DNA of 64,000 nt from Spirochaetota bacterium (GTDB lineage Bacteria > Spirochaetota > UBA4802 > JAFGDQ01). The position numbers and the translations under genes are program-made. The notes beneath the pieces are model-generated. The model worked only from the letters and a program-made list of their open reading frames with translations, was not told where the DNA came from and made no database searches. How positions within the stretch are numbered: position 1 is the stretch's first letter; each line of letters opens with the position of its first letter. The DNA is taken from the NCBI GenBank assembly GCA_043803405.1, contig JAZDKB010000004.1:96001-160000 (forward strand). The letters are read 5' to 3'. Below, one piece after another: positions 1 through 64,000 of this stretch.

Positions 1-2
1 GA

Positions 3-737
3 AGAAACGTAGATTATTGTGATGAAGAAACAAAAAAAATTATTATGTCTGGTGGTAATCCCTTATACTTTCCGAATTTATTTTTTACCAGAACAGCGGA
101 AGAGTCAAGGAAGCTTAACGACGAGGTGAGCGGCGCTATCATTATTTCCGCAAGCGGAATGTGCACAGCGGGAAGAATAAAATATCATCTTTTGCACAAT
201 CTTTACAAAACCGAGTCCTGCGTAATATTTGTCGGTTTCCAGGCAGAGGGAACAATAGGCAGGCGACTTGTTGACGGCGCTAAACGCATTAAATTGTTCG
301 GAGAAGACGTTATAGTAAACGCGAAGATACACACGCTTGGCGGTTTTTCCGCGCATGCGGACAGGGATGGCCTTCTTGAATGGATGGGCAATATTAAAAA
401 TAAAAAGCTTAAAGTATTTATTGTTCACGGCGAAGAGGAAGCTGCACAAAGTTTTGCACAAACAGTAAGATCGAAGTTCGGATATGATACTTATGTCCCG
501 AACTGGGGGGAGATTGTGGATCTCTCGACAATGCGGTCAAGGATCGCCTCATACGGAATAACCGAAACATACACTACAGTTGACCATGAGATTGAAGCTT
601 TAACAGAAGCATTAAAATCCCTTAGTGAACAATATAAACATGCCCGTGATGAAAAAAGAATTAAAGATATGAAAAAATTACAGAGTGATTTAAATGATGC
701 GCGGGAAATGCTGGCTCTGATTTCGTATGAATTATAA
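3..737 (+). CDS. MBL-fold metallo-hydrolase, beta-CASP/RNA-specificity family (5' end outside window)
   Basis: Motifs IISASGMCTAGRIKYHL, VGFQAEGT, GFSAHAD and VHGE; the frame is open back to the window start. Confidence 0.85.
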   Translation, partial: RNVDYCDEETKKIIMSGGNPLYFPNLFFTRTAEESRKLNDEVSGAIIISASGMCTAGRIKYHLLHNLYKTESCVIFVGFQAEGTIGRRLVDGAKRIKLFGEDVIVNAKIHTLGGFSAHADRDGLLEWMGNIKNKKLKVFIVHGEEEAAQSFAQTVRSKFGYDTYVPNWGEIVDLSTMRSRIASYGITETYTTVDHEIEALTEALKSLSEQYKHARDEKRIKDMKKLQSDLNDAREMLALISYEL

Positions 738-742
738 AATTA

Positions 743-1567
743 ATGGAACAGCCTGATATAAAGGAAATAATAAATAATGTATTTATTTGCATGCCGTTTA
801 TTAATTTAAATGAGCGGTATGCTCATTATTTCAGGCTTATAAAAAGGAACAGGTTAAATCTTGAAATAGGCATTGATTTCAGGGCGCTGGACAAATTCCC
901 GGCTGAATATTTCAGGAAGCTGGCCGATGAGTTGCTTGGTCTCGGCATCAGCACAACAGTACACGCTCCGTTCCATGAGATTTTTTTAGGCGCGCCGGAC
1001 ACCCTTGTCCGGAAAGCCGCTTTAAAAAGAATGGATAATGCTTTTAAGGTTATAAAATATTTTTTGCCGAAATTAGTTGTTGTCCATCTGAACTATGAGG
1101 AAAAACGATACCGTTTTATTTACGACGAATGGTTAAATCAAATCATTCCCAACCTGAAGCGTTATGCGGAGAAATGCGGCAGAATAGGAGCGTTCCTTTC
1201 CGTAGAGAACGTTTATGAAGAAACGTCCGATGCCATGACAGATGTCTTTAATAATTTAAAAGGTTATCCTGTATATCATTGTCTTGATGTTGGGCATCTT
1301 AACTGTTTTTCGAAGATGGATCTGGAGAGCTGGCTTTTTAACCTGGGCCCGTATATCAGGCAATTTCATTTGCATGATAATAACGGCATTAATGATACTC
1401 ATTCTCCGATAGGAACAGGCAATATTGATTTTAATAAAATAAAAGCATTTATATCAAAAGCAAATCCAAAACCGGTAATAACGCTGGAGCCCCATTCCGA
1501 GGAAGACCTATGGAAGACGCTGGAAGGTTTCCATGAAAAAGGATTGCTTGAATCGCTTAAAAATTAG
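743..1567 (+). CDS. Sugar phosphate isomerase/epimerase (AP endonuclease 2 TIM-barrel) family protein
   Basis: Metal-binding motifs VHAPF, VEN, LDVGH, HLHDNNG..D.H and LEPH. Confidence 0.8.
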   Translation: MEQPDIKEIINNVFICMPFINLNERYAHYFRLIKRNRLNLEIGIDFRALDKFPAEYFRKLADELLGLGISTTVHAPFHEIFLGAPDTLVRKAALKRMDNAFKVIKYFLPKLVVVHLNYEEKRYRFIYDEWLNQIIPNLKRYAEKCGRIGAFLSVENVYEETSDAMTDVFNNLKGYPVYHCLDVGHLNCFSKMDLESWLFNLGPYIRQFHLHDNNGINDTHSPIGTGNIDFNKIKAFISKANPKPVITLEPHSEEDLWKTLEGFHEKGLLESLKN

Positions 1568-2006
1568 CCAGTATCTCTTCTTCTTTTGCGCGCATGATTT
1601 TTTCGTCTTCATCTGATCTTTCGTGGTCGTATCCGAGCAAATGCAGCACCCCGTGTATCAAAAGGCGCGTTATTTCATCCGCAAAGGCTGCTTCATATTT
1701 CTCCGCGTTCTCAGATGCTTTTTCCAGAGATATGTATATATCTCCCAGTTCTTCTAATCCGGATTTTACAGCCGGGAAAGGTATTTCTCTGTAAGAGAAT
1801 GAAATAACATCAGTAGGTTCGTTTTTCTTTCTGTAATCTTTGTTTATTTTTTTAATATATTTATTATCGCAAAGTATTATGGTTATAACCGCACTTTTAA
1901 GCTTAAGCTTTTTGCATATTGCGGCAACAGTTTTTTTTATTCTTTTTTCGGTTATGTCCAAATAGGGTAGGGAAATGTTTCCTTCCGTGAAAATATCAAT
2001 TTTCAT
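1557..2006 (-). CDS. ybeY: rRNA maturation endoribonuclease YbeY
   Basis: PTDVISF, LGDIYIS and HGVLHLLGYDH motifs; downstream of phoH and the HD protein. Confidence 0.95.
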   Translation of the reverse strand: MKIDIFTEGNISLPYLDITEKRIKKTVAAICKKLKLKSAVITIILCDNKYIKKINKDYRKKNEPTDVISFSYREIPFPAVKSGLEELGDIYISLEKASENAEKYEAAFADEITRLLIHGVLHLLGYDHERSDEDEKIMRAKEEEILANF

Positions 2007-4263
2007 TTTCGTTGCTGTTTAATATTTTTTCTTCCAGTTGTTTTACATCTTCTTCTTTCGGATATTCAAGTCTTGTATGGAATAAACCATTTAAAACTCT
2101 TATTATTGATGTTTGAATCAATTTTAAATCGGATATATTCAGGTTTGAGTTTTCGAGTTCGCCTTCATTTAGTTTATTATAGATTATTTTTCTTACCAGT
2201 CCTTCAAGCTTTATACTTGTCGGTTCCTGGAGCGAACGCGATGCCGCTTCTACCGAATCGGCAATCATTACTACGGCCGTTTCGCGGCTTTGCGGCTTAG
2301 GCCCCTCATAACGGAAATCCTCTCTGTCAATATCAGTTTCTCCGGAGCTTTCGGCCATCTCCAGTGCCTGATGATAAAAATAAGTCATAGTAGAAGTGCC
2401 GTGGTGCTCTCTTATAAAATCGATTATTGAATCGGGAAGGCCGTTTTGTTTTGCTAGCTCAACTCCGCTTTCAACATGAGAAAGTATCAATTTTGTATAA
2501 TCTTCGGGCGACATATCCGTATTATCAACGGAATTCCCTTTATTCTCCACATAATATTTTGCATTATTGACTTTCCCGATGTCGTGATAATAGCCGCCTA
2601 CCCTGGCAAGGATTGGATCTGCTCCGATCGCTTCGCATGCAGCTTCAGCCATGTTGGCAACCATAAGCGAATGATTGTACGTGCCCGGGGCCCTGATCAG
2701 CATTCTTTTAAATATTTTTGCATTTAAGTCGGACAGCTCGAGTAACTTGAACCTGGTTGTTACGCCGAAAATATTTTCATATATCGGGAATATCCCCATC
2801 ACAAGAATTGAATTCATTATCCCGTGAGCAAATGAAAGCTGTATGTTTTTAAAAATATTATAAGCTGTGTATTCTTCCATAAGACCTATGGCAACAACGA
2901 TTATTGAATTAATTAATCCGATTGTAAATCCGCTGCGCAGGAATTCAGTTCTTTTATTGATATTACGGATTACAATTATACCGAGTATAGCTGAGCTGAA
3001 AGCGATAGTCATGCTCGCGAATGAAGCCTGGGTAATAATATAGCTGAAAAAAATGATGAATATTGTAACCAGTATTGTAATAAATTTATCGTTAGACAGC
3101 GCCGCAATAGTCATCGTTACAAACGGGATCGGTAAAAGGAGCGCAAGTATGAAGTTGCTGTTAAAAATGTTTTCGGATCTGGTTAGAGCGAAAGTATAAA
3201 CAATAAATAACAATACAAGCGAAAATGTTATAAGCGGAATCTTTCTATTCTGCTGATTTTTATTATCAGGCTCATCTGAAAAGAAAATCGATATTAGTAT
3301 AAGAATCAGCTGAAGCAAAAGTATCCCTATTGTATAGGTAATATTAGTGGAAGCTGAATTTTTATTTAAAATTTTAATATTATTCAATGATTCAGTTGTT
3401 ATGGTATCTCCTTCTCTCGCCAGCATTTGTCCTTTTTTAAGAATTCCCATGACAGGTTTGATCGTCTTTAATTTTTCATCTATGCGTCTTTTTGTCTCTT
3501 CGAGATTAAATTTTAAATTCGGTTTTAATTCAGTCTTTATAATATTATAAACAATATTTAAATGTTCTTTGGATTTAATTGCCGATATTGAATAACATAT
3601 CCCGTATAATTCTTCATTGATGTTATTAATCGTTTTTATATCCTGGAGCTTGCCGGATTTCTCATCAATATCTTCAGCTGTATTTATTGTCCTGATAGTG
3701 ATATTCTGATTGTCATTATTCAGCGGATTTTTTGCAGGTTGATCCAAAATTCCGTTGTCATAGATAAAGATCAATATTCTATTAACGGTTCTTTTTAATA
3801 TTTCAAAATTATCGGTTTTTAAAATGTTCCATAAAGTTCTATCGTCATAATTGAAAGTTTTCGGCAATGTATCTTTTAAAGCTATCAGCTGGAATGTTCT
3901 GTCTTCAATGCGATTTGGAGGATTCTCTTTCAATACCTTTGCAGCGTAGTAAAACAGACTATCTGTTTTATGCAGGTTTTCAATAAATACCGACTGGTCC
4001 CTGTCAAAAACAATCGGAAAATTTTCAATTATTCTTTTTCTGGCTATTTCAGTTTCAGTTTCATTTACATATTGTATTTCGCGCGAAGTTTTTATGTCTT
4101 CCCGTGCAATATCTCCTATACTGTAATCGTAAGTTGTGCTGATGGCGTTTATCGATAGCAGGATTGTTGAAATGATAATTACTGCCAGCATCAGATAAGT
4201 AATAAACCGGAAATCCGGTTCCAATTTAAATTTTATAAAATTTCTTTTAATTGCTCGGTTCAT
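1996..4263 (-). CDS. 7TM-HD phosphohydrolase (PgpH-like, putative c-di-AMP phosphodiesterase)
   Basis: N-terminal TM, large extracytoplasmic domain, multi-TM region, then APGTYNHS, YYHDIGK, EHHGT and ADSVEAA; phoH-HD-ybeY synteny. Confidence 0.88.
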   Translation of the reverse strand: MNRAIKRNFIKFKLEPDFRFITYLMLAVIIISTILLSINAISTTYDYSIGDIAREDIKTSREIQYVNETETEIARKRIIENFPIVFDRDQSVFIENLHKTDSLFYYAAKVLKENPPNRIEDRTFQLIALKDTLPKTFNYDDRTLWNILKTDNFEILKRTVNRILIFIYDNGILDQPAKNPLNNDNQNITIRTINTAEDIDEKSGKLQDIKTINNINEELYGICYSISAIKSKEHLNIVYNIIKTELKPNLKFNLEETKRRIDEKLKTIKPVMGILKKGQMLAREGDTITTESLNNIKILNKNSASTNITYTIGILLLQLILILISIFFSDEPDNKNQQNRKIPLITFSLVLLFIVYTFALTRSENIFNSNFILALLLPIPFVTMTIAALSNDKFITILVTIFIIFFSYIITQASFASMTIAFSSAILGIIVIRNINKRTEFLRSGFTIGLINSIIVVAIGLMEEYTAYNIFKNIQLSFAHGIMNSILVMGIFPIYENIFGVTTRFKLLELSDLNAKIFKRMLIRAPGTYNHSLMVANMAEAACEAIGADPILARVGGYYHDIGKVNNAKYYVENKGNSVDNTDMSPEDYTKLILSHVESGVELAKQNGLPDSIIDFIREHHGTSTMTYFYHQALEMAESSGETDIDREDFRYEGPKPQSRETAVVMIADSVEAASRSLQEPTSIKLEGLVRKIIYNKLNEGELENSNLNISDLKLIQTSIIRVLNGLFHTRLEYPKEEDVKQLEEKILNSNENEN

Positions 4264-4363
4264 TTTATATTTTAGTTAATAATTTCTTTTTTGCCTATTA
4301 ATCCGCAAGATTTCTTTAAAAATTGTTTCTCTTACGTTTTACTTAAAAATGAGAGAATGTCTT

Positions 4364-5335
4364 TTATCTCTTCTCAGTTTTGCTATGATTATCATACGCT
4401 TCAACTATTTTGTCAACAATAGGATGCCTGCAGATGTCTTCTCTTGTAAACTCGATAAAACCTATCTCTTCAATGCCCTGCAGAACTTTTTTTGCGTGAA
4501 GCAGGCCGGAGTCCCTGGGTTTATCGAGATCTATTTGAGTAACATCGCCGGAAACAACAATGCGAGAATTATTCCCAAGCCTGGTCAGGAACATTTTCAT
4601 CTGTGATTTAGTCGTGTTCTGTCCTTCGTCAAGAATAATAAAGGCATTGTTCAATGTGCGTCCTCTCATGTATGCAAGCGGAGCGATTTCAATGCTGCCT
4701 GCTTCTATCAGTTTAGGGATCTTTTCGTACGGGAGCAGATCAAAGAGCGCGTCGTAAAGCGGACGAAGATATGGATTGATTTTCTGGATAAGGTCGCCCG
4801 GCAAAAATCCTAGGCTTTCTCCTGCTTCGACAGCAGGCCTTGTCAGCACAATCCTTTCGACTTTTCTTGAAGTAAAAAAATGCAACGCAGCCGCAACCGC
4901 CAGGTAAGTCTTTCCCGTACCTGCAGGGCCTATCGCGAAGGTTAAAGCTTTTTTTTGAATAGTGGATAAATAGTTCGCCTGATTCATCGTTTTCGGAACA
5001 ATTGTCTTGTTCGATTCCGGAATCGTTATCTTTAGCTTTTTTATTTCGCTGGCATCGACATGTTTCCCGCCGGCTATTGTTTTTGCAAGGTATTTCAAAT
5101 CCAGATCATTAAATTCATAATCAGTATTATGGATATGAAGATAATCTCCCATCAGATGAATCAGCTTTAATGCTTTTTCCGTATTCTCTTTGCTGGAATC
5201 TATAATAAGTGTATTCCCGCGCGGAATTATTTTTACGTTTAATATGTTTTCAATTGTCCTGATGTTTTTATCTTTATAACCGCAGAGCCTTTTATAAAGC
5301 GATACATCCTCTATTTCTATTTGATTTTCAGTCAT
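4364..5335 (-). CDS. phoH: PhoH-family ATPase (PhoH/YbeZ)
   Basis: GPAGTGKT, RPAVEAGESLGFLPG, YMRGRTL and GDVTQIDL; start set at the ATG at 5335, just after the aspS stop. Confidence 0.92.
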   Translation of the reverse strand: MTENQIEIEDVSLYKRLCGYKDKNIRTIENILNVKIIPRGNTLIIDSSKENTEKALKLIHLMGDYLHIHNTDYEFNDLDLKYLAKTIAGGKHVDASEIKKLKITIPESNKTIVPKTMNQANYLSTIQKKALTFAIGPAGTGKTYLAVAAALHFFTSRKVERIVLTRPAVEAGESLGFLPGDLIQKINPYLRPLYDALFDLLPYEKIPKLIEAGSIEIAPLAYMRGRTLNNAFIILDEGQNTTKSQMKMFLTRLGNNSRIVVSGDVTQIDLDKPRDSGLLHAKKVLQGIEEIGFIEFTREDICRHPIVDKIVEAYDNHSKTEKR

Positions 5336-5342
5336 AGTCGTT

Positions 5343-7112
5343 TTAAACCGTTTTAATGGAAAGTTCCTCAAGCTGCTGAGGAGATACATAAGAGGGCGCT
5401 TCGCTCATCAGACATTGGCCTCGTGCTGTTTTCGGGAACGGTATAACGTCGCGAAGCGAATTCCGTTTTAATAAAATCATCAGTATCCTGTCAAGACCGA
5501 GCGCAAGCCCTCCATGCGGAGGAGCGCCGTATTTAAGAGCCTCAAGCAGAAAAGAAAATTTAACTTTAGCTTCTTCTTCTGATATCCCAAGTAAAGAAAA
5601 CATTTTATGTTGAAGCTCAGTATTGCTGATTCTAATAGATCCGCCCCCGATCTCCGTACCGTTCAGAACAATATCGTAAGCCTGAGCTTTAATGTTAGTT
5701 ACGCTGTCCGGGCTGATTGAATCCAGAAGCTTTATATGATCAAGCTTTGGAGATGTAAACGGATGATGCATTGAATAGTAACGTTTATCTTCAGTATTGT
5801 ATTCAAGAAGCGGAAAATCCGTAACCCAGATAAAATTTAAAATATTCTGGTCTATTATTTTAAAATCATTTGCAAGTTTTACTCTAAGGTTGCCCAGAGC
5901 ATCGCACACGGTTTTTTTAATGTCGCTTGCTAAAAAAATAATTTCACCGCCTTTTAACTGCAACGTGCTTTTTAATGCGTTCTTTTCATTTTCCGAAAGG
6001 AATTTAGCTATGCCGCCGTCGAATGCTCCGTTTTTAAAACGTACAAAAGGCAGCCCTTTGGCTTTGAATATTTTAACAAATTCCGTATATTCATCAATGT
6101 ATTTTCTGGATATTTTATCGCCTTCCGGGAAGTTTAAGGCTTTAATGATTCCGCCATCCTTAAGAGCCGAAGCAAATACCTTGAATTCGGAGTTCTGAAA
6201 AATATCCGACAGATCGGCAAGCTCCATTCCGAACCGTGTGTCCGGAGCATCCTTCCCGAATCTGTCCATTGCTTCATCGTAAGTGATACGCTTAAATGGT
6301 ATTTCAATATCTTTACCTGAAATTTCTTTAACTATTGTCTTTAATAAACCCTCGACAATTTTTATTATCATATCCATTGTAACAAACGAAAGTTCAATAT
6401 CGATTTGTGTAAATTCAGGTTGCCTGTCGTTTCTTAAATCTTCGTCCCTGAAGCATTTTGCAATCTGAAAATAACGGTCGAATCCGGATATCATAAGTAT
6501 TTGTTTAAAAAGCTGGGGGGATTGCGGAAGTGCATAAAACATATTTTTGTTAATTCTGCTTGGGACAAGAAAATCGCGTGCTCCTTCCGGCGTGGATTTG
6601 TTCAGAAGAGGAGTTTCTATTTCAAAGAACCTGTTAGCCGAGAGATATGCCCTTGTACATTGCATCAGCAAATGCCGTTTTATTATGGCGTCTTTCATCG
6701 TTTCTTTGCGCAAATCGAGGAACCTGTATTTAAGCCTTAAATCTTCGCTTACGTTTGCATCCGAATCCACCTGTATAGGAGGCACAGGCGAAGTGCTTAA
6801 GATATCTATTCTATCCGCAATAATTTCAATCTCTCCGGTCTTCATTTCCGGATTTATTGCTTCTTTTGACCGCGCTTTTACTTCACCCGAAACAAACAGG
6901 CAATATTCGCTTTTTGCTTCGTTTAATATTGCAGCCAATTCCGGGGACTTAGCCGGATCGACTGTTATCTGCACAAGCCCGGAGATATCCCTTAATTCTA
7001 AAAAAACAATTCCTCCCAGGTCTCTTTTTCTGTTAACCCATCCGGCAAGCCTGACATTTTTATTTACATCCGTTTTTGTCAATTCACCGCAATAATTTCT
7101 TTCTTCAAACAT
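5343..7112 (-). CDS. aspS: Aspartate--tRNA ligase
   Basis: OB fold, TPEGARDFLVPSR, PQSPQLFKQ, FRDEDLR..RQPEFTQ and PPHGGLALGLDR. Confidence 0.97.
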   Translation of the reverse strand: MFEERNYCGELTKTDVNKNVRLAGWVNRKRDLGGIVFLELRDISGLVQITVDPAKSPELAAILNEAKSEYCLFVSGEVKARSKEAINPEMKTGEIEIIADRIDILSTSPVPPIQVDSDANVSEDLRLKYRFLDLRKETMKDAIIKRHLLMQCTRAYLSANRFFEIETPLLNKSTPEGARDFLVPSRINKNMFYALPQSPQLFKQILMISGFDRYFQIAKCFRDEDLRNDRQPEFTQIDIELSFVTMDMIIKIVEGLLKTIVKEISGKDIEIPFKRITYDEAMDRFGKDAPDTRFGMELADLSDIFQNSEFKVFASALKDGGIIKALNFPEGDKISRKYIDEYTEFVKIFKAKGLPFVRFKNGAFDGGIAKFLSENEKNALKSTLQLKGGEIIFLASDIKKTVCDALGNLRVKLANDFKIIDQNILNFIWVTDFPLLEYNTEDKRYYSMHHPFTSPKLDHIKLLDSISPDSVTNIKAQAYDIVLNGTEIGGGSIRISNTELQHKMFSLLGISEEEAKVKFSFLLEALKYGAPPHGGLALGLDRILMILLKRNSLRDVIPFPKTARGQCLMSEAPSYVSPQQLEELSIKTV

Positions 7113-7352
7113 ATATTGGCCTTTTTTTAATTAAGTAAAATAATTATTTGTACTATTTTACGGACAAACAGAAAGTAAAATAGTGTTATTAATTATTAAT
7201 TAAGTAGATATTATTAACTATTATTATTTATATCGATATACATTAAGAATTACGGCGTGTATAAGTCTACATTTTTTTCGGGAATAAGGTCATGTTTAAA
7301 TGAATGGATAATGAGGCTTTTTCTGCACTGAAAGCAAATATTGTTTAATCCT

Positions 7353-7426
7353 TAGCGGAGGAGGGACTCGAACCCCCCACACCACGGATATGAGCCGTGT
7401 GCTCTAACCTACTGAGCTACTCCGCC
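7353..7426 (-). tRNA. tRNA with CAT anticodon, probably elongator tRNA-Met (Ile2 not excluded)
   Basis: Reverse complement GGCGGAGTAGCTCAG...CACGG-CTCATAT-CCGTG...GGTTCGAGTCC...CTCCGCTA folds as a cloverleaf; CCA not encoded. Confidence 0.9.
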
Positions 7427-7432
7427 TTAATT

Positions 7433-7505
<73 letters not shown>

Positions 7506-7805
7506 ATCTAGGGTGAACTAAAGTGAAATGAACGATAAGTGTCAATCACTTTTATTGCAAACATGCAATTTTTATACCTTCCAAATATTATTAAAGAAAG
7601 GTTTATGCATTATGGCTATGCAATGTAGCCACTTTTCATGTTAAAAAGCTTTAATGACACATCTTTCAATTAATAATATATTATTAAATTGATTATTGCA
7701 ATGAAATTTGTTTAAATAATTATAAAATAACTTATCCTGTCAATTAATGCTTGATTAACAGAAAAAATAAATATTTAAAGAATAAAAATTTATTAATGAT
7801 AATCT

Positions 7806-9083
7806 ATGAATTATTTTCTGAGAAACATAATACTCATATTTCAAGAGATAAGAAAAAATATATTCAAGACTCTGCTGTCAAGTTTCGGGATGATATTTCT
7901 TATTTCTTTTCTTGTTGTTTCTATATCGATAAAAAATTCCGTATCGGATTATTTAAAGAAAAGGATTTTCGGCGAACTTAAGATCAACCAGGTAAAAATC
8001 ACCCCTCAAAGCCAGACATCTGTTTTAAAATTCTCCGCTTCCGATATTGCAATCAGCGATGCGCAAATAAAAAAAATCAGGAATATCGAAGGTCTGGAAA
8101 ATCTTGAAGAAGTAATCAGGTTGAATTGTCCCACGTCGCTTAAGGCAGGCATGCTTGGCATGTATCTTAAAACGGATATGCTGATTAGCGGAGTGGATGC
8201 TTCATTTTTTAAAGATACGAAATTAAAATGGAAAGATTTTAAACAAAAAGATTATATACCTGTTGTTGTTCCGCTTTTTGTAATGGATGTTTATAATAAT
8301 TTTGCAGCTTCAAACGGTTTGCCTGCGCTCGGGCCAAAAGCATTAAACATGCTGTCTATTGAAATGCTGATTGGTAGGTCTTCTTTTGTCCGCAACAGTA
8401 GGAAAGAATTTAAATTCAAAGCGAAGCTATTCGGCTTTACAGAAACAATTACTACAGCAGGCATCATTGTACCCTCCGCATTTATTAAAGATTTTTGCCG
8501 TGCTAACAGCGAAGATCTTCAGCTGACGGAGAATTGTTATTCGCGTATAATGCTTGTCGGCAGCGTGAAAGATATAAAGCAAATACCAGGCGTAACCGGA
8601 AAAATACAGGCGCTGAATCTCAGTGTGGAATCCCAGGCTGATATTGCAAACAAAACCGAAAAGGCTTTGTTTTTGCTGAACGTCACGCTAAGTCTCATAT
8701 TCGGGATAATATTAGTGCTGACAGTATTAGCTGTATTTAATTCTTATCTGGCTGTCGTATATAACAGGAGTTATGTGTTTTCAATTCAAAGAATGCTCGG
8801 CACGTCAAAACTGCGGATCGTATTAATTTTTGTACTGGAGTCGGGAATTATCGGAGCTTTATATGGTTTGGCCGGGTATTTCATCGGATATTATCTCATG
8901 ACTTATTTGACGAATAACATCCCGAACTGGATGCCGCTTTTACAGGGATTAAATTTTAAACTCGAGACTCACGAATATTTGCCGGCAGTGATCGCTTTTT
9001 CTGTTTTGGTATCGAACATTTCAGCATTGATACCGGCAGTATTTGCTTCAAATCTTAATCTCTTTAATGCAGTAAAAAGATAA
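7806..9083 (+). CDS. ABC transporter permease, FtsX/MacB/LolE-like
   Basis: N-terminal TM, periplasmic domain and C-terminal FtsX-type region (RMLG...IFVLESGIIG). Confidence 0.8.
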   Translation: MNYFLRNIILIFQEIRKNIFKTLLSSFGMIFLISFLVVSISIKNSVSDYLKKRIFGELKINQVKITPQSQTSVLKFSASDIAISDAQIKKIRNIEGLENLEEVIRLNCPTSLKAGMLGMYLKTDMLISGVDASFFKDTKLKWKDFKQKDYIPVVVPLFVMDVYNNFAASNGLPALGPKALNMLSIEMLIGRSSFVRNSRKEFKFKAKLFGFTETITTAGIIVPSAFIKDFCRANSEDLQLTENCYSRIMLVGSVKDIKQIPGVTGKIQALNLSVESQADIANKTEKALFLLNVTLSLIFGIILVLTVLAVFNSYLAVVYNRSYVFSIQRMLGTSKLRIVLIFVLESGIIGALYGLAGYFIGYYLMTYLTNNIPNWMPLLQGLNFKLETHEYLPAVIAFSVLVSNISALIPAVFASNLNLFNAVKR

Positions 9084-9095
9084 AAAATAATTTGA

Positions 9096-11099
9096 ATGAT
9101 GAAAGATAAAAGTAAAATCATAAGGCGTTATAACGAACTTGTTAACCTTATAGAAAAATATAATTATAATTATTATAATCTCGACGCGCCTGTTGTTGAT
9201 GATTCCGAATATGATTTGCTGATGCAGGAACTCGTCGATATTGAAAAAAAATATCCGGAAATAAAGTCCGAAAATTCCCCGACGCAGAAAGTTTCCGGCT
9301 TTGCTTCGGAAACTTTTTCCGAAGCAAAGCATGATCCTCCTATGCTAAGCTTAAGCAATGTCTTTACTATAGATGAATTGATCGACTTTGATGCAAGATG
9401 CAGAAAAAATTTAAATGTCAGTAACGACATTTTGTATTGCTGTGAATTAAAATTCGACGGACTGGCAGTTGAAGCAATTTATGAAAACGGCAGATTCGTT
9501 AAAGGATCAACCAGGGGAGACGGATTAGTCGGTGAAGATATTACCGCGAATCTGGCGATGTTAAAAGATTTGCCTCTTGTTCTTAAAGGGAAAATACCTT
9601 CTTTCCTTTCAGTCAGGGGCGAAGTTTTTATGACTCACAGCGAATTCGATCGCTTAAATAAACTAAAAGAGTCTAAAGAACAATCGTTGTTCGCAAATCC
9701 CAGAAACGCGGCTGCCGGGTCTCTGAGGCAATTGAACCCGGAAATCACAAAGGAAAGAGATCTGAAAATTATTTTTTATTCGCTTGGAAAAATTGACTCG
9801 GATCGTAAAATCGGCAATCAAAAAGATTTGTTTGATTATCTTTCAATATTAAAACTGCCGGTTTCTGATAAAATAGAATACGGCGATATTAACAAGATGC
9901 AGGACTGCTATCATTACTGGAACGAAAATCGGCATACCCTTGATTTTGATATAGACGGCATAGTAATAAAAGTTTTAGATTTCGGATACAGGGAAAGCCT
10001 TGGCATTACAAGCAGAAATCCCAGATGGGCAACTGCCTGGAAGTTTCCTGCAAAAGAAGCGGTCACAGTTCTGGAGTCAGTCGATTTCCAGGTGGGGAGG
10101 ACAGGCATCATCACTCCTGTGGCCAATCTGCGCCCTATAAACATTGGAGGCGTACTTGTTAAGAGAGCGACCCTCCATAACTTTAATGAAATTAAAAGGC
10201 TCGATATCAGGATCGGCGATAGCGTAAAAGTAAAAAGGGCAGGAGATGTTATTCCTAAAGTTACGGATGTTGTAGCAGATAAAAGGCCGTTCGATATTAA
10301 AGAGATTGAGACGCCGGAGAAATGCCCGTCGTGCGGGAGTAATCTAGTAAATGAGGATATTTACGTTCGTTGTGTAAATCCGGAATGTGAAGCAATAAAG
10401 CTCGAAAAACTAATATTTTTCGTTTCAAAGAATGCAATGGATATTGAATCGTTCGGGCCCGAGCTTATTTTAAGACTGTATAATGCCGGTATAGTAAAGT
10501 CAATTGCCGATATTTTTAAGCTCACAAAAAATGATCTGCTTAAAGTAGATCGAATGGGAGATGTTCTTGCGGAGAAAATTCTGACCGCAATCGGAAACCG
10601 GAAGTCCGTATCGCTGTCGTTCTTTCTGCGCAGCCTCGGCATCAGGAACATCGGCGATCATTTGGCAAAAGTTATCGCAAAAGAAGTAAAAAGCCTGGCA
10701 AAACTTTTTGAAATAAGCAAAGAAGAACTTTCGGATATCTTTGAAGTAGGCCCGGAAGTTTCCGAGTCTGTTTATGCTTTTTTTCATAACAGGGATTCTC
10801 TTAAACTCGTTAATGAAATTGTAGCTTCAGGAGTAGTTGTCCGGGATGAGGTAGTGGAGGAATCCGGCATTGATAATATTAAGAACAGGAATTTCGTTTT
10901 CACCGGCTCTCTTTCACGTATTTCCAGAAAGGAAGCTGAAGAGCTGGTGGAAAAATACGGAGGGCGCGCATCGGGTTCGATAAGTAAAAAAACAGATTAC
11001 CTTGTGGCCGGCGATTCACCGGGCTCGAAATACAATAAAGCGCGCGAACTGGGTATTGCTATACTTACGGAAGATGAGTTTTTTAAGATGATAAAATGA
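9096..11099 (+). CDS. ligA: NAD-dependent DNA ligase
   Basis: ELKFDG adenylation motif, NPRNAAAGSLRQ, QVGRTG, Zn finger, HhH repeats and BRCT domain. Confidence 0.97.
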   Translation: MMKDKSKIIRRYNELVNLIEKYNYNYYNLDAPVVDDSEYDLLMQELVDIEKKYPEIKSENSPTQKVSGFASETFSEAKHDPPMLSLSNVFTIDELIDFDARCRKNLNVSNDILYCCELKFDGLAVEAIYENGRFVKGSTRGDGLVGEDITANLAMLKDLPLVLKGKIPSFLSVRGEVFMTHSEFDRLNKLKESKEQSLFANPRNAAAGSLRQLNPEITKERDLKIIFYSLGKIDSDRKIGNQKDLFDYLSILKLPVSDKIEYGDINKMQDCYHYWNENRHTLDFDIDGIVIKVLDFGYRESLGITSRNPRWATAWKFPAKEAVTVLESVDFQVGRTGIITPVANLRPINIGGVLVKRATLHNFNEIKRLDIRIGDSVKVKRAGDVIPKVTDVVADKRPFDIKEIETPEKCPSCGSNLVNEDIYVRCVNPECEAIKLEKLIFFVSKNAMDIESFGPELILRLYNAGIVKSIADIFKLTKNDLLKVDRMGDVLAEKILTAIGNRKSVSLSFFLRSLGIRNIGDHLAKVIAKEVKSLAKLFEISKEELSDIFEVGPEVSESVYAFFHNRDSLKLVNEIVASGVVVRDEVVEESGIDNIKNRNFVFTGSLSRISRKEAEELVEKYGGRASGSISKKTDYLVAGDSPGSKYNKARELGIAILTEDEFFKMIK

Positions 11100-11213
11100 A
11101 TATCAATAGACATCCCTAGATTAACCTTTAACCCTAATTATTACGCCAATATATGAGGTTTTAAAAATAGTTTTGGTATCTATTATTAAATAATATTGCA
11201 AAAAGAAAACCAG

Positions 11214-12845
11214 ATGCAAGATAAAATATTAAATTTCTTTAGAAATTATTATTACATTCTAAGCGGATTCCTGGTCTTCCTTTCATTCCCAACTTACGAT
11301 ATCTGGTTTTTAAAAGGATTCAGTTTTTTCGCATGGATATCTCTGGTGCCCTTACTGGTTTACATCAGGGAAAAAAGTTATAAAGAAATATTGTGGTCGT
11401 CTTTTATTGCGGGCATAATTTGGAATTATTTAGTATATGGCTGGATAGGCGACTTCGGGGCAAATGTCAAAGGCGGTGATCTTGTTATACAGGCCTTTAT
11501 GACCCCAAGCCTCACGGTATTTTTTGTAACAAAAATTTTAATGGCAGAATACTTTTCAAGACAGTTTGAAAAGTGCAGAATTTTTATTTATCCGTCGATA
11601 TGGATATTTATCGACTGGATAGAATCTATCGGTTTTCTTGCATTCCCCTGGACATACTGGGGATATTCTCAATTTATGTTCACTCCGTTTATTCAGTTGA
11701 GTTCATTAACCGGAGTGATGGGAATTACTTTTATATTAATTTTAGCGAATAATATATTTGCTGATTTTTGCAATAAATATTTAAAACAGGATAAGAAGTT
11801 CAAAGAATTATTATGTTCTTCTGCTGTTAAAAAAATATTAGCACTAATATTTTTTGTTATAATAATTTCCTGTTTAGGGCAATATGTTGTAAGTAATTCC
11901 GGCGCCTCGGAAAAACGCGACCTTAGAATTGCAGTAATCCAGTCGTGCATATCTCCATGGGAGAACTGGAATCAAAATCGCTTTAAATATCTGGAGAATC
12001 TGGAATATTATACAAAGCTTTCACTTGAACAAAATCCGGATATACTGATATGGTCGGAATCCGCTACGCTGGAACATATATCATATCATTACGCAAACGG
12101 AAACCTGAATGAATTTGAGCGCAGAGTGCTGGAAATAGCAAGATCAGCAGGGAAACCTCTCGTGACCGGGGAGATCGGAGTTGCTGAGGAAATTTTTCCG
12201 CACAGGCGTTATCCTCAGAACAATGCTGTTCTAATTAGTGAAAAAGGCGAGGTTGTCGATACTTATGCGAAAATACACCTAGTGCCTTTCGGTGAGTGGT
12301 TTCCTTACGAGAAGTGGTTCCCTTTTCTGAAAGAACTTCTGTTCCAGTTCGGCGCATCAAATTTTGTACCCGGCCGGGAACCTTTGGTATTTCAAGCTTT
12401 AAACAGAAAATTCGGAGTTTTGATTTGCTATGAAGGTATTTTTTATAAATTATGCCGAAAATATAAAAATTCAGGCAGCGAATTTCTAATTAATATAACC
12501 AACCTTGGATGGACTGATGCGTATGCAGGCCATATACAGCAATTTGCCGCATCCAGGTTCAGAGCAATTGAAAATGGAGTTTGGTTTATTAGCGCAAGCA
12601 ATTCCGGTATTACAGGATTAATAGATCCCTATGGAAGAATCGTTGAGTCAATTCCAAGACTAAAGCAAGGTTATCTTGTATCAGATTTAAATATTAATCT
12701 AAATCACCCAACTTTTTATTCAAAATACGGAGATATAATTATTTATTTCGCAATAGCATTTATAATTGTAATTATTCTTACGGCATTCTATAAGTTCTTT
12801 ATAGTACGTATAAAAAACAATTACAAATCATCTCAAAAATTTTGA
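11214..12845 (+). CDS. lnt: Apolipoprotein N-acyltransferase
   Basis: Multi-TM N-terminus, FPW..WGYSQ, WSES, K.HLVPFGE, LICYE catalytic Cys and RAIENG. Confidence 0.92.
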   Translation: MQDKILNFFRNYYYILSGFLVFLSFPTYDIWFLKGFSFFAWISLVPLLVYIREKSYKEILWSSFIAGIIWNYLVYGWIGDFGANVKGGDLVIQAFMTPSLTVFFVTKILMAEYFSRQFEKCRIFIYPSIWIFIDWIESIGFLAFPWTYWGYSQFMFTPFIQLSSLTGVMGITFILILANNIFADFCNKYLKQDKKFKELLCSSAVKKILALIFFVIIISCLGQYVVSNSGASEKRDLRIAVIQSCISPWENWNQNRFKYLENLEYYTKLSLEQNPDILIWSESATLEHISYHYANGNLNEFERRVLEIARSAGKPLVTGEIGVAEEIFPHRRYPQNNAVLISEKGEVVDTYAKIHLVPFGEWFPYEKWFPFLKELLFQFGASNFVPGREPLVFQALNRKFGVLICYEGIFYKLCRKYKNSGSEFLINITNLGWTDAYAGHIQQFAASRFRAIENGVWFISASNSGITGLIDPYGRIVESIPRLKQGYLVSDLNINLNHPTFYSKYGDIIIYFAIAFIIVIILTAFYKFFIVRIKNNYKSSQKF

Positions 12846-12902
12846 AATGTACTTCTATTTAAAATCGGTTATTTATATAAAATCACATCTTTACGATGAG
12901 GT

Positions 12903-13421
12903 CTATTTTTTTATCTGACTATAATATATTTTCCTGACATTATAAAAAAAATCCATGTATTCCTGTTTTTTGTAATCCGGATATGTCCAGTCCCATGGCT
13001 GGAATTTTTTTTCAACATATTTTAATTCGTTTTCAAGATAAACACCCTTATTGAGATATATTCTGTGGAAATACTCCTTACATGAAGCGAGGTACACATT
13101 TGATAATGTGAGATAACCTGGGTCAATATTTATCTTCCTTTTATCTTTATCGATTTTTTTTTCAATTTTATTGGTAAATAGTTTGATTTTAACAATTTTT
13201 TCTCTTTGGATCAATTTTTTAAATGAGATTAATACTTTAAAAAGTTTATTGCCGATAGAATTATAATATTCAGTATGAACAAAAGGTATATTCATAGTTT
13301 TAAAATCAATAATCCCGAATTTTTTGCTTAGTTGGATTTCAGCTGAAGATAAATGCTCTTCAGATGCAGTTAATATACCTATAAAAAGCTTTGCTTTTAC
13401 AGGTATTACAGGTTCAGCCAT
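12903..13421 (-). CDS. DUF4416 family protein
   Basis: Characteristic K..TN.IE, NIDPGYL, HRIYL..GVY.E and WTYPDY motifs. Confidence 0.8.
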   Translation of the reverse strand: MAEPVIPVKAKLFIGILTASEEHLSSAEIQLSKKFGIIDFKTMNIPFVHTEYYNSIGNKLFKVLISFKKLIQREKIVKIKLFTNKIEKKIDKDKRKINIDPGYLTLSNVYLASCKEYFHRIYLNKGVYLENELKYVEKKFQPWDWTYPDYKKQEYMDFFYNVRKIYYSQIKK

Positions 13422-13576
13422 GATTTTTTATCCATAAGAGTATTTTTTAAACTTAAAACAATAACATACATATATTAATAACAACGGCAATAATTTTTAT
13501 AAAAAAATAAATTTTTTTATTGACATAAAATCAAGTTAAATATATTTAGTATATATAACTTACTAAAGTAAATTTT

Positions 13577-13694
<118 letters not shown>

Positions 13695-13719
13695 TTGGCA
13701 TTATTCAATTATAAATTAT

Positions 13720-13750
13720 AAAAACCCATGTTAACAGCATGGGTTTTTTT
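13720..13750 (+). terminator. Rho-independent terminator after 5S rRNA
   Basis: AAAACCCATG-TTAACAG-CATGGGTTTTTTT hairpin plus U-tract. Confidence 0.85.
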
Positions 13751-13893
13751 ATTAATAATTATTGCTGAAGACTGCATTCATTGTAGCAAAATACAGTGCT
13801 CATCAGACCAATACAAAATCATTAAAGACTTGCCATTAATAATTTTATTAATTTTAAAAATGTTCTTTGGGCAGAGAAATGTTTCCTATTAAT

Positions 13894-13932
13894 ATAAAAA
13901 GCCGCAGTAAAATTTCTTTCTGCGGCTTTTAT
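13894..13932 (-). terminator. Rho-independent (possibly bidirectional) terminator of the lipoprotein gene
   Basis: AAAAAGCCGCAG...CTGCGGCTTTT hairpin flanked by A/T tracts. Confidence 0.8.
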
Positions 13933-13959
13933 TTTTTATTCTTTAGTCGGAATTATATG

Positions 13960-14421
13960 CTATTTTGTTACGGCTGTTCCGCTATCGACTTCTTTTCTTA
14001 AATTTTTCTTTTCAACCTGGTATACTATTTCACAGTTGTCGTCATCATCAAAACTGGATTTTACAATAGTGCCACCTTTTACAAGACCGCCGAATTCTTT
14101 AGAAACAGCGATTCCTGTGGAAGCATAATCTGCAGCGCCTGCAGCACCTTCAAGTCTAGCACCTACAAATTTTTCAATGATTCTCTTTTGAGCCATAATC
14201 TGGGCTGCTTCCTGAGCTGTGCCTCTTCTCTGGATTTTATTTTGTAAACCTTCTTTCGGAACTCCTGTTGAGGTCACTCTGAATATGTCCGGACTAACCC
14301 AGCCTTCTGTAACAAAGCTTTCTCCTTTAACCTGTCCACCCATGGAACCTGAACCGCCTGAACATGCTGTAAAAACGATTGCAACAGCTGCAAGTAAGCA
14401 TAAGCTAAAGATTCTTTTCAT
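13960..14421 (-). CDS. Lipoprotein, LipL21-like
   Basis: Lipobox FTA-C. The segments EGW, EAAQ...KFVG..LEGAAG.AD..ST...S...GLVKG and C.IVY resemble Leptospira LipL21 as I recall it. Confidence 0.65.
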   Translation of the reverse strand: MKRIFSLCLLAAVAIVFTACSGGSGSMGGQVKGESFVTEGWVSPDIFRVTSTGVPKEGLQNKIQRRGTAQEAAQIMAQKRIIEKFVGARLEGAAGAADYASTGIAVSKEFGGLVKGGTIVKSSFDDDDNCEIVYQVEKKNLRKEVDSGTAVTK

Positions 14422-14720
14422 AAAAAAATCCTCCTTATTTTTTTGGGGTAAACCCTAAATTTCAAATCCGATCATAAATACGGATTTATAAATAACATAC
14501 TTTTACATCTAAAACTTATTATTCTAATAGATAATATCGATTGAAATCAAAGTCAAGTGTAAAAATGAAAATTTTTTTAAAAATCAGAATTAAAAAAAAT
14601 TAGTGATTTCCGACAAAAATTAAATAATTGTATATAATTTTTAATGCTTTTATAGAATAGTAGAATTTTTATTTATTTTATAATTCAGTTTATAAAAATA
14701 GCACATGTTAGGTTTTAAAA

Positions 14721-15332
14721 CTAACTTCTAGTAAAGACCTTGTTCCCATGTATTTTTAAACGATCTTCGCAAAAAAGTTTTATCGATTCCGGAAAAATTT
14801 TATGCTCTTCTTTTAGAATTCTGGCAGACAATGTTTCTACCGTATCGGTATCAAGAACTTTGACTGCGGTTTGTAAAATAATCGGGCCTGTATCTGTACC
14901 TTCATCTATAAAATGAGTTGTGCAGCCTGTGATTTTTACTCCTTTTTCAAACGCCTGTTTCTGAGCATTGGTTCCGGGAAAAGATGGAAGCAGGGCGGGA
15001 TGAATATTTATTATTCTGTTTTTGTACTCATTAACAAAATATGGACTAAGCACTCTCATGTAACCGGCTGCCACAACCAGGTCGGTATTATTCTGCTTGA
15101 GTAATTGCACCATTGCTTTTTCATGATCTTTTTTGGAAGTAAAGGATGCAGGGTTTACGAAAAACGAGTTCATACCGAAATCGTTTGCAAGATCAAGCGC
15201 TTTCGCTTCTTTTTTGTCGGAAATTAAAATCCCTAAAAGCGCATTAATTTCTCCTGAGGATATTTTTTCCGCAATTGCTTTAAAATTCGATCCGCGGCCT
15301 GAGGCTATAAATGATACTATCTTTTTTTTCAT
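14721..15332 (-). CDS. purN: Phosphoribosylglycinamide formyltransferase
   Basis: SGRGSN, AGYMR.L, NIHPALLPSFPG and HFIDEGTDTGPII. Confidence 0.96.
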   Translation of the reverse strand: MKKKIVSFIASGRGSNFKAIAEKISSGEINALLGILISDKKEAKALDLANDFGMNSFFVNPASFTSKKDHEKAMVQLLKQNNTDLVVAAGYMRVLSPYFVNEYKNRIINIHPALLPSFPGTNAQKQAFEKGVKITGCTTHFIDEGTDTGPIILQTAVKVLDTDTVETLSARILKEEHKIFPESIKLFCEDRLKIHGNKVFTRS

Positions 15333-15694
15333 TAATTACTCCGCTATTTAAAGCTATAATTTCTTAATGCAGCTGGTTGCTAATTTTAAACAAGCTGTTG
15401 TTAAGATGAGTTGAAATTAAAATAAAAAAAATATTAACAGCAGTCAAATATAAATTCGATTGATGGTTCAGGATAATAATCAATCGTGATTTCCGGAATC
15501 GCATTTTACATAATGGAGGTTTTATTTAACTAAAAAAATGATTGATCTTTTTATTTTAAAATAATTATAAATAATTTGTAAAAATCGGCTGATTACTAAT
15601 GATACGGAGTTGGGCAATGATCAAATATAAAGAGATTATAGATGCCGGTGGTATATTATCCTGTTTTTTGAAAAATTCAACGAAATAATAATTT

Positions 15695-16357
15695 ATGAGC
15701 ATTCTATCGCTATGTGATGTCGGCAAATCATTTAGAAAAAGAAAGATTTTAAGTGAAATTAACCTGGAAATTGAATCGGGTTCTATTAATTCGTTATCCG
15801 GCAGATCTGGTTCGGGAAAGACAACCTTGCTGACTGTAATGTCAGGTTTGCTGAAGCCGGATTCGGGACAGGTGTTTTATAAAGGAAAGAACATATATAA
15901 ATGGGCCGATTTTAAAAGATCTGCCTACAGGAATAAAAACGTAGGATTTATTTTCCAGTCGTTCAATCTCCTTCCGGATTACACCGTTTATCAAAATATA
16001 GTTTATCCGGCAGTTCTTAATTTTTCCGCAAAAGGCATTAAACAAAAAGCTGATTATTTAATTGAATATCTTGGAATAAAAAACATTGAAAACCATTTGC
16101 CTGCCGCTATTTCCGGGGGCGAAAAGCAGCGGGCTGCTGTTGCCAGGGCAATGATGAATGATCCGGACATTATATTTGCCGACGAGCCCACTGGAAATCT
16201 TGATTCAGATACCGGTAAATCAATATTTGCATTATTTAAGGACATTCAAAAAAAGCATGAAATTAGTTTTATAATTGCTACTCATGATAAATATATTATC
16301 AGGAATTCGGATTATCATTATAGTTTAATGAACTGTAGCATTACAAATAAAACTTAG
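15695..16357 (+). CDS. ABC transporter ATP-binding protein (LolD/MacB-like)
   Basis: Walker [34 protein letters not shown] and THD. Confidence 0.9.
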
Positions 16358-16433
16358 AGTGTATACTTAAACCTATTGCAATATCCGGATTCATTGGTAT
16401 TTTTTATAAATTATTTATTTATCCAGATTGATT

Positions 16434-17192
16434 ATGTTTGAAATAAAAAAAATACTTACTGCATGCATAAATTTTCCAGGCATTATTATACTTTTTTTGC
16501 TTATTACAGGTTTTTACGGTTTTATGAAAAAGTCACGGATTTTAAAATATAATTTAATTTGCGGAATTATTTTATATTGTTTGTCTGTATCTTATTTTAC
16601 AAATAATTTAATAGGATTTATAGAGCAGGAAAGAATTTATAAAGGCACGCCGGCTGTAGACGCAATGATCCTTCTCGGCGGGGGGACAGTGGATGGGGTT
16701 CCGGATATTTCCGGTAAAAGTATCCCGTCAACCGACATGGTTGTGCGTCTTGTTGATGCAGCAAGGCTATATAAAAAATATAAATATCCGATAGTGGTAA
16801 GCGGCGGGACCATCCAGGGCAGAGATAAGGAAACTGTTATTGTTGAAAGATTTTTGGCTGATTTAGGAGTAAAAAGAAAAGATATTATACTTGAAGACTC
16901 AAGCAGGGATACTGTTGAGAATGCTTTGAATGTTAAGGAAATTTTCAGGAAAAACGGATTCAAAAAGGGCTTGATAATAACATCCGCTTATCATTTAAGA
17001 AGAGCTGAGTTTATTTTTAGGAAGACTGGCATTGAAGTTTATCCGCATTCAAGCGGAATACTATCCGATAGAAATATTAAGCTGAGTCTATTTGATTTTT
17101 TACCCAATACTAATGAACTGGATAAAACTGCTGTTACATTGAAGGAAACATTCGGGCTGTTATTTTATTATATTAAATATGCAATTTTTTAA
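16434..17192 (+). CDS. YdcF/DUF218 (ElyC/SanA-like) membrane protein
   Basis: ILLGGG, VSGG, E..SRDT.ENA and ITSAYHL.RA motifs; N-terminal TMs. Confidence 0.85.
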   Translation: MFEIKKILTACINFPGIIILFLLITGFYGFMKKSRILKYNLICGIILYCLSVSYFTNNLIGFIEQERIYKGTPAVDAMILLGGGTVDGVPDISGKSIPSTDMVVRLVDAARLYKKYKYPIVVSGGTIQGRDKETVIVERFLADLGVKRKDIILEDSSRDTVENALNVKEIFRKNGFKKGLIITSAYHLRRAEFIFRKTGIEVYPHSSGILSDRNIKLSLFDFLPNTNELDKTAVTLKETFGLLFYYIKYAIF

Positions 17193-17278
17193 CGGGAACA
17201 TCTGGTAATGCTATTCAGGTGGAAAGTCTTTCTAAAAAAAATATTAGAACGTAATAACAGGCATTATGGAGGATTCAT

Positions 17279-18223
17279 ATTTATCATAAAAAAAGAATAC
17301 TTGTAACCGGCGGCGCGGGTTTTATCGGCTCTCATTTGTGCGAATTGTTGTTAAAACAGGGCAATGAAGTAATCTGCGTGGATAATTTTTTTACAGGCGC
17401 AAAGGTCAATATTAGTCATCTGTCCGAATATGATTCTTTTGAATTTATACGGCACGACATTGTTTTCCCGATATTTCTTGAAGTTGAAGAAGTATATAAT
17501 CTGGCATGTCCTGCTTCGCCGATTCACTATAGATATAATCCCGTTAAAACCGTTAAGACAAACGTAATGGGAGCAATTAACATGCTTGGGCTGGCCAAGC
17601 GCGTTAAAGCAAAGATTCTGCAGGCATCCACAAGCGAAGTTTACGGAGATCCGGATATTCATCCGCAGAAGGAGGACTACTGGGGCAGGGTTAACCCGAT
17701 TGGGCTGAGAGCCTGTTATGATGAAGGGAAAAGATGCGCTGAAACATTATTTTTCGATTATCACAGGCAGAATAAAGTAAATATACGTGTTGCAAGAATC
17801 TTTAATACTTACGGGCCGAAAATGATGCCGGATGACGGCAGGGTAGTGAGCAATTTTATTGTACAAGCCCTTAAGAACGAAGATATTACTATTTACGGCA
17901 AAGGTGACCAGACCAGGTCTTTTTGCTATATTGATGATTTAGTAAGCGGTCTGGTTAAATTAATGAATTCTCCGGATGATGTTATTGGACCTGTAAACCT
18001 GGGCAATCCGGTCGAAAATACAGTCCTGGATCTGGCTAAAATGATAATGAGCTTAACAAATTCAAGATCTAAAATTATTTTTCATCCGCTGCCTGAAGAT
18101 GATCCTGTAAGGAGAAAACCCGATATAGCACTTGCGAAAGAGAGACTGTCCTGGGAGCCATATATTAAAATTGAAGAAGGACTGCAAAAAACAATAGAAT
18201 ATTTTGATAAAATATTAAAATAG
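17279..18223 (+). CDS. UDP-glucuronate decarboxylase (UDP-xylose synthase), SDR family; probable ATT start
   Basis: [30 protein letters not shown] and DGRVVSNF. The Rossmann motif [14 protein letters not shown] lies in frame upstream of the TTG at 17336. Confidence 0.88.
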
Positions 18224-18233
18224 CTTTTTCGGG

Positions 18234-18755
18234 TTATTGAACCGCAGAAATTAAATCCAATGCCTGCTTTTTATAAGTGCCGGTATCGCTTTCAATTACT
18301 TTTTGCAGGTTTTCCCTGCATTTTTCGTTATTTCCTAAATTATAGTAACTGATAGCAATGTTCAGGAAGGCTGCGAATTTTATATAATTAAACTTTGCCA
18401 GGTCGTAATTTATAACAACTGAAAGTTGTGTAATCGCATCCTCGTATTTTCCGATTAAAAACAGGTTTTTACCGATATAATAGTTTGAAATTCCGACAAT
18501 AATGTTGTTGGTTTGATTGGTTTTAATGCATTCCTGAAAGGTTTCTATGGAAAGATCGTTCAGTCTGTCTTTATAGGCTATATAACTGGCATACAGAAGA
18601 TTTTTATTGTTTATAAATTTTTCGTTTAAAACAGTATCCCAGAATAATTTATCCTCTTCAATTAAGGCTATATTCTTTTTGTTTTGGCTGGCTTCGGTTG
18701 TATCACCGGTTATAATTAATGCTAATAAAAAAACAGGTAAAAATATCTTTTTCAT
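18234..18755 (-). CDS. Exported TPR-repeat protein
   Basis: Signal peptide and TPR-like helices (YYIGKNLFLIGKYEDA, NIAISYYNLGNNEK). Confidence 0.65.
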   Translation of the reverse strand: MKKIFLPVFLLALIITGDTTEASQNKKNIALIEEDKLFWDTVLNEKFINNKNLLYASYIAYKDRLNDLSIETFQECIKTNQTNNIIVGISNYYIGKNLFLIGKYEDAITQLSVVINYDLAKFNYIKFAAFLNIAISYYNLGNNEKCRENLQKVIESDTGTYKKQALDLISAVQ

Positions 18756-18944
18756 TTGTGATCCCGGCAGTTCGTTAGATGATGTACGGTGTAACTATCT
18801 TTATAATATTTTAAATTAATATTTAAATTAGTCAAATAATAATTACAATATTTAACAAATAATTAATTTTGAATGTATTTTAATGCATCAGTAAATACCC
18901 GCTACTTTTATCTTTTTTTGTTTCTAATAAAGACTATTTTTTAC

Positions 18945-18974
18945 TTGACAATTTAATTCACTTAAATTTATAAT
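18945..18974 (+). promoter_or_regulatory. Sigma70-type promoter of the PKS operon
   Basis: TTGACA (18945-18950), 18 bp spacer, TATAAT (18969-18974). Confidence 0.75.
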
Positions 18975-18997
18975 CCACTTTTAAATTTCAATATCGA

Positions 18998-19011
18998 ACT
19001 GACTTGTCAGT
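18998..19011. promoter_or_regulatory. Palindromic candidate TetR operator
   Basis: ACTGAC-TT-GTCAGT inverted repeat just downstream of the predicted transcription start. Confidence 0.55.
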
Positions 19012-19063
19012 CTAATTATTTTGAATATTAATTAAAACAAAGATATTTATTTGGAGAGGCTAG

Positions 19064-22000
19064 ATGTCCAAGAAAGACAACAGATACCCGCAGGAAGGCA
19101 TTGCTATTATTGGTTTGGGGTGTTATTTTCCCAAAGCCAGAGGAATTGATCAATTCTGGCAAAATGTACTAAATAAAGTTAATTGTATAACGGAAATTCC
19201 GAAGGGACGATGGGACCCGGCTGTATATTATAGCCCTGATAAAAATGCTCCTGATAAGACATATTCAAAAATCGGGGGATTTGTTGATCCTTTTGATTTC
19301 AGCATACTTGCAAAAAAGTTTAAAATTCCTCCAATGATATTAAACGCAATGGATGTTACGCAGAAGTTTGCTTTACTGGCAACAAGCGATGCTCTTGAGG
19401 ATGCCGGATACGGCAACAAGGAATTTGACAGGTCAAGAACTGCTGTCATTATCGGCAATTCGATGGGTGGCGATAAATCTGATTATTCGGATTTCAGGGT
19501 ATTCTTAAACGAAGTTGAATATAATTTAAGGAACAGCCCTGCTTTTTCCAGGATCGATCCCGCAACGCAAAATAAAATCATTGAAGAATCCGTATATAAA
19601 CTGAAATCCGGCATTTTGAATATTACCGAGGATACAATGCCCGGAGAGCTTTCCAATGTTATAGCAGGCAGAATTTCGAACGCTTTAAATCTTACGGGAC
19701 AGAGTATTACGGTGGATGCAGCCTGTGCATCTTCTTTCGCAAGCTTTCAGGAAGCGGCAAGAGGATTAAGATGCCATGACTTTGATATGGTAGTGGCTGG
19801 CGGCACTGATTATATGATGGGGCCAAGCCCGTATATTAAATTCAGCAAGATAGGAGCTCTTTCTGCGGATGGCTCAAGACCCTTCGATGCCCGAGCAAAC
19901 GGTTTTGTAATGGGAGAAGGTACCGGTATTTTTATTCTTAAAAGAGTAAGTGACGCAAGGAGAGACGGGAATAAGATATATGCGATACTTGCCGGCATTG
20001 GTGCCTCTGCAGACGGGAAAGGGAAGGGCATTACGGCTCCTAATCCCAAAGGGCAACACCTGGCGGTTTCCAGGGCTCTCGCAGAAGCAGGCTACGGTCC
20101 TGAAACGGTTCAGTATGTTGAAGCGCACGGGACTTCGACTATTGTCGGCGACCTGGCGGAAATGGAAGGACTGCTGAGTGTCTGGGAAAATAAAGGCATA
20201 AAAAATAACTCAATAGGAATCGGATCGGTAAAATCGAATATCGGCCATTTAAAAGCAGCTTCAGGTTCTGCTTCCATAATTAAACTCGCATTAGCTCTTA
20301 AGAATAAGATAATGCCCCCTTCAATAAATTACGAGACTCCGAATCCGAACATTGCCTTTGGCAGGATTCCGTTCAGAGTAATAACCGATCCAACAGAGTG
20401 GCCTAAAGGAATTGACGGCAATCCGAGAAGGGGAAATGCAAGCTCCTTTGGTTTTGGTGGTACGAATTTTCATGCAGTATTTGAAGAAGATACCGGTGAC
20501 AATGGAATGCCTGCGCCTGTAAAATATTATTCGGGTGCGGAATTAACTCAAAATGAAAGTTCTCCGGTTATAAGAGGAGTGCAAAGCTCCGCCCCGCAAA
20601 CAACGGTTTGCGATTATAGTCATAAGAGATATGAATTATCCGAAGAAAACAATAAAAAGCTGCATGGTGAAGCGATAATTATAGGCGGTTCATCATGGAA
20701 TGATATAAATGACAGACTGGCTTCTCTTAAAAAGGAAATAACCGGCAGCAGCATTACAATGCGCGATCTCTTTAAAAGATTCAATATGCAAAGCAATTCT
20801 ATGGACTACAGGCTTGGGATCGCAGCCTTTTCACTTGATGAATTTCTGGGAAAATTTAATTCGGTTCCTGAAGGATTCGAGAATATAAAACGCAGAATGG
20901 TGTTGAAAAACAAAGGCCTTTTTTACGGCGAGCATCTTCTGGAAAAAAAGAAATCCCTGGGAAAAATTTGCTTCCTGTTCCCAGGACAGGGAAACCAGTA
21001 CATAAATATGTTCAAGGATCTTTATAATAAATATAAAGTCTTTAAAGATACATTCGATGAAGCTGACCGTATAATGTATGATTTTATGGGAAAGGGAATT
21101 TCCGATCTTTTTTTCCAGAATGACGATATTTCCGGTAGCGACCTGGAAGCTGCTGAGGAAATGGTTCAGCCTACTGAAATTACCCAGCCGGCGGTATTGG
21201 CTGTAGATTATGCCATGTTCAAGCTATTGCGTAGCTTTGGGATAAATCCGGATGTTGCGGTAGGACATAGCCTTGGTGAATACGGCGCATTGATCGCTGC
21301 TGAAGTTATGAGTTTCAGGGACGCCCTGTATGCGGTTTCTGCGAGAGGCAAAGAGCTGGAGAACATAAAGTGGGATGAAATAGGAAAAATGCTGAGCGTG
21401 TCAGCTTCAACAGAAAAGGCAGAACAGCTTTTGAAAGGAATAACAGGTTATGCAATAATTGCGAATAAGAACTGCAATTCCCAGGTAGTAGTAGGCGGTG
21501 AAGGTAAGGCGGTTCTTCAGGTTATGGACAAATGCAAGGCCGAGGGCATACCTGCCCAGCTTCTCCCTGTATCGCAGGCATTCCATACCAGGGTACTGGA
21601 GCCTGCTGGCCCATCATACAGAAGAACGCTGGAAAATCTCCGGATTAATAGCCCGAAGATAGATATAGTCGCAAATCTTACAGGCGATTATTATCCAAAA
21701 GGTGAAAATGCCCGCGGAAAGATAATAGATATTCTTGTGCAGCATATATCCAATCCTGTTGAATTTATGAAATCAGTTCAAAGGATGTATTCGGACGGAG
21801 TAGATGTTTTTATCGAAGCGGGACCAAAGAGGAATCTCTCTTCATTTATTTTAAATATTCTTGATAAGCAACCCCATCTTTCGATTGCAACGAATCATCC
21901 GAAAAGAGGCGGTATAGGCGCGTTTAATGATACACTTGCTGCGATGTCGACTCACGGGTTCGATATTGACTGGAACGGCATTGATGAGAATGGAAATAGA

Positions 22001-25000
22001 ATGAATGATCCGGACTGGAGATACAGAGATAAATTTCTCGGCAAACCGGAGATAATTACAACAGCATCCGCTGTTATTGAAAAGAAAACTGAAGCTAAAG
22101 GATTTGATATGAGCAATAACGAACAGAAAAAATATCTGAATAATACTGATTACAGCAATGTTTCTATAGATAAGTTTTACGGTGATTTCCAGTCGAAGCA
22201 GAAGAAGCTTCTTGAAGACGTCATGGATATTTACTCTAAAAAGAGCGAGGAACTCCTTAATGAACAGATGAGGGATGCTCTTTATTATAAGAAGGAAGTT
22301 GAGAGGAATAAGATTAATTTTGACAGAGTAATGATCTCGGGCGTGGCAATGGGGCTTCCGGGCGAACGCTTCAAGGTATTTGATGAGCATGTCTACGACA
22401 GGTTGGCCGACGGCATTAATATGATTGATCCTGTTCCTCAGGATGTAAGGGAAAGGATAGCGGAAAAAAATATTACCCGTCTTTTAAAGAAAAGCGACGG
22501 TGAAGCTTCATTTGAAACAATAACTGATAAAGCAGATGTTGTGAAACTGTGCGGGAGAAAAGGCCAGTTTGATCTTCACGAAGAATACGGTGTTGCTAAG
22601 GAATTTATTGAAAACATTGAATCTTCCACTCAGCTTGCCATAGCTGCAACGATTGAAGCGCTTAGGGATGCAGGTATTCCGCTGGTGATGAACTACAAGC
22701 GGACATCGACAAATAAACTGCTGCCCGCGTTCTGGGGGCTTCCCGAAGACATGCAGGAAGAAACCGGGATTATTTTCGGCGCGGCATTCCCGGGTGAAAA
22801 TATGGTTGTTGAAGAATTGTCCAAAGCGCTTGCATATAAATACGGGAGTAAAACAAAAAGGGAACTGGTTAAACTTTATTCATCAATTATTGAAAAAATT
22901 AAAGATGAAAAAGTCAGGGAATTGCTTACTGAATGGTATGCAGAAAATTATTCAATATTAAAAGACGGGATAGGTGAAGAAAATCTTTATCAATTCAACA
23001 GAAAATTCATATTTAAAATTCTGGTTATGGGACACTCTCAGCTGGCGTACTTTATAAAGGCAAAAGGCCCGAACATTCACATTAATGTAGCGTGTTCTTC
23101 AACAACAGCCGGTATAGGTATTGCCGAAGACTGGATACGTACCGGAAGGGTGAAGAGGGTTATTGTAGTGGCTGCGGATGATGTTACTACTAATACGTTT
23201 CTTGAGTGGATACTGAGCGGCTTCCTTGCAGTAGGTGCAGTCAGCACTGAGGAGAAGATTGAAAATGCTGCCATACCGTTCGATAGAAGAAGAAACGGTA
23301 TGATTGTAGGCATGGGCGCAGCATGTCTTGTTGTTGAAGCTGAATCCGAGATCAGAAAAAGAGGGATGGAGCCAATAGTAGAAGTAATATCGACAGAATT
23401 CGGGAACAGCGCGTTTCACGGAACAAGGATAGATAATGTTCACATACGCAGAGTAATGGAAAGAGTTATTTCCAAAGCTGAGGACCGGTTGAATTTGAAA
23501 CGCAGCGATATTGCGAAAAAAATGCTTTTCATGTCACACGAAACTTACACACCTGCACGCGGCGGAAGCGCATCCGCAGAGATCAATGCATTAAGGAATA
23601 CTTTCCAGGACAGTTATAAAGATATTATAGTTTCAAATACAAAGGGCTTCACCGGCCATACTATGGCGGTAGGCATTGAAGATGTTGTTGCTGTAAGGGC
23701 GCTTCAGACAACAAAAGTGCCCCCGATTGCCAATCACAGAGAAGTTGATCCTGATCTTGGAATGATAAACCTAAGTAAAGGCGGGAAATATGAGCATCTT
23801 CAGTATGCTTTAAGGCTGGGGGCAGGATTTGGCTCTCAGATAGCTATGAGCGTGCTGAAGCTTGTTAGCAGAAAAGAAGACCGTATTATTAATAAGGGCG
23901 CATATTCTGAATGGCTGAAAAAGATGTCGGGGATTGAGAATCCGCAGATCGAAGTAGTAAAGAAGACTTTACGCATTAAAGACGATGGTTCTATAATGAA
24001 AAAAGACAGGGCTGCATTTGTTGAAGCTGCAGCCACTGAAACTCCTATAGATGACGATATTGCGGTGCGCTATGCCGATTCATCGGCTGCGGCGCAAAGG
24101 CAGCAGGTTGCGGCATTTCAGCCGCAGGTTTCTCCGGCAGCCGCTCCTCAGACTGCACAGGCAGATGAAGCAATTAAGCAAAAGATAATGAAGATAGTAG
24201 GCGAGAAGACGGGATATCCGGAAGACCTGATTGAGTTTGACCTGGATATGGAAAGCGATCTTGGAATAGACACTGTTAAGCAGGCAGAGATGTTCGGCGT
24301 AATCCGCGAGACATTCGGTATTGCCGCGGACGAAACTATCCGGATAAAGGATTTTCCGACTCTTAATCATGTAATCGGATTTGTGAAAACAAAGTCGCCG
24401 CAATTCGCGGGACTGGCTGCGGCCTATACGGCGCCGGCAGTTCAGACAGTATCTGCTCCGGCTGCTGCAGTCGCCGGGGCTCCTGCGGGCGCGCTTGACG
24501 GCATCAAAAAGAAAATAATGAAGATAGTAGGCGAGAAAACAGGCTATCCTGAAGACCTGATCGAGTTCGATCTTGATATGGAAAGCGATCTTGGAATAGA
24601 TACTGTTAAGCAGGCAGAGATGTTCGGCCTGATACGCGATACTTTTAATATACCTGCTGATGAGAGCATCCGGATAAAGGACTTCCCGACGCTTAACCAC
24701 GTAATCGGGTTTGTGAGATCAAAGTCGCCGCAATTCGCTGGAATGCCGGATGCTGCGTTTGCTGCGCCTTCTGTTCAGGCTCAGCCTGCTGCTATGCAAG
24801 CGCAGTCAGTATCTGCTCCGGCTGCTGCGGTCGCCGGAGCTCCTGCGGGCGTGCTTGACGACATCAGAAAAAAAGTGATGAAGATAGTAGGCGAGAAGAC
24901 AGGCTATCCGGAAGACCTGATCGAGTTTGACCTTGATATGGAAAGCGATCTTGGAATAGATACCGTTAAACAGGCAGAGATGTTCGGGCTTATCCGCGAG

Positions 25001-28000
25001 ACGTTCAATATTCCGACTGATGAGAGCATAAGGATAAAGGATTTTCCGACTCTGAACCATGTTATTGGATTTATTACGTCAAAGTCGCCGCAGTTCGCTG
25101 GAATTGCAGCGGCTGCGTTAGTTGCGCCTTCTGTTCAGGTTCAGCCTGCTGCAATACCTACACAGGCTGTAGCTGTTCCGGCTGCTGCTGTCGCCGGGGT
25201 GCCTGCTGACGGGCTTGATAATATCAGAAAGAAAATAGTTAAGATAGTTGAAGAGAAGACAGGTTACCCTGAAGACCTGATAGAGTTCGATCTTGATATG
25301 GAGAGCGATCTTGGAATAGATACTGTTAAGCAGGCAGAGATGTTCGGCCTGATACGCGAAACATTCGGTATACCTTCTGACGAGACTATCCGGATAAAAG
25401 ATTTTCCGACTCTTAATCACGTGATCGGGTTCGTAAGGACTAAGTCGCCGCAATTTGCAGGAATGGCACAGGCCGCTCCTGCAGCAGCGCCGGTTGTTCC
25501 TGCACAGCCAGCTGCTTCACCTGCGCAGGCTGTATCTGTTCCGGCTGCTGCAGTCGCCGGTGTGCCTGCGGGCGAACTGGACGACATCAGAAAAAAAATA
25601 GTAAAGATAGTTGAAGAGAAGACCGGTTACTCCGAAGACCTGATCGAATTTGATCTTGATATGGAAAGCGATCTTGGAATAGATACGGTTAAACAGGCAG
25701 AGATGTTCGGCCTGATACGTGAAAGATTTAATATTCCTGCTGACGAGACTATCCGCATAAAGGATTTCCCGACTCTTAATCATGTGATCGGGTTCGTAAA
25801 ATCAAAGTCTCCGCAATTTGCAGGAGCTGCTACTCAGACGAAACCTATTGAAGAGCAACAGACTGTAACAACAGAAGTTAAGGAGGCTGTAAAAAGCAAT
25901 ATTAAAAGAATGACTATCGAGATGCGCGAAGAGCCTCTTGATAAGAAAGGAACGCCCAGATTCAACTTTAAAGGGCTTAACATACTTATAACTGATGACG
26001 GCAAAGGCGTAGCAACTGCAATCGAAAAAACTTTGAAAGAAGCTGAAGCCAGTGTCGAGATTATCAATCAAACCGAAATGGAAGATGTTGGTAATTTAAA
26101 GAAAGCAATCGAGAGAGCAAAGAAGTCCGGAAAAATAAATGGCGTCATTCATCTGACTTCATTTGAAGAATCTAAATCTCTTGATGATATGAGCTTTGAA
26201 GACTGGAGAAAAAATATTTTCAGAAGAGTAAAATCCCTGTATTATATTTCGAAAACACTTCAGCAGGATATTAAAGAAAGCGGCAAAAATAATACTGCAT
26301 TTCTTGTGTCTGTAACGGACATGGGAGGCACATTCGGAGTTAACGATTTTACATCGAACAATCCGATTGGCGGCGGCGTGAGCGGACTTACAAAAGGACT
26401 GGATAAGGAATTTAACCAGACTAAGAAGGAAGTCCTGGTAAAGGCAATTGATTTATCTTCATTGGATAAACCGGCTGCTGCTGCGAAGACAATACTTAGC
26501 GAGATTCAGTTCGGAAGCCGGAGAGTCGAAGTTGGATATGTTGGCAGAACCAGGATGGTCCCACAGGTTATTTATAAGGACATTGATTTCAGCATAGAAC
26601 CGAGAACAGCTCTTGGCGAAGGATCGGTCTTTGTTGTCACAGGAGGCGGCTACGGCATCACAAGCGCAATTGCCAAGGATATAGCAAAAAATTTAAAGGC
26701 AAAGCTCGCGATCATTTCACTTGAGACTTTGCCTGAGAATATTACGGAGCTTGCTAATCTTGATGCGAACGGACTAAAGCAGCTTAAGGATAAAGTCGTT
26801 GCCGAACTTAAGTCGAAGAATGAGCGCGTTACTCCTGTGATGATAGACAAGGAATACAGTAAATACACGATCGCTATCGATATTTACAAAAATGTTGAGG
26901 AAATGAAAAGGCTCGGAGCGCCCGATGTTGCGTATTACAGCTGCAACGTAATGGATAACGCGGCCATGACTGATATAATCAATAAGATCAGGGAAAGATT
27001 CGGCAGGATCGATGCCGTAATACACGGCGCAGGCATAAACAAGGATAAATTCCTTGAAGATAAATCCTTTGAGGACTTTTCGCTTGTTGTAGATGTAAAG
27101 GCTGACGGGTGTTACAATATAATGGAAGCAGTAAAGAAAGACGGGGTAAAGGCTCTCGTTACTTTTGCTTCAATATCCGGACGTTTCGGGAACATCGGAC
27201 AGACGGATTATTCGTCGGCGAATGACCTGCTCAACAAATACGTGGAGCATTCGAACAGAAGATTTGCGCCGGATATGAAGGCAGTGTCCATGAACTGGAG
27301 CGGATGGCTGGGCGTCGGTATGGCAACCCGCGGAAGCATAGCCAAGATATTCGAAGAAAGCGGCGTTGACATGATCCCGATGGAAGAAGGGATAACCAAG
27401 GTAAGGGAAGAATTGCTGTATGGCAATGATGCCGAAATCATAGTGGCAGGCAGGGTAGGAGCAATAGACAGCGATAACATCATAGCAGGCGATAAAAATA
27501 ATGATTATCTGGCAGCTGTCAAACGCCTTGAATCAAAGGATCAGTTTCCTTTAATTGATGAGATAATAAACCTGAAGCCGAATCGTTCAATCGTCGTTAA
27601 AAAGAAGCTCGATACAGAAGCGGATGTTTATTTGAAAGATCACGCTATTGAAAACATACCGTATTTTCCTGCTGTTATGGGAATCGAGACATTTGCGGAA
27701 ACAGCGGTTCTTTTATTTCCGAAAAAACGCGTAAAATTAATGAAAGATATTAAGTTCAATATCCCGATTAAAATTTTTAAAGGCAAGCCGCTGGATCTTA
27801 TTACGACTGCGGAAAAAGTTAGCGAGCAGAATGGAGAGATTACACTAAAGGCCAGAATAGAAACCGAGTTCTTTAACAAAGCCGGAGTAAAGCTTGGCGA
27901 CAATAAACTGCATTTTGAGGCAGAGATTGTGCTTTCGGACAAGGGCGCTGACAAGAAAAGTTTAAAATCGGATGGAGTCGATATTGAGTTAATACAGAAA

Positions 28001-28462
28001 GCAAAAGGTAAAAAAATAATTAACGAAGAAGAGATTTATAAGAGATTCTTCCATGGTCCTAAATTTCAGGTACATGCCGGAGTAATTAAAATAAAAGAAG
28101 AAATGATATATGGTTTACTCTCTGCCAAAAATGCGAAGGGTGAAGATCATTTTACTTTTGTAAAGAAGCCGCATTTTATTGCCAATCCGATGGCTATTGA
28201 AGCAGCGTTCCAGAACGCCGGGCTTTACGCAATGACCAAAGAAAATAAAATGTCGCTTCCGGATGGAATAGATGAACTTGTATTCGTTCAGATTCCTGCA
28301 GGCGCAAAAGAGCTTTTTATGAGCGCTAAATACATTAAACATGATGATCTGAAACACGAATACGATACGGTTATACTTGACGGTCAGGGAAATGTTTATT
28401 CGGTAATGAAAGGTTACAGAATGATAAACATAGGAGACTTGAAAGAAAATGAGAAGTTTTAG
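19064..28462 (+). CDS. Type I iterative PKS/FAS, PfaA-like: KS-AT-KS-(ACP)x5-KR-DH
   Basis: KS1 DAACASS/HGTST/GHLKAASG; AT FPGQG/GHSLG/SQAFH; KS2 NVACSST/SHETYT/GHTMAVG; five ACP repeats DLGIDTVK; KR TGGGYGIT/GQTDYSSAN; DH LKDHAIENIPYFP and FHGPKFQ. Confidence 0.92.
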   Translation: MSKKDNRYPQEGIAIIGLGCYFPKARGIDQFWQNVLNKVNCITEIPKGRWDPAVYYSPDKNAPDKTYSKIGGFVDPFDFSILAKKFKIPPMILNAMDVTQKFALLATSDALEDAGYGNKEFDRSRTAVIIGNSMGGDKSDYSDFRVFLNEVEYNLRNSPAFSRIDPATQNKIIEESVYKLKSGILNITEDTMPGELSNVIAGRISNALNLTGQSITVDAACASSFASFQEAARGLRCHDFDMVVAGGTDYMMGPSPYIKFSKIGALSADGSRPFDARANGFVMGEGTGIFILKRVSDARRDGNKIYAILAGIGASADGKGKGITAPNPKGQHLAVSRALAEAGYGPETVQYVEAHGTSTIVGDLAEMEGLLSVWENKGIKNNSIGIGSVKSNIGHLKAASGSASIIKLALALKNKIMPPSINYETPNPNIAFGRIPFRVITDPTEWPKGIDGNPRRGNASSFGFGGTNFHAVFEEDTGDNGMPAPVKYYSGAELTQNESSPVIRGVQSSAPQTTVCDYSHKRYELSEENNKKLHGEAIIIGGSSWNDINDRLASLKKEITGSSITMRDLFKRFNMQSNSMDYRLGIAAFSLDEFLGKFNSVPEGFENIKRRMVLKNKGLFYGEHLLEKKKSLGKICFLFPGQGNQYINMFKDLYNKYKVFKDTFDEADRIMYDFMGKGISDLFFQNDDISGSDLEAAEEMVQPTEITQPAVLAVDYAMFKLLRSFGINPDVAVGHSLGEYGALIAAEVMSFRDALYAVSARGKELENIKWDEIGKMLSVSASTEKAEQLLKGITGYAIIANKNCNSQVVVGGEGKAVLQVMDKCKAEGIPAQLLPVSQAFHTRVLEPAGPSYRRTLENLRINSPKIDIVANLTGDYYPKGENARGKIIDILVQHISNPVEFMKSVQRMYSDGVDVFIEAGPKRNLSSFILNILDKQPHLSIATNHPKRGGIGAFNDTLAAMSTHGFDIDWNGIDENGNRMNDPDWRYRDKFLGKPEIITTASAVIEKKTEAKGFDMSNNEQKKYLNNTDYSNVSIDKFYGDFQSKQKKLLEDVMDIYSKKSEELLNEQMRDALYYKKEVERNKINFDRVMISGVAMGLPGERFKVFDEHVYDRLADGINMIDPVPQDVRERIAEKNITRLLKKSDGEASFETITDKADVVKLCGRKGQFDLHEEYGVAKEFIENIESSTQLAIAATIEALRDAGIPLVMNYKRTSTNKLLPAFWGLPEDMQEETGIIFGAAFPGENMVVEELSKALAYKYGSKTKRELVKLYSSIIEKIKDEKVRELLTEWYAENYSILKDGIGEENLYQFNRKFIFKILVMGHSQLAYFIKAKGPNIHINVACSSTTAGIGIAEDWIRTGRVKRVIVVAADDVTTNTFLEWILSGFLAVGAVSTEEKIENAAIPFDRRRNGMIVGMGAACLVVEAESEIRKRGMEPIVEVISTEFGNSAFHGTRIDNVHIRRVMERVISKAEDRLNLKRSDIAKKMLFMSHETYTPARGGSASAEINALRNTFQDSYKDIIVSNTKGFTGHTMAVGIEDVVAVRALQTTKVPPIANHREVDPDLGMINLSKGGKYEHLQYALRLGAGFGSQIAMSVLKLVSRKEDRIINKGAYSEWLKKMSGIENPQIEVVKKTLRIKDDGSIMKKDRAAFVEAAATETPIDDDIAVRYADSSAAAQRQQVAAFQPQVSPAAAPQTAQADEAIKQKIMKIVGEKTGYPEDLIEFDLDMESDLGIDTVKQAEMFGVIRETFGIAADETIRIKDFPTLNHVIGFVKTKSPQFAGLAAAYTAPAVQTVSAPAAAVAGAPAGALDGIKKKIMKIVGEKTGYPEDLIEFDLDMESDLGIDTVKQAEMFGLIRDTFNIPADESIRIKDFPTLNHVIGFVRSKSPQFAGMPDAAFAAPSVQAQPAAMQAQSVSAPAAAVAGAPAGVLDDIRKKVMKIVGEKTGYPEDLIEFDLDMESDLGIDTVKQAEMFGLIRETFNIPTDESIRIKDFPTLNHVIGFITSKSPQFAGIAAAALVAPSVQVQPAAIPTQAVAVPAAAVAGVPADGLDNIRKKIVKIVEEKTGYPEDLIEFDLDMESDLGIDTVKQAEMFGLIRETFGIPSDETIRIKDFPTLNHVIGFVRTKSPQFAGMAQAAPAAAPVVPAQPAASPAQAVSVPAAAVAGVPAGELDDIRKKIVKIVEEKTGYSEDLIEFDLDMESDLGIDTVKQAEMFGLIRERFNIPADETIRIKDFPTLNHVIGFVKSKSPQFAGAATQTKPIEEQQTVTTEVKEAVKSNIKRMTIEMREEPLDKKGTPRFNFKGLNILITDDGKGVATAIEKTLKEAEASVEIINQTEMEDVGNLKKAIERAKKSGKINGVIHLTSFEESKSLDDMSFEDWRKNIFRRVKSLYYISKTLQQDIKESGKNNTAFLVSVTDMGGTFGVNDFTSNNPIGGGVSGLTKGLDKEFNQTKKEVLVKAIDLSSLDKPAAAAKTILSEIQFGSRRVEVGYVGRTRMVPQVIYKDIDFSIEPRTALGEGSVFVVTGGGYGITSAIAKDIAKNLKAKLAIISLETLPENITELANLDANGLKQLKDKVVAELKSKNERVTPVMIDKEYSKYTIAIDIYKNVEEMKRLGAPDVAYYSCNVMDNAAMTDIINKIRERFGRIDAVIHGAGINKDKFLEDKSFEDFSLVVDVKADGCYNIMEAVKKDGVKALVTFASISGRFGNIGQTDYSSANDLLNKYVEHSNRRFAPDMKAVSMNWSGWLGVGMATRGSIAKIFEESGVDMIPMEEGITKVREELLYGNDAEIIVAGRVGAIDSDNIIAGDKNNDYLAAVKRLESKDQFPLIDEIINLKPNRSIVVKKKLDTEADVYLKDHAIENIPYFPAVMGIETFAETAVLLFPKKRVKLMKDIKFNIPIKIFKGKPLDLITTAEKVSEQNGEITLKARIETEFFNKAGVKLGDNKLHFEAEIVLSDKGADKKSLKSDGVDIELIQKAKGKKIINEEEIYKRFFHGPKFQVHAGVIKIKEEMIYGLLSAKNAKGEDHFTFVKKPHFIANPMAIEAAFQNAGLYAMTKENKMSLPDGIDELVFVQIPAGAKELFMSAKYIKHDDLKHEYDTVILDGQGNVYSVMKGYRMINIGDLKENEKF
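24170..25820 (+). repeat. Five tandem ACP-encoding repeats with Ala/Pro/Gln-rich linkers
   Basis: Near-identical units (GAAGACCTGAT.GAGTT.GA.CT.GATATGGA.AGCGATCTTGGAATAGA) spaced 330, 360, 360 and 363 bp. Confidence 0.95.
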
Positions 28463-29273
28463 GAACACATATTATGATATAAAAGAGCATCATAATCATA
28501 CACTTAAATTTCTTAATTCCAGTATCGCGTTTATCGATATCGAAAATGTCAAAAAGCGAATGAGCAAAAGAGGCGAGCATGCTTATGATGATTTTCTGAC
28601 CGATTGGGAAAATTCTTATATTAACGAACTAAAAGTTCCTAAAAGGAAAATGGATTTTCTTTGCGGAAGGCTTGCAGGCAAAAGAGCTGTCAGAAGACAT
28701 CTGATAAAAAATTCCTATGCAGGTATTGAAGATGGGAAAGAACATCCGGTTTTTAAAGACATTGAGATAAAAAGAACAGTAACCGGAAGGCCGCTTGTAT
28801 TTATTAAAGACGGATCATCTCCAAACGGCTCATCCGAGTACCATGTTTCAATTTCGCACACGGAAGGCGTTGCAGCTTCTCTTGTGTCAAATAAGATGGA
28901 TTGCAAAGGCATCGGCATAGATATTGAAAGGATAGAAGAAAGGGACACTTCGTTGTTAAATGTGGCTTTTACGGAACAGGAAATAAGTAAATTACTAAAA
29001 AATTTTTCCGGACAAAACGGAAATACAAAAATAATATTTGAGAATAATGTAGCTAAATACTGGTCAATAAAAGAAGCGGTAATGAAGTGCATGGGTGTTG
29101 GAGTAAATATTGATCTGAAGGATATCGAAATAACGGTTTCCGGCGATTATAATTCGGTAGTGAGTTTAAAGAATGAAGCTCAGAGTAGATTTGAGCTGCT
29201 AAAAGGGAGTGATTTAAAAATAGAGTCTACAAAAATTGAAAAGTTTATGATTTCCATAGCCTGTCTGTATTAG
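28449..29273 (+). CDS. 4'-phosphopantetheinyl transferase (Sfp/EntD-type)
   Basis: FLCGRLAGK, GRP, SISHT, GIGIDIE and WSIKEAVMK motifs; overlaps the PKS 3' end by 14 nt. Confidence 0.9.
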   Translation: MRSFRNTYYDIKEHHNHTLKFLNSSIAFIDIENVKKRMSKRGEHAYDDFLTDWENSYINELKVPKRKMDFLCGRLAGKRAVRRHLIKNSYAGIEDGKEHPVFKDIEIKRTVTGRPLVFIKDGSSPNGSSEYHVSISHTEGVAASLVSNKMDCKGIGIDIERIEERDTSLLNVAFTEQEISKLLKNFSGQNGNTKIIFENNVAKYWSIKEAVMKCMGVGVNIDLKDIEITVSGDYNSVVSLKNEAQSRFELLKGSDLKIESTKIEKFMISIACLY

Positions 29274-29281
29274 TAGTTATT

Positions 29282-30220
29282 ATGCAAAATGAAAAGTCAA
29301 AATATATTTTAAATGACGGGCTTCTCGACGAACCGTTAATTGAATCGGAATTTAATTCCGAACTTTTGGAAGTAACAAGTTCTGCTGCTTTTAAAGCTAA
29401 TGATAAATCGGCAAGGATAATTAGCGATCATATTTACAAGTATTTCGAAAAAGTAAGCAATGATCTTTATAATGCTAACAGTTCGAAATTAATACCCGAT
29501 CTGATAAGTATTTTAATACAGGTAATGAAATCGTCAGGTATTGAAAAAGTATCGTTTCGTGTGGATATATTAGGCAATATTATCGATTTTTTTAAACATG
29601 ATGGCAAGCCGCCCAAAAAGCCAAAAAGCAAAGACAAACGCCAGGCTGTTCTCGATGCTGCGATGATTGTTTTTTCAAGAACCGGATTTCACGAAACCCA
29701 TGTAGATGAAATCGCGGAGCTGGCCGGGGTGGCGAAGGGCACGGTATATCGTTATTTCCAGAGCAAGGAAGATATTTTAAGAGAGATTATTAAAGCCAAT
29801 AACGAAGTGCTGACAAAAGATCTAATGATTATTTTCAATAAGGACGGGCATATACTTGAACTTATAAAAGAAGCTATTGAATACTATGTGGAATTTTTTG
29901 ACAGCAATAAGGATCTTTATAAAATACTTACACATGCGCCGTGGATATTGAATGATATAAGTGATCATTTTTATAAAAATATTATTTCTCATCTTAATGT
30001 TGTGAGGAGAAGAGTTTTTACTTTAACAAGAGAAGGCGTGGTTAAACCGACCGATTTTTATACTGTATTCTACGGCATTTTCGGATTTATTGACGGAGTA
30101 ATACAGAAGTGGTTCAGGCGGAACTGCGAATATTCATTAAAGGAGGAGCTATCGGTTATAATTGAAGTATTATTTTACGGATTTGTTTCGGAAGGTGAGA
30201 GAAAAGAAAAATTTATTTAA
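29282..30220 (+). CDS. TetR/AcrR family regulator with a long N-terminal extension
   Basis: HTH AAMIVFSRTGFHET.VDEIAELAGVAKGTVYRYFQSKEDI starting near residue 120. Confidence 0.88.
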   Translation: MQNEKSKYILNDGLLDEPLIESEFNSELLEVTSSAAFKANDKSARIISDHIYKYFEKVSNDLYNANSSKLIPDLISILIQVMKSSGIEKVSFRVDILGNIIDFFKHDGKPPKKPKSKDKRQAVLDAAMIVFSRTGFHETHVDEIAELAGVAKGTVYRYFQSKEDILREIIKANNEVLTKDLMIIFNKDGHILELIKEAIEYYVEFFDSNKDLYKILTHAPWILNDISDHFYKNIISHLNVVRRRVFTLTREGVVKPTDFYTVFYGIFGFIDGVIQKWFRRNCEYSLKEELSVIIEVLFYGFVSEGERKEKFI

Positions 30221-30357
30221 CTTACTCAACTTGACTGGCTTTTTTTATTCATATTAATTTTTTTTCAGCAAAAGAATAAAAAAGGTCAATCTGGTTGAAT
30301 AATATTTTAAAAAATAATTAAAATTTAAACCTAATAGAGATTCGGAGAATTTTATAA

Positions 30358-32202
30358 ATGGCAAAACTAAAATACAATGACTTAATGTTCAATTTTGAAA
30401 AATGCGTACAATGGCAGGACATCGCAGACGCATTGGGCAAAGAAAACCACTTTGATGAATATATGATGACAATGAAAACAGTGGGAGACTTTGTCCAGAA
30501 CCTGGTTGAACCCTTTGCAGAAGAGATTGACAATGATGAATGCAGGGTTGAGACCGACAGTAACGGCAAAAATAAAGTAAGAATAGCCGAGCCCATGGCC
30601 AAGCATTTTGAGAAGCTGAAAGAACTGGGTCTTTTTTGCGGAGTTACAATACCTGAAGAGCAAGGCGGTTTTAATTTCCCGCTGACTGCATTTTTTGGAT
30701 TCGGCGAAGTAATTACAATGGGGGATTCAAGCCTAGGACTTACACCCATGCTTAACGAAGGATGCGCACAGGTAATCTCCGAGTATGCGAACGAAAAAAT
30801 ATGCGCGGAATATCTGCCAAAGCTTATTTCCGGAGAAAGACTTTGTGCAATGGGCTTAACCGAGCCTAGTGCCGGAAGCGACCTTGTTGCTGGAATACAG
30901 ACAACGGCAAGACCTGTTGACAAGGAAAAGGATAAAGACAAAGCTGAAAGGATAAGCGAACTTGAGAAACTGGGAGACGTTTATATTATTAACGGCACAA
31001 AGATATTCATATCAAACGGATACGGAGATGTGCTTACGCTTGCAAAAATAAATGACGGAATCAGCATGTTTTTAGTATATGAAGAAGATAAAGTAGTTCC
31101 CAGAATAGAGCACAAATTAGGCATAAGGGGCTCTGCAACATGCGAAATATTTTACGACAATTCCCCCGGAGTTTTAATCGGCGAGCTGGGCGGTGGTTTA
31201 ATACCGAACATGCTGAAGCTGATGAACATTGCAAGACTCGGAGTCGCCACTCAGGGCCTCGCGATAGGAGAAAGAGCCCACAGATACGCTATTGAGTATG
31301 CTAATGTCCGTGTTCAGTTCGGCGTTCCAATTATTCAGCATTCTCCGGTACGCCAGATAATATTTGAAAACGAGATCGAACTGCAGGCTTCGCGCGCCCT
31401 TGTTTATACCGGAGCATATTATTTTGATATGCGCCTTGCGCTAAATAAAAGATTAAAGACGCTTAAAGAAGGCACACCGGAGTATACAGAAGTAAAAAAC
31501 AAGCAGAGAAAATATTCCAGAATTGCGGAGATATTAATATCGCTTTCCAAATATGATGCAACGGAACTCGGAAATAAGGTAGCAAGCTCATCATTGCAGG
31601 TTTTCGGCGGATACGGTTTCACCAGGGAATATCCAATGGAGCGTTTCTACAGAGACGTAAGAATTACAAATATTTATGAAGGAACTACCCAGATACAGGT
31701 TGAGCAGGTATTTAACGAGACGTTCTATGTCGATAAAGTCGGACTTATCAACCAGTTCAAACTTGGCGGGAATAAAGGATTTGTCGAGAATGATAAGAAC
31801 AGAGTATTCCTTGATATCTTTCTTAATGAATATAAAAATGAAATACTCTCGAAATCTGCGGGTAATCCTGTATTGTCAGGGTTGATAAATAAAGTCGATA
31901 AAATGAGAGAATATTTAAAAGAAGCCAGACAAATACTTTTTATTGAAGAAAGAAACCGCGGAAAAGAGCTGGGCAGGAAATATAACGCGATATATCAGCA
32001 GAATTATGTTGATATTGTGGATGCCTGCATAAAAAGTTATCTCTTAATGAAACAGTCGCTTATTGCAGATTACAAGCTTCCGGTCGCAAAATCATTCATT
32101 GACCGTGCAATAGTTAAAACCGAGTATTGCAAAAACAGCATTAAAAGCTGCGTGGACGATTTAATCGGAGATACGTATTTTAAAATTGTTGGCGAAGAAT
32201 AG
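30358..32202 (+). CDS. Acyl-CoA (or acyl-ACP) dehydrogenase, long form
   Basis: MGLTEPSAGSD, NGTKIFISNG, KLGIRGSAT, R.QFG.PI, GGYGFT.EY and IYEGT catalytic Glu. Confidence 0.9.
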   Translation: MAKLKYNDLMFNFEKCVQWQDIADALGKENHFDEYMMTMKTVGDFVQNLVEPFAEEIDNDECRVETDSNGKNKVRIAEPMAKHFEKLKELGLFCGVTIPEEQGGFNFPLTAFFGFGEVITMGDSSLGLTPMLNEGCAQVISEYANEKICAEYLPKLISGERLCAMGLTEPSAGSDLVAGIQTTARPVDKEKDKDKAERISELEKLGDVYIINGTKIFISNGYGDVLTLAKINDGISMFLVYEEDKVVPRIEHKLGIRGSATCEIFYDNSPGVLIGELGGGLIPNMLKLMNIARLGVATQGLAIGERAHRYAIEYANVRVQFGVPIIQHSPVRQIIFENEIELQASRALVYTGAYYFDMRLALNKRLKTLKEGTPEYTEVKNKQRKYSRIAEILISLSKYDATELGNKVASSSLQVFGGYGFTREYPMERFYRDVRITNIYEGTTQIQVEQVFNETFYVDKVGLINQFKLGGNKGFVENDKNRVFLDIFLNEYKNEILSKSAGNPVLSGLINKVDKMREYLKEARQILFIEERNRGKELGRKYNAIYQQNYVDIVDACIKSYLLMKQSLIADYKLPVAKSFIDRAIVKTEYCKNSIKSCVDDLIGDTYFKIVGEE

Positions 32203-32269
32203 ATAAATATTTTAAATTAGATAGTCAGATTGCATTTTAACTGCAAAAGTCAATCAGAGTGTAATTAAT

Positions 32270-32857
32270 TTAATTATCCTCTGATTGACTAATATATTTT
32301 ATCCTTATAAAAAATTCAGACCTTGTTTCAATATTAATGCATCTAACAATTGTGCCGTTTTTTATCCCTGCAGGAAGTTTTACAGTGTAAACTATTTCTC
32401 TGCCTTTAAGCGATATTCCAATTCCTCTATTGGCTTCCTCTTCAGTGATTGCAATATCCTGAATTTTTATTTCATTTGCATTGAAATTCCCCGGCCAGTT
32501 AGTAAAGTGATTAAAGCCGTGAGCTTTCGTAAAACCGCAACCTTCCATGCCGCCGTTTATAAAATCATCAAACTCAGCTGCAAAAGCATAAGGATTCCAC
32601 CCGTATGAATATGTGTTTCTATTGCTGTTATTGTATTCGTAAGTACCGGTCCTGTCATACACCAGTCTCATCTCCGGATCAATAAGCACTTCATAAGCAT
32701 TGCAAATTTCCTTGAATTTTTCTTCTGACTCTTTAGTCCCCTGATTTTTGTCAGGATGAAATTTATGAGCAAGCCGCCTGAAGGCTGTTTTTATTTCATC
32801 GATAGATGCATCTTTCGAAATATTCAAAAGACGATAATAGCCATTAGCGTCGGACAT
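32270..32857 (-). CDS. J-domain (DnaJ-like) protein
   Basis: YY.LL, HPDKN and AYEVL.DP..R..YD; short C-terminal DnaJ_C-like remnant. Confidence 0.85.
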
Positions 32858-33014
32858 ACTGTTTAATCCTTATGTGTTTCAATTTGAATATTGAGCAGGA
32901 TTTCTAAATCGATTTATTTTATATCACTATATTTACCCCGCAGCTTTAACGCGCTGCGGGGCGGTTTATATTACTTAAGGAAGGTTATCTTGAGTATGGG
33001 ATAAAATAAAAAGA

Positions 33015-33590
33015 TTAGAGAGATGCGGTTACCCCGACGTTAACGGCATTCCCTTTTATTTTAACATCGTTTTCCTGCTTCGAAGTTGTATATAAGTATT
33101 CAGCAAAAATCATTACCTTTAATTTTACAAGGCTGAATAATGTACGGCTTAAACCAAATCCGAAATAATGTGACTTGAAATTTTCGCTTATATTTGATGA
33201 TCCGCCGGAAGTTTTAACTTCGACTTTTTCATTGAGAGCAATGCCGTATCTTGCATAGGGAAAAACAGGGAGTATGGGCAGATCGATCTGGGCATAAACA
33301 TCAAGCCCCGCAGTTTTCTTTTTGGCATCCACATCTCCCTTTAACGGGGCAATCAAATAAAAACCGCCTGCGCCTGCTGTTAATATAAAAGGTATACCCG
33401 TATTAACATGGCCGTAACAGCCGTACTGCCAGCCGTCTATATCGGTTTTTGATCCGGAGCTTTCGATTTCACCGCCAAAAGAACGGCCTCCGAATACGCT
33501 TGCGTCAATAATAGCATAACCGGATGCCGGTATAAAAAGCAGTATTGCCAGTATAGCAAATGATTTCCAGAATTTTTTTACTGAACACAT
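33015..33590 (-). CDS. Probable outer-membrane beta-barrel protein
   Basis: Signal peptide, alternating amphipathic beta strands (PYARYGI, YFGFGLS, IFAEYLY) and C-terminal VNVGVTASL. Confidence 0.6.
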   Translation of the reverse strand: MCSVKKFWKSFAILAILLFIPASGYAIIDASVFGGRSFGGEIESSGSKTDIDGWQYGCYGHVNTGIPFILTAGAGGFYLIAPLKGDVDAKKKTAGLDVYAQIDLPILPVFPYARYGIALNEKVEVKTSGGSSNISENFKSHYFGFGLSRTLFSLVKLKVMIFAEYLYTTSKQENDVKIKGNAVNVGVTASL

Positions 33591-33784
33591 ACAAACGCCT
33601 CCAAGATTTATTTTCGTTTTAAATACTATAGCAATTATTTATATTAATTCCGGCAATAAGTCAAATGTATTTTACTTATGATTTTATACTGTTATTATTG
33701 TTTTGTATTACGATATTACAACAGGTTTTGGGACGCACTCTTAATTAAATTTAATTTACTGACTCTCAAAAAAAACAATATTTT

Positions 33785-35605
33785 CTATGCCTTATTTGCC
33801 GAATAATTTCCATTTCCGTATTGTTTTAGTAATGCATATAATTCGTCACGTTTTTCTTTTAATAATTGCCCGCGATAAGTGTCTTTAACTTTAAGAGGAT
33901 TCTCAAAAGTCTCGATAGGTTCAATCATAAGGTGCACTGCTTCCTTTCTTTTGCTGGCTTCTTCGATTTCGTCCGGTGTCGGGAGTATTATTGCATGAAG
34001 AGAATACGGTGTATGGATCAGAGAGTGCCCCCTGTTAAGGTATGCTTCGGCAAATCCGCCGTCAATGTTTATTGCTCTGCCGTCGGCTGAGGCTATTTTT
34101 TCGCCTTTCAGAATGTCGACCGGAGTATGGCCGTATACTATCCTCTTTGCTCCGAATTCTCTCATTATTAAATCCATGAATTCCTGTTTGTTCAGGTTTT
34201 CTTTCCAGAACAGCGATTTTTCCTTATGAGTATCCTTATCCTTGTAAAAATATCTTTCAAATGTTTTCATTGCATGTTTGCCGAAAAACGGTGATTGCGG
34301 CCCGCACCAGAGATAAAACATCAGCTCAAGCTCTTTCTGATTCTGCGGTTTGTCTTCCAAAAAATTTTTTCCTACGTTTTTTACAATACCCTGTAAATAC
34401 TCAAATAAATCCTTGCCTTTTTTATCAAGCAAAGATTCAAACTGGCCGTCTTTTGTGCTTGGGATAAGAGCATGAATATTCAAAATATAATTATTTATAT
34501 GATACAGTTTCCCATGTTCAAAAAGGAATTTCATAAGAGATTTTATTCTTTTGCTTTTTGTGAACTGCAACACCAGATCATCGATCACTTCTTTTTCTTC
34601 ATCGGTTAGTTTTGTAGGCTCATCCAGGTCGAGTGTAGGAAAATGAGTGTCGGTCAATCCGTCAACTTTATTCGAATTAAGCATTTCTTTCAGCTTGTCA
34701 AGATTCAGCCTGGGTTCCATTTTAAATTCGGGATTTGCATTGATTGTTTTTTCTTCGAGTTTAAACTGAATCATCGCAAGGGTTTTTTCCATCTTCTTGG
34801 AGATGTCGAGCTTGGCTTTAAAAGCTCCGGAAATTTTGTCAGGATACAGTTTTTGCGCAAATTTTGTTAGCCTGGTTATGTCAATTCCGAGCCTTTTAAG
34901 AAACGCGAGGTTATCATACCGCACGCTTATGCGCAGGGCTTCCGCTATTAGCGATCTGTTGCCTGCTGCGGCTCCCATCCATAATATATCATGGTTTCCC
35001 CACACATATTTTATAATAGGCCGTATATCCCATTTGTTCAGTATCCTTAATATTTTATCGGGTTCGTCTCCCCTGTCGAAAACGTCTCCCAGTACAACGA
35101 TCTGTCCCAAAAGCACCTGCTTTAGAGCTTTTGAAAGCGAGGTTATTACCCTGTCTGCTATTAAATTATCTTCATAAATTATATTCGGTACCGGAAAATT
35201 AAGGATAAGATTTTCAAGAATGTTTTTTAAATCCTTATTTATATTTAATCTTATCCGGTCGAAATTCTTGATATTGTTTATTTTGTATTGGATTATTTTT
35301 ACGAGATCGGAAATCACATCCTGTCTTTCCATTAAAATATTTTCGCTGGCAAAATATCTTTCTTTTCTGATTATGCTTCCGAGATATTCTATCTTTTCAT
35401 TGGAAACCGTCTTCGGAAGCGCTTCAAAGCAGGTTCTCCATACCAGACCGAATCTGCCTTTAAGAATGGAGACAAATCTTTTACCCGCACCGTGCGGATC
35501 GCTTATCCATAGCGTCGTATCAATGTTCGATTCCAGTTCGGCTTCAATCTCGGTTAATTGTTTTATTAAATCGTGAAGTGATGAAATGGTTTTTACTGAG
35601 GACAT
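33785..35605 (-). CDS. fbp: Fructose-1,6-bisphosphatase class III
   Basis: Metallophosphoesterase motifs SD.HG, GDVFDRG, WGNHD.LWMGAA.G, LWCGP.SP.FGK..M.TFERYF, GHTPV and IDGGF..AY. Confidence 0.88.
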   Translation of the reverse strand: MSSVKTISSLHDLIKQLTEIEAELESNIDTTLWISDPHGAGKRFVSILKGRFGLVWRTCFEALPKTVSNEKIEYLGSIIRKERYFASENILMERQDVISDLVKIIQYKINNIKNFDRIRLNINKDLKNILENLILNFPVPNIIYEDNLIADRVITSLSKALKQVLLGQIVVLGDVFDRGDEPDKILRILNKWDIRPIIKYVWGNHDILWMGAAAGNRSLIAEALRISVRYDNLAFLKRLGIDITRLTKFAQKLYPDKISGAFKAKLDISKKMEKTLAMIQFKLEEKTINANPEFKMEPRLNLDKLKEMLNSNKVDGLTDTHFPTLDLDEPTKLTDEEKEVIDDLVLQFTKSKRIKSLMKFLFEHGKLYHINNYILNIHALIPSTKDGQFESLLDKKGKDLFEYLQGIVKNVGKNFLEDKPQNQKELELMFYLWCGPQSPFFGKHAMKTFERYFYKDKDTHKEKSLFWKENLNKQEFMDLIMREFGAKRIVYGHTPVDILKGEKIASADGRAINIDGGFAEAYLNRGHSLIHTPYSLHAIILPTPDEIEEASKRKEAVHLMIEPIETFENPLKVKDTYRGQLLKEKRDELYALLKQYGNGNYSANKA

Positions 35606-35911
35606 GGCTTAACTCCATATAATTATTAAATATTTTTGTTTATATCTAATAATAATAGCTAACTCAATTAACAGATATTTTATTTTAACTGTTTTACTAA
35701 AAATTCATTAACCGAAGAATCAGAATCATTTTACTTTGGTTAAGAAGGCAATAATTTGCGTATAAATATGTAGTAAAACGGATAATTATGCCGGTTGCGG
35801 CAAACTATCTGACATAACTCCGGAATTTTGAAAAAGATTGCGAGTTATATGAGTTATTTAGTATAATAATAGGATTGTTTTAAAAACAGGGGTTAATTGT
35901 AAAGCAAAAAT

Positions 35912-36400
35912 TTACATTATTTTCCCGCCGGCATCCTCAATGTCAATGCCTTCGAGAAATTCTTCGAGCGTTTCTTTCTTGCCATCCTTGGTTGCTTTTT
36001 CAAGCCCCATATAAAGGGCGAACAGCTTTCGCTCGACATATATAGGGGATTTTGTCCTAAGCGCCAGGGCGATTGCATCGCTTGGTCGGCTGTCTATTTT
36101 TAATTTTGATGTACCGTTTAACAGATTTAATCTCGCATAATAAATGCTGTTTTTAAGATCATATACTTCTATGGATTCAACCTCGTAAGATAATTCTTCA
36201 AGTATGTTTACAATAAGGTCATGGGTTAGAGGCCTTAAAGGCTTTTTCCCTTCAAGCTCAATAGCTATCAGGCTGGCTTCAAGAGGGGCTATTAAAATGG
36301 GAAGCGTGTCACTGCCTTCAACATCCTTTAAGATTAATACAGGGACGCCGCTTTTTTGATCTATAAAAATATTTTCTATTTCGACCTTTATTAAGGACAT
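35912..36400 (-). CDS. Bifunctional nuclease family (DUF151)
   Basis: LPI.I...EA, RPLTHDL and DSRPSDAIALALR motifs. Confidence 0.92.
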   Translation of the reverse strand: MSLIKVEIENIFIDQKSGVPVLILKDVEGSDTLPILIAPLEASLIAIELEGKKPLRPLTHDLIVNILEELSYEVESIEVYDLKNSIYYARLNLLNGTSKLKIDSRPSDAIALALRTKSPIYVERKLFALYMGLEKATKDGKKETLEEFLEGIDIEDAGGKIM

Positions 36401-36536
36401 TATATATTATCCCCGTTAAGTTTGCGCGATATTTCATTAATAGTTACTGACTCAAGTCAAAATAATGTGTTATATTTAAATATTATTATGATACTAATTA
36501 TAAATAAATACAACAATTAATTTGAATAATATATAA

Positions 36537-37700
36537 TTATATTTTTTTACTTTTAACTTCTTTTATAAGCTCTCTTGCAACAGCGTTTTTCTGTATTTCC
36601 GTTGTGCCTTCGAAGATGGTTAAAATCTTTGAGTCACGCAGCATTTTCTCCACCGGAAAATCACGCATATATCCGTATCCGCCCAATATCTGCAAAGCAG
36701 AATTTGCGACTGCAAACGCATTTTCTCCGCAAAAAGCCTTTGCCATCGAAGAATATTTTTGATAGGACGGGTGTTTCATGTCAATCATTCTTGCAGCTGT
36801 ATAGGCGAGGTGTCTCCCTGCCTCTATTGTTGCAGCCATATCTGCAAGCTTGTGCTGTATTGACTGCTGAGAGCTTATGGGATTATCGAACTGGATTCTT
36901 TCTACGGCATATTTGAGCGCTGTTTCAAAAGCGCCCTGCGCCAGCCCGACTGCGCCGGCAGCTACAACCGCCCTTGAATGGTCGAAAGTCCCGATAGCGT
37001 ATTTAAACCCATGCCCTTCTTTGCCGATCAGGTTTTCAGCAGGAATCTTGCAATTATCGAAAATGACTTCCCGTGTTTCCGAACATCTTATCCCAAGTTT
37101 CTTTTCTTTTGCTCCGAATGAGAGCCCTTTTGCATCTTTTTCAACAATAAAACAGCTTATGCCGCGAATGCCTTTATTCTTATCGGTTATTGCAAAGACC
37201 GTATAAATATCCACTCTGGAGGCTGAGGTTATCCATTGTTTCACTCCGTTTAAAATGTAGCTGCCGTTTTTTTTGACTGCAGTCATTTTCATATTTATTA
37301 TATCCGATCCCGCTGATGATTCTGTAAGTGCAAAGGCAGCCGTTTTTTCTCCTTTGGCAACAGCCGGTAAATATTTCAGCTTCTGTTCGTGAGAACTCCC
37401 GAGTAAAATCGGGAAGATACCGAGCCCTGAAACAGAGTACGAGGTGGAAACACCCAGACATCCTCTGGCTAATTCTTCTGCGATTAGAGCAGCTTCAAAT
37501 ATGCCCTGCCCGGCGCCGCCGTATTCTTCCGGAATAAATGGACATGCAAGAAAAAGATCCCTGGCAAGCTTATTGATTATATCTTCCGGATACTCTTCTT
37601 TCTCATCCAGTTCGGCTCTGACCGGGATGATTTCCTCATTGGTAAATTTTTTAACAGTAGCTTTAAGAGCTTTCTGTTCTTCAGTTAAAAAAAGGGGCAT
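36537..37700 (-). CDS. Acyl-CoA dehydrogenase (butyryl-CoA dehydrogenase-like)
   Basis: FALTESSAGSD, NGVKQWIT, KLGIR.S.T, GGYGYMRDFPVEK and IFEGT; start at ATG 37700 with upstream GAGG. Confidence 0.92.
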   Translation of the reverse strand: MPLFLTEEQKALKATVKKFTNEEIIPVRAELDEKEEYPEDIINKLARDLFLACPFIPEEYGGAGQGIFEAALIAEELARGCLGVSTSYSVSGLGIFPILLGSSHEQKLKYLPAVAKGEKTAAFALTESSAGSDIINMKMTAVKKNGSYILNGVKQWITSASRVDIYTVFAITDKNKGIRGISCFIVEKDAKGLSFGAKEKKLGIRCSETREVIFDNCKIPAENLIGKEGHGFKYAIGTFDHSRAVVAAGAVGLAQGAFETALKYAVERIQFDNPISSQQSIQHKLADMAATIEAGRHLAYTAARMIDMKHPSYQKYSSMAKAFCGENAFAVANSALQILGGYGYMRDFPVEKMLRDSKILTIFEGTTEIQKNAVARELIKEVKSKKI

Positions 37701-37906
37701 ATATTGTATCCTCTTTATCAAAAAAATTATTCAGGTTAGGAACTCTCATTTTTTTAAATTATTAGCAACTATTTCTATTTTTTCGTTTTTTAATCAAATA
37801 ATATTTTATATAACAGGATTTATTATAATAAAATCTTTTAGCGGGATTTTTTCTTGCAAAATCCGACTTAATAAATTATTAGTTTTTCAACAGGTATAAT
37901 GATAAT

Positions 37907-40489
37907 ATGTCAAACAATAAATATCCCTCCGAATATGAAAGCCGAATTATTTTAAAAGACGGCTCAGTATGTTTATTCAGACCAATAAAGAAAGACGATG
38001 CCGATGCCTGGCTTGATTTTTACAACAGGCTCAGTTATAAAACAAAATATCTCCGTTTTCAGTATGAACCCAGAGAAATGACTACTGAAGACGCAGTGCG
38101 CTGGTGTACGGTTGATTATGTAAACAGTTTCGCTTTTGTAGCCGAAGCCATAGAAGAGCAGAAAAAGTTCATTGTCGCAGTGGGCAGGTATTATCGGTTA
38201 CCTTCAAGAAGTAATGTAGCAGAGATAGCTCTTGTTACTGATGATAAATATCATGAGAAAGGAATATGCACAAAACTTATCGAAAGGCTGGCTGATGTAG
38301 CAGTTAAAAACGACATTGATATTTTCGAAGCTTTTGTTTTGTCGCAAAATATTGCAATGCGGTCTTTATTTCAGAATTATGGATTTCATATTAAAAAGGA
38401 GATTATAGATAAAGAATTTTACCTTGTTTTCCCCATCGCTAAAACTCCTGAAATAATCAGGAAAAATGACGAAAGAAACCTGAATGCTGCAATTAATTCT
38501 CTTAATCATATATTAAAACCAAAATCAGTAGCAGTAATAGGAGCTTCCAATAAAGCCGGAACATTCGGACAACTGATTTTTCACTCAATAATACAAAACG
38601 GATTTTCCGGGATCGTGTATCCTGTTACGCGCAGTTCGGATTCCGTAATGTCGGTAAAAGCATATAAATCCATACTGGATGTGCCGGGTGATGTCGATGT
38701 GGCGATAATTATTGTGCCTGCTTCCCAGGCTATCAGTGTGACTGATGAATGCGGCAGGAAAAGGGTAAAAGGAATTGTTGTTATCTCAGCCGGCTTTAAG
38801 GAAAGAGGGGATAAAGGCGCTGAACTGGAGAGAGAGCTTCGTCAGACTGCATTCGGCTATGGCATGCGTATTATCGGCCCTAACTGTATGGGACTGATAA
38901 ATACAAATCCTGAAGTGAGGCTGAACGCTACTTTCTCTCCGGCATGCCCATCGCACGGGAATATTGCTTTTATTACTCAAAGCGGTGCTCTGGGAGTTGG
39001 CATATTGCAATATGCAAATAAACTCGGGATCGGTTTTTCAAATTATATTAATGTCGGAAATTGTGCGGATATTTCCTCCACCGATATGCTGCAATGCTGG
39101 GAGAAAGATACTGATACCAAGGTTATTTTGCTTTACATGGAATCGATTGATAATCCGGGATTATTCAGCCGTGTTTCCAGGAGAGTGTCGGAGACTAAGC
39201 CAGTTCTGGCTATTAAAGGCGGTAATTGGCCGACAGGTTCGGCAGCAGGCATATCTTCTGCAAGCTCTGTAAGTCCGGGTGCATTATCTGAAGCTCTGTT
39301 CAATCAGGCAGGCATTGTCAGGGTCAATACTATAAAAGAACTTTTTTATTCCGCAACATTGCTTTCCAGTCAACCGGTTCCAGAAGGAAACAGAATAGTT
39401 ATAATTACCAATGGGGGCGGCCCGGGTATGCTTGCTGCCGATGCCTGTGCTCAAACCGGACTTATTTTACCGGAGATATCGGCACAGACTGCAGCCAGGT
39501 TAAAAGCCGCCATTACGCGCGAAATAAGATTTCATAATCCGCTTAATTTAAGCACAGGAGTATCTGCACAGGAATTTGAGAATGCGTTAAAAATTCTGGC
39601 AGAAGATCCGGATTATGACGCGATCGTAACTTTATATGTACCGCCTGCAGGAATGAAAATAAAAAGTATCGAGGATTCAATAAGCAAGGCGGCCGGTGTT
39701 ATCCGGCAAAATAACAAGCCTGTTGTTTCCTGTTTTATCGGTCAGGTTGATTCACATGGAAAGATTGTTGACGGTAATTACTTTGTGCCATATTATTCTT
39801 TTCCTGAAGACGCTGTGTTTGCATTAAGCAATGCAGTCAAATATGGTGAAATAATAAGACAGGATCGCGGAAAAATTCCGGATTTTGAAGATATTGATCG
39901 GGACGAAGGCAGACGCATAATTAAATCTATTTTAGTAAGCAGCACTCATAGGCCGTTATTTGTTCCTGCGAACGATATGCATAAGTTATTGAAATGTTAT
40001 GGCATACTTACGTCAGAATCATTAACTGCAATTATGTCCGATGAAACTGAAAAAGAATCAAATGATGTCGGGGATCCATCAGGCAAGCCTGTCACAAAAC
40101 AGGAAATGCTCGTTGGTATATCGGAACATATTAATGAAAGCGTAGATATAATTATTAAAATAACAGAAGAATCTTCGTTGGGCCATGTAATTACGTTCAG
40201 GTTGGGCGGTTTCTATGCTGATCTTCTTAATGATACTGCGGTTAGATTGCATCCTCTTACTGATGTAGATGCAAGGGAACTGATAGAATCGGTTAAGATG
40301 GCAAAGCTGTTGAAAGGTTATAAAGGCGCTTCGCCGGTGGACATTCGTTCTCTTGAAGAGCTTTTGCTGAGAGTCTCTTTCATGGTGGAAGACATCCCGC
40401 ATATCAGCGAAGTGAACCTGAATCCGGTTAAGGTGCTGCCAAATGGCAGGGGTTATCAGATAATAGGCGCCGGAATAATGATAAAGTGA
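37907..40489 (+). CDS. GNAT acetyltransferase fused to an NDP-forming acyl-CoA synthetase-like domain (Pat-like protein acetyltransferase)
   Basis: N-terminal GNAT (RPI...D, YLRF, AVGRY, AEIA); then P.SVAVIGAS, GPNCMG, QSGALG and TNGGGPG, and a truncated ATP-grasp. Confidence 0.85.
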   Translation: MSNNKYPSEYESRIILKDGSVCLFRPIKKDDADAWLDFYNRLSYKTKYLRFQYEPREMTTEDAVRWCTVDYVNSFAFVAEAIEEQKKFIVAVGRYYRLPSRSNVAEIALVTDDKYHEKGICTKLIERLADVAVKNDIDIFEAFVLSQNIAMRSLFQNYGFHIKKEIIDKEFYLVFPIAKTPEIIRKNDERNLNAAINSLNHILKPKSVAVIGASNKAGTFGQLIFHSIIQNGFSGIVYPVTRSSDSVMSVKAYKSILDVPGDVDVAIIIVPASQAISVTDECGRKRVKGIVVISAGFKERGDKGAELERELRQTAFGYGMRIIGPNCMGLINTNPEVRLNATFSPACPSHGNIAFITQSGALGVGILQYANKLGIGFSNYINVGNCADISSTDMLQCWEKDTDTKVILLYMESIDNPGLFSRVSRRVSETKPVLAIKGGNWPTGSAAGISSASSVSPGALSEALFNQAGIVRVNTIKELFYSATLLSSQPVPEGNRIVIITNGGGPGMLAADACAQTGLILPEISAQTAARLKAAITREIRFHNPLNLSTGVSAQEFENALKILAEDPDYDAIVTLYVPPAGMKIKSIEDSISKAAGVIRQNNKPVVSCFIGQVDSHGKIVDGNYFVPYYSFPEDAVFALSNAVKYGEIIRQDRGKIPDFEDIDRDEGRRIIKSILVSSTHRPLFVPANDMHKLLKCYGILTSESLTAIMSDETEKESNDVGDPSGKPVTKQEMLVGISEHINESVDIIIKITEESSLGHVITFRLGGFYADLLNDTAVRLHPLTDVDARELIESVKMAKLLKGYKGASPVDIRSLEELLLRVSFMVEDIPHISEVNLNPVKVLPNGRGYQIIGAGIMIK

Positions 40490-40541
40490 TTTGATATAGT
40501 AAATCAATCGTAAACTGCTATAATTTAAAGCGAGAATCGCA

Positions 40542-40937
40542 ATGAAAATAAAATTGATCGCCTTGCTTGCAACATTAATATTTATTGTATTCAGTATGCC
40601 ATCTTATTCTACGGAAAAATTCGGTCCATGGGATCCGGATGTTTCGGTTGCAGATGAAAATATTGCGATAAAAATAAAGCATTCTGCCCGGCCGGTCAGC
40701 ATATTCAGCGCGCCCGCAGCAGGAGCATTTTTTATGATACGCGGATTTCAGAAATTCATTTCGCCTCAGGACGGGCCGAATTGCAGATTCAGGCCGACCT
40801 GCAGCGAATACGGCAGGATAGCCGTTCTCAGATACGGCGCTGTTGTCGGGGCATTCCTTGCCGGCGACAGGCTCATCAGATGCAATCCGTATAACGCCCC
40901 GGGCAGAGATCCTGTGCCGGAATTTTTATTTAAATGA
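40542..40937 (+). CDS. YidD-family (membrane protein insertion efficiency factor-like) protein with a signal peptide
   Basis: Q.FISP, CRF.PTCS.Y, R..RCNP and DPVP motifs. Confidence 0.8.
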   Translation: MKIKLIALLATLIFIVFSMPSYSTEKFGPWDPDVSVADENIAIKIKHSARPVSIFSAPAAGAFFMIRGFQKFISPQDGPNCRFRPTCSEYGRIAVLRYGAVVGAFLAGDRLIRCNPYNAPGRDPVPEFLFK

Positions 40938-40940
40938 GCC

Positions 40941-41879
40941 ATGGCAATAGTGACAATAAAAAAATATTTAGTTTTATTCGTAAAAATATTATCCCTGATT
41001 TTTATTTTACCTTCCGCTTTTTCTTTTGCCGAATTAACGCAACCGGATTTTATTATTAAACAAAAAAAATTTATTCATGAATTATATCAAAGCAAAAGAT
41101 ATTTCGATTGTATTGCAGAAACACAAAGGTTACTGGCATACGGAGATAATATTAAAAACAAAAATAAATATATATATTTTATGGAAGCATGTTATTATCT
41201 TGGCGGGCAATATAAGACGGTAATTTCCGGATTAGAGAATGCAAATAGCATTCGCAAGGATAAACCGGAACCGGCAAATATATTTCTACTTTCACATTCG
41301 TATCTGAATATCGGTTATTACCGGTTAAGCAAAGAAATATTAGATAAACTGGAGTATGTTGAATTAAAGAAAGATGAGCAAACTAAATTGTTTGTAAACC
41401 GGACTGAATTGCTTATTAAAAATTACGAATTCCGGGATATTTTAGCTGAGATTGAAACAGCAGATAAATATATAAACAGGTTTAATAACTCATTTGCCTT
41501 GCTGGATTTTAAAAATGATATTCAAAGATACACGGAAATCGGATTAAAGTCGAAATGGCTTTCCGCATCGCTGTCGGCATTGATGCCTGGTGCAGGGCAG
41601 GTTTATTCCGGCAAAATAATTGATGGGGTGTTAAGTTTTACTGCTGTTGTCGGATCGGCCGCCGGAGCATTTTATTTTAATCATAAGAAAGAAAAAGCAT
41701 TGGCAATAACCTTTTCGTTTTTTACCTGCCTCTTTTATGCGGGGAATCTGTATGGCGCCTATAACTCGGCGGAGAATGCAAACGGGATTTTAAATGAACG
41801 TTTTGCAGACAGTATTAATAAAAAATATGATTTGTATTATAATCCGGGAGAATATATTGATATGGAAATGTTCAGGTAA
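40941..41879 (+). CDS. TPR-like exported/membrane protein with C-terminal PG.GQ.Y TM motif
   Basis: Signal peptide, helical repeats, then SALMPGAGQVYSG and two TM segments. Confidence 0.6.
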   Translation: MAIVTIKKYLVLFVKILSLIFILPSAFSFAELTQPDFIIKQKKFIHELYQSKRYFDCIAETQRLLAYGDNIKNKNKYIYFMEACYYLGGQYKTVISGLENANSIRKDKPEPANIFLLSHSYLNIGYYRLSKEILDKLEYVELKKDEQTKLFVNRTELLIKNYEFRDILAEIETADKYINRFNNSFALLDFKNDIQRYTEIGLKSKWLSASLSALMPGAGQVYSGKIIDGVLSFTAVVGSAAGAFYFNHKKEKALAITFSFFTCLFYAGNLYGAYNSAENANGILNERFADSINKKYDLYYNPGEYIDMEMFR

Positions 41880-42736
41880 TGTTTTTTAAAATAATTAATA
41901 TTAGTGTGTTATTAATATTTTTATTAAATACAAAAATTATTGCATCCGAAAATGAATTAATCAGACTCGCTCAGACATTTAACCGTAATGGCGAATATTA
42001 CAATGCAATTACCGAAACAATGCGATATCAATATCTGTATCCGAACGGGGTATATTATCCTCTTAGTATGCTGATACAAAGCGAAGCATTTTATAAAGGA
42101 GGGAACTACAGCAAAGCAATATACACTCTTTCGGAATGTCACGAAAAATTTAAAAATACCCCTGAGGGCGAAAAAGCATTTTATAAAACCGGCTACATTC
42201 AGCTAGCTATCGGAAATCCACATCTGGCATTTCGAAAATTTCAGGAATATAATTATTTATATAAAGACGGAAGCTACATAGAAGACATTTCCCGCGATTT
42301 ATGCTATACATTGGCGCTTATGAAAGATATGAAAGAAGCGAAAAGTTTAATCGGGCAGTACGAAGAAACTTACTCCGGGGGGAAATATCTCCAGGAGATA
42401 AAGGATCTGCAATTACTTATAGACGAAGAGATTAACAGGCCGAAAAAAAGCGTCTGGGTGTCCGTGCTCGGATCAATTGCTCTACCAGGCTTCGGACATT
42501 TTTATACGGGTCAATATTATACCGGAATGTTATCCCTGGTCTCCAACGCTGTTTTAATATATCTTTTTTATGACGGATACAGAGACCGGAATAAACTAAG
42601 AATGATACTTTTCGGGGTGACTGAATTTTCATTTTATCAATATTCCCTGTATTCGGCAGTAAGAAATGTTTATGAATATAACAGCAGCGAAAATTTTTAC
42701 AAATCGGTTCAGCTGAGCGCGGAAAAGGAATTTTAA
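41879..42736 (+). CDS. TPR-like exported/membrane protein, paralog of the upstream gene
   Basis: BamD-like TPR helices, SIALPGFGHFYTG and TMs; TAATG stop/start overlap. Confidence 0.6.
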   Translation: MFFKIINISVLLIFLLNTKIIASENELIRLAQTFNRNGEYYNAITETMRYQYLYPNGVYYPLSMLIQSEAFYKGGNYSKAIYTLSECHEKFKNTPEGEKAFYKTGYIQLAIGNPHLAFRKFQEYNYLYKDGSYIEDISRDLCYTLALMKDMKEAKSLIGQYEETYSGGKYLQEIKDLQLLIDEEINRPKKSVWVSVLGSIALPGFGHFYTGQYYTGMLSLVSNAVLIYLFYDGYRDRNKLRMILFGVTEFSFYQYSLYSAVRNVYEYNSSENFYKSVQLSAEKEF

Positions 42737-42737
42737 A

Positions 42738-43379
42738 ATGGATAATCTTGAATTAAAAAAAGGCCTGGATTCAATAGTACTTGAAAAGGCCGACTTTTTA
42801 TTAATTGAAAAACTGATAAAGGAAGAGAAGGATCTTGAAGCAGTTGCCAATATTATCCTGGAAGGAGCTTATAAAAGTTTTGATATTTTAAAAAAAGATT
42901 CTATCGAGAGATTTCTGGATTTCGTAATAATAAAGGTCAGAACAGGCAGCTATCATATTCCTTCACTGGCATTCCCTACGCGCAGAATGTCCGATAAACA
43001 ACTGGAAGAAAAAATTATTAAACTGATAAATATTTATTTGAATCCGGAAATAATTTTCCCGATGCTTAAATATTTTGCCAGAAATATTAAGGATTCGGAC
43101 AAGAATTTATACCTTGCTTATTTAATAAATTCGGATGATATTATTAAAGCAATATTCGATACTTTTTTGCTCTTTAAAAAAGATATTTATATTGCAGATG
43201 TAAAAAAGAGGACTTTAAATGTAAAAAAGATTCAGCAGTTTCCTCCGACTGTTGATCCGGGCGTTTCATCCCCGCTGGATACTTGTTGCAGGTTTAAATA
43301 TATTCTGGAGTTTATTGCATTAAAGCAAAATGTGGAGCATATCTATACTTCGGAGCAAATTAAAGTCGGCAATAAATAA
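42738..43379 (+). CDS. Hypothetical protein
   Basis: 213-aa ORF tightly packed in the operon; no recognisable motif. Confidence 0.55.
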   Translation: MDNLELKKGLDSIVLEKADFLLIEKLIKEEKDLEAVANIILEGAYKSFDILKKDSIERFLDFVIIKVRTGSYHIPSLAFPTRRMSDKQLEEKIIKLINIYLNPEIIFPMLKYFARNIKDSDKNLYLAYLINSDDIIKAIFDTFLLFKKDIYIADVKKRTLNVKKIQQFPPTVDPGVSSPLDTCCRFKYILEFIALKQNVEHIYTSEQIKVGNK

Positions 43380-43381
43380 GC

Positions 43382-44032
43382 ATGAATTTAATAGTTAATG
43401 AAATATTTTACTCTATACAGGGAGAAACCAGCAGAGCAGGTTTTCCCAGCCTCTTTATAAGAATGGCAGGGTGTAATTTGCAATGCCCATACTGCGACAC
43501 TGTTTATGCGCGGTCGCTGTCATCAGGTAAAGAAATGCCGGTTGAAGATATAATAGAAAAAGCAAAGACATATAGGTATTTCGATCACATTACTATTACA
43601 GGCGGCGAGCCTTTAATGCAGCCCGAATCAATCCGTCTCATGCAAATGCTTCTCTGGACGGGATTCGATGTTCAACTGGAAACAAACGGAAGTATATCGT
43701 TAAAAGACGTGCCGGGAAAGGTAAGGAAGATCGCGGACGTAAAGACTCCGTCCAGCGGACATCCATCATCCTTTCTTATGGAAAATTTAAAATATTTGCA
43801 AAAGCCGGATGAATTAAAATTTGTTATATTAGATACACAAGATTATAATTTTTCAGTTGAATTCATTAAGAATAATTGTAAAGATAAAGATATTGTTATA
43901 AATTTTTCACCTGTTTTCGGATCATTCCCGGGGCATAAGCTTGCTGAGTTAATTCTAGTTGACAGGCTTCCTGTCAGGTTGAATCTTCAGCTTCATAAAA
44001 TTCTTTGGGCCGACGAGCCGAAAACAAATTAG
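43382..44032 (+). CDS. queE: 7-carboxy-7-deazaguanine synthase (radical SAM)
   Basis: EIFYSIQGE, R.AGCNLQCPYCDT, TGGEPL, ETNG and QLHK. Confidence 0.9.
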   Translation: MNLIVNEIFYSIQGETSRAGFPSLFIRMAGCNLQCPYCDTVYARSLSSGKEMPVEDIIEKAKTYRYFDHITITGGEPLMQPESIRLMQMLLWTGFDVQLETNGSISLKDVPGKVRKIADVKTPSSGHPSSFLMENLKYLQKPDELKFVILDTQDYNFSVEFIKNNCKDKDIVINFSPVFGSFPGHKLAELILVDRLPVRLNLQLHKILWADEPKTN

Positions 44033-44045
44033 GAGATAATGCTTT

Positions 44046-44924
44046 ATGGATTATATAGGATCAATATACCGTCCGCCAAGCGAAGCGTACAGCATGATTA
44101 TACAGGCCGCTGTCGGATGTTCTCATAACCAATGCACATTCTGCAGTTCTTTTAAAGCAAAAAAGTTTTTCATTAAGGATATGAAAAGAATTAAAGCAGA
44201 TATTGATGAAGCGGCAATGTATAATAACAGGTTCGAAAAAGTCTTTCTTGCTGACGGAGATGTGCTTATTCTCCCTACTGCCGAACTGCTTGAGATAATG
44301 CATTACATTAAAAAGAGATGTCCGCAGGTTACCAGGATCGGGAGTTACGCGAATGTAAAAGCGATACTTAAAAAAACGCCGGCCGAGCTGAAAGAGCTGA
44401 AGGATGCCGGGCTGGGTATTGTATACCAGGGAATTGAAAGCGGCAATAAAGAAGTGCTTAAAAGAATTAAGAAGGGAGCCTTCCCTCATAAACAGAAAGA
44501 AACTGCCGATAAAATAAAAACTGCCGGGATTCTTCTTTCGCAAACAGTGATTCTGGGCATTGGCGGCGTGGAGCTAAGCCGCGAACATGCGATCGATACA
44601 GGCAAGCATTTGGGCGATATGTCGCCGAATTTTGCATCTGCGCTTACTGTTATAATCGAGCCTCAAGCTGAGCTTTATCAGCAGGTTAAGTCCGGGGAGT
44701 TTAAAATTCCGGATAAATTCGGCTTGCTAACAGAGCTTAAACTTATACTGGAGAACATGGATGTAAAGAATGACTGTTTTTTTACTTCTAATCATGCGTC
44801 CAATTATCTTCCGGTAAAAGCTTTTCTCCCAAAAGAGAAAGATGAGGTTGTTGCGCTTCTCGATAAAGTTATCAAATCAGCTGATCCCGGCATGTTAAGG
44901 CCGGAATACATGAGAGCCTTATAA
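44046..44924 (+). CDS. Radical SAM protein of unknown function
   Basis: YRPPSEA.S, GCSHNQCTFC (CxxxCxxC), FLADGD, GIESG and SNHASNYL. Confidence 0.85.
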   Translation: MDYIGSIYRPPSEAYSMIIQAAVGCSHNQCTFCSSFKAKKFFIKDMKRIKADIDEAAMYNNRFEKVFLADGDVLILPTAELLEIMHYIKKRCPQVTRIGSYANVKAILKKTPAELKELKDAGLGIVYQGIESGNKEVLKRIKKGAFPHKQKETADKIKTAGILLSQTVILGIGGVELSREHAIDTGKHLGDMSPNFASALTVIIEPQAELYQQVKSGEFKIPDKFGLLTELKLILENMDVKNDCFFTSNHASNYLPVKAFLPKEKDEVVALLDKVIKSADPGMLRPEYMRAL

Positions 44925-45090
44925 TTGATTCAAAGAAGAGTCTTTTCACTAGATAATATCCTTCTAACTTATTATTATAGGGTAATGTTTAAGTTACTGG
45001 AATTGGTTCTAAGTAGAAAAGCGTATTATTTATTCCCCGCTTAACAGGCTGGGGATACAATTTATAATTCCAATGTCAGGGTGAAAAGAT

Positions 45091-45255
45091 ATGTCCGATA
45101 AATCAATGGAAGAAACAATAAGATTCATAAGCGCGGAATTAAATGCGAATCCGGATGCAGACAGGATAAAGTTGATTGAAAAAGCCAGCCAGGAATTCGA
45201 TCTTAATCCATTGCAGACAGATTTTTTAATGAATAAATACGTTTATAACAAATAA
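45091..45255 (+). CDS. Small hypothetical protein, 54 aa (not in the ORF track)
   Basis: MSDKSMEETIRFISAELNANPDADRIKLIEKASQEFDLNPLQTDFLMNKYVYNK*; purine-rich upstream sequence; TAATG overlap with the next gene. Confidence 0.7.
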   Translation: MSDKSMEETIRFISAELNANPDADRIKLIEKASQEFDLNPLQTDFLMNKYVYNK

Positions 45256-45587
45256 TGAATAAAAGAAAAATAATTATATTACTGGTATTTATTATCAGTC
45301 TTTCTGCGTGTCAGGATTATGACGTTACCGGAAAGATTGTTATCGAATACGATAACGCATGGACAGCAGTAATCTCGCAGAATCGTACCGAGAGCAATGT
45401 GAGCGGCAACGGCAACCGGGAATACAGCTTTACGAATCCTGATAGTTTATCAGTTACTGCCTCAAAGCAGGATGATTCTCAAAACAAACTCACAGTGTTT
45501 ATTTACGAAGATGAAAGAATAACAGCCGCAGCTTCGACAAGAGAACCGCAGGGCAGCGTAAGAGCTGAATACGAATTTCCGTATTAA
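45255..45587 (+). CDS. Small lipoprotein
   Basis: Lipobox LSA-C after a basic/hydrophobic signal peptide. Confidence 0.7.
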   Translation: MNKRKIIILLVFIISLSACQDYDVTGKIVIEYDNAWTAVISQNRTESNVSGNGNREYSFTNPDSLSVTASKQDDSQNKLTVFIYEDERITAAASTREPQGSVRAEYEFPY

Positions 45588-45670
45588 TATTTTTGTAATA
45601 TTCATGCATCTGCCGGTAAATCAAGTTTACAGATTAATCGGAAATAGATTTATTAATAAAATAATTCCTC

Positions 45671-45699
45671 TTGACATTCGTATTTTTTTCGCGTAGAAT
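45671..45699 (+). promoter_or_regulatory. Sigma70-type promoter
   Basis: TTGACA, 17 bp spacer, TAGAAT upstream of the DUF4912-like/GH57 pair. Confidence 0.6.
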
Positions 45700-45813
45700 A
45701 TTTTACTCCAGCCGACAATTTCATGTGAGTAAATCAAAAATTTTTTATTACCGGTGAGTGACCTTGTTTTTGCTTTGATCCATTCATTATAAGTTACCAA
45801 GGAGTAATACAAT

Positions 45814-46290
45814 ATGGAATTAAAAATTAAAAGAGATAAAAAGCAAAAAGAAACCAGTTATTTTATTGCACTTTTAAAAAAAAGAGACCTTATATTTCTA
45901 TCATGGAAAATCGACAATCCTAAGTGGAAAAAGCGGATTGAAATAGCGCAGACAGACCCTTCCATGAAAGAATTCCTGTTTGTTGACATAGTTTCAGTTG
46001 AGAAAAAGAAGCATAACAAAATCGACACCATACCTGTTTTCGGTCTGGAAAATAACTGGCATATTTTCGTTAAAAAGGAATATCACGGAAAACGATTAAT
46101 ATTTAATCTTTCATATCGCGATAAAAAAGGTAAATTTTCCGACTTGCTGAACTCTATTGAAATAGATATACCTCTGGCTTTGGAGGATATTGAAGCTGAT
46201 CAGACACTATTCGAAGAAAAAAGCATTTTGATGGAATTATCGGAAATAAATTCCGCCATATTATCCGGTTCGCAAAATTCGTCATGGTAA
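45814..46290 (+). CDS. DUF4912-like protein
   Basis: ..IFLSWKI, NWHI and Ser-rich end SS-W; directly upstream of GH57, where this family usually sits. Confidence 0.55.
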   Translation: MELKIKRDKKQKETSYFIALLKKRDLIFLSWKIDNPKWKKRIEIAQTDPSMKEFLFVDIVSVEKKKHNKIDTIPVFGLENNWHIFVKKEYHGKRLIFNLSYRDKKGKFSDLLNSIEIDIPLALEDIEADQTLFEEKSILMELSEINSAILSGSQNSSW

Positions 46291-46296
46291 GTTAAA

Positions 46297-47826
46297 ATGA
46301 ATGGTTCAACGCATGTTAAGGTTGTGCTCGCTCTGCATGCACATCTTCCTTATATAAGAATTCCTGATAGAAAATTCCCCTTGCAGGAATTGTGGCTTTT
46401 CCAGGCCATTACCGAAACTTATATCCCGCTTCTTCAGTGCTTTAATGAGCTAATTGAAGAGAAAATCAGCTTTAACATTACAATTTCACTAAGCCCAACT
46501 TTAATTTCAATGCTCTCGGACGAATATTATAAAAGAAAGTACCACCAATATCTGGGAATGATGCTGGAGCTTTTACGAAAAAAAAGCGCTAATTCAAACG
46601 GTGAGGAGAAGTCTTCTTTACTTTCTCTGCTTAATAACTTACAGTCCGTATCAAATTATTACATCGAAATTAAAGAGGATATTTTACGCGAACTCCGGAA
46701 ATTATCGGAAAGCGGCCATATCAATCTTATAACGACTTCCGCCACGCACGCCTTGCTACCGCTTTTCAGATTCAGCGAAGACTTTATCGGCAGCCAGATC
46801 GGCATTGGACAGGCCGTTTTTGAGAAGGCGTTTGGTTTCGTGCCCGAAGGTTTTTGGCTGCCGGAGATGGGATATTGTGCCAACCTGGATAAAATGCTTG
46901 GCCGCTTTAACATCAAATATACTTTTCTTGAAGCGCACAGCGTGTACCTTACAAAAGGCAGTCCTTCCTATGGGAATTTTTATCCTTCAATTACGGAGTC
47001 CGGTTTAAAAATATTCCCGCGGGAGCTTCATCTTTCCAATGTAATATGGTCTGCAAAGAGCGGATATCCCGGCGACCCCAGGTACCGTGAATTTCATTTC
47101 GATTATATTTACTCGCTGAGCGATACCGAGCTTAACGAGTTCGGACTGGACAGGATCCCGTTCGGCTTAAAGATTTACAAAATAACAGGCGGCGAAAAGC
47201 CTAAGGAATTTTATAATAACAGAGAAGCTGCTGAAACAGCCCGTGCGCATGCAGACGATTTTGTCGCCAGGATAAGGGAGCGTGCGGCAACTGTGCGCAG
47301 GCACATGCACAGGAATCCTGTATTTACTCTGCCTTTTGATGCCGAACTTTTCGGGCACTGGTGGTACGAGGGGCCTGTGTTTTTAAAACACGTCATTAGG
47401 AATATCGCATCATCTCCGGATATTGATCTTATTCAACCCGCTGATATTAACGGCAGTGAGCTTGATATTGTCGCGCCTGCGGAGTCTTCATGGGGACGCG
47501 GCGGATACTTTAAATCGTGGATAAACCCCGAATGCTCGTGGATATATCCGAAGCTTGCACTGCTTGACGCCCGTTACAAGAACATTATAAGCGATAAAGT
47601 TAGCGAAGCTTCCGCGCAGGCAATAAAAGAGCTGTTGCTTGCGTCATCTTCGGACTGGCCGTTCTTAATCGCAAACGAGACATCCGTAGACTACGGCAGG
47701 ATGAGGCTTGAGGACCATATCAATACTGCAAAAAAAATTCTGGACGAAATAGAAGCAGGCAATGTCGATGAGAAATTTTTACATGAAAGAGCCTCGCTTT
47801 ATCCTCTGTTCGGGCATTTGCATTAA
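46297..47826 (+). CDS. GH57 1,4-alpha-glucan branching enzyme (DUF1957)
   Basis: LHAHLPY, WLFQAITETYIPLL, GFWLPE, YREF, FDAELFGHWWYEGP, SSWG and SSDWPF. Confidence 0.92.
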   Translation: MNGSTHVKVVLALHAHLPYIRIPDRKFPLQELWLFQAITETYIPLLQCFNELIEEKISFNITISLSPTLISMLSDEYYKRKYHQYLGMMLELLRKKSANSNGEEKSSLLSLLNNLQSVSNYYIEIKEDILRELRKLSESGHINLITTSATHALLPLFRFSEDFIGSQIGIGQAVFEKAFGFVPEGFWLPEMGYCANLDKMLGRFNIKYTFLEAHSVYLTKGSPSYGNFYPSITESGLKIFPRELHLSNVIWSAKSGYPGDPRYREFHFDYIYSLSDTELNEFGLDRIPFGLKIYKITGGEKPKEFYNNREAAETARAHADDFVARIRERAATVRRHMHRNPVFTLPFDAELFGHWWYEGPVFLKHVIRNIASSPDIDLIQPADINGSELDIVAPAESSWGRGGYFKSWINPECSWIYPKLALLDARYKNIISDKVSEASAQAIKELLLASSSDWPFLIANETSVDYGRMRLEDHINTAKKILDEIEAGNVDEKFLHERASLYPLFGHLH

Positions 47827-47888
47827 AAAAAGCTGATTGATATTTTTTTAAACTTATAAAAAAGTATTATAAATATCGAAATTCGTTT

Positions 47889-49466
47889 TTACTCAATCTT
47901 GAAATTCAAAACAAGTTCTTTCAGTTTTTTTGCGGTTTCCGCGATATCCATCGAGTTGCCCGATATCTCTTCGGAGCCGGTAGCGTTCGCCTGCGTAACG
48001 TCATTAACGGACGAGATCGATCTTACCATCTCATGCGAAGCAGTCTTTTGTTCTTCTGTCGCGGATTTTATCTCTTCCGATTTATCCCTTACCTTTTTAG
48101 TCTCTTCGTTGATTACTTTATTTGCTTCGAGCTGCTTGTTCATTTGATTGCTGATATTTTCCATAAGCTCGGCAATACTATTCACGCTCTTTAATATTTT
48201 GGTAATTGTGTCTGTTGTTTTGCTTACGTTTGTCTTTCCTTCGTTTATTTCTTTGTCGTTCGATTTTATTAATACGCTTATGTTGTTTGCACTTGACGTC
48301 GTCTTTTCCGCAAGCTTCGAGATCTCGTCAGCAACAACTGCGAAGCCTTTACCCGCATTGCCGGCTCTTGCCGCTTCAATTGCGGCATTAAGCGACAGAA
48401 GATTTATCTGATCCGAAATATCATTTATTATTTTTATAATGCTGCTCATTTCGCTTGAGCTGTCGCTTATTTTAGTCATGCTGGTGCTCATCGATCCCAG
48501 ATTTTTGTTGCCTGTTTTTACGTATTCAGTGATCCCCGATGTCAGGGTGAGCATATCTGCAATGTTGTTTTTTGTCTCAACAATAATTGCTGAAAACTCT
48601 TTCATCTTTTGCATCAGGGCTTCCATGCTCTGATTCTGAAAGTCCGCGCTGTTGAAAATGCTTTCCATCCCTGCGGTGATCTCTTCCACTGTCGCGGTTA
48701 TCTCTTCGGCTGAGGCTGCCTGCGTTTGCGAGTTTTCCGAAAACAGCGACGCAGCCTTTGAAAGTTCATTTGAAGACGAAGCAAGTTCCGACGAAGTGTT
48801 CTCAATGGTTTTTAAAAGCGACACGGTGTTAGTATACTGCTCGATGCTTTTGTTCGCATTTTCAGTTGAGTGCAATAACCCGCTTTCGAATGTTTTATTA
48901 ATAATAAGTAAGATAATAAATAGGGCGATTATAGCAATAAGGGAAACAGGGAAAAATTGCTTTTCAAGAAAAGTAGCCGGATTGGAAACCAGATTATTTA
49001 TCAGGCTAATAAATTCGGCATTCGCAATTAAAAGCAAAATGCCTGCTGTGAAGTAAACCGGCTTTGAGGAGAACAGAGCAGCAATAGCGATCATTGTAAT
49101 GTTAAAGTAAACGGGAAAGGTGGCGATTCCTGCGGGATTAAAGTCCCCCGCAGAAGCAAGCATCACTGCAACTGGGGGCGCAATGATATCAAGAACAAGC
49201 ATTATTGTAATAAAATTTCCTGCGAAAACATACCGGCCTGCTTTTAATAAAGCCAGATCAGCAATAAATATTATTAATGATATTGCAGAAAATATGAAAA
49301 AAATGTTTACCTGTAAATTGGAATTGATCAGAGATACGACTGAGAAACTTACTGCTGCAACAATTAATAATAAGTTCAGATATAATAAAAAGAATGCTTT
49401 CTGCTTAATTACGTAGGAGGTGTTATCATATCTGCCCAGAAAGAAGTTTTTCAGAATACGATTCAT
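47889..49466 (-). CDS. Methyl-accepting chemotaxis protein with a multi-TM sensor region
   Basis: [28 protein letters not shown] signalling hairpin; about 6 N-terminal TMs. Confidence 0.93.
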
Positions 49467-49787
49467 ATTAGCTCCGAAATTATATTTACAATAAAACAGA
49501 TTTTTATTCTATCCTTAATTAACAGTAAAGTCAATATAAAACAGGAAAAATACATTGACAGTCAGGCTTTGAAAATATTAATATTGATGACTTTATGAAA
49601 TGCTAAGCGAGTAGAAAAGAGTTAACTGACGTATTATTTTATTCTTTCGGACGAAGAATCCCCCGGCCCGCTTCGCGATCCACCCCCTTTAATTAAAGAG
49701 GGTATAGGGGGAGCAGGAAAATTTTTTTATCAAACATTACATTAAATATATAATAGACTCGAATTCAAGTTATAAATAAACATTAGA

Positions 49788-51047
49788 ATGGCTATGAAAA
49801 ATAAAATAAAAATAAATCCTTTTAACACGGCAGGACATTTCGGGCAATTCGGCGGGAGATACGTTCCTGAAATGCTGATTCCGGCTCTCGATCAGCTGGA
49901 AAAAGTTTACCTGAAAGCAAGGAAGGATAAAGGCTTTAAAGCCGAGTTTGAAAGTGTGCTGAAGAACTATTCGGGAAGGCCGACCCCGCTTTACTTTGCG
50001 GGGAACCTTACAAAGCAACTCAAGGGAGCAAAGATATACCTGAAACAGGAAGGCCTGGGACAGACAGGTTCGCATAAAATAAATAATGCGATCGGCCAGG
50101 CGATACTGGCAAAGCGAATGGGAAAGAAGCGCGTTATTGCCGAGACAGGCGCAGGACAGCACGGGCTTGCAACCGCTACAGTAGCGGCAAAGTTCGGCTT
50201 TGAATGTGAGATATTCATGGGGCTCACAGATATTAAGCGCCAGCGTCCTAATGTATTCTGGATGGAACAGCTGGGTGCAAAGGTGACACCTGTTACCACA
50301 GGCAACATGACTCTTAAAGACGCTGTCAACGAAGCCATTCGCAACTGGATTGAAACTCTCGACAGCACACATTTTTTAATAGGCTCGGTTTTAAGCGCGC
50401 ATCCTTATCCTGTTATGGTTCGCGACTTTCAGTCCGTAATAGGCAAAGAAGCTCTTGTGCAGATAAAGCAGGCTGAGGGGAGGCTCCCTGATTACCTGGT
50501 GGCGTGTGTGGGAGGCGGCAGCAACTCGATCGGGCTATTTTATCCTTTTTTGCAGTATGATAAAGTTAAGATGATAGGCGTGGAAGCAGGAGGCCGCAGC
50601 ATGAATCCGGGCGAGCATGCAGCGCGTTTTGCAAAAGGCAGGGAGGGCATCATTGAAGGTTACAGATCGCTCTTTCTGCAGAATGAAGACGGCCAGTCGC
50701 TCGAAACGCATTCAGTTGCGGCCGGTCTCGATTACATAGGAGTGGGGCCGGAGCACGCTTACTTAAACTCGATAGGACGGGTAAATTACGTAAACGCATC
50801 CGATGCAGAGGTGCTCGATGCGCTTCGGCTGCTTATCAAAACTGAGGGCATAATACCGGCACTCGAATCATCGCACGCGCTCGCTAAGGGCATAGAGCTT
50901 GCTAAAAAATTAAGCAAAAATAAAATTATAATAATCAATGTATCAGGCAGGGGCGATAAGGATATATTCCTTATCGCCGAAGCATTGAACGATAAGGAAT
51001 GGACTTCGTTTCTTAAATCAAAAGTTGAAGAGGCAGAAAAGAAATGA
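49788..51047 (+). CDS. trpB: Tryptophan synthase beta chain
   Basis: FGGRYVPE, GSHKINN (PLP Lys), AETGAGQHG, CVGGGSN, PALESSHA and SGRGDKD. Confidence 0.97.
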   Translation: MAMKNKIKINPFNTAGHFGQFGGRYVPEMLIPALDQLEKVYLKARKDKGFKAEFESVLKNYSGRPTPLYFAGNLTKQLKGAKIYLKQEGLGQTGSHKINNAIGQAILAKRMGKKRVIAETGAGQHGLATATVAAKFGFECEIFMGLTDIKRQRPNVFWMEQLGAKVTPVTTGNMTLKDAVNEAIRNWIETLDSTHFLIGSVLSAHPYPVMVRDFQSVIGKEALVQIKQAEGRLPDYLVACVGGGSNSIGLFYPFLQYDKVKMIGVEAGGRSMNPGEHAARFAKGREGIIEGYRSLFLQNEDGQSLETHSVAAGLDYIGVGPEHAYLNSIGRVNYVNASDAEVLDALRLLIKTEGIIPALESSHALAKGIELAKKLSKNKIIIINVSGRGDKDIFLIAEALNDKEWTSFLKSKVEEAEKK

Positions 51048-51811
51048 ACATCCATAATACAAAAAAATCCCTAATGACGCACATTGTGCTTGGCTACCCG
51101 GACATGAACACGAATAAAGAGCTGATTAAAGTAATGTCCGATGCCGGCGTCGGCTATATCGAGATGCAAATCCCGTTCAGCGATCCCATTGCAGACGGCC
51201 CTACAATAGTAAACGCGAATCAGCAGGCATTAAAACACAACATTACATTAAAGGATTGCTTCGATTTCGCAGAAGATATGGCGTCATCATACAAAAATAT
51301 TAATTTTTTATTCATGTCGTATTATAATATATTGTTTAGCGCCGGCATTGAGAACTTTGTTAAAACAGTAAAGTCAGCAAATCTTTACGGTTTAATAATT
51401 CCGGATATTCCTTTTGAAGAAGACATGGAAGGATTTTTTCCAGCCTGCATTGAGAAGCATCTGAATGCAGTTTATGTGATCTCGCCCACAACGCCCGAAA
51501 CGCGTCTTAAGCGAATACGCAATGTTGTGTCCGGATTTGTGTACTGCACGTCGAGAATCGGCATCACGGGAGCGGATAAGAACCCTCACCGGAAGCTAGA
51601 GCAATACGTACGCAAAGCAAAGAGAATCCTGAATGTTCCGATCGCGGTCGGGTTCGGTATCGACAGCGCAGAGAAAGCTAAAGCAATATCAGGGTTCGCG
51701 GACATTATTGTTATCGGGAGCAAGGTCATAAACATGGTTAATCAATATGGCAGGGATTTCCAAAAACCGGTGTATGAGTTTTTGTATGAAGTTAAAAAAG
51801 CAATAACATAA
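51044..51811 (+). CDS. trpA: Tryptophan synthase alpha chain
   Basis: IPFSDPIADGPTI, YYN, IPDIP.EE, G.TG and VGFGI; ATGA overlap with trpB. Confidence 0.95.
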   Translation: MNIHNTKKSLMTHIVLGYPDMNTNKELIKVMSDAGVGYIEMQIPFSDPIADGPTIVNANQQALKHNITLKDCFDFAEDMASSYKNINFLFMSYYNILFSAGIENFVKTVKSANLYGLIIPDIPFEEDMEGFFPACIEKHLNAVYVISPTTPETRLKRIRNVVSGFVYCTSRIGITGADKNPHRKLEQYVRKAKRILNVPIAVGFGIDSAEKAKAISGFADIIVIGSKVINMVNQYGRDFQKPVYEFLYEVKKAIT

Positions 51812-51828
51812 TACGCTTTTAATAATTT

Positions 51829-52194
51829 TTACTTAAAAACTATTTTTCTCATTCGTATGTTCATATCATTTACCACAATGAAATTCATTTGAGGATCATT
51901 TTTAATAATGAATAAAGCAGTTTTTATTTTTTCGAGTACATAATCCAGCGATTTCGGTTCTATTCTTAATAGAATAACACCATCAATTATATGTCTTGAT
52001 CTGAATACCAATTCTCCAAAATCTTTATCAAATGTGAGGATATAACCGCCATTTTGTTGAGCAATTTTTATAATTTCCTCATCTGAAATACCGGGTGAGT
52101 TTTCACTAATGCTGATGATCTCAGTGCCGTTTTTACGTAAATTTTGAACAGCTTTTAATGGAATATTTTCATCAGCTATTATTTTAATCTGCAT
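51829..52194 (-). CDS. DUF5615 PIN-like toxin
   Basis: ADENIP, G.SDEEI and LTFDKDFGELVF motifs. Confidence 0.85.
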   Translation of the reverse strand: MQIKIIADENIPLKAVQNLRKNGTEIISISENSPGISDEEIIKIAQQNGGYILTFDKDFGELVFRSRHIIDGVILLRIEPKSLDYVLEKIKTALFIIKNDPQMNFIVVNDMNIRMRKIVFK

Positions 52195-52195
52195 T

Positions 52196-52417
52196 TTACA
52201 TTATTAAAACTTTTTCATCTTTGAGTACGTATGAAGCATATTCAAGACAGGCCGTAATATCTTCAGCTTTTAACTGAGGATAGTTTTCGATTATTGCTTC
52301 AGAAGACCAATTCTTAGCAAGAAGATCAATGATAAAGTCAACTGAAATACGAGTACCCTTAATTATAGGTTTACCTGCAATAATCTTTTCATCTGTTTCA
52401 ATTCTTTCCTGCCACAT
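52196..52417 (-). CDS. DUF433 antitoxin
   Basis: RI..D..I..GKP.IKGTRI.V and YPQL..EDI.ACL.YA; start at ATG 52417 with AAGGGG upstream. Confidence 0.88.
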   Translation of the reverse strand: MWQERIETDEKIIAGKPIIKGTRISVDFIIDLLAKNWSSEAIIENYPQLKAEDITACLEYASYVLKDEKVLIM

Positions 52418-52654
52418 ATAGTTATCCCCTTTGATAATTGATTTTGCTATAACAGAGTTTGCTGTATTTGCAAGCAAATTTTCATTATAGATCCATTTAG
52501 AGGACAAATAGAATAATTAAAATAAATTGCTGGCAAAATTAATAAAATTATTTTAAGCTTACAAAAATTTAAAGTAAAACAATTTTTTAATTGATTATAT
52601 ATAACGATTAATCTTTTAAATATCGTAATTAATAATTTAAATGAAAGGTTTGAT

Positions 52655-53701
52655 ATGAAGAACGCAACTATCATTGGAGCAACAGGTTTCGGGGGCCTTG
52701 GCCTTATAGAGATTCTATTAAGGCATCCGGAATTTAAAATAAAGCAGCTTGCCGCGCGCAAGGATGTCGGAAAACGCGTTGACGAGGTATTTCCGCACCT
52801 GAACGGCTTCTGCGATCTGATGGTAGAAAGCCCGGAAGCTATAGATTATTCCGGGATAGATATCGCTTTCTTTTCAACACCGGACAGGGCAGGCATGATG
52901 CTCATTAGTGAATTTTTTAAGAGAGGCATACCTGTGATCGATTTCAGCGGCGACTTCCGCTTTAACGATACCGAAACATACTCAGCATACGCTCGTTTTA
53001 AAGGCATGGAAGACAGACATCTTTCTCCAGAAATACTGGCGCATGCTGTGTACGGGCTTCCTGAGATCAACGCGGACAAGATCAGAAAAGCGAAGGTAGT
53101 CGGCAATCCCGGCTGCTTCGCTGTCTCCATCATGCTTGGGCTTTTGCCCACAGTAGAGATGGGACTGGCAGACTCGCCCACTATCATCTGCGACGGCAAA
53201 ACAGGCGTCTCGGGAGCTGGGAAGAATCCGGGTGAGGCAAATTTTTATCCTCAGAGATACGAAAACGTAAACACTTACAGGGAAGGCAAACATCAGCATA
53301 TTTACGAAGTTGAGAACGTCCTTAACAGCAGAAGCAAAAATAAAGTAAAGATAATGTTTGTTCCGCAGATCGTTCCGCTTAACCGCGGAATACTCTCTAC
53401 TATGTATGCTCCTGCAAAATCCGGCCTTACAACAAAAAAGGCGCTTGATGTTTACAGGGAATATTATGCAGGCAAGCATTTTGTTGTGGTCACGGATAAA
53501 TCTCCTAACACAACAGATGTTCGCGGCTCCAACAGATGCGAGATTCGCCCTATGGTTGATGAGCGTACTGGTACGCTCTTTGTGACTTCTGTAATAGATA
53601 ATCTTGTCAAGGGACAGGCAGGCAACGCAGTGCAAAACGCGAACATCATTCTCGGCTTTGATGAAAAGACGGGACTTGACGTGCCGGCGTTTTATCCGTA
53701 A
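52655..53701 (+). CDS. argC: N-acetyl-gamma-glutamyl-phosphate reductase
   Basis: GATGF.G, DFSGDFR, YGLPE, NPGCF, GVSGAG and DNLVKGQAG.AVQN. Confidence 0.95.
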   Translation: MKNATIIGATGFGGLGLIEILLRHPEFKIKQLAARKDVGKRVDEVFPHLNGFCDLMVESPEAIDYSGIDIAFFSTPDRAGMMLISEFFKRGIPVIDFSGDFRFNDTETYSAYARFKGMEDRHLSPEILAHAVYGLPEINADKIRKAKVVGNPGCFAVSIMLGLLPTVEMGLADSPTIICDGKTGVSGAGKNPGEANFYPQRYENVNTYREGKHQHIYEVENVLNSRSKNKVKIMFVPQIVPLNRGILSTMYAPAKSGLTTKKALDVYREYYAGKHFVVVTDKSPNTTDVRGSNRCEIRPMVDERTGTLFVTSVIDNLVKGQAGNAVQNANIILGFDEKTGLDVPAFYP

Positions 53702-53771
53702 TTATATTTAATAAATTATTGACCTAATTATTAATAAGGATTATCTTAATATCATTAATCCGGAGAATAAT

Positions 53772-53990
53772 ATGAATTATAAAGTGATCATTATGTACGA
53801 TCCTGAATATAAGGGATATATTGTGGATGTACCTGAACTTGAAGGTTGCATGAGTCAGGGTAAGACGATAGATGAAGCGATTATAAATATTAAAGATGCA
53901 ATTAATGGATGGCTTGAGGCGGAAAAAAAACATCATCCACTGGAAATACATGAACCCCGTGAGATTTTTTTAGGTGAAGTAACAGTATAA
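53772..53990 (+). CDS. hicB: HicB-family antitoxin (short form)
   Basis: Y.V.VPELEGC.SQG.T..EA..NI.DAI motif. Confidence 0.88.
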   Translation: MNYKVIIMYDPEYKGYIVDVPELEGCMSQGKTIDEAIINIKDAINGWLEAEKKHHPLEIHEPREIFLGEVTV

Positions 53991-53991
53991 T

Positions 53992-54210
53992 ATGGGGATA
54001 CTTTCTAACATTTCCGGTAAAGATGCTGTAAGAATATTCCAAAAGTATGGTTATAATATTGATCATCAAACCGGCAGTCATATAATATTATATCATCCAT
54101 CCAAACCAACTCTTTCTATTCCAAATCATAAAGAACTCGCCCCGGGTTTGCTTCATGGACTAATAAGAAAAAGCGGCTTGACAGTTCAGGACTTTATAAA
54201 AGAAAAATAA
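53992..54210 (+). CDS. hicA: HicA-family mRNA interferase toxin
   Basis: GSH catalytic motif, IP.H.EL..G.L..I. Confidence 0.88.
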   Translation: MGILSNISGKDAVRIFQKYGYNIDHQTGSHIILYHPSKPTLSIPNHKELAPGLLHGLIRKSGLTVQDFIKEK

Positions 54211-54252
54211 TTAAAAATTTAGCATATAAGAATTTATTATAATAAAACAGTA

Positions 54253-55467
54253 ATGACCAGGGAAAAAATACAATACGCAAACGGAACAATCAAAACGCCG
54301 GATAATCCGGCAATACTTTTTATCGAAGGCGACGGTACCGGGCCGGATATATGGAAAGCAGCAAAATATGTCTTTGATTCTGCGGTTGAAAAGGCATACG
54401 CGGGCAAACGAAAAATCCAGTGGATGGAAGTCCTTGCAGGCGAAAAGGCTTTTAAAGCGACCGGGAACTGGCTCCCGGACGAGACTCTGCAGAAGATAAA
54501 GGAATATAAGATCGCTATAAAGGGTCCGCTAACTACTCCGGTTGGCGGCGGCATTCGAAGCATAAATGTTGCATTAAGGCAGGCATTAAAGCTTTACGCA
54601 TGCATTAGGCCGGTCAAATACATCAAGGGGATGCCCAGCCCGGTCAGGAACCCGGAGAAAGTCGACATGGTAATTTTCAGGGAAAATATGGAAGATGTAT
54701 ACTCGGGGATAGAATGGAAGCAAGGTTCTGAAGAAGCAAGGAAAGTGATTAGCTTTTTAAATGACGAGTTGCATCAGAATCTTACTTTTGATTCAGGTAT
54801 AGGCATAAAGCCGATCAGTATTGCGAACACAAACAACCTGGTCCGGGCCGCAATTAAGTATGCAGTTGCCAATAAAAGAAAAAGCATCACACTTATGCAC
54901 AAAGGCAACATAATGAAATTTACCGAAGGCGCATTCAGAGACTGGGGTTACGCGCTCGCAAAAAAAGAATTTGCCGGTATAATAGTAACGGAGGATGAAC
55001 TCAGGGAAAAGTACAATGGCAGGCAACCCGGTGACAGGATCATTATCAAGGACAGGATCGCTGACGCGATGTTTCAGCAGGTATTGCTGAGGCCGGATGA
55101 ATACGATATTATCGCAGCGCCCAATCTTAACGGCGATTATCTTTCTGATGCGCTTGCTGCTCAGACCGGCGGGCTGGGGATGGCTCCGGGCGCGAACATC
55201 GGGGACAGTGAAGCTGTCTTTGAAGCTACGCACGGAACGGCACCCAAGTATGCCGGGCTGGATAAGGTGAACCCGGGCTCGCTTATACTTTCGGGAGAAC
55301 TTATGCTTCGCTTTATCGGATGGACGGAAGCTGCCGACCGGCTGATGAGCGGCCTGGAAAAGACAATTCAGCAGAAAAAGGTTACATACGACCTGGAAAG
55401 GCTGATGCAGGACGCAACACTTTTAAAGTGTTCGGAATTCGGAGAAGCAATCGCGGAGAATATTTAA
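54253..55467 (+). CDS. icd: NADP-dependent isocitrate dehydrogenase
   Basis: [49 protein letters not shown] and HGTAPKYAG. Confidence 0.96.
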
Positions 55468-55501
55468 CCACCAATACATACAGATAAAAAGAGGGAAAAT
55501 T

Positions 55502-56008
55502 ATGAAACCGTATAAAACCGATAAAACCGGTGAAGATATTTTGACTATTCTTGCTTCGGATGGCAAAATAGCACATGAAGATATTGCCAAACAATTAAAT
55601 CTTCCGGTCAGTACTGTATCAAAATATATAAATAAGTTTGAAAAAGATAAGATTATTTTAAAATACAGGGCTCATATAAACTGGGAAAGGATTAAAGAGC
55701 ATGAAGTAAGAGCGCTAATTGAGGTAAGGGTAATCCCTGAGCGGGGAGTCGGCTTTGATGCCATTGCGGAATCCATTTACCGTTTTCCTGAGGTTACGGC
55801 TTTGTATCTTATTTCCGGGGGTTACGATCTGCTTGTTCAGGTTGAGGGCCCGAATCTCAGAGAGGTTGCGCTTTTTGTTTCCGAAAAACTTGCTACCTTG
55901 AAAAACGTGCAGTCAACTGCAACGCATTTTCTATTAAAGAAATTCAAGGAAGACGGCGACATTCTGGTTGCTCAACCTGATTCGAAAAGATTGCTTGTAA
56001 GCCCGTAA
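55502..56008 (+). CDS. Lrp/AsnC family transcriptional regulator
   Basis: N-terminal HTH and C-terminal RAM domain (GFD.IA..I..FPEV..LYL.SG.YDL, TATHFLLK). Confidence 0.88.
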   Translation: MKPYKTDKTGEDILTILASDGKIAHEDIAKQLNLPVSTVSKYINKFEKDKIILKYRAHINWERIKEHEVRALIEVRVIPERGVGFDAIAESIYRFPEVTALYLISGGYDLLVQVEGPNLREVALFVSEKLATLKNVQSTATHFLLKKFKEDGDILVAQPDSKRLLVSP

Positions 56009-56044
56009 TCCTGTTTAATTTAACGCCTTGAAGCAAAATATTTT

Positions 56045-56809
56045 TTATTTTTCTATTTTAATAAGAGAGCAAATTCCTTCAGCAATATCGCCGGCATTGC
56101 TGGAGTTATAAATATCCACAGATCTTTCGCCGTCAATAATATACTTATATTTATATATTCCGGGGTTAAGCCTCTTTACCAGCATCCAGACCCCGCTTTT
56201 CTTTTTTTTAAGCAGATCATTCTCAGGGTTCCAGTTATTAAAATCCCCAACAAGCGAGATATGTTTAGCGCGTGGTTTATAAATCCTGAATTCGACTAGC
56301 TGAGTATCAATTAACCTGTAAGATACATTTTTTGTGTCGGTTAAATTAATTGGATATATAATAGATACGTAAGATCCTGAATCATCATCTTCCTTTTCCG
56401 GATTCATAGGATCTGGAAGCCAAATTCCGTCTACAACGAATTTATACCGGATCGTATTATTATTGTTATTATCGTTAAACTCATTTATAAAATAATACCA
56501 TATCCCGTAATTACCCTTTGACATGTCTACAGGCATCCAGTTGGAGAAATCTCCTGCTATTTGGACATTGTTTGTATTCCTGTTCTTATGTGTAACAAGA
56601 ATGCCTTTTTCAATTAAAGATTTTCCTTTTCCTGCATTATCTGTCTTTACAACCTTTAGTTCGCGGGGCGCACCGGATTCTTTTAATGTACGAAAATTAT
56701 TATAATATTCAATATGTTTATTATTTTCCGTTGATATGAATCCAGTAAAAAGAAACGGCAAAAAGATTAAAATTAGTTTAAACTTTTTAATTTTTTTTAT
56801 CATTCTCAT
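56045..56809 (-). CDS. Exported protein with tandem glycogen-binding (CBM48/AMPK-beta-like) domains
   Basis: Two copies of (A/V)GDF.NW.P...G.W...Y.Y(K/R)(F/Y)..DG; N-terminal signal/TM. Confidence 0.85.
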   Translation of the reverse strand: MRMIKKIKKFKLILIFLPFLFTGFISTENNKHIEYYNNFRTLKESGAPRELKVVKTDNAGKGKSLIEKGILVTHKNRNTNNVQIAGDFSNWMPVDMSKGNYGIWYYFINEFNDNNNNNTIRYKFVVDGIWLPDPMNPEKEDDDSGSYVSIIYPINLTDTKNVSYRLIDTQLVEFRIYKPRAKHISLVGDFNNWNPENDLLKKKKSGVWMLVKRLNPGIYKYKYIIDGERSVDIYNSSNAGDIAEGICSLIKIEK

Positions 56810-56946
56810 TTATGTTATTTTATTATAAAGTGCTTATTGTTGAATTTAGACTTCCATATTTTATGTCGATAACTATAGTAAAAATATTGAAATAAAAACG
56901 TAACAACTGCAAAATAAGTTAAAAATTATACAGTCAGGTTGGATAA

Positions 56947-59900
56947 ATGGCAGAAAACGAAGAAATAATTGAATATTCTCCGGCAGAACAGAAGGAGATA
57001 GATAGAATTTTAAATTATTTATCACAGGAAACATTGGGACATATGCCTGTAAATTCCATATCTGCAGATGAAGGTATAGATAAAGAAGCGGGATATGCAC
57101 AAGAAGAAGTGAATATTCAATTTGACAAGGGGGATTTAGGGGTTCTGCCGGAGGATGAGGAAATCGGTGAAGAATTCGAAGCTGATTTAGAAGAGCAAAT
57201 AATTAGCGATCAGGAAGAATCAGCAAAGGTTGAACAGGAACAGGAGCATGAAGAAGAGGAAGAATTAGAGCTGGAAGAACTGGAGCAAAACATGCTTGAA
57301 GATGAGCCGGAAGAATACCAGGACATTACCGGTTTAATACATGAAATAAAAGATAAAAAGATAGAAGAACGGCCTTCTGATGAGATAAGTGATGAAATTA
57401 CTGATGAATTGCTTTCCGAAGATTTTTCAGCAGTTGAAGAAATAGATGGGAAATCAGGTCCGCATGAGGAACCAGTTGAAGAAGAGTTCGATGCTGATTT
57501 GCTGGAGAGCATTGATTTAGACGAAGTTAAGCCGGCCAGAAAAGCTTCTGAAGAACCGGATTACGATTTAACTATGCTTGCCGACGAGTTCGAAAAACAG
57601 GAAAAAGATCTTGTAGCTGATGAAGAAGGGAAGAAGGCTGTTCCTGTAACCGAAATTCCGGACATTAGCAATGAGCAACCCGGGCATGAACCGCTGCTAG
57701 ATGAGGATCTTTTGGAGGGACTTGAGTCTACAGTAACGGAACAGGTTCCCGCTGAAAAAGTTAAACCTTTGAAGGATAAAGCGACGGGGAGCATAGTTCC
57801 GGAAGAGCAGTTTAATCTGGATGAACTTGAGGGAATGGATGTAATAGATGAAACACCAGCTAAATCGGCCGATGATAAATTTCCCGACATAGACCTGACG
57901 GATTTGGATGAGCTTAAAACAGAATCCGAAGAAAAAAAACCGGTTTCCAAAACTGACAAAAAAATTAATAAACAGGATTTATCGCCGGATTTCAATATAG
58001 ATCAAGAGACTCATGAGGAAAAAATAGCATTCGATATTTCACCGGAAATGGGAATAAGCGAATCTGTTGAAAAAGATATTCCGGCATCTCCGGAAAAAGA
58101 AGGTGAGATTGATCTTTCCGACAGTGAATTAAAAAAACTTAATAAAGCAATACAAATTTTTCATCCGAATCTAAGCAAAATTATTAAAGACATTATATTA
58201 AATGACCGGCTTCCTGGCAGTGATATTAGAGATCTGGTCGATATGCTTTTAAGTAGCACATCGGAAGAAGATGTAAAATTATTTTTAGAAGAAAAACTGA
58301 ATAAAAAAATTGATATTTCCGCGAAGGCCGCGCAACCTAAAAGACGCGTCATAGCAGCAAGATCGGAATATACGGCAGAAGGCAGGGAAAAACAAAAGAA
58401 GCGTATTAAAAACGCAGGAATTATTGCAGCCGTCGGAGTAGTGCTGTTAGTGGCAGGTGTTCTTGTTTATAAAAATATTTACATTCCGGTAATGGCCAAA
58501 AAAAATATAGATGAAGGGGTTCGTATTATAAAGAGACCCGGAGTGCCCGTACTCCAGAAACAAAAAGATTATAAAAAAGCTGAAGAATTATTTAATCACG
58601 TTAATGATAATTATATTAAGGACTATCTTTACGGCTATCATTCTTATGCGAAGGCATATTTCCAGAACAAAGAATATGATTATGCTCTGGAAAAGCTTAA
58701 TAAAGCTTACGATATTGATGCTTCGAATATAGATACACTTAATAACCTGGGTTTTTTCTTTGCTAAAGTGCCGGAAGCAAAATTTGAACAAATTAAACCT
58801 CAGCTCAGGAATTATTATTATAAAACTATTAAGCCGGTAGGCCCGATTAATAAACAGATTGATGTTGCTATTGATTTTTACCGTAAAGCGCTTAATTTGG
58901 ATCCAAATAATATTACAGCGTTATACGGGATAGGTAATGCCTATACCAGTCAGGGAGAATTTCTAAAAGCCAGGCAATTCTACGAAAACATTCTGGCTGT
59001 GGATAAGGATTCAACAGTTGGGTATTCGGGACTAATGAACCTGTTCATTGAAAGAGATGCTTTACCGGAAGTGCTAACTATACAGTCTGATCTTGAATAT
59101 AAGAAAAAATTATCGCAGGTGCCAAGGGCATTACTGGCAAAACTTGCTTCGTATTATTTAAGTAAAAAAAGAACGGACTCAAAAAATATCAGGATTGATT
59201 ACGGGATTCAGTCTCCGGATATCAAGGATTTTAACGACAATCCGTTTCCTGCGGTAAAAAAAGTTCTGAATGCGCTGGCGGAACAGGATATGGATTATCC
59301 TCCATTATTTCTGCATTTTGCCCGACTTTCGAAAGAAGAGAAAAACTATAATCTTGTAAAGAGAAATTTACTGACTGCGCTTGAAAGAGAACCGAATTAT
59401 TTTGCCGCTCATATTCTGTTAGCAGAACATTATTATCAGACAAAGGATCCTGTTGAGGCATATAAATCATGTAAAAAGGCTTTGCAGTCTTTCCTTTCCC
59501 CGCCCGAGTTTACCAATGAAGATTTTTATTATGAAACAGAAAAGATCGGCACTGCGTACGCAATAATGGGGAATATTTTTTATTACGCAGACAGGTTTAA
59601 CGCCAGGTTTGGAGATGATTTTGAAGATGATAATATAGAAGAAAAAAGCGATGAGCTGGCAACCTTATCAATAGCCCAGGATAAATACGAGAAAGCAATT
59701 TCTGAAAATTTTAAATCAGGCGAGATCTTTTATAATCTGGGAAGAATATATTATAAAAAAGGACAATACGATAAAGCTGTTACTACATGGCTTAATCTTT
59801 ATGAGGATTTTATTGCTCAGCCGGAATTGCTTTTTGCATTGGGGAATGCGTTTTATCACCTGAGGAATCTTGAAGCCAGCAAGGGAGAATATCTGAAAGT

Positions 59901-60210
59901 CATTTCTTTTTATGAAGGCAAAGCTGAAAATATAAAAGCAGTTTATCCTTCAAGAGAGGAACACAGTAAAATATTTCTTACATTATCATCCGTATACAAT
60001 AATTTGGGCGCTGTATATCAGATTCAGAATAATGAGACAAAAGCGAATATAAGTTACTGGAAAGCAATTGACAATGCTAATAAAATTGAAAGGGAAAACG
60101 AATTTGCACGCGTAAATCTGGCCAGGGCGTTTAAGCAGCACAAGGAAGCTGCGCAGCCTGTCCTTGATGAAAATATAGCGGTAAATGTGGAAAGTTACAC
60201 TGATTTTTAA
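56947..60210 (+). CDS. flcA: Periplasmic flagellar collar protein FlcA-like (acidic N-terminus, one TM, periplasmic TPRs)
   Basis: ~380-aa D/E-rich region, a helical block (LSDSELKKL...), a TM (IIAAVGVVLLVAGVLVY) and many TPRs. Architecture recalled for spirochaete FlcA; not verified by search. Confidence 0.6.
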   Translation: MAENEEIIEYSPAEQKEIDRILNYLSQETLGHMPVNSISADEGIDKEAGYAQEEVNIQFDKGDLGVLPEDEEIGEEFEADLEEQIISDQEESAKVEQEQEHEEEEELELEELEQNMLEDEPEEYQDITGLIHEIKDKKIEERPSDEISDEITDELLSEDFSAVEEIDGKSGPHEEPVEEEFDADLLESIDLDEVKPARKASEEPDYDLTMLADEFEKQEKDLVADEEGKKAVPVTEIPDISNEQPGHEPLLDEDLLEGLESTVTEQVPAEKVKPLKDKATGSIVPEEQFNLDELEGMDVIDETPAKSADDKFPDIDLTDLDELKTESEEKKPVSKTDKKINKQDLSPDFNIDQETHEEKIAFDISPEMGISESVEKDIPASPEKEGEIDLSDSELKKLNKAIQIFHPNLSKIIKDIILNDRLPGSDIRDLVDMLLSSTSEEDVKLFLEEKLNKKIDISAKAAQPKRRVIAARSEYTAEGREKQKKRIKNAGIIAAVGVVLLVAGVLVYKNIYIPVMAKKNIDEGVRIIKRPGVPVLQKQKDYKKAEELFNHVNDNYIKDYLYGYHSYAKAYFQNKEYDYALEKLNKAYDIDASNIDTLNNLGFFFAKVPEAKFEQIKPQLRNYYYKTIKPVGPINKQIDVAIDFYRKALNLDPNNITALYGIGNAYTSQGEFLKARQFYENILAVDKDSTVGYSGLMNLFIERDALPEVLTIQSDLEYKKKLSQVPRALLAKLASYYLSKKRTDSKNIRIDYGIQSPDIKDFNDNPFPAVKKVLNALAEQDMDYPPLFLHFARLSKEEKNYNLVKRNLLTALEREPNYFAAHILLAEHYYQTKDPVEAYKSCKKALQSFLSPPEFTNEDFYYETEKIGTAYAIMGNIFYYADRFNARFGDDFEDDNIEEKSDELATLSIAQDKYEKAISENFKSGEIFYNLGRIYYKKGQYDKAVTTWLNLYEDFIAQPELLFALGNAFYHLRNLEASKGEYLKVISFYEGKAENIKAVYPSREEHSKIFLTLSSVYNNLGAVYQIQNNETKANISYWKAIDNANKIERENEFARVNLARAFKQHKEAAQPVLDENIAVNVESYTDF

Positions 60211-60211
60211 T

Positions 60212-60529
60212 TTAAGATTCAACTATCTTCGTAATCTTAGTCTTTTCATTTAAATTGATATCGATAAATTCTATACCCATGCCGGATGGACTATTCTTAC
60301 CGTCTCCTTCGCTCAACCATCTGACAATTCCTTTAATCTCGATATTCTCTTCATCGGGACCGATAACGGAAAGCTGTATTTCAGATCCGATATTAACAGG
60401 TTCGGGTGTTGAAATGAAAATTCCACCGTAGCTTAAATCTTTTGATGAACTGAAAGTCATCCCGTCAGATGAATGGACTTCTGATTTTATTTTTTTTGAG
60501 ACTCTTGGATGTTTTCTTTTTTCGTTCAT
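60212..60529 (-). CDS. PilZ domain c-di-GMP receptor
   Basis: RxxxR (KRKHPR), DLSYGG (DxSxxG) and GMGIEF motifs. Confidence 0.9.
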   Translation of the reverse strand: MNEKRKHPRVSKKIKSEVHSSDGMTFSSSKDLSYGGIFISTPEPVNIGSEIQLSVIGPDEENIEIKGIVRWLSEGDGKNSPSGMGIEFIDINLNEKTKITKIVES

Positions 60530-60636
60530 TTTATTTTCTTCCTGGTATTATTGTCTTATTGAAATTAACTGGATATCAATTTAATTTATTATAATATACA
60601 TTGACAAATTTACAACTTTTTTTTATTTTAAAGGAT

Positions 60637-61071
60637 ATGGAAAAAAAAATTTTTGAGGATGATGTTTTTTACAGCATTAATTGGTCGCGGCCGAATCAGT
60701 GCGACAGGCATACGGTCATGGGTATCCCCAGCGTAGCCGGTATTGTCGCTTTATTTCAGAAAAGAAATGATATTATAGAATATCTGCTCTTTTACGCATG
60801 CTGGAAGAGCGGAGTCAGAAGCGGCGTGCGCGATCTTCTTGATCCAACCTTTAGCCAGTTCCGCGAGCTTATAACTTTGTCCGAGAATAAAGATCTAATG
60901 TTCAATTTTACAGTTGTTGATACGAGTCCGCAGGACATGCAGGACATTATGTACTGGCTGATAAAAGAATACAGCCCCAAATTAAATAATATCAAAGATT
61001 TTCTTGATTCCGAAAGATATAAAAATATTTATCTGCTGGAAAAATTCGAGGGAGATGCGGACGATAAATAA
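60637..61071 (+). CDS. Hypothetical protein (possible degenerate GIY-YIG-like fold)
   Basis: ATG 60637 with AAGGA upstream; IPSVAGIVALF and IKEYSPKLN resemble GIY-YIG terminal motifs. Confidence 0.55.
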   Translation: MEKKIFEDDVFYSINWSRPNQCDRHTVMGIPSVAGIVALFQKRNDIIEYLLFYACWKSGVRSGVRDLLDPTFSQFRELITLSENKDLMFNFTVVDTSPQDMQDIMYWLIKEYSPKLNNIKDFLDSERYKNIYLLEKFEGDADDK

Positions 61072-61073
61072 AT

Positions 61074-61146
61074 TGGGTTGCCCGAGAATCGAACTCGGAA
61101 CCTATTGATTAAGAGTCAAGTGCTCTGCCAATTGAGCTAGCAACCC
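61074..61146 (-). tRNA. tRNA-Lys (CTT)
   Basis: Reverse complement GGGTTGCTAGCTCAATTGGCAGAGCA-CTTGA-CTCTTAA-TCAAT...GTTCGATTC...GCAACCCA. Confidence 0.92.
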
Positions 61147-61332
61147 GTGAAAAAAGCTTGTAAAGCATAGTTTAGAGGTGATTTTACTGTCAAGTTTTTT
61201 TTAAAACTTAATGTGTCAGCAGAATAAAATCCGTTAATTTTATTATAATTCGAGAAAATACAGATTATTATCCCGGATAAATATAAAGATCAATAAACAA
61301 CTTATATTCGTAATATTTTAAAGGAAAACAGT

Positions 61333-62310
61333 ATGAGTAAAAATAATTATGATGTCGCGGGCATAGGTTCACCGCTGATCGATTTTACAGTTAATGTTGA
61401 TGATGCTTTACTTGGCGAACTTGGATTAAAGAAAGGCCAGATGCATCTTATAGATGAAAATAAAAGCAAAGATATATTTTTAAAATTAAAGAATTATAAA
61501 ATCGATAGAACGCCCGGCGGTAGCTCTGCGAATACGCTCGCCGGATTGGCATTGCTTGGTGGAAAGGGCGTGCTGTTCGGCACAGTCGGGAATGATGCCA
61601 ACGCAGAATTCTATATTGAGGAAACTGAAAAGGCAGGAGTAAAGACCATGCTCAGCCGCAACAGCAGCATGACAGGGCACGCGATTACTTTTATTACAAT
61701 TGATTCCGAACGCACTTTTGCAACCCATCTCGGCGCAGCGCTGAATTTCAGAAAAATAGATGTTGCCGAACACGAGATAAAAGCCAGCGGCATTTTGCAT
61801 ATTGAAGGATATCTTTTGGAACTGCCGGAAGTCAGGGAGGCAGTTAAATATGCAATGTCAATCGCGAAGAAAAACGATGTGAAGATCTCCATCGATCTTG
61901 CAGATCCCGGGCTGATAGCCAGGATTCCCGATGTAATTGATGATACGGTAAAAAATTATGCCGATATAGTTTTCGTTAACGAAGCTGAGGCAAAAGTCTA
62001 TACAAGGAAAGAAAAAGAAGCAGCTCTTGACGCAATTTATTCCAGCTGTGATGTTGCGATTGTAAAACTTGGCGAGCACGGCAGCCTGATAAAGAAGGAT
62101 TCGACTACATATCGCATACCTGCATATAAAGCAGATGTCGTAAACACTAACGGGGCAGGGGATATGTACGCGGCGGGTATACTTTACGGCTTGTCGAAAA
62201 ATTTGCCCATTGAAAAAGCCGGAAAGATCGCGAGCTATGCCGCATCATTGGTCGTATCACAGGTAAGCACAAGGCTAAGCAGAAAGATCGATATAGAAAG
62301 CATAAAATAA
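61333..62310 (+). CDS. PfkB/adenosine kinase-family carbohydrate kinase
   Basis: GGSSANT, G.VGND..., NEAEA and NTNGAGDMYAAG. Confidence 0.92.
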   Translation: MSKNNYDVAGIGSPLIDFTVNVDDALLGELGLKKGQMHLIDENKSKDIFLKLKNYKIDRTPGGSSANTLAGLALLGGKGVLFGTVGNDANAEFYIEETEKAGVKTMLSRNSSMTGHAITFITIDSERTFATHLGAALNFRKIDVAEHEIKASGILHIEGYLLELPEVREAVKYAMSIAKKNDVKISIDLADPGLIARIPDVIDDTVKNYADIVFVNEAEAKVYTRKEKEAALDAIYSSCDVAIVKLGEHGSLIKKDSTTYRIPAYKADVVNTNGAGDMYAAGILYGLSKNLPIEKAGKIASYAASLVVSQVSTRLSRKIDIESIK

Positions 62311-62320
62311 GTATTATTAT

Positions 62321-62425
62321 TAGAGTTATTGCAAAACTGTCATTCCGACCGAAGGGAGAAATCTCTCGATTGCTATGAGATTTCTCCCTTCGGTCGAAAT
62401 GACATTGAGATATGCAACAAGTCTA
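62321..62425. repeat. Nested palindromic REP/MITE-like element
   Basis: 28-bp arms TGTCATTCCGACCGAAGGGAGAAATCTC / GAGATTTCTCCCTTCGGTCGAAATGACA (62338-62404, one mismatch) inside imperfect outer inverted repeats TAGAGTTATTGCA / TGCAACAAGTCTA. Confidence 0.75.
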
Positions 62426-62427
62426 TT

Positions 62428-63567
62428 CTATATAGGGATATAAAGTTCAAGGCCGGGCTTAATTGAACCGGGATTTTTCAGATTGTTAAACAGCATAATT
62501 TTTTTCACCTGCGTTTTATAAAGCGATGCGATTCGGCTGATGCATTCGCCTTTTTTTACAACATGTTTTTTAAGGTTGTTGAATTTAATATCGTACAGGC
62601 TTGTAATATTATTTTCGAGTTTTGCTTTACAGCCTTTAGGTACAATTAGAGTGTATTTTTTTTCAAAAGGCGGAGTAATATTCTGGTTTAATTCCGGATT
62701 AAGACTTTTTAAAGTCTCAACTGGCACATCAGCAAGAGTTGCGGCGACTTTAATTTTTACAGGATATTCAAATACAATTTTTTCGGTCTCTGCTGCTATA
62801 GGTGAGGCTGCTTCATCTCCAATATCAAAAAGCTTTTGATTTTTATAAATTACAAGAAGAGCCGCAAACCGGTAAAGGTATTCATTAGTCTCTCTTTTTA
62901 AATATCCGCTCTCGAGCAGTTCAGTGACCGACCTGGACCGGGTTTTAATCATGCTTCTTTTAATATAACCTGCACCGCCGTTGTAGGATGCAAGCGCTAA
63001 TTCCCATGATCCGAACATGGAATATAAGTTTCTCAAATGCTTTATTGCTGCTTGGGTTGATTTTTCCACGTTTCTTCTTTCATCTACCCAGTTGTTGACT
63101 TTTAACTTTAATGGCCTGGAAGTGCCTTTTAGAAACTGCCACAAACCTACAGCTTTGCTTCGTGAAACGGCATACGGATTAAAGGCGCTCTCAAGCAAGG
63201 GAAGCAGCGCAATATCTTTCGGGATATCGGAATTTTCGCTGAATATTTCTTCGATTCTTCTTAAGTATCTGTTGGAGCGCGTGAGTGCAGCAGTTAAATA
63301 CTCCCTCCCTTCGTTGAGATATAGAAAAATAAATTTTCTGACATGCCTGCTCCTGCAGATTGAAAGATCGCTTATTGAACTGAAAAAGTCCTTATCGTCC
63401 TGAGGAGGAAGAAAATAAAAAATTTTTCCGGAACCGGCTGACGCTTTCTCGCTATCACTTGTGGCAAACAGGTCGGTAAAATCCAGACAGAAAGCGCTTT
63501 CTTTAAATAAAGAAAAAGATGAAAAGAATATCAGGATGAAAATTAGTATTTTATATGTTTTTTTCAT
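62428..63567 (-). CDS. Lytic transglycosylase with LysM domain (MltD-like)
   Basis: LP.LES.FNP.A.S...A.GLWQF, DERR, ALASYN.G, ET..Y and C-terminal LysM; start at ATG 63567 (signal peptide). Confidence 0.9.
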   Translation of the reverse strand: MKKTYKILIFILIFFSSFSLFKESAFCLDFTDLFATSDSEKASAGSGKIFYFLPPQDDKDFFSSISDLSICRSRHVRKFIFLYLNEGREYLTAALTRSNRYLRRIEEIFSENSDIPKDIALLPLLESAFNPYAVSRSKAVGLWQFLKGTSRPLKLKVNNWVDERRNVEKSTQAAIKHLRNLYSMFGSWELALASYNGGAGYIKRSMIKTRSRSVTELLESGYLKRETNEYLYRFAALLVIYKNQKLFDIGDEAASPIAAETEKIVFEYPVKIKVAATLADVPVETLKSLNPELNQNITPPFEKKYTLIVPKGCKAKLENNITSLYDIKFNNLKKHVVKKGECISRIASLYKTQVKKIMLFNNLKNPGSIKPGLELYIPI

Positions 63568-63689
63568 TTTCGATAACTGATTTAAGTAGACTCCTATTAT
63601 TGGTTTGACAATGATTATTGACAGGATTACTATTGCCTGCCGGAAATATCTGCATATTGAACCGGATTTAAACACGTCGAAATTCACTG

Positions 63690-64000
63690 ATGAAAAAAAT
63701 TACAATTTATATAGCAAAGGAACAACTTTATCCGTTCTTAACGGGATTCATCTTTTTCACATTTATTCTAATGCTTCAACAATTTTTTTCACTGGCAGAT
63801 CTATTAATAAACAAAAATGTTAAAGTATTTCTTGTATTAAAATTATTTTTAATAATGCTTCCGATTACAATGTCTTTAACAATACCGATGTCGGTTCTGT
63901 TCTCTTCTATAATGGCAATGGGCAGGCTTTCCGGAGACTCGGAAATTACGGCGCTCAGAGCTTCGGGCATATCCATTTACCGTATCATTAAACCTGTCAT
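63690..64000 (+). CDS. LptF/LptG (YjgP/YjgQ) family permease, 3' end outside window (not in the ORF track)
   Basis: MKKITIYIAKEQLYPFLTGFIFFTFIL...LP...TIPMSVLFSSIMAMGRLSGDSEITALRASGIS..RII.PV family signature. Confidence 0.9.
   Translation, partial: MKKITIYIAKEQLYPFLTGFIFFTFILMLQQFFSLADLLINKNVKVFLVLKLFLIMLPITMSLTIPMSVLFSSIMAMGRLSGDSEITALRASGISIYRIIKPV

Follow-up and report, generated by a model that had tools for sequence, protein, structure and literature searches.

Type R synthases and the locus in the window

The account of secondary-lipid synthases by Shulse and Allen (2011, PMC3098273) describes a Type R, in which one pfaA homologue with the domain order KS-MAT-CLF-ACP(3-6)-KR is followed by a phosphopantetheinyl transferase (PPTase) gene whose product has an hShxH (P1b') motif. 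In that account, the hosts are Acidobacteria, Elusimicrobia, and Chloroflexi, the two genes are separated by one for an acetyl-CoA carboxylase in Koribacter, and the Type R product is uncharacterized; its main text uses the words "threonine" and "serine" 0 times each. Attachment of 4'-phosphopantetheine (Ppant) to an invariant Ser is a rule in textbooks and in annotation tools, and domains without this Ser are usually scored as inactive. To our knowledge, all characterized PPTase acceptors are Ser. In the literature searched, there was no paper on Thr phosphopantetheinylation, on the motif described below, or on Thr in Type R synthases, and no biochemical evidence that Ppant is placed on Thr in any system. 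Two literature matches on "Ppant-Thr" are, judging from title and abstract, apparently threonyl-loaded arms in NRPS studies and irrelevant here, and PMC13291983 mentions the conserved Ser alone, in that paper's own ACPs.

The window (the whole 64,000-nucleotide stretch that was analyzed, from a Spirochaetota genome) contains a cluster that belongs to the Type R secondary-lipid synthases as they are described in PMC3098273. The synthase has the order KS-AT-KS2-ACP5-KR-DH and is followed by a PPTase in which hShxH appears as VSISH; its KS2 is the CLF of that description, but with Cys and two His. The features of the locus are as follows.

19064..28462, + strand: PfaA-like iterative synthase, 3132 aa, KS-AT-KS2(CLF-like)-5xACP-KR-DH (ORF list, translation, Pfam)
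19094..20494, + strand: KS1, residues 11-477 (PF00109, PF02801, PF16197; Cys-His-His motifs)
20972..21832, + strand: acyltransferase, residues 637-923 (PF00698, E 1e-40; GHSLG at 734)
22331..24013, + strand: KS2, second KS-like domain (second PF00109 and PF02801 stretches; PF08545 at 1340-1376)
24164..24430, + strand: ACP1, Thr1737, codon ACT at 24272
24494..24760, + strand: ACP2, Thr1847, codon ACT at 24602
24854..25120, + strand: ACP3, Thr1967, codon ACC at 24962
25214..25480, + strand: ACP4, Thr2087, codon ACT at 25322
25577..25843, + strand: ACP5, Thr2208, codon ACG at 25685
26627..27307, + strand: ketoreductase, residues 2522-2748 (PF08659, E 4e-35; TGGGYGIT at 2526, YSSAN at 2716)
27548..28441, + strand: PKS-type dehydratase, residues 2829-3126 (PF21089, PF14765; HAIENIPYFP at 2860)
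28449..29273, + strand: predicted Sfp-type 4'-phosphopantetheinyl transferase, 274 aa (PF01648, E 8e-18; 4PPT_N)
29282..30220, + strand: TetR-family regulator (PF00440; weak likeness to Bacillus-type FadR)
30358..32202, + strand: acyl-CoA dehydrogenase (ACAD), 614 aa, FadE-like (Pfam Acyl-CoA_dh N, M, and C domains)

The synthase scores 1050.3 bits against the NCBIfam model TIGR02813 (omega_3_PfaA), over its curated cut-off of 1010.1. KS1 contains the motifs DAACASS at 218, EAHGT at 353, and NIGH at 392, and KS2 keeps the Cys and two His in ACSS at 1343, SHET at 1491, and TGHT at 1530. An earlier note on this DNA had described the catalytic residues of KS, AT, KR, and DH as looking intact, which was borne out, as all motifs are present in the translation; with these motifs in place, the synthase looks functional, as that note had also held. 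Its neighbors code for an epimerase, a DUF218 protein, an ABC ATPase, a TPR protein, the PPTase, the TetR-family regulator, and the ACAD. The regulator reaches 77 bits against NF053878, under the cut-off of 200, and every NCBIfam match of the ACAD falls under its cut-off. The order synthase-PPTase-TetR-ACAD is kept in a related genus of the same family (genome G306), where the Thr synthase and its own PPTase lie beside a Ser-type pfa cluster with a different PPTase; the ACPs of that canonical cluster read DLGIDSIKRVE. In some phyla, the Type R synthase adjoins its own acetyl-CoA carboxylase.

Threonine at the carrier site

Each of the five ACP repeats reads MESDLGIDTVKQAEM, both in the translation of 24170-25800 and in that of the whole ORF 19064-28462, with the core DLGIDTVKQAE common to all five. 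Translation confirms Thr at the attachment site in 5/5 ACPs, with the codons and residue numbers that the earlier note had reported. A degenerate DNA pattern, D-L-G-[VI]-D-(WSN)-V-K-Q-A-E, has 5 matches in the window (24257, 24587, 24947, 25307, and 25670), for an expectation of 0 (100 shuffles). In a phmmer comparison with PDB chains, the window Thr is paired with the Ppant Ser both in the PigH ACPs (DLGVDSI, DLGIDSV) and in type II ACPs (DLGADSL), and this alignment to solved ACPs supports the claim that Thr occupies the canonical attachment position. In the AlphaFold2 model of ACP1 (89 residues, mean pLDDT 87.9; helices 2-16, 37-51, 67-77, and 79-87), Thr is residue 37, the first of helix II (37-51), and comparison with solved ACPs (Foldseek) gives TM values of 0.70-0.78, with the four-helix ACP fold present. 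What is missing is the conserved Ser found at the N terminus of helix II in carrier proteins, as this residue is Thr in all five window domains.

Pfam finds only these five carrier domains in the synthase (PF00550, 93.2 bits against a gathering cut-off of 20.8, 5 stretches), and they are the only PF00550 matches on the whole contig. Comparison of the five repeats with each other gives dN/dS values of 0.03-0.10 (dS 0.7-2.4), which indicate purifying selection. Together with the use of all four Thr codons across the family, these low values support the proposal that Thr is maintained by selection. A sequencing error or a pseudogene was considered and rejected on the pattern matches, the family codons, the purifying selection, and the intact motifs.

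Among homologues of the ACP region, a loose regex count gave 627 Thr versus 2 Ser at the site. Species genomes were also scanned at the DNA level in a motif-neutral way that admitted Thr, Ser, Arg, Cys, or Trp codons at the site, and the matches listed had 328 Thr codons and 1 Ser codon in 123 loci; the Thr codons in these listed matches were ACC (163), ACG (132), ACT (19), and ACA (14). With KS2 as an ACP-independent query (7965 matches at E<=1e-3), the sites were read in the best 150 representatives, in which the 127 proteins with carrier domains had 344 Thr, 9 Ser, and 1 Gly. Save for this lone Gly, which sits in a degenerate, low-scoring domain, the site Thr is replaced only by another hydroxyl residue, Ser. 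Among 110 representatives, Ser has re-appeared at least four separate times, each time nested in Thr-only clades, and the Heimdallarchaeum synthase has the ACP sites Ser, Thr, Ser, with a fused PPTase and a near-identical free PPTase copy as well. The Thr-site family includes Actinomycetota, Myxococcota, Gemmatimonadota, Rhodothermales, Bdellovibrionota, and Heimdallarchaeota; the range of Type R given in PMC3098273 is far narrower. The Ser six residues upstream (ME-S-DLG), which the earlier note had offered as an alternative acceptor, fails in this role, as 96% of 622 domains from 120 homologues have Ala there and 4% have Ser. No conserved Ser was found elsewhere in the ACP domain in these 622 domains, the maximum at any position being 31%.

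The Thr domains might never be phosphopantetheinylated, acting instead as scaffold or docking repeats, with the chains on a free ACP or on another residue and the PPTase serving other carriers. The genome of the window does provide such carriers: Ser occupies the site in its 10 other carrier domains, which include free AcpP-like ACPs and several carriers in NRPS/PKS-like proteins. This genome (94% complete) has only two PF01648 matches, one of them the window PPTase, and no second Sfp-type enzyme was found in it to serve these carriers. Ser-to-Thr variants have been treated as unmodifiable in E. coli work, where the passages concerned present ACP S36T as a variant losing Ppant-dependent behavior (PMC13343975), and Thr would accordingly not be an expected acceptor for ordinary PPTases. 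In the Ser-Thr-Ser protein, the Thr domain may alternatively be dead and flanked by two live Ser domains, which would speak against Ppant on Thr. Several features count against unmodified repeats, namely, the strong purifying selection on each of the 3-8 tandem copies, in which an invariant DLG-x-D-T-VKQ is centered on the site, the substitution of Thr by Ser alone, the lack of a conserved Ser anywhere in the domain, and the fusion of the PPTase to synthases without any other carrier domain. In addition, the minimal conserved unit in the Type R description is the synthase plus the PPTase (PMC3098273). We consider it improbable that the repeats stay unmodified.

It is hardly credible that the Thr hydroxyl bears a load other than Ppant, be it another CoA-derived prosthetic group or an acyl chain as an oxoester. 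Such a load fits only the need for a hydroxyl, with nothing direct in its favor, and a precedent is found in the serine-linked phosphoribosyl-dephospho-CoA carriers of citrate lyase and malonate decarboxylase. Counting against it, the PPTase tied to these synthases is of the standard Sfp type and has the canonical Mg/CoA motifs, KS-catalyzed Claisen condensation needs thioesters, and no citrate-lyase-type prosthetic-group synthase genes occur among the Pfam-scanned neighbors of the synthase. The reading that we favor is that Thr is probably the real Ppant attachment residue in these ACPs.

The adjacent PPTase and its specificity

The PPTase ORF overlaps the synthase stop, as the earlier note had stated, by 14 nt. 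The protein has the motifs GIDIE, WSIKEAVMK, and VSISH (at 133), and both of its halves resemble AcpS (TIGR00516 on residues 29-146; TIGR00556, 63 bits, on residues 153-256). A profile of 43 PPTases of the family matches Sfp (1qr0, 4mrt) at about 1e-15.

The proposed genetic tie between PPTase and synthase is supported by a locus survey and by the genomes of the phylum. From 78 Thr loci with flanks, 13 with less than 2.7 kb of downstream DNA were set aside, and the PPTase is downstream or fused in 61/65 of those with enough flank: adjacent on the same strand in 25, adjacent on the opposite strand in 1, fused at the C terminus of the synthase in 7, and at 8-9.2 kb in 28. The 4 Thr loci without a PPTase within 10 kb come from genomes that each have a 199-217-bit PPTase match elsewhere. 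Among 301 genomes of the window's phylum, a PPTase scoring 133 bits or more lies about 3 kb downstream in 7/7 that carry the close ACP type; only one further genome has such a PPTase, and there the expected ACP region is an N-gap.

When PPTase, ACP, CoA, and Mg were co-folded, the median score was 0.56 versus 0.00 for the best control (3 runs, 3 controls), with an agreement between runs of at least 88% of contacts and a partner pLDDT of at least 80. In the calibration set, 116/157 solved complexes and 2/215 mismatched pairs reached the mark, but only 18 of those solved complexes, as against both mismatches, scored 0.60 or less. The predicted complex weakly favors a PPTase-ACP pairing, with a score that may reflect likeness only, because solved Sfp-carrier complexes exist.

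The earlier note had gone further and proposed a specialized PPTase in an orthogonal pair. In its strict form, this PPTase would act on Thr only and reject Ser, other PPTases would reject the Thr ACPs, and the two partners would be co-evolved and insulated. Such a pair fits the near fixation of Thr (328 to 1 among the matches listed in the DNA scan, 344 to 9 in the best 150 representatives), the co-inheritance of the PPTase with the Thr synthase, and the Thr and Ser-type pfa sets that stand side by side in G306, each with its own PPTase. The Thr-linked PPTases also cluster on the trees, with 4-5 label changes versus 18-20 in shuffles, and in a first tree of 83 rows, 61/63 Thr-linked rows were on one side with a support of 75. 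In a second tree of 92 rows, to which Ser-linked pfa and class-2 PPTases were added and from which 8 AcpS-type or long-branch rows were left out, the deep split fell to a support of 27 and the Ser-linked pfa rows nested among the Thr-linked groups, so the monophyly of Thr-linked PPTases is unsupported. Of the check that the earlier note had suggested, the co-occurrence of Thr ACPs and the PPTase stood (61/65 loci), but the monophyletic PPTase clade found no support. Certain PPTase positions show conservation that is largely confined to the Thr-linked set, but the class-2 Thr-linked PPTases lack these residues, and no column of the alignment separates the Thr-linked from the Ser-linked sets. 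Interchange of Ser and Thr, which the note itself had named, if without PPTase co-variation, as speaking against its proposal, is seen both in the independent returns of Ser within Thr clades and in the Heimdallarchaeum Ser-Thr-Ser ACPs, which share one fused PPTase (besides the near-identical free copy). The genome of the window points the same way, as it has Ser carriers in NRPS/PKS-like proteins and a sole Sfp-type PPTase; in principle, this enzyme, although encoded next to the synthase, could serve these Ser carriers instead. We find no support for an orthogonal PPTase with strict Thr specificity and regard such a pair as unlikely.

A putative threonine-linked arm and the known systems

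Under the reading that Thr is the attachment residue, the Type R synthase would be a PfaA-like iterative fatty-acid/polyketide enzyme with the Ppant arm on Thr, at the first residue of helix II, in its tandem ACPs. The downstream Sfp-type PPTase would move Ppant from CoA to the Thr hydroxyl, giving O-(4'-phosphopantetheinyl)-threonine, and the arm would shuttle malonyl units and growing chains between KS, AT, KR, and DH in the usual way. In other lineages, the same PPTase would act fused to the synthase or from a gene placed after that of a dedicated acetyl-CoA carboxylase. The family PPTase probably takes Ser besides Thr, and selection would strongly prefer Thr family-wide; speculative reasons are insulation from other PPTases or Ppant hydrolases or, alternatively, a phosphodiester more resistant to beta-elimination. 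We lean slightly toward the broader proposal that O-(4'-phosphopantetheinyl)-threonine is a real, undescribed linkage and the rule in a family of thousands of synthases from more than 10 bacterial phyla and Asgard archaea. The PPTases would have gained the use of a secondary alcohol, and Thr would be kept because its methyl alters arm chemistry or cross-talk (for example, hydrolase or beta-elimination resistance, or insulation from housekeeping PPTases).

A very large and widespread synthase family breaks the Ser rule at every carrier domain, with every other sign pointing to function. If Thr carries the arm, it would be a new protein modification, the calling of "inactive" carrier domains in genome mining would change, and the family would offer a natural ACP/PPTase set for testing the selective loading of Thr carriers. 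The Thr site also offers a way into Type R synthases and their product, which was already uncharacterized in 2011.

Compared with known systems, the window synthase and the PfaA of PUFA synthases have in common the order KS-AT-tandem ACP-KR-DH', ACPs with LEADLGID-x-[IV]K and Lys at +2, and a dedicated PfaE-type PPTase. PfaA ACPs have Ser in DLGIDSIKRVE (genomes G306 and G016), whereas those of the window have Thr with VKQAE. Unlike PfaA, the window synthase has one more KS-like domain, placed ahead of its ACPs, and the partners pfaB, pfaC, and pfaD (AT, KS-CLF-DH2, ER) are not among its neighbors. The enediyne PKSE is KS-AT-ACP-KR-DH-PPTase, with a single Ser ACP and no second KS; like the Thr synthases, it is iterative and lacks ER and TE, and its C-terminal PPTase recalls the 7 fused Thr loci. 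The window PPTase shares with the Sfp/PfaE-type enzymes PF01648, the two-half pseudo-dimer, and the GxDxE and WxxKExxxK motifs, and differs from them in its presumed acceptor hydroxyl, which is on Thr.

The synthase in the window and its carrier repeats

The window encodes a large synthase followed by a PPTase and two further genes:

19064-28462, + strand: synthase open reading frame (from translation), 3132 aa, 9.4 kb
28449-29273: Sfp-type PPTase, 274 aa, PF01648, with GIDIE and WSIKEAVMK motifs
Downstream of the PPTase: TetR regulator, then a 614-aa acyl-CoA dehydrogenase (ACAD)

Pfam gives the domain order of the synthase as KS, AT, a second KS-like domain (KS2), five PP-binding domains, KR, and a PKS-type DH, with no ER or TE domain. 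The earlier note had read the catalytic residues of KS, AT, KR, and DH as intact and the PPTase gene as overlapping the synthase stop, and both readings are correct, as the catalytic motifs are all present in these domains and also in KS2. The TetR and ACAD neighbors are conserved in the window's lineage, which is only a hint of a link to fatty-acid metabolism. A 206-aa open reading frame runs antisense over the ACP repeats (24080-24700, - strand) and is probably a by-product of repeat composition, not a gene.

Every one of the five carrier repeats reads MESDLGIDTVKQAEM, and the Thr codons (ACT, ACT, ACC, ACT, and ACG at 24272, 24602, 24962, 25322, and 25685) have exactly the identities and positions claimed before. 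A degenerate DNA pattern, D-L-G-[VI]-D-(WSN)-V-K-Q-A-E, in which the site may be a Thr, Ser, Arg, Cys, or Trp codon, matched five times in the window, with no match expected from shuffles. In a phmmer search of PDB sequences, this Thr fell opposite the Ser that bears 4'-phosphopantetheine (Ppant) in type II ACPs and in the PigH ACP doublet. The AlphaFold2 model of ACP1 (40-row alignment, pLDDT 87.9) folds into the usual four helices, with the Thr at the start of helix II, and matches solved ACPs at TM 0.70 to 0.78 (Foldseek). Differences among the five repeats are mostly synonymous (dS, 0.7 to 2.4; dN/dS, 0.03 to 0.10), so that purifying selection acts on each copy separately. The other carrier domains of the genome all have Ser (10/10).

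Threonine across the family and its replacement by serine

Thr-type ACPs, which the earlier note had proposed to look for elsewhere, turned out to be family-wide and much more widespread than the window alone could reveal. When the ACP region was the query, 4742 of 8000 scored candidates matched at E<=1e-3, and the 120 top-ranking proteins share the architecture of the window synthase; in 122 stored proteins a loose regular expression counted 627 Thr versus 2 Ser, a ratio that leans towards Thr because candidates were picked by shared words. The DNA pattern, scanned over one genome per species, found at least 123 loci with 328 Thr codons versus a single Ser codon. Among the matches listed, the Thr codons were ACC (163), ACG (132), ACT (19), and ACA (14), and the hosts include Acidobacteriota, Actinomycetota, Chloroflexota, Elusimicrobiota, Myxococcota, Gemmatimonadota, Rhodothermales, Bdellovibrionota, and Heimdallarchaeota. 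A third retrieval did not depend on the ACPs: KS2 alone (window 22061-24043) was compared with 1.84 billion cluster representatives, giving 7965 matches at E<=1e-3, of which 558 reached E<=1e-30. Carrier domains were present in 127 of the best 150 of the 7965, and the site residue in these was Thr 344 times, Ser 9 times, and Gly once. Selection has thus fixed Thr throughout a very large family; for the window, the earlier note had suspected selection from the codons, and the dN/dS among the repeats agrees.

Modification of the Ser six residues upstream, the alternative raised before, was ruled out. Across 622 ACP domains taken from 120 homologues, the motif LE-A-DLG-[VI]-D-T-V-K-Q-A-E is nearly invariant, and the position of this Ser is Ala in 96%, which removes it as an acceptor; no position elsewhere in the domain exceeds 31% Ser.

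Ser does replace Thr in a few proteins. The sole Ser locus of the DNA scan, L029, codes for an AT-ACP-ACP protein of different architecture with EADLGVDSVKQAE; no PPTase lies within 10 kb of it, and in its genome the family PPTase profile scores no higher than 42 bits. Among the KS2-retrieved representatives, Ser carriers occur in four proteins (P0169, with five DSVKVAE domains, P0189, P0199, and P0190), each nested inside a Thr-only clade of the KS2 tree (110 rows, FastTree only), and therefore at least four independent changes are needed. P0190 corresponds to the synthase of the complete genome of Heimdallarchaeum aukensis (L028:5408-13594), whose three ACPs have Ser, Thr, and Ser and which carries a fused C-terminal PPTase. 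A second, free-standing PPTase gene, nearly identical to the fused one, lies 2 kb downstream of this synthase (L028:15667-16290). The only non-hydroxyl residue at the site, Gly, belongs to a degenerate low-scoring domain. The position tolerates Thr or Ser only, as expected of an acceptor hydroxyl and not of a purely structural residue.

Linkage and specificity of the PPTase

From 80 loci with fetched flanks we left out L024 (same contig as L023) and the Ser-type L029. A PPTase lies downstream of the ACPs in 61 of the remaining 78 Thr loci: immediately behind the synthase and on its strand in 25, adjacent on the opposite strand in 1, fused to the synthase C terminus in 7, and at 8.1 to 9.2 kb in 28. 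Of the other loci, 13 have less than 2.7 kb of sequence beyond the ACPs, and 4 have no PPTase in 10 kb of downstream DNA; in the genomes of all 4, the family PPTase profile finds a match of 199 to 217 bits, which in 2 of them lies immediately beyond the end of the locus. In both of the 28 distant-PPTase loci that were scanned, a single gene for a multidomain acetyl-CoA carboxylase of about 1800 aa, eukaryote-like (BC-BCCP-ACC_central-CT), stands between synthase and PPTase, which suggests a self-contained malonyl-CoA supply:

L032:13843-19305: acetyl-CoA carboxylase (Acidobacteriaceae)
L020:14509-19878: acetyl-CoA carboxylase (Nostocoides)

Of 301 genomes sampled within the window's phylum, 13 contain ACPs of the family type. 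Close-type ACPs occur in 7 genomes, including that of the window, and in each of these 7 a PPTase scoring 133 bits or more follows about 3 kb downstream, on the same contig. Just one further genome contains a PPTase of this kind, and there 200 N stand exactly at the expected tandem ACP repeats upstream of the PPTase (L189, G258:C22:1-12000), which may be an assembly gap in the repeats. A second Thr class, from the window's order, consists of synthases of 3700 to 4100 aa reading DLGIDTVKQVEIFG, with two to six tandem ACPs (L180 and L182-L186, in G158, G283, G078, G066, G186, and G107) and with PPTases 5 to 19 kb upstream, not directly downstream. Canonical Ser-type PfaA ACPs (DLGIDSIKRVEIL) are found in two of the 301 genomes. 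Both systems coexist in G306, a genome from the window's own family: a Thr-type synthase-PPTase-TetR-ACAD unit syntenic with the window (L191, G306:C69:62000-81999) and a classical pfa cluster comprising a PPTase of its own together with a PfaD-like ER, a PfaA of the Ser type, and a PfaC-like gene (L190, G306:C70:16000-35999).

Thr stands fixed at the acceptor position and is replaced by Ser only, no other position is Ser-rich, and a canonical PPTase is co-inherited or fused. On this basis it is probable that the PPTase would transfer Ppant onto the Thr hydroxyl of the ACPs and that the synthase would then operate like any iterative KS/AT/KR/DH enzyme, its ACPs working in parallel. The preference for Thr could be imagined as insulation from other PPTases or from hydrolases, or as giving a phosphodiester less prone to beta-elimination. 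Of the earlier proposal of Thr-linked Ppant installed by a specialized PPTase, the linkage appears well supported by comparative evidence; the specialization found neither a discriminating residue nor a resolved clade.

A strict orthogonal ACP/PPTase pair, with a PPTase specialized for Thr and forming a monophyletic clade, is not supported. On a first tree, of all PF01648 genes of ten Thr-bearing genomes and the window's genome together with Thr-linked PPTases, the Thr-linked labels do cluster (4 changes versus 18 in shuffles), but the key split has a support of only 75; once PPTases linked to Ser-type pfa clusters, those of the second class, and more relatives are added, deep nodes collapse to 27 and Ser-linked enzymes sit among the Thr-linked groups. 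Similarly, an Arg in the KRR motif and a Glu and an Arg after GxDxE are conserved mainly in Thr-linked PPTases, but they are absent from those of the second class, and several are present in one Ser-linked enzyme. The Ser-Thr-Ser synthase of Heimdallarchaeum has one fused PPTase, and in the window's genome (94% complete) this PPTase is the only Sfp-type one for several Ser carriers; both cases suggest an enzyme that may accept Ser as well as Thr.

The only other PPTase domain of that genome, outside the window, is AcpS-like and lies in a 504-aa open frame (G000:C36:91105-91626); frames of 470 to 578 aa like it recur in related genomes, which points to a conserved fusion between AcpS and a further domain.

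Cofolding of PPTase, ACP, CoA, and Mg gave a median of 0.56 (three runs) versus 0.00 for the best of three controls, "weak support" according to the tool, a score that may reflect likeness to known structures because Sfp-carrier complexes are already solved. At least 88% of contacts agreed between the runs, and the partner pLDDT was 80 or higher. Calibration placed 116 of 157 solved complexes and 2 of 215 mismatched pairs at or above the mark, but only 18 of those solved complexes, and both mismatches, scored 0.60 or under.

Comparison with known systems

NCBIfam places the synthase in the PfaA subfamily, just over the cut-off, although PfaA differs in having Ser ACPs, no extra KS, and the companions PfaB, PfaC, and PfaD. 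The fused-PPTase forms presumably resemble the enediyne PKSE. A full-text literature search, mostly outside subscription journals, found no description of Ppant on Thr or of this motif; in the available text of one study, E. coli ACP S36T is a variant losing a Ppant-dependent interaction (PMC13343975). Judging by the accessible part of its description, the window cluster is one of the "Type R" secondary-lipid synthases that Shulse and Allen described in 2011 (PMC3098273); in the main text of that paper, as available, neither "threonine" nor "serine" appears and the product is given as unknown. Both share the order KS-MAT-CLF-ACP(3-6)-KR, where CLF corresponds to KS2, the downstream PPTase, and its hShxH motif, and the Koribacter Type R cluster in that text has an acetyl-CoA carboxylase between synthase and PPTase, as in L032 and L020.
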